Shown piece after piece: positions 1-38,081 of a DNA stretch of 38,081 nucleotides; position 1 is the first letter of the stretch; each line of letters begins with the position of its first letter. Source of the DNA: Pelomyxa schiedti (taxonomy: Eukaryota; Protista; Evosea); NCBI GenBank assembly GCA_020536535.1, contig JAHLWZ010000959.1, positions 1 through 38,081 on the forward strand, in the 5' to 3' direction. A program made the translations under genes and the position numbers. The notes beneath the pieces were generated by a model that was not told where the DNA came from, did not search any database, and was given only the letters and a program-made list of their open reading frames with translations.

Positions 1-309
1 AAGGAGGGGGTGGGGGGTGGGGGAGCAGGAGGGAGGGGAGCCGCAGCATCGAAGACGGGACCAACCAATCGGGAGTTTCGGGAGAGGAAGGGCGAAATGG
101 ACGAGATCCACACGCGCAACGACGCAGCCGTCGTCGGGTGCCTCTGTGGGACGAGGTGGTGGTGGAGGCGGGGGTGTTGGTGATGAGGCCACCCAAAGAT
201 TGCTGCTGAAGGTGGCTGAGGATTTGTTGATGGGGTTTCCGAGAATCGCATCCGGTGATGCGAGGATTGGATACCTGTTGAACGTTCACCCAGTGGTGTG
301 TACCAAATG
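1..309 (+). pseudogene. Inverted, decayed copy of POLE exon 2 (source ~33032-33354)
   Basis: Near-identical to the reverse complement of 33032-33354 ([24 protein letters not shown]...GYLLNVHP). It carries a 4-bp duplication (accaaccaatc vs accaatc), a 12-bp deletion (EEDKVDLL to EDLL) and the first bases of the POLE intron (gtgtgtaccaaatg). May extend left of the window. Confidence 0.93.
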
Positions 310-310
310 A

Positions 311-1290
311 TACCCTTCTTTCCTCCACAGTCGCGTTCCTCAACAGAGACACGACAAGGTTCTCATTCTCAGCAATCATAGCTGGTGATAAATCGCAATT
401 GCAACATTCCTCCAGTAAGTTCTGTACACTCGGATGCCGAAACATGCTTGTCGATGACACCGCCAGCATAAAACAGGGAAGCGACACAGTCTGCACCAAG
501 GAGATTACCTTCATCCTGAACGAAGATGACTGAGTCTAGTAGTGCATTCGACCTTCTGGCCAGGAATTCCGCAGCAGCATTTTCAAAAACGGGAAGACCC
601 GTGATTCGAACAACAGAAGGGCGTCACTACAATGAGACGATTACTGACTCTGTCCATAGAGGGAAGGTGAGGGTGGAAAGGATCTTGCCTGTGTTGACAT
701 GGATTATTTCGGCTCAATAGAGCACCGAGTGCGACAGCTCTGACCAGGACACAGGATTCAACTTTGGCTGTGATAGAAATCCCCCTTCTTTTGAATCTGC
801 TCGCACCGGCATTGGGAATCACAATTGGCCTTGCCACGTACCTGTCACCATTCCAAAGATCACACGCAATGGAGCCACAGAAATCACAGTGGCAGGCAGC
901 AAACTTGGAGGCTGTTGAACATGAGAACTCTTTCGGCGGCCAGACTTCCGGTTTTTCACATGGAATGCTGGCAACATGGCGGGAGCTCTGATGGAATCAA
1001 TGTCGAGCCAATCACGCACAATGTCCTGCTTGAGTATGTCTGTCTCATGATCAACAAGCGAGCCCTTCGGCCGTACTCGTGACTTCCACCACCAGCATCA
1101 ATTCATTAGAGTCAGCTTGGTTGAAAAGACCCTCCACAATCCCGTGGGTTTCTGCAGAGTACGGAAATCGGATGCAGACTTTGCCGCTGTCAATGGCCGT
1201 GATGAACGGCTCCAGCCGTGGGTTCAACGAACCAAGTGCTGTTTATCCAATGAAAATGGAAGTCACTTGCAACGGGCCAGGACATTTTTA
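311..1290 (-). pseudogene. Possible degraded coding sequence of unknown family
   Basis: Long protein-like minus-strand stretches broken by stops and frameshifts (e.g. LNPRLEPFITAIDSGKVCIRFPYSAETHGIVEGLF; ITGLPVFENAAAEFLARRSNALLDSVIFVQDEGNLLG). No recognisable domain. Confidence 0.3.
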
Positions 1291-1490
1291 CTGAGCTCTC
1301 GTTATCTCGCGCAACCCACTGGGAACGCCACACTTCCAAGTCGAGGAAGTGATTCTCATCCACAAATGCCCAACCGGAGCAGTTCCAGCTTTTATTTCAT
1401 TGCAAGAAAATGTAACATGCTGAATCTTGTAGCACTTTTTACTGAGCCCTCAAATTAAGGTGAGAATAGCTCCAGGAAATGTTTCTCTCC

Positions 1491-2252
1491 CCTTAAAAAA
1501 ACCATATGAACACATCCGATCCAAAATCATGCAGGCTCAATTCTAGTCTATTCAATCATTACAACGCAAAGTATTGCCTATTCAAGTGTATCCTACCTTG
1601 ATTAAATCTTTGAAAGCCATGTTTAACTTTTTAATAGTGTTATTGACGATCCTGTAGTAAAAGAGGCAGAAGGAACTTCTCAAAATGGTTTACTTTGCTT
1701 TAAGTCTATGACGGTGAACTCACTGCTCTAATACTTTCGGAAAACCGCAAGATTTTGCGGATCAATGAAAGTCGAAGATAACAACAGAACACCAACTAAT
1801 TTATGCTAGGCGAGAGCTAAAATTTGCCGGTTGAAAGAACTCTTTGCCCCCTCCACCCCCAGATTGAACAATGCACAAAAAAGAGGGTATCTCTTGTTCA
1901 ATATTGCTGTTTCCTAATACCCACTCACAGAAGGCAGCCCCAACTTCAAATTGGATGGATGAAGTCCTCTCGTGGGTGGGTGCATGGCATACCTCTCACT
2001 CCACCAAAAAATGCCACACAAAATCCCACCAGCAACAAACACAGCACCACAGGGACACAACACCCAGGTGTTTTGATTTCCCTTAACGGCGTACTTTCTG
2101 AAAATGAACAAAATTTTTTTTGATTCTGTGATTCTCAACTAGCTAGGACGAAAACAACATCGTGGTGTATCAGAGAATGCACTACTAGTAGTGTGGTGTG
2201 TTACTTTCAAATTAACAACAAATACGGGGGTATGTATGTCTGTTGCAGCCAG
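1491..2252 (+). repeat. Non-coding block, copy 1 (inverted relative to 36342-36870)
   Basis: 1521-1860 and ~2146-2252 match the reverse complement of 36342-36870, e.g. gatcctgtagtaaaagaggcagaaggaacttctc and caccaactaatttatgctaggcgagagctaaaatttgccgg. The central ~280 bp is not shared. Confidence 0.93.
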
Positions 2253-2356
2253 GGGTGTTCGAAGAAAATGGAGAGGATGATGGTGATAGTGGTGATGGCG
2301 ATTGTGATTGCGATTTGGTGATGAATGGTGGGTATGATATCGTTACCACCAGGACG

Positions 2357-5300
2357 TCAGGGCGTGGTACTGTCAATATCGCCAACATGCACGTGCAGCG
2401 GGGCCCCAATGTGCCCTTTGAGCCGAAGATTTTTGACCAGGTCGATTACAGAATTCCCTTCAGTCGGAGGTTCGGATTCTGCGTGCAGGAAGCGGGTACC
2501 ACCGGTGGGCCAGTGCCGTGCCACGAGTCTGCAGGTTGCGTTAGGCCAGCCATAAGAGGGGAGGGGGGGTGGAATGGAATGACCGAAACGCACCTCTCTG
2601 TGAGGACCCGGAATTTGTCAACAAAGGAAAGTTCAAGCGCAATGTGCTTGTGCTCAGCGGCGGTGTTGATACTTACAACAAAGGTTTTGTCCGGTGCGCC
2701 GTACAAAGTGCGGTGAACTTCATCAGGGGTTGCAAAGGACATGAACCAGCATTGTCGAGACAAGTCGTTGATCTGTGTTTGGGGTTAAGGTGTGCAATTT
2801 GTGTGGTAAAAAGGACATACAGCTGCAAACCAGTGTGGCTGTAAAGTAATCCCAAACCACTTGTCTATGTCACCAAACCGTGCAGTGGTCACCTTGCCCT
2901 CGGCGTTTGCTGCGTGCGTTTGAGAAAGAGATAGAGAGGTATGTATGTGTGCAGGATATAGGTTGCGTTGAAGCTTGGTTGAGTGCGGGCCATTGTACCA
3001 AATAAACGTTTGCTTTCTGTAATATCTGATCGAGGTACGTGAAGTTTGGTGCGCAGAGTACTCGAAAAATCATCCCAGACTACTGCCATGTGTGTACTGA
3101 AGTGAGTGAACCAAAATGCCCTCGGGTCTTCACGAGGTATGTCAATCTCTATTCTCAATGCCTGTAGCGTCTTCAGGACATCATGGATGTCTGGTCTCTT
3201 TTTTGACTAGTGAGACCAAAAAGGAAAAAAAATTGATACGGAGAGGAGGCAAAAGAGATACATTTGAAGGTAGGTAACTACACATTCTCGATATAAGCCC
3301 GCGCTTTGTAATGAACACAGGTTGAGTTAGACCCAAAAAAAAAAAACATAAAACCCCTCCCCGCAACTGCATTCATACCAGTGTGGCGGGTGTCTCGAAT
3401 TGTCCCTCACTGCAAGTTACGAATTGGGGGATTCCTGGAGGGTCGTGTCTGTGGCACACAGCTTCCTTCAGTTCAGATATGTCTCTGCAGTGCCCAAATG
3501 GATCTTCCCTTGACAGCAACTCAGACAAAGTAGCCCCGAGGGCGTATCTATTTGGTGACAGTGTTAATATTAACCTCCTCCAATTTTGGCTTTGTTTGCA
3601 GTTGTGGCGTATTACGTGTCAGCGGCGAATGACTGGGGTTCCCTCTTAATGTTCACGCCATACTCCTCCAGAAGCTCGGGGGCAAGGTATATTGCTGCAT
3701 TGTGCCATCAGTAAACCCTCAAGAGAAATTAGAGAAGGAGGGGAAACCATCACCTGTTCCTTGTCCTGTCGCAATATCGGCCCTGTCCTTCCCGGGTGCC
3801 AACTTCTTGGCGAACCCGAAGTCCGCCAACTTTATGATGATGACGACGATGGTGAGAGTTAGTTAAAAGAGAGTGCGGGGGAGTTGCGTTGGTTTGGGTT
3901 GGGAGAACAGTTGTTCATTATATATTTCTGTATGGCACTAGTATAGTGCTACACACTTTAATAGTGGTGTACTTGTCAACCAGAAAGTTTGAGCTTTTTA
4001 TGTCCCTGTTAGTGGGATGGGGAATATTGCGTTAGTTAATTCGTGTTGGGTTGTGGGTTTCGAGATTGTTTTGATTGGTGTTGTTCGAGTGCAAGTTAAG
4101 TGAGATGTTTCGCATGTGCATTTGTGTCAGTATTGGTATTGGTGCTGGTGTAATTTTGGGATTTTACCCATGAATCATCCCATGGGTCTTTTGTATGCAG
4201 TAAACGCTAGCTGCCTAATGGTGTGCAGTGGTGAGGGCTTGCAAGTGACACTGAGTAAGTAAAATACCATTTGAACTGCAATATCCAATATCTTGGCGTG
4301 GGACAGATTGACCATCTCTGGCCCATGAATTAACCCCCTTAAACTGCACTTCATTTCCGGCATCACCAGCAGTACGTACTCTTCCATCTTCCCAGTTTGT
4401 TTCGAGAATTCTTCATGATAACAAAAACCTGGTTGAAAATAAGAAAGAAGGGAGGAGGGAGACAGACAGACTTGGTGCAGGTTTTTTTGAAATTATTAAT
4501 AATTTTGTTATTTTGTTGGAAAATCTAATGTCTTCCTTACCAAGTAAGGGCACTACGTTCTCGTGGTGAACACTCCTTAAACATGGTTAGTGGGAGGAGG
4601 ATTTAAGAGTGGGAGGGGGGCGGGTACACACTTCAGAAGATTTGCTTCCATAACAATATCTGTCATCTGAATTCTTGGTATCATCTTTACAGCAACTGGG
4701 CCACCATCCAAAGTGGTTGCTGTGAAGTGGGGGAAAAAAAGGGGGTCAGACGTTATTATACTTAGCCAATGAACCATGTGCGTGTGGGTGTTTGTGTGTG
4801 ACACGTGGGGTATCTGCCGTAGTTTATTGTGTGGTGGGAGTAAGCAGATTTCCACTGACCGCGGAAGACCAGGCCAAAGGCTCCACCTCCTATTGGCTTT
4901 TGCCCTTCAAATGATGTCTGCTCTATTTTTATGTGGTTCACCATTGGGCACCCTGGAAGAGTTGCACTAGTGGCTGCTGGTGCTGAGAGTAGGCGTGGCG
5001 GCAGCGGTGCTAGTGGTGGTGGGGATGAGTACTGAGTTGTACTAGGAGTGGTGGTCGTGGCAGAGTAGACTCCACCAACACCAACAATGTACGGAGAGGC
5101 ATATGGGTAGGCATATGCAGCGGCAGAGCGTGGAGGGGGAATTGAGACCGGTGGTTGAACTTGTTGCCACAACAAGGCCTGCTGAGACTGCAACTGCTGC
5201 AGCTGATGTGTCTGGTTGTAATAGCGCCACGACGCACCTGCGTTGCTGCTGCTGCCGCGCCCGCCGTCGTCGACGCCGCGGCCGCTGCTGCTGGTGGTGG

Positions 5301-6063
5301 TGGTCGTCGTCGCTGCGGCGGTGGTGGTTGGGGGGTAAGGGTCGGCGTAGGGGGATCGGAAGCGGGGGGGCTGGGGTTGGCTGGGAGGAGTCTGGGGGGG
5401 AAAACAGCCGCCGCCGAAGCCGCCGTATGACGAGGCGCTTGATGAGTAGGAGGAGGAGGAGGAGGGCGACGGGGAAACAGGCGGAGGGGGACCCAACGAG
5501 AAGGACGGATGTCGTTGTGATAGTGGTTGCGGTTGCGGTTGCGACTGAGGCGCTGGTGGAGGCGAGGGGACATTTAGAACGGCAGGTTGGTGCTGACTGA
5601 CCTGGAGAGGGGGCTCAGACTTAAGTGTTTTTCTGTCCAACGTCCACTCGATCACTTTACCGCTCCACACAGGGCTGGTATGCAGGGCGAGGTTGCGGTA
5701 ATTCTCGGTATCGAAAACTAATTTGGTCTGATGTGGTTTCTTCGTCCTCTTCATGAAGATTCTGCATTTGAAGAAGAGAGGGGAACGGTGAACACTCGAT
5801 ACCATACATCCAACAAAACAGTTGAATTGTTGTGTGGTGGGTGTCATCTCTTATCTGTTGCTGTGAAAGAAAAACGGGGAGGCACGGTCGCGAAACAAAA
5901 TAAAAGGAGACACATACACGTGAGAAGCGATTTCTTCTCCGAAGATACTGACGAGGAGTGCGTGGCGCTTTGGGCCGGGCTTCAAAATCGGCAACGGTGT
6001 GCCGGTGAACATCATTGGCTCCGACGACATCGTCGTATCACTAGGCTCCGACAAAATTGACAT
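2357..6063 (-). CDS. Multi-exon TKL protein kinase with C-terminal degenerate SH2 domain (Shk-like)
   Basis: Spliced motifs: IGGGAFGLVFRG, VAVK, HHENVV, IHGDIKSSNFLVD, LADFGFAK, YLAPE, RPDIHDVL. These are followed by an Shk-type linker (RAFWFTHF...VVWDDFSSTL...KVTTARFGDIDKWFG) and SH2-like WFMSFATPDEVHRTLYGAPDKTFVVSIN. P/S/Q-rich N-terminal half. Start could be 6063 or a nearby downstream ATG. Confidence 0.85.
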
Positions 6064-6734
6064 TTCTGCCCGTGACGTCTTCGAATGTGGATGTGGTGTC
6101 GTCTACAGCAAATTGTATTTTTTTTGCTTTTTGTTTTTTTTCGAATCTAAACCAAAATTCCTCTGCCCAATCTTCCTTCCATTCTTCCTTTGCCCTTTGT
6201 TTCTTTTTTTTGACTTGCATTTTTTGTTTTGTACTTAACTTACTAGGCTCTCGTCTCTTAGTTAGCTGCTGGCACTAACTAGAGTATTTGGGCCCATAGA
6301 AACGAAGCTATCAAGAGAACGTTGCTGTATCATTGATTTGACTTCCCAAAGCTGAAGGAACATTATTCTACCGAGTTCTCTCTCCACTCTTTTGGAAAGC
6401 TTGCACGCAATCGGCCGCCGGTAAATAAAATAGAATTCGACTCTCCAACAAATGCTGCAGTTCCAGAAATAGCCAACCGGTTCTGTGATGTGACCATGCT
6501 CCTAGTCTGTTGGACACAACACAACACCCACTATGCATAACCAAATGACAAATGGCTCAACAACAGTTCAAGTTAGCACGAAACCATTTAAGCACAACTC
6601 AAAAACTTGCAAAGTTTCCTTCAGGGAGGTTTTTTTTGTTTTCTTGTTGGCTGGATTTTTTGCCATGTGTTCTTTTCAACAAGAATGTGGGGAATCTGAG
6701 GGTGTGAGTGTGCGTTCTAAGTTACACAGTAATG

Positions 6735-8237
6735 TCACTGTTCAGGTTTTTCTGATTCACAATCGGCAATAACTATTCCAGAAAGAGTGGTCAGGGAAAA
6801 CAACTGCCCTATTGCTTTTGGGAGACCAAATTGCTTAAACAAAGGAGAGTCACTCGTGCAAGGCAATATTCCCTCTGTTTTGAGGGTATCCACCATTTTC
6901 GAAAATGCATTTGCGGTTTCTGGCTCCTTATTAGAAACATTTTGCAGGAAGGGCAAAGAACCTTATTCCTTTTCAGGAAATTGAGGTACACGTTGGTTTG
7001 GTCAACAAAAGAATGTCCAAGGGACTGTTCCTGAGAAAGAAACGCCACCACATGAATACAGTACCAAATCTTTTCTTTTCTGGAGTGTTCAGGCGGTCTC
7101 ATCTGGTGTTTCTAGGTCTTTCTTGTCTCAAGACAAGTAAGTGTTACTGTTTCATAGAGTTACCTTGTTTAGAGCTTTTTGCCAAAAAGCTCCTCAGTTC
7201 CCCAGTCCTTTTCCTCGTCCATGTAGTTTCTCAAGCTTAGGCACGCCTCCACAGTTGTTGGAGGTGGGTGATGTCAAAAGAAAGAACGGGAGAAAAATAA
7301 GAGGTTACCACTGCCAAGGCATTCGATGATTGATCTTTTCTGTTATTTGCTTGTTCCTCTAAACACTAGGTGTGTTTAATTCAATGAATCATCTGAAGAA
7401 AGAGAATACCAGAAGTTCCGGCTCAACAAATTCTTTTTGTGTGTAAGGTTGAGTGAGTACGGCATCATCTTCCTGACTGGACAAGGCAAAAGAAGTTACA
7501 GTGCTTTTGCTCAATCTGGAGGATAAGGAAGGATTCAGTCACTTCGCAAAGTACCTCTCAGTTTGCCACAGGACGAAAAAAACATTCTTGGATGTTGGGG
7601 CTTCAGAACTAATGAAATCATGGCATCCGATGTTGCAAGCAAGTCACAGAGCACGTAACGCAAAGAGAAAACCCTCAATCTCTGAACCCCTTCACTTCTT
7701 GTTAGAAGTGTCTGAAGGTTGAAGGTCAGAAAAAAAGCAAGAAACTGATAACCTTATCCCTTATCCTGATTCTTAATTAAGATTTATGGCAGACAAACCT
7801 CTGATTAATCAGTGCTTTGTTTTTCAAGTCAACAACAATGTAAGTATCAAGTCAACAACAATGTGTAAGTACTGTCTGTGTGCAATGCATTAGTTCTCTG
7901 GCACAAGAAAAGAAACTCATTCTTGACCTTGTCCCAGTGCAAACACGACGGGGAACAGAATGATTCTATGATTCCGCGCGCGCACCCACACACTGTCTGC
8001 TGGTTGTTTCTTGACTCGTTCCTTCTCCCAAGCAACGACGAAGTATGGCTGCCACAGACTGGCCACCAATTCACAAGTTGTGGCAAAGTCAAGCCACACG
8101 AGGCCTTGTTGTTGTTGTTGTTGTTGTTTTTAAAAAGAGTGGGGGAACACGACAAGCAGGACAAGAACGACGATGTGATCGATGACTACGACTTTCTCAA
8201 GAAAAACGAGCCCAAACCGTTGGCGAGTGTGGCGCAT
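6735..8237 (-). CDS. Hypothetical multi-exon gene or pseudogene
   Basis: Exon-like open stretches flanked by GT/AG (e.g. TLLTRSEGVQRLRVFSLRYVLCDLLATSDAMISLVLK; ETANAFSKMVDTLKTEGILP). I could not build a clean spliced ORF and saw no domain. Confidence 0.3.
7825..7872. repeat. Short tandem duplication (caagtcaacaacaatg(tg)taagta x2)
   Basis: Two adjacent 23-25 bp copies read directly. Confidence 0.8.
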
Positions 8238-8394
8238 CACCTCATCTCAACAAAGAAGAAAAAAAATTGTTTGAAAAAGAAAAAAACATTTTGTTTTCGG
8301 CTTTCTTTCGAGTGTACATACCGTTGTTTTGTTGTTTGATATTATGGGTGTGTTTGTTGTGGTTTTTTTTTGTTTTTTTTCACGCGTGCTTTGT

Positions 8395-8575
8395 GCCCGT
8401 TATTAGGCCCAAAGCATTATTATTTATATTTGTCGTGTAAGCCCGTTATTAGGCCTAACACGTTATTATGAAAGTACAGTCGCGCAAGCCCGTTATTAGG
8501 CCTAACACGTTATTATGAAAAAAAAAAAACAAAGTCGTGTAAGCCCGTTATTAGGCCTAACACGTTATTATAGAA
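8395..8575. repeat. Four-copy tandem repeat, core gcccgttattaggcctaacacgttattat, period ~46-55 bp
   Basis: Cores at ~8395, 8441, 8488 and 8543. The last three are identical. Linkers are related (gtcgtgtaa/gtcgcgcaa plus variable poly-A). Confidence 0.9.
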
Positions 8576-10423
8576 AAAAAAAAAAAAATAAAAAAAGAAA
8601 TAAAAAAAAAGTACAGTTGACAGGAGCAGCAGCACCAAAAGCAGCTGCTTCGACTTCTCCATCAGCAACCAACATCGTGTCGTTGTTCTCTCCTCTCCGT
8701 GGTGCCACTTGTTCTTGTGCCTTTTGGTTCTTGTGTTGGTTCGGTTGTTGTTTGTGTTTGTTGTTTTTTATTCGGTTGTGTTTTCTCCGTATATAAAGGC
8801 ATTTCAACGAAGGAAAAATAATTGAGGTGTCCTTGTTAACCGTTATTTTTTTCCTCTTTCTCCTACAGTTGCTCCCAAGAAAGAAAAGTCCAGATCCATA
8901 CTAGCGGTCTCACTCTGGTCCCAAGAATCCGCGCTGGGGTCATCAATCCAAATGTTGTGGTGTGTGTTCCTGAGAGTTCAGAGTACCGGACTTCAAGCCG
9001 AAAACATGATTTCCCTGATCGTGATCTCCGATGGAGCTGCGAAATTGACACGCGTCAAATAAAACAGAATGAAAAAGCCACCAAGATCCGCCCACGGCAC
9101 CGACAGCAAAGCATCCGACACAACAACCACTACAAACACGAAGGCCAACCACTACTACTACTTTGCCAGATCTTCGCACCCACATACCACTTGTAGTCGT
9201 CACATTGGCAACCAGTTTGCGGGGCCAACAGCAGTCGTCACATTCTTTTTCGAAACTCACTCGTCCCGCCAGCGACAGAGCACTGTCACCGCCACGAACC
9301 GTGCACCACTCTAAGGCGGTGTGCGTGGCGTGACGTGGCGAACGAGAGAGGCCATTTGCCCAAAGTGTCTGTTTTTTGGCTGGTGGGTGATGGCAGCTGC
9401 ATACGTATGCTGACACTTTCTTGTTGTTATATTTCTCACTGGCGTGGATGCATCAGGCATTTGGGAGTGAAGCTTCAACAATCCGACTGGTTGCTGGCTG
9501 CCAATTATCTTGCTCTCTCCCTTGTGTCAGGCTGAACCTCTTCATAAGGTTTTTTCTTTCCCCGTTAATGCACAACACTTCGTTCACTTTTCTTCTATTC
9601 AAATCCTTGCCTCAGACCCCTGAAAACAAGGGATCCAGAAAACCTGCAATTGGGAAACTGCGGCTGTATGTAGGTAGTGGCGGGGAGGGGCAAAATATGA
9701 CTCGTCTTGGTTTTTTTTTCAGTAATAAATAATTAATTAACTAATTATCATCTCTCAGTAACAGTGCTCAAGCTCTGTTTGCAGTTGTGACTTCCGAGGA
9801 AATCAAGGAAAAAAAAAGGGAATGCTGAGAATGAGCTTTCAAATCTCCAAGTACCTTGTCCTCTTCCGCCATGATGATCACAATATGACCAATGAACCAC
9901 CCGCAACACGGTTCTCGATTTCTGAGCCCCCTTCTGCTGCAACAACATCTTCAGAAGCACACTATTGTGCATGTTGAACTTGGGTGATTTACCTGTAGTT
10001 TCTGGCTTTTTGCCTTTACAAAAAACAAAAAGGTTGGTTCTTGTGCAGCTTTTGCTACCAAACTAAAACCTTAAGCAGAACATGTTGATGCCGCATAATT
10101 GCCAGCACTCAATTTCATACCCACTCTCCAACTCCCAGCTCAACTCGTAATACTTCCCGCATACTTACTAGGGTCTACATTACATTCCGCCAGACCTCCG
10201 CACTGTGAATGCCGAAAAGAGGTGTTTCCTTTTTTCTGTGTGTTCTGGAAGGGAACGAAAAATAAAAGAAAGGAGTTCAACAAAAAGTCAAGGGGAGTAT
10301 TTGAGGGAGATACACAGAGGTTGTGGAGCTGGATGCTGTCCAGGGCACTGTGGGCTTTGGTTTTGTTTGCTTCCTTTCAATAACAAGCCTTATCTAATAT
10401 CTTTTGATCGTAATTTTGCTGAG

Positions 10424-11105
10424 ATGACGGACGAGAAGAAAGCGATACCGATTGGGAGCCTGTCGGTGGACGACCTACAATCCATCAAACAACGCGTGGA
10501 AGCAGTATGCATGTCCCCTCCCTTTTTTTCCCCTGTTTAACTGCGGAGCGGATTGTGGGATGGGACGGTGGACTGGGTTGGGTGGTTGGACTCACACACC
10601 CGTGGTTGGGGAGTAACAGGAAATTGAACAATTGTCAACGTCACTCGACACACTCGGTGTTGCCGTGGAAAAATTTCTCGACTCAAAGGAAGCACTTGCT
10701 GCGTTTGTGCCTCAAAACAAAAACAAACAAGTGTTGATTCCTTTGACCACTTCGGTGTGTTGCTCTCCTATTCATTAATGGTATTTCCCTTCTGACTGTC
10801 ATTTCTCCAACAACAGCTTTATGTTCCCGCTATAATGTCTGATGTGGACACCGTAACAGTGAATGTTGGAGCCAACTATTTCATCCGCCAGGTATTCACA
10901 ATTCACAGACCATATATTCTTTTCGTTTGTAACCTGAACTCTCTTTGCACAGTCTCCAAGAGCAGCCGAGAAATACTTTGACCGGAGAGTGACCACAATC
11001 AATGGGCAGAGAGACCAACTGAAAAAGGTTCTCCAAAACAAGTACATGCTCTACAATGCAGTCCTAGAAACACTCAAAAGCAAGTCTGCTGCTTCCAGTA
11101 GTTGA
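10424..11105 (+). CDS. PFDN5: Prefoldin subunit 5 (alpha-type), 4 exons
   Basis: Spliced protein MTDEKKAIPIGSLSVDDLQSIKQRVEA|EIEQLSTSL...KQVLIPLTTS|LYVPAIMSDVDTVTVNVGANYFIRQ|SPRAAEKYFDRRV... The LIPLTTSLYVP and VNVGANYF motifs are typical of PFDN5/Gim5. Confidence 0.93.
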
Positions 11106-11321
11106 AACGAGTTAGAAAAGAAAAAAAGTGGTTGAACCTTCTTTCTGTGTTTTCTACCTCAACATCGGTACTTTGCTCGTGGTAATTCGGGTGTGAAATG
11201 AATTCAATTGTACCTCAATTAATGTAATTCCCAATTGGCACCACTTACCTGCCTCTTAAGACCAGCGGCAGAAAAAACCTTCACATAACAAAAAAACGAA
11301 AAAAACCGACATCGAAATTAA

Positions 11322-13588
11322 ATGGCTGCAACCAACAGCAACACGAAGACGGTTCAGGAGTTCATAGACGAAGTGCTTCACAACAAACCCGAGGACAAGA
11401 GACGTGCATGGGCCAAGGTGTTTTCCGACGAGGAGTTTGATACTGTGTCAGATCTCATGGTTGCCAGCACCGCCTCGTGGGACGCACTCCACCTGCCACT
11501 GGCAGTAAAGGACGCCCTCAAGGCCGCCATTTGTGACCTCAAGTCTCCCGCTGCATCGGCTGCAACACCTACACCTACACCAATTACGACTGCACCCCCC
11601 ACTCCTACCGCTGTGGCGACTCCGGCTCCGTTGTGTTTGGCTCCAATTACTCCGAGTGTGTCAACTCCTGCAAAGAACTTGCCAATCTCGGCCCCGGCAA
11701 CAAGTGTGTGAACCGACATTATGCTTGTTTAATTTTTGGGTTTTTGAACTGTTAACATATCACTCGTAGGGAATGACACTAGGCCACTTACACAAATTGA
11801 AATGGTTGTTTTTGATATCAGCAGTTCGATGAACAGTTCTTCATTCGATCCCACACCTCCTCCCAAAACTCGCCTAGAACTGGCCAAGACTTTCTTTCAC
11901 ACTATGGTGGATAAGTTATCTGCCCTCGAGTTGGCTCACGCACTGGGGTTGGTTACTTTTGGGGAGCGAGTCTCTGTCACTGAATTCACAAGAGAGTAAG
12001 TCACACTTCTCAATAGATTATAACATAACTCTGACTCTTCCTGGCAGATACGAAAGATTCCAAGACACACTGGGAAATGCCGAAGCAAACGAAAATGCTA
12101 CCAAGTTGTATGATGCCATCATGACAGGTAATGTTGACCCCTGTGTCACTTTCAAACTGACGATATCTAAAGGTGCCAAAAAGATTCTGGCCTACGCACA
12201 AAAAAATCGTGCCAATTTAGCAACTGGAGATGACGAATGTAAACTCCGACTTTTCTGCCTCACAGGTCTGCTGCTCTTTTTCTTTTCGAAAAACTAACCT
12301 CTGGAAACTAGATGGGGAAGATAATGCTAGTACAACTCCCTATTGGCGTGTTGCCCAATTCCTGCAACAGAACCATATTATACTTGATGCCTTTCCTCTA
12401 GCTAGTATGAATAAAAACCTACAACAAATGACTGAAGCTACTGGTGGCCTATGCTTGAAAGTTCTTCACACAGTTTACGCAATTTCCTATGTAATGGGCA
12501 ATGAAGGTTGTGGACGTTGAAAGAGGAGTTGGGTTATTCGAGCGGGAAGCTGTTCTTCATGTCAATTCCCGAGAAAAACCAACTTCAACCCCCACACCCA
12601 TAACCGGTGAAAAATCTATGTCTGCTTTCACTGCCTCAGCTGCTAAATTGGTTTCTTCTGAGAACACTTACTCTTTTCTTAGTATAATTCCGATTCACAG
12701 GTTGAAGATGTAAAAGCTGCCGTGCCACAGGCTGTTTTCAAGCCTGTTGCAACTCACCAGGATATTCAACAACAAGCCGCTTCTACAAGTACTAGTGCTC
12801 CGACAAAGCGACTTCTCACTGAATATGAGTAAGCACTTTCTCTTTTTTTGCTGGTAATTATCTTATTACTCCTCAAGGCGGTTACAACGAACTCCCAGTC
12901 CTCTATGGCGATATTATATGACTGCAGACAATTTGTCCTTCTGGAAAGTCATCATGGAAGGTTAGTTGTTGCTAATTAAATTCCAAGTGAGTGTTCACCT
13001 GCACCAGGACCTCCTGGCACAGATTACGCTGGGGGATTTTGGCTGCTTTCTTTCACGTACTCTTTGTCTTCAATATTAGTCTCGTAACCACCGTCTAGGT
13101 TCCCCCCTGATTATCCGTTCCGGGTACCTTTTTTTTGTGTATTTCAATCATTCACATCTAACTCTGTTGAAGGCTCCCACCGTGAAATTTGTCACTCCCA
13201 TATATCATATCAACATCACTAATGACGGTAAAATATGCCTGGATATAATCATGTCTGGCTGGGGCCCTAATGTAACAGTGGCAACAGGTTCTCTTACCTT
13301 TTGCTTCCACGTTCCATTCACTCTCCTGCCCGTGCAGTTTGCCAGCAAATCACGGAACTCTTGGAAACGCCTAATACAGCAGACCCCCTGGATCCCGTGA
13401 AGGCCTATTTGTACAAAGACAACCGAGCGCAGTACAAGTTAGAGACCAGGGCACACACTGCCGCCCATGCTGCCTCCAGCCTAGAAGATCTCAAGAGGCA
13501 ATATGCCATAGCCAGTGACCCAACAACACCAACACCCACACCATCGACAACTACAGCCCCACCCTCCTCCACTCCCTCCAAATCCTAA
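11322..13588 (+). CDS. SAM-like + von Willebrand A + ubiquitin-conjugating (E2) domain fusion protein, multi-exon
   Basis: N-terminal WAKVFSDEEFDTVSDL...LHLPLAVKDAL (SAM-like). vWA MIDAS VFDISSSM, TKLYDAI, LTDGEDN. E2 domain KRLLTEY...WKVIMEGPPGTDYAGG...[34 protein letters not shown] with Cys at 13236-13238. Exons join in frame via GT-AG introns. Confidence 0.88.
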
Positions 13589-13763
13589 CAACCTTCACAA
13601 GACAACCTACCTACCCATACCTGTATCCTGTGCCACTAAAACAACCCAAAAAAAAAGTAAGGAACATCAATCTTTACGAAATGCTTTGCGCACAATTTAC
13701 GCCGAACAGCCAACAACAAGGCACTGAGGGCCGGGAGGTCAGGAGTGGGATTGTGGGATCGTG

Positions 13764-15703
13764 ATGGGGGCAGGCGAGACGAAGATAGCATTGGCCTATG
13801 GTGCTACGAATTTCGCCAATGCTGCGATGCAACAACTATTTGTGACTTATTACATTGATGTGTTCATGAATATAAACGGGGTGTGTGGCAACTTGCTTCC
13901 TTTTCGAATTTTAACAATTTGTTTGGAGTAGGTTACATCCGGATGGTTTTTCTTTGGAGAGTTGGTTTTTTTACTATGGAACTCCATAGATGACGTTTTG
14001 TTTGGGTGGATAATAGACACGTGTTATTCATCACATTCTTATGACAGGCACAGAACATCGATTATATATGTATTTCTTATACGTTTTAAATAAATTGTGG
14101 TTTTGAGAGGAAAGCTCTTCTCCCTTCTCCACTAAGACCCATTTAGGGAGGTTTCCTCTGGTCAGTGTCATTTGTTGTTCTATTTTACCCGGACTTCGAT
14201 GTGGACAGCTCTCCAATAGTGACTGGCCTACATTTTGCACTGAGCCTATGCTTTTATGATGGATGTCTAAGCTGGGTAATGGTGTCACACAGTGCCTTAC
14301 TTGCAGACATCACCTACAAGTATTTTTCTCCTCCCGCAATATTTAGCTCTTATTTTATAGCACAAAGCAACGAGCTAAGTGTAATATGTTTTCTGCACTG
14401 ATGTCTTCCATTGGTTGTTTTTCCGTGTTCTTTGGTCGTCTGTATTGGGACAGTTCCGAACTTGACTCATTTAGACGGTTCCTTCTCATTGATTCCCTAT
14501 GGCTAGTCTCACTGTTGCCAGATATTGTGCTGTTTTAGCAATCATTTCTGCCTTTGGGTTCCAATTTACAGCTCATAATATAGCAAAATTTCCTAGACCA
14601 AGAGCAGATGAAGAACTTGGCGAAAAAGGTTTGCTGGCACCTTTCCATCTTATACTTATTGTTTGAAGAAAACGTTGTTTTCTCACAAGTTATTTCATTG
14701 AGGACATTTTTGGTACACATTTCTTCTGTGAGTAACTCTTACTTTTATCAGTCGAATTTTTCACACTTATAGCAATGGAATTTAATTCTTTGGATGGGTG
14801 TGAGCACAATTCAAGTGTTCAACTGTCACTTTAATTCGAACTTCTTTTCTATTTTTATCAAATACTTCATGGGAAATGACTATGTTCTTTTCCAAAGGTT
14901 ATTCTCTTAAAATTATCTTCCCCTTAGTTTTTACAATTCACTCAGTGTATGTATTTTCCTATCGAGCATTTGCCCTCATTTTGTGGTATTACGGTCTTCC
15001 CATCTCCTCTGTGTAATCTACTGTAAGGTCATGGCTTTATCACCACTCGTTGCAACCTATGGTGTATACCCAGTTATAAAAGGACTGATAGTATGAATCC
15101 TCAAATTAATTAGCAGTGTAACATACCAAGATATGTAAAATTACTCTAGCTGTGTTAGCTCTAAGCTTGGAAATCGCTTGGCTTTCTTGGACGTTTATTC
15201 CATTATACCTTCTCTTGAACAAGGTATACCATACCCCACTAGTCACAATCATTCTATTCCACTTCGTTCGTTTATTTACTCCGTTCCCTCTTACCTAGGT
15301 ATTTAATGAAGCCCTATGCCGGCATGGTAACATTGTTGTTGCCAATTTGGTAGACGAAGATGCCGTTCGTTACAACAGAAAAACGAGCGTATCTGCCATG
15401 ATGTTTGGTGTGGTAGCGTTTGTGACCAAACCAGGACAATCACTGGCACCAATGTTTACTTGGGCATTACTTAATGACAATTTAACTGGTAAATATTAAT
15501 ATTCTGGGTTATTAACTCTTTTTGGCTAACCAGAAAAACCACTAGAACCGCAATCTGAATCCGGCCCTACTATTGTGTTCTTGATTACTGTTGTGCCACT
15601 TGTTTGTGGGTTGTTGCAGTTGCTTCTGTGGTTACGATTTACCCTGAAGGGTTCTGTGCTCAGTTCTATTCAACAACAAAGAATTGCACTCGAATGTGAA
15701 TGA
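13764..15703 (+). CDS. MFSD13A: MFS-type membrane protein, MFSD13A/TMEM180-like, multi-exon
   Basis: LFVTYYIDVF...WFFFGELVFLLWNSIDDVLFGWIID; LSLCFYDG; HSALLADI; QVFNCHFNSNFF; LVDEDAV...SAMMFGVVAFVTKPGQSLAP; ends FTLKGSVLSSIQQQRIALECE*. Confidence 0.85.
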
Positions 15704-15790
15704 TTTTTGGAAAGAGAAAAATTCTGGTTTTTTTTTGGAAGGAACTGGTTTTTACATAGTGTTTTGGTACAGTATGTAGGTAGTTGCACG

Positions 15791-16731
15791 TCATGGGGCT
15801 TCACCTGCAGCAGGAATTATGTTGAGTTGCGGCCATTTGTTAAGTTCTGCTAACGCCAAATAGAGGGCGGTGACACCCACAGTGATGCCAAAGTAACCTG
15901 CAATTCTCAGCATAACATCACCAGCCCCAGTTGCTCTATGGAAAGAAAACGGGTAAGTGTAAGAGGAGGGTGTATTTTTATGTAGGAGATGGAAGATAAC
16001 ATGTTTTGGTTAAATAAGAAGAAGAGGAGGATTCACACTTGACTTGGGTCAGAAGTGATGCAATGGCGAGTAAAAAGTACAAAATAGCAAGGGATACAAA
16101 GAGCCACTGGGATACAAGACTTTTTCTGAGCATTCCCAACCACAGCCCAACGGTGACCAGGCCCCATAAAAATAAAAATAGAGATGAAGTTCCAGCATCA
16201 GCTGGTGGTGCAGCCCCCCGACCTGCAACTATATCCGCGGTCCCGAGTGTCAACCAAAACAATCCATAGAGTCCAAATGCAGTAGCACCATGAGTGTCTC
16301 CACTAATCCACACCAATACACCAGCCAAAAACTAGAAAATGTAGGTCAGAAACATGCTGATGCAACGAGAAACTGACAAATACTCGGCATTATAATTGGA
16401 TAACGCGAATCATAAACCACAGTTTCAATCCATTCAATCCATGACTTCAACTACTTAGAGTCCTCGTACTATAACATTAAATGCCAAAACAATCCTAATA
16501 ATAGTGTAACATCAAATACCGAAACAAATACTAAAACAATACTACTAATAATAGTGGATGAACCTGAATGAGGCCACCAAAGAATAAAGCCAGGCTGAGG
16601 ACGATGGCAGCGGACGACGATCTGTTAATTACAGCGGCGTTGGAGAACGACAGCACCAGCGTGGATACAGAAAACCCAAAAAGACCGAGCGGCTTCACGT
16701 CCCCCAGGTGTCGCTGGTACTCCTGCACCAT
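15791..16731 (-). CDS. GPR1/FUN34/YaaH (SatP/Ady2) family acetate transporter, 3 exons
   Basis: PLGLFGFSVSTLVLS...FFGGLIQ|FLAGVL...GDTHGATAFGLYGLFWL...LFLWGLVT...IAGYFGITVGVTALYLALAELN. Six hydrophobic segments. Confidence 0.9.
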
Positions 16732-16893
16732 CCCACAATTTCCTCGTCGATCACCCAGGCCCCTCACTATGTCATTCTTCGTCAATTGGCGGTTTGACGT
16801 GTCTGCAGGGCACTACGGCCCATCAAAATTACGACGAAATCTTCACAAGTTGGGGCAGAATTTCCAGAGCGTGCTACGAAAAGTGCAATAAAA

Positions 16894-19800
16894 ATGTGGG
16901 ACAACAACCCGCAGGACCAGCGATCGGGGTGCGACACCGGAGATGCGACACTAAGATCTACGTCAAAACAAGGGGGCCCTAGGGCGGTTGTGGATAGTAG
17001 AGGGGCTGTTGTTACTCTTGAGGACGTCAGTGTAATGCTCGAAGAGGAGGGGGTTGGTCGTTTGTTGGACCCAAGGGCTGGCGTCTTGCAAGCATTCTTC
17101 CCCTGCAGAAACTTTACGTGGGTTTTTTTTTTTCCGTCTTCCAGTTCCCTCATTCTTCTTCAGTGTAGCACTTAGAGTAACACAACCGAGCCCGCAATTT
17201 ATGCTTTTCGTTGTACCAAGTATTGCATTTGCCAACAACACACCTAGAATCGAGACGGTAAGTCCCATTTCCATTCTCCCAAAACTGAGGTCAATTGAAC
17301 AGCACTTAGACAAATTCATAATCCCTTCTCGTAGGTTTCACGTGGGTTATTGCAATTGAATAGTCAAGTGCTGGGTGTTGGTGCTTTTGCATGTGATATT
17401 ACATCAGGCGAAATTACTTTCTCCTATGGCCTTGACGTTGGTGCTGTGGAGATAGTTGTGAGTGGTGTTGGTGGGGGGCCTGAGACCACCCATTCACACA
17501 CATCAGCACTCTCTCCCAAGGCAGCCATGCTGCAGCACATATCTGCAACTGTGAGACGTCTTGTTGATACTGTGAATCATGTTAGTCTCTTCTTTTTATT
17601 ATTACGTGCTTTACTTATGCACTCAACAGTATTATCCAGTTATCATGAAGCTCTTGTGGACAGATGACCCTCTGGCATCCCTCATCAACTTGACTCCCCC
17701 ACCATCACCTTTTCATTTCTCCCGCTCATCAGAACACGTGAAGTCATCACCTCTTGGGGTGTCTACAGTTTCATCCCCTTCCACTAATTCACATGCAGAA
17801 CCTTTTAATAAGGTGTGGGAATTCGTGTGGTTTTTTTTATTGTCCTGCTTTCTAATTGGTCACATTAGGTTTCCCTCTTCACACCCTTACGATTTCCAGT
17901 TCCTCCCAAACCAAACCCTATACCCTCACTACCCCATCCCACTACAACCCAACCGGTTCCACCACAAGCACCAAAAACACCTGTTGTTAATTTAGTACAA
18001 CAGGTGGAAGATAATATCCAACAACATCCCCAACATTGCAGCTCTACACGTCAACCTGTAAGTGAACAACAAACAGAAAGAAAAATCAACCAAGAAAACA
18101 TTTTACCAGTGCATGCCAAAAAAAATGAACAGACACCAAAGCAAGAAAAAAACCTACAAACCACGTCATCTTCACAGCAGTTGCCACAGCAAGACTCCAC
18201 ACCAATGCAAACAGAAGTACAAACAGAACAGACTACTCAACACCTATCAGCAAGTGAAATTGTGGGTAGGTGTGTGCTTGGAGGAGGGCCCACATGGATG
18301 TGGGGGAAGCAAGGCTGTAAGTCTTCTGGTGTTGTTCTTAAAGTTCACAGCCCTGGATGGGTAAAGGTACTATGGAACACAGGTCAGTGCTGTTCTATCT
18401 TGATTAAGTTTTTAATATTCTTAGGTGAAGAAAATGTTTACAGATGGGGAAACGGCAAATATGACTTAGTTTTACTGTCTGAAGTTCCAACATCAGCCTG
18501 TATGTGAAGTCTGTATAGGTCTTTAGCAAGAGATCAAACAACCAAATAAAAATGAATAAATAAAAACAGCCACAAATACCCCCCAATACAGAAAAATAAA
18601 CCAAGAAAAAGGTATGAAAGGGCCTCTTGGATATCCTCTCGCCTACCTCAATACACCTCCGCTCGGGCTCATTGGCAAAAAAGTGAAACGGGGTCCAAAT
18701 TGGCAATGGGGTATTTCCTACAACACTTTTAGCTCTCTTCTCACATAAAAAGGAAATCAGGGAGAAGGTTATGGAATTGTAACTGCAATGACAAAAACAG
18801 ATGGATGGGTCAAGGTAACAAAGCCACAAATCAATGTCAGTGTTAATCAGTGATGTAGGTGAAATGGTCCAACGGACAAGAAAATCGATACCGTTGGGGA
18901 GCCTCGGGTGCTTATGATATCATTCCGGTTGACGGCGGTACGTCTTTGCCCAATAACGTTCTTTATTATAACTAACCCGTCCTAGAGGGAAATCCTCTTA
19001 GCAGTGAGCTTTCCCCTCCTCCACCTTCAAAGAAAATTCTATTAGAACGTGTAAGAGGTCACGGTCCCAGTTGGAAATGGGGTGTGTATTTCATCACTAT
19101 TTACCTTACACTGACTTACGGATTAATCTCAGGAACTCAGGGTGGAGGTGGAGGTGGGTATGTTGTGAAACTTGATGAATCAGGCTGGGTAAGAGTAGCA
19201 TGGGATGAGTGAGTAACGCATAGTTTTCGTTCTTTTGCGACCACTTCTCACACTTTTCTATGCAGTGGGACATCCAATCTTTATAGGTGGGGAGGCAGAC
19301 ACTTCGACCTTATTTTGATAGAAGGTATCTTTCTTTTGTGTGACTCACTCTAATTCTCACGCAGAAGAAAGAAAAGTGGCAGTAAAAGAAGCTCACGCGT
19401 TTCTTTGCATCACACATTCAAGACTTGGTTTATTTCATTATCTCGGATCTCGCTAACTTCAAATAGGGCAACATTCTTCTCTAGCTAAACTAGCTCCCAG
19501 TACTTCTCAACATATTGTGATGCTTATTATGAGTTTTGTAATGCCACCTCCTGATGACTTGCCTATTCCATCCTATGGTGGGTTATACTGCCATCAAATT
19601 CCTTTCAATTACCAACAGACAGACCAGTGGAAGCATATTGGCATTACCTGCACATTTTGTTCTCTAAACGGAAATGCAACTACATCTGGAGCTTCCACAA
19701 ATTCAAGTGCCAGTACCGTTGGTATTTGGGAGAGTGCTTCTTGGGGAAGTGGGTTGATACTGGGTGCAACTCCAACAAATTCTACATCTGGTGGTGCTGC

Positions 19801-21561
19801 AAGTGGAGCATCTCCAACCCCCAACGATATATCTGGAATTCGCTTCAAGTTGGTGGAATTATATTGTCCTCTCCTCTTACATTTCTTCAGATGCACAGAA
19901 TGTTCGGTAGAATGCAATCTGTGTTTGTCTTGTTTTAGAGAGCACCGCGAAAGTGCTGTACACAAATCTACTCATCCAGTCATACCTGTACCAGCACCCC
20001 CACCAGCCGGTGTGTCCATGAATCTTTTCTTTCCTCTCTTTAACTGAACTATGAAATTTAGGTAGTGTCAAAAGTTTGTTTGGCATGCTGCTTTCAATTA
20101 TCACAAACCCTGATACAGAGCCAAAGGAATTTAAACGCTTGGCTGCTGTCATATCACGGAATAAGTGGGTAACCTGTTGCATGGATGGATTGGGGCGAAC
20201 TTTGCAAGACTGGGCCCAAGGGTGCCAACGTGTTCCCCAAAAGTTGAAAGTGAAGTTAGAGCCAGTGAATCCACCTAGAACAGCTTTGCATACTGCTGTT
20301 TTATTTGATGACCTAGATGCAGTTCAGGTATTCCAAGTTATTATACCAGTCCTTTTACCTTCTTCTGCTTGTGGGAAACAGGCAGCGCTAGTTGAAGGGT
20401 ATGTGGATGAACGGGACGGAAATGGCTTCACAGCACTTCACTATGCAGAAATAAGAAGAAATACTGCGCTACGTGACTTGCTAATACAACACAAAGCTGA
20501 CCCCAGCATTGTGCCACCAAAAAAGTACAGGTTTAGTCTTTGTGCACAACTCACAAAAAGTGCAGACACCCAGATTATGAAGCTTGGGTAAGAGTGGTCG
20601 ATCTAGATCTTTTTCGGTTGTCTTCTGAATCAACACCAATAACACCAACCCCAACATCAAAATCACTCACTCCACAAGCACCAGGAGGAATGTGGGGTTT
20701 TGGCCGAGGTATGGGAGGTGGAACTGCCCAAGTTAGTGGTGGACTTGGTTCATTGGGGGGAATAGCAAGTCTGACTGGCCCAGTGCTGCGGATTGGTGGG
20801 GGAGTTGGAACAGGCACACTTTCAGCCAAGCTAGGTAGTTCCGCAAGCAGCTCAAAATCACATGCAAAGTACCTGGTAGGGAAGAAAGTTAAACGAGGAC
20901 CTGACTGGATGTGGGGTAGTCTACTGGACAATGAAACCAAGACTAATAACTGAAATTAGGGGACCAAGGAAGAGGAACTCAAGGAACTATCACCAAAGTC
21001 ATCGGGCAAGGTTGGGTCAAAGTAATATGGGACAATGGCGACCGCAACCAGTACAGATTTGGCTTCAACAACGCACATGATGTTATACTTGTTACGCCAC
21101 CCCCATCCACACGACCTGAGTCACCAGGCTCGCCGACTTTGACGCAGCTCCTCTCTCCAACAGCCCCATTGTCTCCCAGCTATGCACCTAGTTCTCCATT
21201 AAGGACATCAGCCTCGGAAATTGTTCCTCCTCCAAAGGACTCAGAGGAGTGGGAGTGGCCACCACCATCCCCACCGCGCACTGCCGAAGCAGGCACGTTG
21301 GCACCTCCTGCATCAAGTACCACCACCACCACAACCACCCCGCCAACAGCTTCCAGTACCGCCGCACCCACTACAACCGCCACAATTACATCCATCACCG
21401 CATCACTCGCAACACCCAACCAACTAGCCATTACGATAGCGGGGAGTCAATCACATACCATCACTCCCACAACCCCACTTCTCCGCACACCCACCACAAC
21501 ATCCCAGTCTCCAACATCACCTCTGGCCATGGAGACCACTCCGCCCAAAAAAAGAACGTAG
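16894..21561 (+). CDS. Large multi-exon protein with four MIB_HERC2 domains, a ZZ zinc finger and ankyrin repeats
   Basis: Four G(P)xWxWGxQG...GWVxVxWxxG..NxYR(W/F)G...YD units at ~18260-18480, 18670-18930, 19045-19320 and 20875-21090. ZZ: HIGITCTFC...ISGIRFKCTEC...NLCLSCF...H...H. Ankyrins: RTALHTAV and GFTALHYA. Full continuity of the 5' exons not verified. Confidence 0.8.
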
Positions 21562-21682
21562 AACAATTTTATTCCACTATTCAACTAGAGTCCACGTGGT
21601 TTTTCTCCAAATTTCCCTTTTTTGCTCTTTCAAAACAGAAAGGACGGTGAACGAAAAAAGTCAAAAAAAAAAAAGCTGTCAG

Positions 21683-22369
21683 ATGATGACCCGAGTGCGA
21701 GTTGTAGCGTGTTTGGTCGCGGCGTTGTTTGTGACATCGGTGTGGTGCAGAAAGGGCATCCTAGAGTTGGACTCGACGAATTTTGACAAGTTGGTTGGGA
21801 CTGAGGGCAAGAACTTCCTCGTGGCGTTCGTGGAGTTCTCGTGGAAGGACCCGAGCGAGTACGACAAGGTCGCCGAGGAGTTCACAGCGAGCCCCGACGC
21901 CGTGGTGGCCAAGGTGGACTGCTCGGACGCGAAGGAGCTCAAGCAGCGGTACGACGTGGAGGCGTACCCAACCGTGATGTGCTTCGCAGCCGGGAGCAAG
22001 GTCCCGCAGAGGTTCGATGGCGATGCCGGGGACTCGGCGTCTGTTGTGGACTTCTTCAGGGGGTGCATGGACCCGCAAGTTGCGGAGCTCAAGGGCATCG
22101 CGGCGGCGTTCTTGGGCAGCGAGGACAAGGCAGCAGAGGTGGCGAGGGCCGAGGGAATTGTGGGAAGGCTCGGGGCTGAGAGCGAGGGGGCGAGGTACGG
22201 CAGATACGTGCTTGGAAACATGAGGAAAATTGCCGAGAAGGGTGCTGCGTTTGTCGAGTCTGAGAAGGCGAGGCTGCAGGCACTAATTGACAACAAATCT
22301 ACGGCCCAGGAGAAGCAAAAGGAGTTCAAAATGCGAGTAGGAATCCTAGATCTGTTCACTGCCAAGTAA
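21683..22369 (+). CDS. ERp29/PDI-D-like ER protein (redox-inactive thioredoxin fold + ERp29 C-terminal helical domain), intronless
   Basis: Signal peptide; LELDSTNFDKLV, VVAKVDC, YDVEAYPTV thioredoxin motifs; C-terminal YVLGNMRKIAEKGAAFVESEKARLQALI...EFKMRVGILDLF. No CxxC. Confidence 0.88.
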   Translation: MMTRVRVVACLVAALFVTSVWCRKGILELDSTNFDKLVGTEGKNFLVAFVEFSWKDPSEYDKVAEEFTASPDAVVAKVDCSDAKELKQRYDVEAYPTVMCFAAGSKVPQRFDGDAGDSASVVDFFRGCMDPQVAELKGIAAAFLGSEDKAAEVARAEGIVGRLGAESEGARYGRYVLGNMRKIAEKGAAFVESEKARLQALIDNKSTAQEKQKEFKMRVGILDLFTAK

Positions 22370-22521
22370 AACCAACGAGCCGTATCCCAGACTAAAGAGC
22401 GGCACTAACACCACACCCAAAACAAGAAGGGAAAAATAAAGGTTTTCATCTTTCGAGAAATCCAAAAGCAAACAAATCAAAAATTTTGATCCTCAGGACC
22501 GTCAACGCCTCAGGACCCACA

Positions 22522-24328
22522 ATGTCCGCCGCTAGCCACCAATATTCCCACGGTAAGTGCCGTCTTCTCGAAACCCACAATCCCCATCAGATCTCCTGCA
22601 TCGTTTTTTTTTTTTTTTGTCGATTGGGAAAATGTTAATGACTGAGGCAGCGCCCGTCGAGCAGCAACAGACGATGCAGACTGTAGTACTGCAACAAGCA
22701 CCACAATCAGTTCAGCAACAACCAAATCAAAGAATGCAAATGGCCATGCTCTTGTCACAACAGATGAGCCCAGTCCAACTCCAACAACAACAGCCCCAAC
22801 TACCCGAAGTCGGCGTCCCACAATCGGCTCTACCGCACCAGCCGCAGCAACAACAAATTCAACCCACTCCCATGCAATCCGACCCCGCACCACAGCAATC
22901 CAACGTCACAAATGCAACTGCAACCCCAACGGAAACCCAACAACAACAACAACAACAAACACAACCAGTTCCCACAACATCATCACAATCAACATCAGCA
23001 CCCAATCCATCAGAGACAACACAACAAACACAAACCACTGGTTCTAGTACCCCACAGCCACAAGCACAAGCACAGCCACAGGCCCCCCCGCCCCCGCCGC
23101 CACCCCCTCTTGTTGAGCCTGTGTTTACTTTTCCTCTGGGACTGTCTGTTCAGGTTTCACTGGTGTGCAGGGACCCGCCAAAGTCCGAAATGGTGCCGTC
23201 CACTGGGAGCACCCTCAACTCCCTGGCCACTTCTATGATGCTGTGCTCGTCTAGCAACGTGCTGCAATTGATAAACTGCGTGAACGCCTTGACTTTAGCA
23301 GCGTCTGCAGCCGCGGGGCCTGAGGGCGAGAGCGATTCTGAGACTAATTCTGATGATGGTGGGCCTGACGATGAGGATGCCCAGGGAATGCACGTCCAGC
23401 AGAAACCCGGTGAAGAGGCAGCAGAACCTAATTCGGTGAGTGAACTCTATTCTACTTATTGCGGCTTTTTAAGCCACCTTTGCTTCCGCTACTTTCCAGC
23501 TATAATAATATTCCAACATTATTCCACTTACACATAGTGATACAACAACAGAAAAAGAGGAAGAAGCAATCAACAAGTGGAACATCTGCTACTTCTGCGG
23601 GACCTGCTGGTTCTGGATCAGTGAGTGGGGTGAAGGCAAAATCATTGATAAACAGGAAGAAATTGCTTACGCCGTACCTCATGTTTGCAAACAGCGTGAG
23701 GTCTTCTGTTAGAGAGGACTTAAAGAGATCAAATCCCTTGGCCAAGGAGTCTGAGGTTTTGAGTGCCGTTGCCGCTAGATGGAGGAGTTTGAGTGATACT
23801 GATCGCGAGGTACTCCTACATTACTCCTTTACGTTTTCACTCAATTGAAAAATATAGCCGTGGAGAGAAAAAGCTCAGAAAGACAGAATGCGTATTCTCA
23901 ATGAGGAAGAACCACATAAACCAACTTCTCCCAAAAACCCCGCATCCCCAACGGCTACGTCGACCCCTGCAGCAGTCCAATCAACTCCTACCCAGCCGGC
24001 AGGTAAACACCGGCGTGGGGGCAGGAAGGCGAAACATGCAGATACCACGGAGGAAGACAAGCAAATGAAGGATGCAGAAACCCAAACCGAGTATGAAGCA
24101 TCACTATTCACTTTTCACCTTTTAATACCGTCTCCCTCTCTATGTTTCTTTGGAACATGCAGTCCTGAAATCACGAGGTGCCTGTGTTCCTCTATCTCTA
24201 TTCCAATGGTCCTACCACCTGAGCATCAGCAACAAGTCCAGCAACAGGTTCAACAACAGCTGCAGCAAGTTCAGCAACAACAAATGTTCCCTCCACAGAA
24301 CCCAATTCCATCATCACAAGTACCCTGA
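22522..24328 (+). CDS. Glutamine-rich HMG-box protein, multi-exon
   Basis: Exon 1 (MSAASHQYSH, gtaagt donor) splices in frame to a Q/P/T-rich exon. HMG box KKLLTPYLMFANSVRSSV...SEVLSAVAARWRSLSDTDRE|PWREKAQKDRMR. 3' exon structure uncertain. Confidence 0.8.
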
Positions 24329-24495
24329 TTTGTGCACCAGTTTGGTAGTTTGCTTGTGTTCGCTGCCACCAAATTACCCTCACTCCTGTGTGTTTAGTTG
24401 CTTGATTTTTTTTTATGTGGACTGACCACAATTTGATTTATTTGAATTTCAACAACGATGATGCACACATAAGGTTTTTTTGGCAAGTGTCCTTT

Positions 24496-27400
24496 TCAGG
24501 TGTCTAGTAACCAGGCAAGGGACTGCTCCAGCCACACGAATTTGTGTTGTTTCGCAATGCAACGGAACAGCTGCAGCCTGAGGTTTGGTTAGTTATTTGC
24601 TGAGAGTGAATGTGGAATCGGTACTTGTGCATAAGTTGCTCCGAATTTTCAAAAATGTCATATGAGGCAGAACAGCAGGTCGCACAGCGTGGAAGAACTA
24701 CTTCCGCTTTGATTCCGCGGCATTCTTTGCAGTATAAATCTTGTGTGGTATACCCATGGCGCCACTTCTCCACGGTCTCAACGAGAGACGCTTCGATCAA
24801 CGACTTGTTATATCTGTTTTATGTACCTTAGGTATGTAGTTGTGTTCCGATAATTAGTACTTGTGGTTACACATGGGGCACAACCACTCCGACTTCATCA
24901 CGCATGGATCACGCAGCAGGTCTATGTCCCTGTATTTAATCATGCAATTGAACCAAATTTGGGTAAGTACCTGCAGTCATTGCAGTAGCTACAAAATACA
25001 TCTTGAATGACATAAGAATTGTGAGAGTTGTCAAACTGTGCCTCAGAAGCAAATTCTCCAACACCAAGGAGTTTAAGAAGATTCTTTCCCATGGTGAGAC
25101 AATAGGGTAAAGGGACAAGACACAAACTATTTTTAGTTGATGTAACTCTTTTTCAGCGTTCTTATCAAAAGACAACACATAGCAGACACTTTTCGCAAAT
25201 AGAAGAGCTGTCTCTAACGGCTTCTCATTTCTATCACGAGAGTTCTTGATATCTAAGTTGTGTGACACACAATTAGAGGGTGGATCTCTACAACCTTTTA
25301 CGAGGCCAATAAGTCCTTGCACAAAATCCTCAGGAAGACTAATCACGTCTGACTTGGAGTTTGCTACGGCAGTAGGAGAACCGGAAGCTCTGAGGGCAAG
25401 ATACTTGGTCACCATGAGTTCGAACCAAGACTGCAAGCGTTTGTCTGGTAGAGAGTGGGCAATGTTCCAGTGGGCAATTGGTGGTTCTACTAAAAGGATG
25501 TGAATTAACTCGGGATGATCAAATTAAGGTACCTGGATTTCCTCTGTCACAATTGTCTGCTGGTTTTTGCAGAATCCCTCCGTAATTGTGAAGATCAACA
25601 AATAACAAGGATTCCCAATAATGCACAGGAGTTAAGTCAAGCAGTATAACAAGTTCCGAATGGTTTTTTTTCAATGCCTCCAGGCAAAAGGTGAAGTACT
25701 CTGAGGCATCCTGCCGCGATGCCTTATCGGTGTTGATAATTATCTTCTTAAAGTTCGCAAAGACTATTCTTGAGCCTAGTTTTCGGAATTCCAGTAAAAG
25801 TTGCATGAAGGCCTGACAATGGGTGTGGGATGCGAAGTACATAGTTAAAAATGGATTGAAATGCAATTAACATCAACCTTTTTCATCAAACCATGGAAGT
25901 GCTGGTGGATAAGTGGATCATACAAGTAGGCACGTGGAGCAGAAATCCACCTGAAATTTGATTGAGCTGGGAGGCATTCACACCGGATTTCACACAAACC
26001 GATAAAATTGGTCCAGAAGTTCCTCGGCAATGGGGTTGTCAGTTTCACCCAAATCCTTGAACCACATTAAGACCAATTCTCTGAGCACTTTGAACTGCCG
26101 CGAAACATCATTCAAGCAGTCAGATACACTCCCGTGTGCGACGGAAAGTGTAGTATCACTACCAACCCGGAGGGCCGAAGTTGCGTTTAGCTGTATCAAA
26201 TAAGAAGCACGTGGATTAATTTTTGGGAAGGTGCTGTGATACCTCTGATGCAAAAATCTTATCCACTTGAAGGACGGTGTTGATAGCCAAGCCACTTAGA
26301 TTGATTTCAATGGAAATCGTGTCATAGTAACCAGGTTCACATATCTCAGGGTTCACGGTTTCATTTCCTAATTTAGATTATCTGAGTTCTTGGGGAGCAC
26401 CAGAGATGTATCTTTAATACCGCTGGTATCGTCATTTTCAGCTCCACCCAAATCCGGTTTATTGTTGCCAGAAATCCACAGAAGACATTGATTTTTCCTC
26501 AAAGCCCTGGGTGCGTAGGTTTTCAGTGGTTAAGAAATTTCACTCAAATCCCAACCGAGCAAAAAAAATGTCAGCCAAGAAACCGAAATTGTCGTTCTCG
26601 ATGTTACCAAGAGGAATGTTCGCATAAAGTGCATACTCGAGTTGACGTTTTATCCAAGGCTCCACTTCACTGGACAAGGCCTCATTAAAAAAAAAAAGAC
26701 TACGAAAGTGTACCAGAAGTTTTTGTGCATTCGGCCAAGGGCAAAGGTCTCCCAGCCCAAGGCAGGAAAATTTGCATCATTGCTGTTAAATGGCATTCTT
26801 ATTGTGCAGAAACAAGTTGTGGTAGGTATGTCTTTGTGAAGTTGTCTCTGGTCAACATTTGACTGACAAATCTGAAAAAAATTATTGTGTGGCAGCAAAA
26901 GCATATTTTTCCATAGAAAAGTGACCAACCAAAAGTGCATTATTCATTTCAAGGCTTTCAATAAGGAGATTGCTGATTTTCTTGAATGCTGCAGACTTAT
27001 CTTTCAAAACTTTGCTGTGTTTTATCTAATGGGGGCTCAGTGGAGTTAATCCTGAGGCACGCAACCAACATACCACAACAGGCATGGCTTTCGTGAAGTT
27101 GACAGGATTGTTGAAAGGACTTGCCACAAATACACTTGCTGAGTTATCCATTAGACTGAATAACCCTATTGTTGTTCTTGTATCGCATGTCACATAGTAC
27201 AAAAACAATTTCCTGTGAATTTTGAGTGGGAAAAGAGGACAAAAAGGGAAAATGGTTTCTGAGATACTTCAAATTTGAATAATTTGCAAGGTACTCAGAA
27301 TGGGGACAGGATTCAAAAGAATCAAGATCGTACAGTTGCCTAGATCCACTAGGAACCTGAAGGAATACCATGAGTCATTTACCAGATGACAATGTACACA

Positions 27401-30400
27401 TACCTGGCATACAGAACCGACGGACATAAGACAGCGGAAGAGCAGTGGAATGTGGCGTTCATAGATTCCCTCTATCTGTGGGCTGCTGATTAACTCGGAG
27501 ATTATCTGAGAAGAAAAAGGTGAACAAAACAAAGGAAGATTGCAGGGTTGAAACTCGACCTTGGGATTTGAAGTATATTGGCTCTCAGCGAGCTTTACTT
27601 CATGCATGAAATATGAAGGTTTCCCACGTGGAGGTTCCAGAGACACTTTTTTCAAACTTTTGTCTTCCACAGTGCTGTTTACATAAAAGATCCGCGGAAC
27701 AGAGACACGCAAAGAGTCAATCTTGGAACCACCAGTGATGACCCAGAATGTAAATTCCCCAAGGCCCGCTTCTTTCTCAGAAATGAGTGTGTTTCGTCAC
27801 GGAAAGATTGTCTTTCATTTACCTGTGATTCTCAGCACTTGCAAAGGCTTGTTCACTGGCTCATGGCTGATAAACTTTGACAGTGAAAGTTGAACAACCC
27901 GTCTATGATCTTCGTTTTCACCAACGTCATCACTGTCACTGTCATCCTCGTTATTTTCTGCTTCCAAATTTGGCCGTTCATTCACTCTACGACGTTTGAC
28001 CTCATCGTCCACTGTGGGGTCATCTTCTTGCCGTTTCCTTAGTTGCAGGTCAACAGGCCACGAAAGAAAATCATGTTGCAATTTCATACCGCTTCCGGGC
28101 AATATTGTCATCCTCTGCATCCTGAGGTGGGGGTGCCACAAGGCTTTCAATATCTACTTGAATGCGTCTGGTGAACATATCAATTTTCTTTTGGGTGCGC
28201 TCAGAGGCTAAGTCGTGGTGCTGTTTCAAAAGCCAATCAGGGTGCTCGATTCTAGGGACTGGGTTCGAAACTCCTTGTAGGGATGCAGGTATAGTTATAA
28301 TCTAAATGAAGTCTGAGATGGAATATGGGCCACAAAATGGGAAGTACTTTTTGTATCGTAGATTCGAGCCTGGTCCAATAGTACTCCCAGTCAAGCATCA
28401 ATCTCAGTGGCTCATCCGAGCCAATCCATTTGGTCAGGTATTCTTGTCTTTGACACATTAAAAAACAGGGTGCATCTTTCATACTGGAAGCCATCCAAAC
28501 CTCACTCTGGGATCAGCAGCAAATATGGCCGTTGGAATGGCTCGTTCTGTAACTTTTGCTCCATTCGGTTTCTGAAAAAAAAAAAAACTGTGATTTACTG
28601 TGGGTTCAGAAATTGGAATACTTTGGATATCACATAGGCGCACTTGAGACCTTTATCTTGTACAACTTGTTCTCCAAGAAACTCAGCCAACCGCTTTGCA
28701 GTGGTAACTTGTGTTGTCTTTTTTGATTAAAAACCAGAGCACATGGGGGGAGGAACTTCTTCAATTACCTTGGCAGCACCATACGACTTGAGTTGCCTGG
28801 ACATGTTTGAACTCTCAGTGAGCAAGTCCAAAAGATATTCGTCAGAGAGATTATTTTCCTCCATAGGCTTTTTCCCTGTTCAGAATTTTAACCCAGGTTC
28901 GCTCAATAGCTATCCATCCATCTATCTACTCTCTATCGTGATGAATAAATGAATGTATGACCTTGTTCCAGGATATCTAAGAAGTGGTTTGCCACGTTGG
29001 CTGCTGAGTGGTACGTTTCTTCCAAGGAACTGCCGTTTAGGAACTCCTTGAAAACCTGAAACGCAATTAACGGGGGTAGTCTTGAAAGTTTGAGGGTTCT
29101 CTACTTCACTCTGGAAATTTTTGATCAGTTTGAGCTCTCCTCTTCGTTTAAGTTCAAATCCTTTCAGCTCTGCATAATCCCCCGAGTTTGTCAAAACTAC
29201 ATATCTTTTCTTCAACTTTTTGTCTGGAGGGAAAGAAAAATCAGTACAGGAGATGGAAGCCAACAATCGACCTTTTTCCTTTGAAGCTGGAAGACAGATA
29301 GCCCTGTAAGGCCCGTCGACTTCAAAGCCAATTGTACATTCCGTGAACAGTTTATAAGTGCCATTTGGTTGGAGAAGTTGGTACTGAGGATTTGCAAACT
29401 CCAAATAGATATTTCGGTTCAGCACAGTGCAAGGAAAGGAAAAATTATAACTGGAGGGGGTGGAAAGAAGAAGCATGATAAGTCGTCTGGAAGAGGCAAA
29501 AAAAGCATACTTTCTCTCAGGGGTTTTAAGGGTATAGTTGGCTGGGAACGACTTGGGAAAGATGCACCAGATACCATCAGTATCAAGCTCAAGTGGTCTG
29601 CCAACGTTGGAAATGAACTCTCGTGCCTTTGTGATGATTTGGAACCCAGTATGAGTTACTTTTTTCGAGGTGTTTTTTTTTTTTTTTTTGTTTTCTTGGT
29701 TATTGGAACATTCAATTTGTTGTGGGAGAAAAACCTATTCCAGCCATCTCCATGGACCTCCAACGAGCACCTTTCCTCATGACGTATCCATAAAAGGAGT
29801 TGAGAATGCATTTGTGGGCAAGTTGCTGTGAGTCGTACAGAATAACCATCCCAACTGCTTCTGCGATTTTATCGGTGTTTCCTTCCTGTGAGGTTTCTTC
29901 AGTCAACAAAGGGATGGCGACAATGAGAAGGAACCTTTATGGCTTGTTCCCTCTTCCCACACCATGTCTTGTGTAAGTTTTTGTACTGGTACCTTAGGTT
30001 CACTGTGAGAATGGGGTTGTTGCGTTTGAGTAGTAGTGTTGTGTTAAGTGTGTAGGGCACCTTCGATCACGAAATGCGCGGACCGTCTCCACATAGAAAG
30101 GTGTTTCACGCATGCATACAGTCTCTTCTCGCATTTCAGTTTGTGTCATGAGCCGTTTCCCATATGCTGCATGCAGTCAATTGTCTGTGGTGCAGTTGTA
30201 TTTCACCAAACCTTTTGAACAATAAACTGTAATCCTCTCTTTGAGCTTCTTCACTTGCTCCTCAGCTGGAAGTTCATGATACAGAAGTTTTTTTGTTCCC
30301 ACCATGAAGCCTTCAACAAGTCAAAAGGCAAAATAGAGACGGAGACAAATAAATACTCTCAGTGCTGATTTGGGCTCGTAGAGATTCATATTCTTGTCTT

Positions 30401-33400
30401 GTTGCCCGGAAACATTCTCCTCTCCATTGCCATGAAAGTTTCTTTTTGCTATCAAAGAGTTACATGAATAATTTCTCTTACTTTCAGACCATCTATTCTC
30501 TGCCTTGTTATGGATACAGGCAGCGCATATTTCATCATTAGTTATGGCATGTGGCTGAAGCCTGTTGGTGATTATAATGTTGGGATACATTGCAGCCACA
30601 TCGACGTGCACGAGTGTAGGACACTCTTCACGCCTTGCCACCCGACCATCATCACTTACCCCAACGGAAGCGAGTTGATCAAGCAGGCGAGTTATGTCAC
30701 TGTGTACCTTCAAACTTTTGGTGAATTTCCCAGGGGTTACGGGATACAGATTAAAAAGAGTTCACCTCCGCCCGGTTTGAGATAGAGTTCGGATCTAAGT
30801 CAGCCTCTTTGGCTGCAAATAAAATCACTTCATCAACGTCAGCAATAAGCTGAGCATGAAACAGATTAAGCTGGGGTTGAAGGATAAAAAGTTATAAATT
30901 ACTTTTTTTATTGTGCCAACATCCAAGCGAAATCGAGTGGGAAGGTCACAGCGAAAGATGCCTGATGAGAAATTGTTGGTGTTGCACAAAGAAAATATGC
31001 GGTACCTGATTCTAAACTCTCGACATGACCACCAACATAGGTCTCACTATCCAAAAGATGGTCTTTATGAAATTGCACTGGATTTGATTTGTTTTTATTG
31101 GGGTAGATGATTTTGGCTTTATAGGCTTCCACCTTAAAACAAGTTACAACAAAAAAAGGGATCAAGAAAAAATACAAACCATAAGAAGATTTTCACACAG
31201 TGTGCCTGATCCCTTTCTGAGTACGTCATCAGGGTTTAGCGGGATGATTGTGCACAATGAGAATATGAAGGGGTATATGTGCTAGTGGGCATCAGTGGTT
31301 TCCCTCGAGAATGGAAAAAATCCATGAGATGCAACCTTGATAAAGAGATAATATGTTGAAACAGCATCAGATACTGAGTAGGAAGCAAGTTTGACAGGTT
31401 CTTCAGAGGCCAGGCGCGTCATATCTTCTGGGTCCAGTTCCAATGGGTCAAATCCAAGTTTTGCTTTTGTAACTGCCTTGAGAAAATTGAACCCAAGAAA
31501 TATGAAGGGAAAAACCAGTTAGAAAAAACTTCAGTGGTCATGTACAGGCTTACTTTTAAACCATGACTACCGTGGGGTAGGTAGCTATCCCGCTGCACCC
31601 AGCAGAAACAATCCAAGTGGGAGGAATAACGAGATGTGTAGCACTCCTCCTTTGCATTGAACTTCACACCAATGGCTTTTTCCATTGGCATCCCATTAAT
31701 TGTTGCTCGTGCATCAATGAAGGGCCAGTCAAAAAAGTCACCGTTGAATGTGACAAAAATCAGTGGTTTCACCTCAGCAATGTGATCAAAGAATCTCTTG
31801 AGAAGTGCTTTCTGTCAAACAAACAAACAAAAAAAAAAGCCTTCAATGTGCAGCTAAAGTGTTGAGATGCCTTGTTCACCTCATCAGGGGCATTGAAAAC
31901 TTGGAATGGTCCCTCATATTCAGGTCTGGGAGTAAACTCAAAATCTTCAATATCTTGGCTAACAATGCTCCGATTGATGATGAGGTGCCCCTGCCTGTTG
32001 AACATGTACGAAATCATCATTATTTGATCTGTTTCACTGTCGGGAAACTGTAAAAAAGGGAGTAGGTATTTGAAACTACTCCAAAGCAAAGAAATTGCCA
32101 GAGGGATGAGTGAATTACTTTGAGTGGCATCTTTGTTGTCTCAATATCAAATGCCAGAACAGAGAGATCTGGACGTTTGGAGACCATTTGCGGGCATCCC
32201 GAGAGTTGGAGGAGGCCTTCATCAAAGGAAATATTGTACCACGTCCCAGAACGCAGATCTGTAGTGTTTAATTAATACTTGCTGCTACCAAGCCACCAAA
32301 TTGTCTCACCTTTGTCAATTGTAACTCTTGTGTAGTATGGGATATCATACTCCCTTATGTCATCAATGAACTGGAGATATGAAGATATATGCCGATTGCT
32401 TGAAGAACTACTGTAGAATCTTTGAGACAACCGTATAAAAACTGCAAGTCCTCACTCACCTGGTGGTTGAAAATGCATCATAAGCATGGGACATCTCTGT
32501 CCTCTGTTTGTTTGCTTGTATAATGGGGTCCAGTTCACTTCTTATGCGCACAAGAGTGGGAACTGCCAAAAAATTGACTTTCATGCATTTTTTCCTGAGT
32601 CCAGACAAGTGGTTTTTCTGGAAAAGCCCTGTGAGTGTGTGCAGTGAGTATCCCGGACCCTCGATACCAAGGTGAGGTCTTCTTTTTCCACACATTCCAT
32701 GCTCTCAATTGACGTTTCATAAGTCCTTCTGAGTTCAGCTTCAACTTCCCTGTAGTATTGCTCCTGGAGGAAGTAGTTTAACAATCTCTGTTAAGGTTTG
32801 AAAAAGGAACCTGCACAATCAAGTAGAAGTAAGGCATGAACAGCAGAGACACTTTGAATGTTTCTTTTGTGGAGCTGATGAAGTAACAATCTACAGCACT
32901 TCGAACTTTCAAAGCTTCATCATCTCGTAAAAGGGTCTGCGTCGGGAGATATCAATTTGAGGGGATGATGGCAATGTTGGAAAACACGCAGGAATCTCTT
33001 CTTTTGACACACAACACCAAGGAGGGAGCAGCATTTGGTACACACTGGGTGAACGTTCAACAGGTATCCAATCCTCGCATCGCCGGATGGGATTCTCGGA
33101 AACCCCATCAGCAAATCCACCTTGTCTTCCTCAGCCACCTTCAGCAGCAATCTTTGGGTGGCCTCATCACCAACACCCCCACTTCCACCACCTCCTCCTC
33201 GTCCCACAGAGCCACCGGACGACGGCTGCGTCGTTGCGCGTGTGGATCTCGTCCATTTCGCCCTTCCTCTCCCGAAACTCCCGATTGGTCCCGTCTTTGA
33301 TGCTGTGGCTCCCCTCCCTCCTCCACCCCTCCCTGCACCCCCACCTCCTCCTTTGTAGATCCCCCCCGCACCCCTCGTGCCGTGTGAAGAAACGAATGGT

Positions 33401-33571
33401 GAAGATCTGCCACGTCCCCACTGCGGCTTGTTGGTCGTCGTTGCCCCTGCAGTTTTGTTTGCATTAATGAGCCAAATGGAAAAAAGAAACGCCAACACCT
33501 TGCTTTGTGGGGCAATTTTGAGCATAGTGGCCCACAGCACCACACGAGTAGCACGTGTTCGTGTTTGACAT
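24496..33571 (-). CDS. POLE: DNA polymerase epsilon catalytic subunit, dozens of short introns
   Basis: Exo [10 protein letters not shown], Exo [23 protein letters not shown], motif [11 protein letters not shown], motif [15 protein letters not shown], motif [25 protein letters not shown]-terminal CSYCNDC and QDLYCKEC Cys motifs. Ends WLLDT*. Confidence 0.97.
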
Positions 33572-33821
33572 GTTCACCCGGCAAAGCTGATCAACAATTT
33601 CGCCGGAAAGTCTGTAATTACTGGAGTTCAATCTTTCCACTCCAGGGTCTGGGGTTTATTTTAACCTGCATTTCTCTCGTATCTGACAAGGGGCTGGGAT
33701 CACAGCTGCCTTCGCATTTCACAAACAGTCCAAGTTGTGGGCGGTTGTGCAAGTTGCCCCCCAAGTTCGACAACCCAAATGTCGCCAACCTTCAAAACAC
33801 TTCTGTGTTGGTTGTAAAGCA
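33572..33821. promoter_or_regulatory. Putative bidirectional promoter between POLE and the astacin gene
   Basis: Divergent start codons 250 bp apart. Position only; no specific motif identified. Confidence 0.45.
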
Positions 33822-35780
33822 ATGTCAGACAGGGAGGCTATCGAACACAACGAGTCCCTACCCAACGCTTCAGCAGCGGTAACACCCGAAGCTCTAAATC
33901 GCGAGGACACCGAGGCAGAACCACACGACAATCCAGATAACGAGGTACTCTCTTCACCGCCACAACATCAACAACTTCCCCCCAGTCGCGTGTGGCAGAG
34001 CGCCGCCCACTTGATCTGGTATCTGTCCATCGTCGTAACCCTAGAACGTCGCGCAGAGGAGCGTGGGCGACTCGTTGTACAAGAATCAAGTACCTCCCAC
34101 GAGATTGTTGAGCACACAACGGTACAGCAGGATCACGAACGGAATCATAACGAGAACCCTCCTGTGCGTGAGGGAGTGACAGGAGGGGGGAGGGGGGAGG
34201 AGGTACGAGAGGGGCACTCCTACCCCCCCGTTCCCGCCCCTTCCTCCCTCTCCTCCCTCTCCTCCCATTCCCCCCATCAACATAAACGTGAACATGACCA
34301 CCAACACACCCATAACCGCAAACATTGTCAGAAGCGAGGGGCACAATACAGCGAGAGTCAAGTGCGGAAAATGGCTCTTAGGGATCCCACTGTCTGGGAG
34401 TGGTTGTCCCCTGGGAGGGGCGAAGTTGTAAAGAGTGTGGAAGTTCAAGCCACCCACCCCCTTTGCGCACACCCTGTCACAATTTATGTGGATTTGGTGC
34501 GGAGTTCTGACAACCCATCCAAGATCATTCCGCTGTGTCAGGGTGATATATATGTACCCCTACGCTGCTTGAATGGAGTGCAATTCGATGAGGGAAGTGC
34601 TGACGCCTCTGAGTTCTCTTTTGGGGGCTCTGTGGAAATGGGAAATCTCTGGCCGGATGGAGTGTGGTATTATTGTCTCGACCTGGATAGTCTCACACCT
34701 AGGCAGAGAGAGCAGCTGGAACTGCAGATAGCAGAGACCTGTAGGACTTCTGATCAAGCTATAATTTTGGAGGAGATGGAGAAAGTTCGATTGACGGACT
34801 CACAAAAGTCGACCATCAGAGAGGGCATCAGGCTCATCACCGAGTACCAACAATCAGTGAGAATTCTAGAGCAACCAACTGACATTCCTGAGGCTCCTCA
34901 CTGTGTGATTTTTGTTAACGAGGAACGTTCATGGAGCCTGATCGGGATGTGTGGCCTAATTCAGAGAATTGCCGTGATGAAATCTTCTCCTGCCGGAAGT
35001 GTGGCTCACGAAATTCTGCACAGTCTTGGATTCTACCATACGCAAAGCCGCTATGACAGAGACAGCTATATCAGAATTGACTTTAGCAATATTCAACCGA
35101 AAAAAGAGCTCAACTTCACTATGCACGCAGATGCACTGGATGTAAAGCAGTACGATTACTCTTCCATCATGCACTATGGGGCTTATGCTTTTGCCCTCAA
35201 CAAGAAAGAGAAGACTATTTATGTCCTTGATGGGGTCAAGCAGGAAATTGGGCAGCGCGATGCTCTCAGCGCTGGTGACTTAGCTTCCCTGGCTACACTC
35301 TACCCAGGAACCGTAAAGTGTACATTTGGTGCCACGGCCAAGGAATTCAAGCAGCAGGCTTGGTTCAAGTGCATGACTTGCTGGGGAGAAGGGCGCTACG
35401 GCTGCTGCATGGCCTGCTCATTGGATTGCCACCGAGGTCATACAATAGTTTCAATGCCCCCAATGGCTTCCTACTGTGATTGCGGTGCATGCAGCCACCG
35501 CTACAAGTGCACACGATTTACATCAGACCAAAGGAAAGTGGTGCAGCCCGCAGCATCCTCAGTGGATGGCACCTTGGTGTGTGTACACTGCTACAGGTTG
35601 TGTCCCCGGCATCGCCCCAGATACCCAGAATCCACATTTCCGGTAAAGGAGTTCTGTTGCAGCTGCACCTGTTCTGGTGGTGATGAAGAACAAAACCCTT
35701 CATTCCAAGCAGAGGTGGTCAAGCACATGGATGTTATTGATTCAACTCCAACTGCCTCTGGAGGGTGTGTGCTGTGTTGA
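33822..35780 (+). CDS. Astacin-family (M12A) zinc metalloprotease with C-terminal UBR-type zinc finger(s) and CaaX-like end
   Basis: QGDI pro-motif, LWPDG, HEILHSLGFYHTQSRYDRD (from 35007), YDYSSIMHY Met-turn, IGQRDALS. Then CTF...QAWFKCMTC...CCMACSLDCHRGH...YCDCG. Ends GGCVLC*. One continuous ORF. Confidence 0.9.
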   Translation: MSDREAIEHNESLPNASAAVTPEALNREDTEAEPHDNPDNEVLSSPPQHQQLPPSRVWQSAAHLIWYLSIVVTLERRAEERGRLVVQESSTSHEIVEHTTVQQDHERNHNENPPVREGVTGGGRGEEVREGHSYPPVPAPSSLSSLSSHSPHQHKREHDHQHTHNRKHCQKRGAQYSESQVRKMALRDPTVWEWLSPGRGEVVKSVEVQATHPLCAHPVTIYVDLVRSSDNPSKIIPLCQGDIYVPLRCLNGVQFDEGSADASEFSFGGSVEMGNLWPDGVWYYCLDLDSLTPRQREQLELQIAETCRTSDQAIILEEMEKVRLTDSQKSTIREGIRLITEYQQSVRILEQPTDIPEAPHCVIFVNEERSWSLIGMCGLIQRIAVMKSSPAGSVAHEILHSLGFYHTQSRYDRDSYIRIDFSNIQPKKELNFTMHADALDVKQYDYSSIMHYGAYAFALNKKEKTIYVLDGVKQEIGQRDALSAGDLASLATLYPGTVKCTFGATAKEFKQQAWFKCMTCWGEGRYGCCMACSLDCHRGHTIVSMPPMASYCDCGACSHRYKCTRFTSDQRKVVQPAASSVDGTLVCVHCYRLCPRHRPRYPESTFPVKEFCCSCTCSGGDEEQNPSFQAEVVKHMDVIDSTPTASGGCVLC

Positions 35781-36096
35781 CCAGGCACTGAAGAATTTTA
35801 TTTAAACTGAAGGTTTCGTTGTCGCTTGCTGGTTTTATTTTTCAACCCCCTGGCGTGGTGTCAAACAAAATGGTAAACTGGTGTGGCCAGTCAGACCTGT
35901 AGTGCCATTCAGCTGTTTCTGAACAGGTGGTCAAGTGATTTACTCCCTGGAAGCAGCATCAGGGTTGGTTTTTTTGTTATGTGTGTGTTCGTTTTAGAAG
36001 GCAGGTAAGTGGTGTAAGTTCAGGTTATGAATGAAAAGGAGAGAATAACTTACATTAATTGAGGTACAATCACGTGGTGGGAACGGCGGTTGTTGA

Positions 36097-36164
36097 GAAT
36101 GAAATCGTTGGCTCCAGCATTCGTTGTCATAGAATCCACATCAGACATCATATCTGGATCAAAG
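36097..36164 (-). pseudogene. Degenerate inverted fragment of PFDN5 exon 3 (copy A)
   Basis: Reverse complement atgtctgatgtggattctatgacaacgaatgctggagccaacgatttcat vs the gene's atgtctgatgtggacaccgtaacagtgaatgttggagccaactatttcat. Translates MSDVDSMTTNAGANDFI vs MSDVDTVTVNVGANYFI. Confidence 0.8.
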
Positions 36165-36270
36165 GGTGGCTGTTTTTTGGTCAAATTCCTGTAAAAACAG
36201 CCGCCCCTTTTTTTGGGCGGCTGTCCTATCAAAACCATGTGCAAAACAGCCGCCCCAAGGGGCGGCTGTC
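36162..36270. repeat. Cluster of acagccgccc inverted repeats forming GC-rich hairpins
   Basis: gggtggctgttttt...aaaaacagccgccc; acagccgccc-ctttttt(t)-gggcggctgt; acagccgcccc-aa-ggggcggctgt. Confidence 0.85.
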
Positions 36271-36341
36271 TGAAGTACTTCAGGAAGTGGTGGGCATGAA
36301 AGGAAAATCATTGAACAAACAACAGTGTAGTACAATGTTAA

Positions 36342-36870
36342 CTGGCTGCAACAGACCTACATACCCCCGTATTTGTTGTTGATTTGAAAGTAACACACCG
36401 CACTACTAGTAGTACAGTCTCTGATACACACGATGTTGTTTTCGTCTCCTGATTCGTTGAAGTTCACAGTCCAGGAATGTACATTGCATTTGGGCGGTTA
36501 ATACCCTGGGGGTGGAGGGGGCAAAGAGTTCTTTCGCCCGGCAAATTTTAGCTCTCGCCTAGCATAAATTAGTTGGTGTTCTGTTGTTATCTTCGACTTT
36601 CATTGATCCGCAAAATCTTGGGGTTTTCTGAAAGTATTAGAGCAGTGAGTTCACCATCATAGACTTAAAGCAAAGTAAACCATCTTGAGAAGTTCCTTCT
36701 GCCTCTTTTACTACAGGATCGTCAATAATCGTCAATAACACTATTAAAAAGTTAAACATGGCTTTCAAAGATTTAATCATACAAGGTAGGATACACTAAT
36801 ATGCTATACTTTGCGTTGTAAGGATTGCATAGCCTAGAATTGAGCCTGCATGATTTTGGCTTTTTTAAGG
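36342..36870 (-). repeat. Non-coding block, copy 2 (inverted relative to 1491-2252)
   Basis: Reverse-complement match to 1491-2252, with a private 10-bp tandem duplication (atcgtcaata x2, ~36718-36737). Confidence 0.93.
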
Positions 36871-36887
36871 AGGCATGAGCAAAGTTA

Positions 36888-36940
36888 CCAACATTCACTG
36901 TCACAGTATCCGCATCAGACATTATAGCGGGAACATAAAG
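36888..36940 (-). pseudogene. Inverted fragment of PFDN5 exon 3 (copy B)
   Basis: Reverse complement ctttatgttcccgctataatgtctgatgcggatactgtgacagtgaatgttgg matches 10817-10869 with four substitutions (LYVPAIMSDADTVTVNVG). Confidence 0.9.
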
Positions 36941-37389
36941 GTAAAACAAGTAAAATATGGCCCAGTGGGTAAAAACGACATCAGTGCAGGGAAAGCCAGA
37001 CGTCTGAAGAAAGAAGCTCTGGCTGGGACTCAGGGTATTATAGTGCATGATGGATTTAATGAAACACCCTCACACTCCTTCAGAGAAAGCAGTGCTACTA
37101 CCCTCACTAGATGTTATGAAGCACGCCATGTGCCAGGGAGCTCTCCTATTCTGTTCTGTTCCTGTTTCTGCTGTATTGTCGTTGATCGCATTGAGCGAAA
37201 TTCGAAAGGTCCGGAATATCTCCTGGGACAAAGGTGAACATGTTTTGTAAGCCATGCATAAATATATACGCACGCATGTGAGATAGTGTGACACTTTTGT
37301 TTTTGTTTTGTTTGTCTAGGAGATTTGCCAAAAAAAGGATGAGATTTTTGTGCAAATCTTGAAAGATGATTTTTGTATTCATCGGGAAA

Positions 37390-38081
37390 GATGATGGTGC
37401 CCCAGTCAAGTTCGGTGCCGACGTGTGCCACGACGGCGTCTGCGCCGAACCCGCAGGCGTTCGTGCTTTTCCTATCACTTGACCAGGAGGCTGCTGCTGA
37501 TGCCATGGCAACGACTGCTGAGACTGAAACACCTCCCACCGCGACTGCGAGAACAAGTGCGATGACATCGCGGATTTGCGTTACAAAGTTAAGGATCTCT
37601 TTTCGTCACTGAATCAGGTCAAACCGAGCGACCTCGTAATCACGGTAACTTGTTGCTGCCTTTATTCTTTTTTTTTTTGTGTTTGTGCTTTGTGTTTGTG
37701 CTTTGTGTTTGACAGGCTGCGTAACAGTCTCTTGATTCGTCACTGACGGAACCAGGTTCCAGACGGCAAGGGTTCGTACGTAAGGATGGAGGCGGATCAG
37801 CCCCTCACTGGGGGAACTTTGCAATTTGTCACTTCCAAGATGTGGTTTCCGTTGACATGCCCGCTGCTCCCTCTTCCACGAGTACGGCAGCTCCGGCTCC
37901 CCCAGTAACTTCTCCCGCCACTCTCTGCACCTCCAGTTCGACGACGACGATGACCAGCCTCCTCATCCGTTGTGGCATTCACACAACGTTCCCAGCAGCT
38001 TCGAGTTCACGGCACAGGCTATTGATACTTCTCTTGGACCGAAGTGGCTCAATGGACTGTGCATGGCCCTTGGTTGTTGAC
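37390..38081 (+). CDS. Partial vWA-domain gene, runs off the right edge (absent from the ORF track)
   Basis: Frame open from ~37728 to the window end, finishing HRLLILLLDRSGSMDCAWPLVVD (MIDAS DxSxS at 38037). Probable intron ~37646-37727. The 5' start is uncertain and may be frameshifted. Confidence 0.65.

Follow-up and report, generated by a model that had tools for sequence, protein, structure and literature searches.

The protein encoded by a 652-codon open reading frame of Pelomyxa schiedti combines an astacin-family (M12A) metalloprotease with a C-terminal UBR box and represents an uncharacterized clade of eukaryotic astacins that carry C-terminal UBR4-type boxes. We lean toward the reading that it is a cytosolic, membrane-held, aspartate-switch astacin that would cleave substrates docked by its UBR box. 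The gene occupies 33822..35780 (+ strand) of the window, by which we mean the whole 38,081-nucleotide stretch of DNA that was analyzed. A preliminary description of this DNA had proposed an intracellular, membrane-anchored metalloprotease; the architecture on which that proposal was built stands, and the intracellular reading is supported by several indirect lines of evidence.

Gene locus and gene model

The gene is an uninterrupted open reading frame followed by a stop codon, and its start is the first in-frame ATG downstream of a stop. It had been put forward as the best candidate for an undescribed system, which holds in part: the gene already has a GenBank entry ("zinc metalloprotease," model P0001, 587 aa, Pelomyxa schiedti), and ZF-UBR is named among the astacin accessory domains in a recent review, although its function is not discussed there (Gomis-Ruth and Stocker 2023). 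P0001 shares its start codon with the 652-codon frame and omits two in-frame pieces of it. The first, at 34203..34331 (+ strand), is a low-complexity stretch (aa 128 to 170) that the GenBank model treats as a GT..AG intron. The second, at 35597-35662, encodes Cys, Phe, and Cys residues that are invariant in 5 of 5 paralogues, and the GenBank model very likely drops coding sequence of the second finger described below. Searches were run with either the uninterrupted frame or P0001. A word-index search with the tail alone returned the protein itself as its sole match, and an Atlas feature search returned generic astacin clusters only, with scores of ≤0.82. Contamination or a bacterial origin was ruled out by the eukaryotic open frames on the contig.

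The P. schiedti genome contains four further paralogues with the same core, for a total of five. Three of the four have an N-terminal membrane anchor, and one of these (L005) also ends in CLLC. No Pfam domain was matched by aa 1 to 323 of the query, by the extension at the C terminus of L003, or by the N-terminal portion of L004.

An intact astacin catalytic domain and a putative prosegment

The astacin catalytic domain, delimited by Pfam, the AF2 model, and alignment, spans aa 276 to 496 (34647..35309, + strand) and begins with LWPDG. Pfam Astacin (PF01400) matched aa 324 to 494 with an E value of 3.8e-33 and 115.2 bits, against a gathering score of 22.5. The HExxHxxGxxH and SIMHY motifs that had been noted as intact are both present and are invariant among the paralogues: the zinc motif HEILHSLGFYH lies at aa 396 to 406 and is followed by TQSRYDRD (35007-35063, + strand), and the Met-turn SIMHY, with its Tyr ligand, lies at aa 448 to 452 (35163-35177, + strand). 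All zinc ligands and the catalytic Glu are in place. The domain was modeled by AF2 with a pLDDT of >90, and Foldseek matched the model to 3VTG, 1AST, and 3EDH with E values of 1e-15 to 1e-16 and TMt of 0.82 to 0.86; compared with astacin and the hatching enzymes, the TM score was 0.84 to 0.86 and the rmsd 1.8 to 2.7 Å.

The catalytic fold is like that of the classical astacins (1AST; hatching enzymes 3LQB/3VTG; BMP1; meprins; MEROPS M12A), with which the Pelomyxa protein shares HExxHxxGxxH, RxDRD, and SIMHY including the Tyr ligand; an xxGDI farther upstream resembles their aspartate switch. Unlike them, the Pelomyxa protein lacks a signal peptide and the two or three disulfides that are conserved in the catalytic domain, has Thr in place of the family-specific Glu, and carries a helical insertion of ∼43 aa in the N-terminal subdomain of the catalytic domain (34686-34814, + strand), as well as UBR boxes and a CaaX end; it is predicted to be cytosolic.

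Alignment of the paralogues revealed a conserved pro-region at aa 188 to 275 (34383..34646, + strand). It contains CQGDI (34536-34550, + strand), 35 residues ahead of LWPDG, which resembles the FXGDI aspartate-switch motif of astacins, the sole motif common to animal astacin prosegments; Asp 242, which would correspond to the zinc-blocking Asp of that motif, does not vary among the five paralogues. Because this motif is kept, we predict from the sequence that the protein is probably synthesized as a zymogen. In the AF2 model, the prosegment has low confidence and is not docked in the cleft (pLDDT <50, model residues 56 to 89). The family-specific Glu after the third His, which binds the mature N terminus in known astacins, is Thr (HTQSRYDRD) in 5 of 5 Pelomyxa paralogues, with RxDRD retained, and is kept in UBR-fused astacins outside Pelomyxa. 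Having lost this Glu, the Pelomyxa proteins may mature differently from known astacins.

The missing Glu, together with an intronless gene in a genome that has 7.43 introns per gene, could also indicate that the gene is nonfunctional, as a decaying retrocopy would be, or that it is an artifact of annotation or assembly, possibly with an inactive protease. We consider this very improbable. The frame is open over its 652 codons, the zinc ligands, catalytic Glu, and Met-turn are intact, the catalytic domain is modeled with high confidence, and the tail has ∼35 positions, Cys and His among them, at which 5 of 5 paralogues agree. Moreover, comparison with L005 gave a dN/dS of ∼0.10, and by this measure the gene is under purifying selection.

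Loss of secretory features

The astacins characterized so far are all extracellular (PMC9848320). The Pelomyxa protein opens with an acidic region (aa 1 to 56, net charge −9; 33822..33989, + strand), and hydropathy analysis found no signal-peptide h-region within these 56 residues; in the first 35 aa, the best 8-residue Kyte-Doolittle average is 0.95. Charge and hydropathy therefore agree with the earlier observation of an acidic N terminus without a signal peptide. The usual disulfide cysteines had also been described as replaced, and the alignment bears this out: Ser occupies the positions of astacin C42 and C64, and a non-Cys residue that of C84, whereas Cys is retained there by most of the classical astacins in the alignment. 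In the pro-region and catalytic domain, no more than one Cys is invariant among the paralogues. Across UBR-fused astacins, the Cys ahead of HE, which belongs to the C64-C84 disulfide, is missing in 16 of 16 proteins, and C42 is missing in nearly all.

In an alternative reading, the protein would be a conventional astacin, extracellular or lumenal, that enters the secretory pathway by means of an unannotated exon upstream, unconventional secretion, or a type II anchor, and its Cys-rich tail would be an extracellular module. The precedent of the characterized astacins points in this direction, gene models in the P. schiedti draft genome are imperfect, and the N-terminal hydrophobic anchors of the paralogues could serve as type II signal anchors. 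We nonetheless judge secretion to be improbable. A stop precedes the first in-frame ATG, an open frame in divergent orientation, 32920-33543(-), lies ∼280 bp upstream of the astacin gene, the GenBank start is identical, and the N terminus has no h-region. The disulfide cysteines are lost family-wide, the charges flanking the transmembrane (TM) helices of the paralogues predict a C-in topology, two paralogues share the CaaX motif, and one relative has a ubiquitin domain ahead of the protease. In addition, UBR boxes are, to our knowledge, carried only by cytosolic or nuclear proteins.

Predicted membrane anchors

The translated open reading frame ends in CVLC, as the preliminary description had it, a C-terminal CaaX-type motif (35766..35777, + strand; Cys649). 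It is preceded by a C-terminal linker (aa 620 to 648; 35679..35765, + strand) that has a pLDDT of <50 and is likely disordered. The ending SGGC(V/L)LC is common to the query and L005, which has SGGCLLC. With Cys at its X position, the motif is a putative farnesyltransferase signal. Among prenylation and processing enzymes, the genome encodes Prenyltrans beta and PPTA alpha subunits at three loci each, and it also gave ICMT and Rce1-like matches.

Nearer the N terminus, a weak hydrophobic stretch at aa 57 to 75 (33990..34046, + strand), followed by ERRAEERGR, has a KD19 of 1.11, which is below the usual TM threshold. Its position matches that of the strong L005 TM helix, and it may be an anchor that is marginal or has decayed. 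When the N-terminal 190 aa were compared with L005 by BLAST, nothing outside a DPTV motif was significant, so homology between this stretch and the L005 helix has a positional basis only. The strong N-terminal TM helices of L001, L003, and L005 have KD19 values of 2.5 to 3.1, and their C-terminal flanks are the more positive, so that the C-terminal, protease-bearing side is predicted to be cytosolic.

Several features thus support the intracellular reading: the family-wide absence of a signal peptide and of the disulfide cysteines, the ubiquitin domain fused upstream in one relative, the conserved zinc fingers, the CaaX end shared with L005, the TM charge asymmetry, and the prenylation enzymes encoded in the genome. 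A cytosolic location is well supported by this indirect evidence.

A UBR4-like box and a degenerate second finger

Pfam, sequence, and fold identify a UBR4-like UBR box (subfamily 2) at aa 499 to 566 (35316..35519, + strand). When the tail was scanned alone, Pfam zf-UBR (PF02207) matched with an E value of 5.6e-6 and 26.8 bits, above the cut-off of 25.2; the match is marginal, since it is missing from the listing of the full-length scan. A six-frame profile search of the organism's own genome gave zf-UBR 26.7 bits. UBR4 (8j9r) was matched with an E value of 4e-9 by the single sequence and 8.6e-13 by a family profile, followed by FBXO11 and UBR5, and an ungapped alignment to UBR4 residues 1661 to 1719 showed ∼40% identity over 59 residues. 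The top Foldseek matches of the box were all UBR boxes (8j9q/8j9r, TMt 0.75, rmsd 2.2 to 3.1 Å; UBR5/UBR6, rmsd 1.8 to 2.0 Å); owing to the short length of the domain, E values were only ∼2e-3. The box has the Cys/His pattern for binding three zinc ions, its ligands being invariant in both the paralogue and the family alignments, and the Cys of YKC appears to take the position of UBR4 C1724. The full UBR finger proposed earlier is thus upheld by profile, sequence, and fold.

The second, degenerate finger of that proposal corresponds to a UBR-like Cys cluster at aa 585 to 619 (35574..35678, + strand), recognized by alignment and profile. In relatives, this finger is a second UBR-like box, and its profile weakly matches the boxes of PRT6 and UBR2. 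One CxxC pair and the CH..H pair are gone from the Pelomyxa version, which makes "degenerate" a fair description.

The UBR box shares its Cys/His ligand pattern, contact residues, and fold with those of UBR4/p600 and plant BIG (8J9Q/8J9R, 9QT9). Whereas the UBR4 box belongs to a 570-kDa E3/E4 ligase, the Pelomyxa box is joined to a 650-aa metalloprotease and has a degenerate second box behind it; its binding of N-degrons is a prediction. The ligand contacts of UBR4 are E1670/F1671, F1713, and D1715 (Jeong et al. 2023, PMC10687169). In the Pelomyxa box, E508/F509, Y551, and D553 align with these residues, of which the Asp binds the free alpha-amino group, and the Glu and the aromatic pair (Phe/Tyr in Pelomyxa) bind a first side chain that is aromatic or basic. 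The contact Asp is at least 90% conserved in the family, and 12 of 17 members have F or Y at the position equivalent to 1671. Because the contact residues are kept, reading of N termini is plausible, and N-degron-guided cleavage would be plausible as well; their conservation is necessary, and not sufficient, for N-degron binding.

The protein could instead be an intracellular astacin whose UBR module does not select N-degron substrates and has a structural, docking, or autoregulatory role, which we regard as possible though not probable. The box might be a zinc-stabilized substitute for the disulfides or a site of general protein-protein docking. Autoregulation would fit the Glu-to-Thr change in 5 of 5 paralogues: with the Glu that buries the enzyme's own new N terminus missing, the UBR box could bind that N terminus instead once the prosegment has been removed. 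The UBR boxes of several proteins, namely, UBR3, UBR6, and UBR7, reportedly do not bind N-degrons. In the paralogue L001, His replaces the key Asp, and relatives with up to six boxes and UBR-only arrays of up to 20 may suggest a generic scaffold. However, the query and most family members retain the UBR4 contacts, including the UBR4-specific aromatic residue at 1671, and astacin-UBR proteins outside Pelomyxa have the Glu alongside their UBR boxes, so the box cannot be explained simply as a stand-in for the Glu.

Astacin-UBR proteins in other eukaryotes

A search for the Astacin plus zf-UBR architecture found it outside Pelomyxa in at least 15 protein clusters, protists included. These relatives include P0017, P0021, P0023, P0024, P0043, P0048, P0050, P0052, P0066, and P0069, as well as P0035, which is labeled as coming from a transcriptome of the sponge Oscarella pearsei. 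They have the same domain order as the Pelomyxa protein, likewise lack a signal peptide, have lost the disulfide cysteines, and keep the UBR Asp. Unlike it, they keep the family-specific Glu, often have two to six complete UBR boxes, and are without a TM segment or a CaaX end. A signal peptide or TM segment was found in 0 of 15 non-Pelomyxa astacin-UBR proteins, and an MGxxxS start was found in 2 of the 15. Among these proteins, a Pelomyxa-type tail ending occurs only in the P0043/P0052/P0066 group.

The ubiquitin domain mentioned above is an N-terminal Pfam match in one astacin-UBR relative. Up to six UBR boxes occur in the relatives, and as many as 20 in arrays that consist of UBR boxes alone. 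In Pyxidicula, related UBR-box arrays are joined to a RING finger, which points to the same reader module being paired with a ligase effector in some proteins and a protease effector in others. A UBR-less relative, P0171 from Platyophrya, suggests that ciliates have related proteins. A quick tree of the catalytic domain is compatible with a single origin of the fusion and does not force one.

A model for N-terminus-guided cleavage

In the model that we favor, the protein would start out as a cytosolic zymogen controlled by an aspartate switch. Its farnesylated CVLC end would hold it on the cytosolic face of a membrane, possibly with help from aa 57 to 75, while the anchored paralogues would use an N-out/C-in signal anchor, L005 having both kinds of anchor. 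The activated enzyme would then cleave substrates that the UBR box had docked via their exposed N termini, and the result would be protease-coupled, ubiquitin-independent, N-terminus-guided cleavage. A bolder proposal, which we rate as doubtful, is that the protein is a single-polypeptide "N-recognin protease," whose UBR box captures aromatic or basic N termini and whose astacin domain cuts independently of ubiquitin at the cytosolic membrane face, and that it belongs to a modular protist system in which reader arrays are wired to RING ligases or to proteases.

ClpS-ClpAP is a bacterial N-degron adaptor with its protease, and the ZZ domain of p62 directs N-degrons to autophagy. The likeness of the Pelomyxa protein to these systems is a functional analogy only, namely, N-terminal recognition that leads to proteolysis without ubiquitin ligation (described in part in PMC11441550). 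The folds are unrelated, and the Pelomyxa reader and protease would share one polypeptide; the protease is an endopeptidase, in contrast to the unfoldase-driven chamber of ClpAP. Meprin beta is likewise a membrane-tethered astacin, but this type I ectoenzyme has MAM/TRAF/EGF domains as well as disulfides and a signal peptide, whereas the Pelomyxa protein is predicted to face the cytosol.

If the favored reading is true, the astacins, textbook examples of extracellular, disulfide-bonded enzymes, have a cytosolic clade, and the definition of the family by a signal peptide, as given in the current reference review, would change. This clade would have swapped disulfides for zinc fingers and gained a UBR4 N-degron reader. 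The routes known so far for N-terminal recognition in eukaryotes lead to a ubiquitin ligase or an autophagy receptor; if the UBR box docks N termini, the Pelomyxa protein would be the first case in eukaryotes of such recognition coupled directly to a protease.

Uninterrupted astacin-UBR genes in P. schiedti

A six-frame search of the P. schiedti assembly (52,367,397 bases in 5337 contigs) recovered nine astacin matches. Five are long uninterrupted frames of 595 to 835 amino acids that share a pro-region, astacin, and UBR core: the query and loci L001 (on C1764), L003 (C1149), L004 (C222), and L005 (C24). Frames of this kind stand out in a genome so rich in introns; the single-cell assembly, published at 52.4 Mb in 5337 scaffolds, is described as having 7.43 introns per gene (PMC8887013). 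Set against that average, the long intronless frames hint at retroposition or at a recent acquisition that was followed by duplication. The query and L005 share 63% identity. The dN/dS ratios are ∼0.10 for the query versus L005, with dS saturated, and 0.27 for L001 versus L003; the genes are thus under purifying selection. In L003, the frame runs ∼220 amino acids past the second finger, and this C-terminal extension (463-1134, minus strand of the locus) has no Pfam match. Another astacin locus, L006 (G000:C1024, frame from locus position 1072), encodes a signal-peptide-less astacin (Pfam E value of 6e-19) whose tail is of another type: a Cys/His-rich module, repeated at the C terminus, without a match in the Pfam scan. 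It may represent a second kind of intracellular astacin.

The query open reading frame (33822-35780, plus strand) is uninterrupted for 652 codons; 33822 is its first ATG, and a stop closes the frame upstream. A divergent Gly/Arg-rich (RGG-like) ORF of 207 amino acids (32920-33543, minus strand) precedes the astacin start by ∼280 bp. The existing GenBank protein, P0001, is annotated "zinc metalloprotease [Pelomyxa schiedti]" and has 587 amino acids; relative to the ORF, its model carries two in-frame deletions, each with GT..AG ends. The first (34203-34331, plus strand) removes low-complexity linker and is a candidate intron. The second (35597-35662, plus strand) removes 66 in-frame bases and is probably a gene-prediction error rather than an intron, because the Cys, Phe, and Cys that it encodes are invariant in all five paralogues. 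P0014, the GenBank model of L001, also leaves the conserved frame at the matching place.

An intact astacin domain with altered family features

The catalytic domain of the query is an intact astacin. Pfam places Astacin at residues 324 to 494 (E value of 3.8e-33), and sequence matches in the PDB include hatching enzymes, astacin, BMP1, and meprins (1e-22 to 1e-16). In the predicted structure (AF2) of residues 185 to 495, pLDDT exceeds 90 throughout the catalytic domain, which superposes on 3VTG, 1AST, and 3EDH with TM scores of 0.82 to 0.86. The zinc motif and SIMHY, reported as intact in the preliminary description, are whole (HEILHSLGFYH and SIMHY), as is RYDRD.

Compared with the family definition of Gomis-Ruth and Stocker (2023; PMC9848320), in which astacins are extracellular proteins with a signal peptide, the query differs in having no signal peptide and in having lost both the family-specific Glu and the disulfide cysteines. 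The Glu after the third His is replaced by Thr in all five P. schiedti paralogues. The claimed replacement of the cysteines is borne out by a 40-sequence alignment: positions C42, C64, and C84 are Cys in most classical astacins, while the Cys preceding HE is found in 0 of 16 UBR-fused proteins and C42 is absent from nearly all of them.

One family feature appears to be kept. According to the same review, FXGDI is the sole motif common to animal astacin prosegments, and its Asp blocks the zinc (the "aspartate switch") (PMC9848320). The query has CQGDI 35 residues ahead of the mature-domain start, LWPDG, and the Asp is invariant across the paralogues (TEGDI, IWGDV, and HHDI). There is moderate support for a precursor made as an Asp-switch zymogen, with the CQGDI Asp as the predicted switch; we infer rather than observe this state because AF2 confidence is low over the segment.

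A UBR4-like box in the tail

Pfam zf-UBR is not listed in the scan of the full-length query; when the last 163 residues were scanned alone, it scored 26.8 bits against a cutoff of 25.2. Against solved structures, the tail matched the UBR4 UBR box (8J9R; E value of 4e-9), plant BIG (7e-8), and FBXO11 (3e-5), and a 17-member family profile matched UBR4 (8.6e-13), FBXO11 (2e-8), and UBR5 (7e-7). The AF2 tail model (pLDDT of ∼80 in the ordered part) retrieved UBR boxes as all of its top matches, with a TM score of 0.75 for UBR4 and root mean square deviations of 1.8 to 2.0 Å for UBR5 and UBR6. The preliminary description of one full and one degenerate UBR-type finger is accurate, since in Pelomyxa one CxxC pair and the CH..H pair have disappeared from the second Cys cluster (residues 585 to 619). 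Its counterpart in relatives is a complete second UBR-like box, and over this region the family profile gives weak matches to the boxes of PRT6 and UBR2 (0.002 to 0.03).

The first box is a real UBR4-like box that retains ligand-contact residues. It aligns without gaps to UBR4 residues 1661 to 1719, with E508/F509, Y551, and D553 of the query equivalent to E1670/F1671, F1713, and D1715. As described for UBR4, the ligand alpha-amino group is held by D1715 and the F1713 carbonyl, and F1671, which is UBR4 specific, stacks together with F1713 on aromatic or Arg first residues (Jeong et al., 2023; PMC10687169). In the family alignment, the D1715-equivalent Asp is at least 90% conserved, with His in L001 only, and 12 of the 17 sequences have Phe or Tyr at position 1671. 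It is plausible, if rather doubtful, that the box would dock the N termini of substrates for direct cleavage by the fused astacin. Instead, the box could have a structural role, or it could capture the N terminus newly formed on the enzyme itself; this serious alternative is worth weighing because the Pelomyxa proteins lack the Glu that normally buries that terminus.

Predicted cytosolic location and membrane anchors

The acidic N terminus without a signal peptide was confirmed (net charge of −9 over residues 1 to 56; best 8-residue hydropathy of 0.95 in the first 35 residues), and there is good support for an intracellular protein. L005 begins with a strong transmembrane helix (19-residue Kyte-Doolittle average of 2.86), and L001 and L003 have an 8-residue N-tail followed by a similarly strong helix (2.5 to 3.1). 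Under the charge-difference and positive-inside rule, the more positive flank of such a helix is cytosolic. In all three, the C-terminal flank is the more positive, with net charges of +2, +2, and +4 versus −1, 0, and +1 for the N-terminal flank, which predicts an N-out/C-in topology that would place the protease in the cytosol.

The corresponding stretch of the query (residues 57 to 75) is subthreshold at 1.11, leaving the CaaX end as its main predicted anchor. The query does end in CVLC (SGGCVLC), and L005 ends in SGGCLLC; three beta and three alpha subunits of prenyltransferases are encoded in the genome, as well as ICMT and Rce1-like proteins. Prenylation or another membrane tether, which would hold the protein at the cytosolic face, has moderate support.

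A probably intracellular astacin-UBR family

A five-paralogue profile searched against 1.84 billion representatives matched ordinary astacins for the most part, together with at least 15 cluster representatives in which Pfam confirmed an astacin with one to six UBR boxes, including P0035 from an Oscarella pearsei transcriptome. Secretory hallmarks have been lost throughout the family: signal-peptide-like or transmembrane segments were found in none of the 15 non-Pelomyxa representatives, two of which start with MGxxxS. The tails nearest the Pelomyxa type are those of P0043, P0052, and P0066. P0052 also has a close relative in the ciliate Platyophrya macrostoma, P0171, whose stored sequence is without a UBR box. 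In a quick tree of catalytic domains, the Pelomyxa proteins form one group (98% support); the tree is compatible with a single or multiple origin of the fusion.

The literature searched contained no paper on "astacin" together with "UBR box," and astacin was unmentioned among the top-ranked N-degron matches. "Astacin" with "zf-UBR" returned only the 2023 review, which names ZF-UBR as an astacin accessory domain solely in the legends of one figure and one table (PMC9848320). The suggested system is thus not quite undescribed: the gene has a generic GenBank annotation, and that review lists the domain. Given that annotation and the legend-only listing, we rate the query as a member of an uncharacterized, probably intracellular astacin-UBR clade.

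The UBR module also occurs in other company. P0069 has a Pfam ubiquitin domain ahead of the protease, giving ubiquitin, astacin, and UBR in one protein; P0042 (Pyxidicula operculata) joins five UBR boxes to a RING finger; and P0013 is a pure array of 20 tandem boxes in 1423 amino acids. In some protists, tandem UBR-box arrays seem to act as a modular unit, a reader paired with a ligase domain, a protease domain, or nothing.
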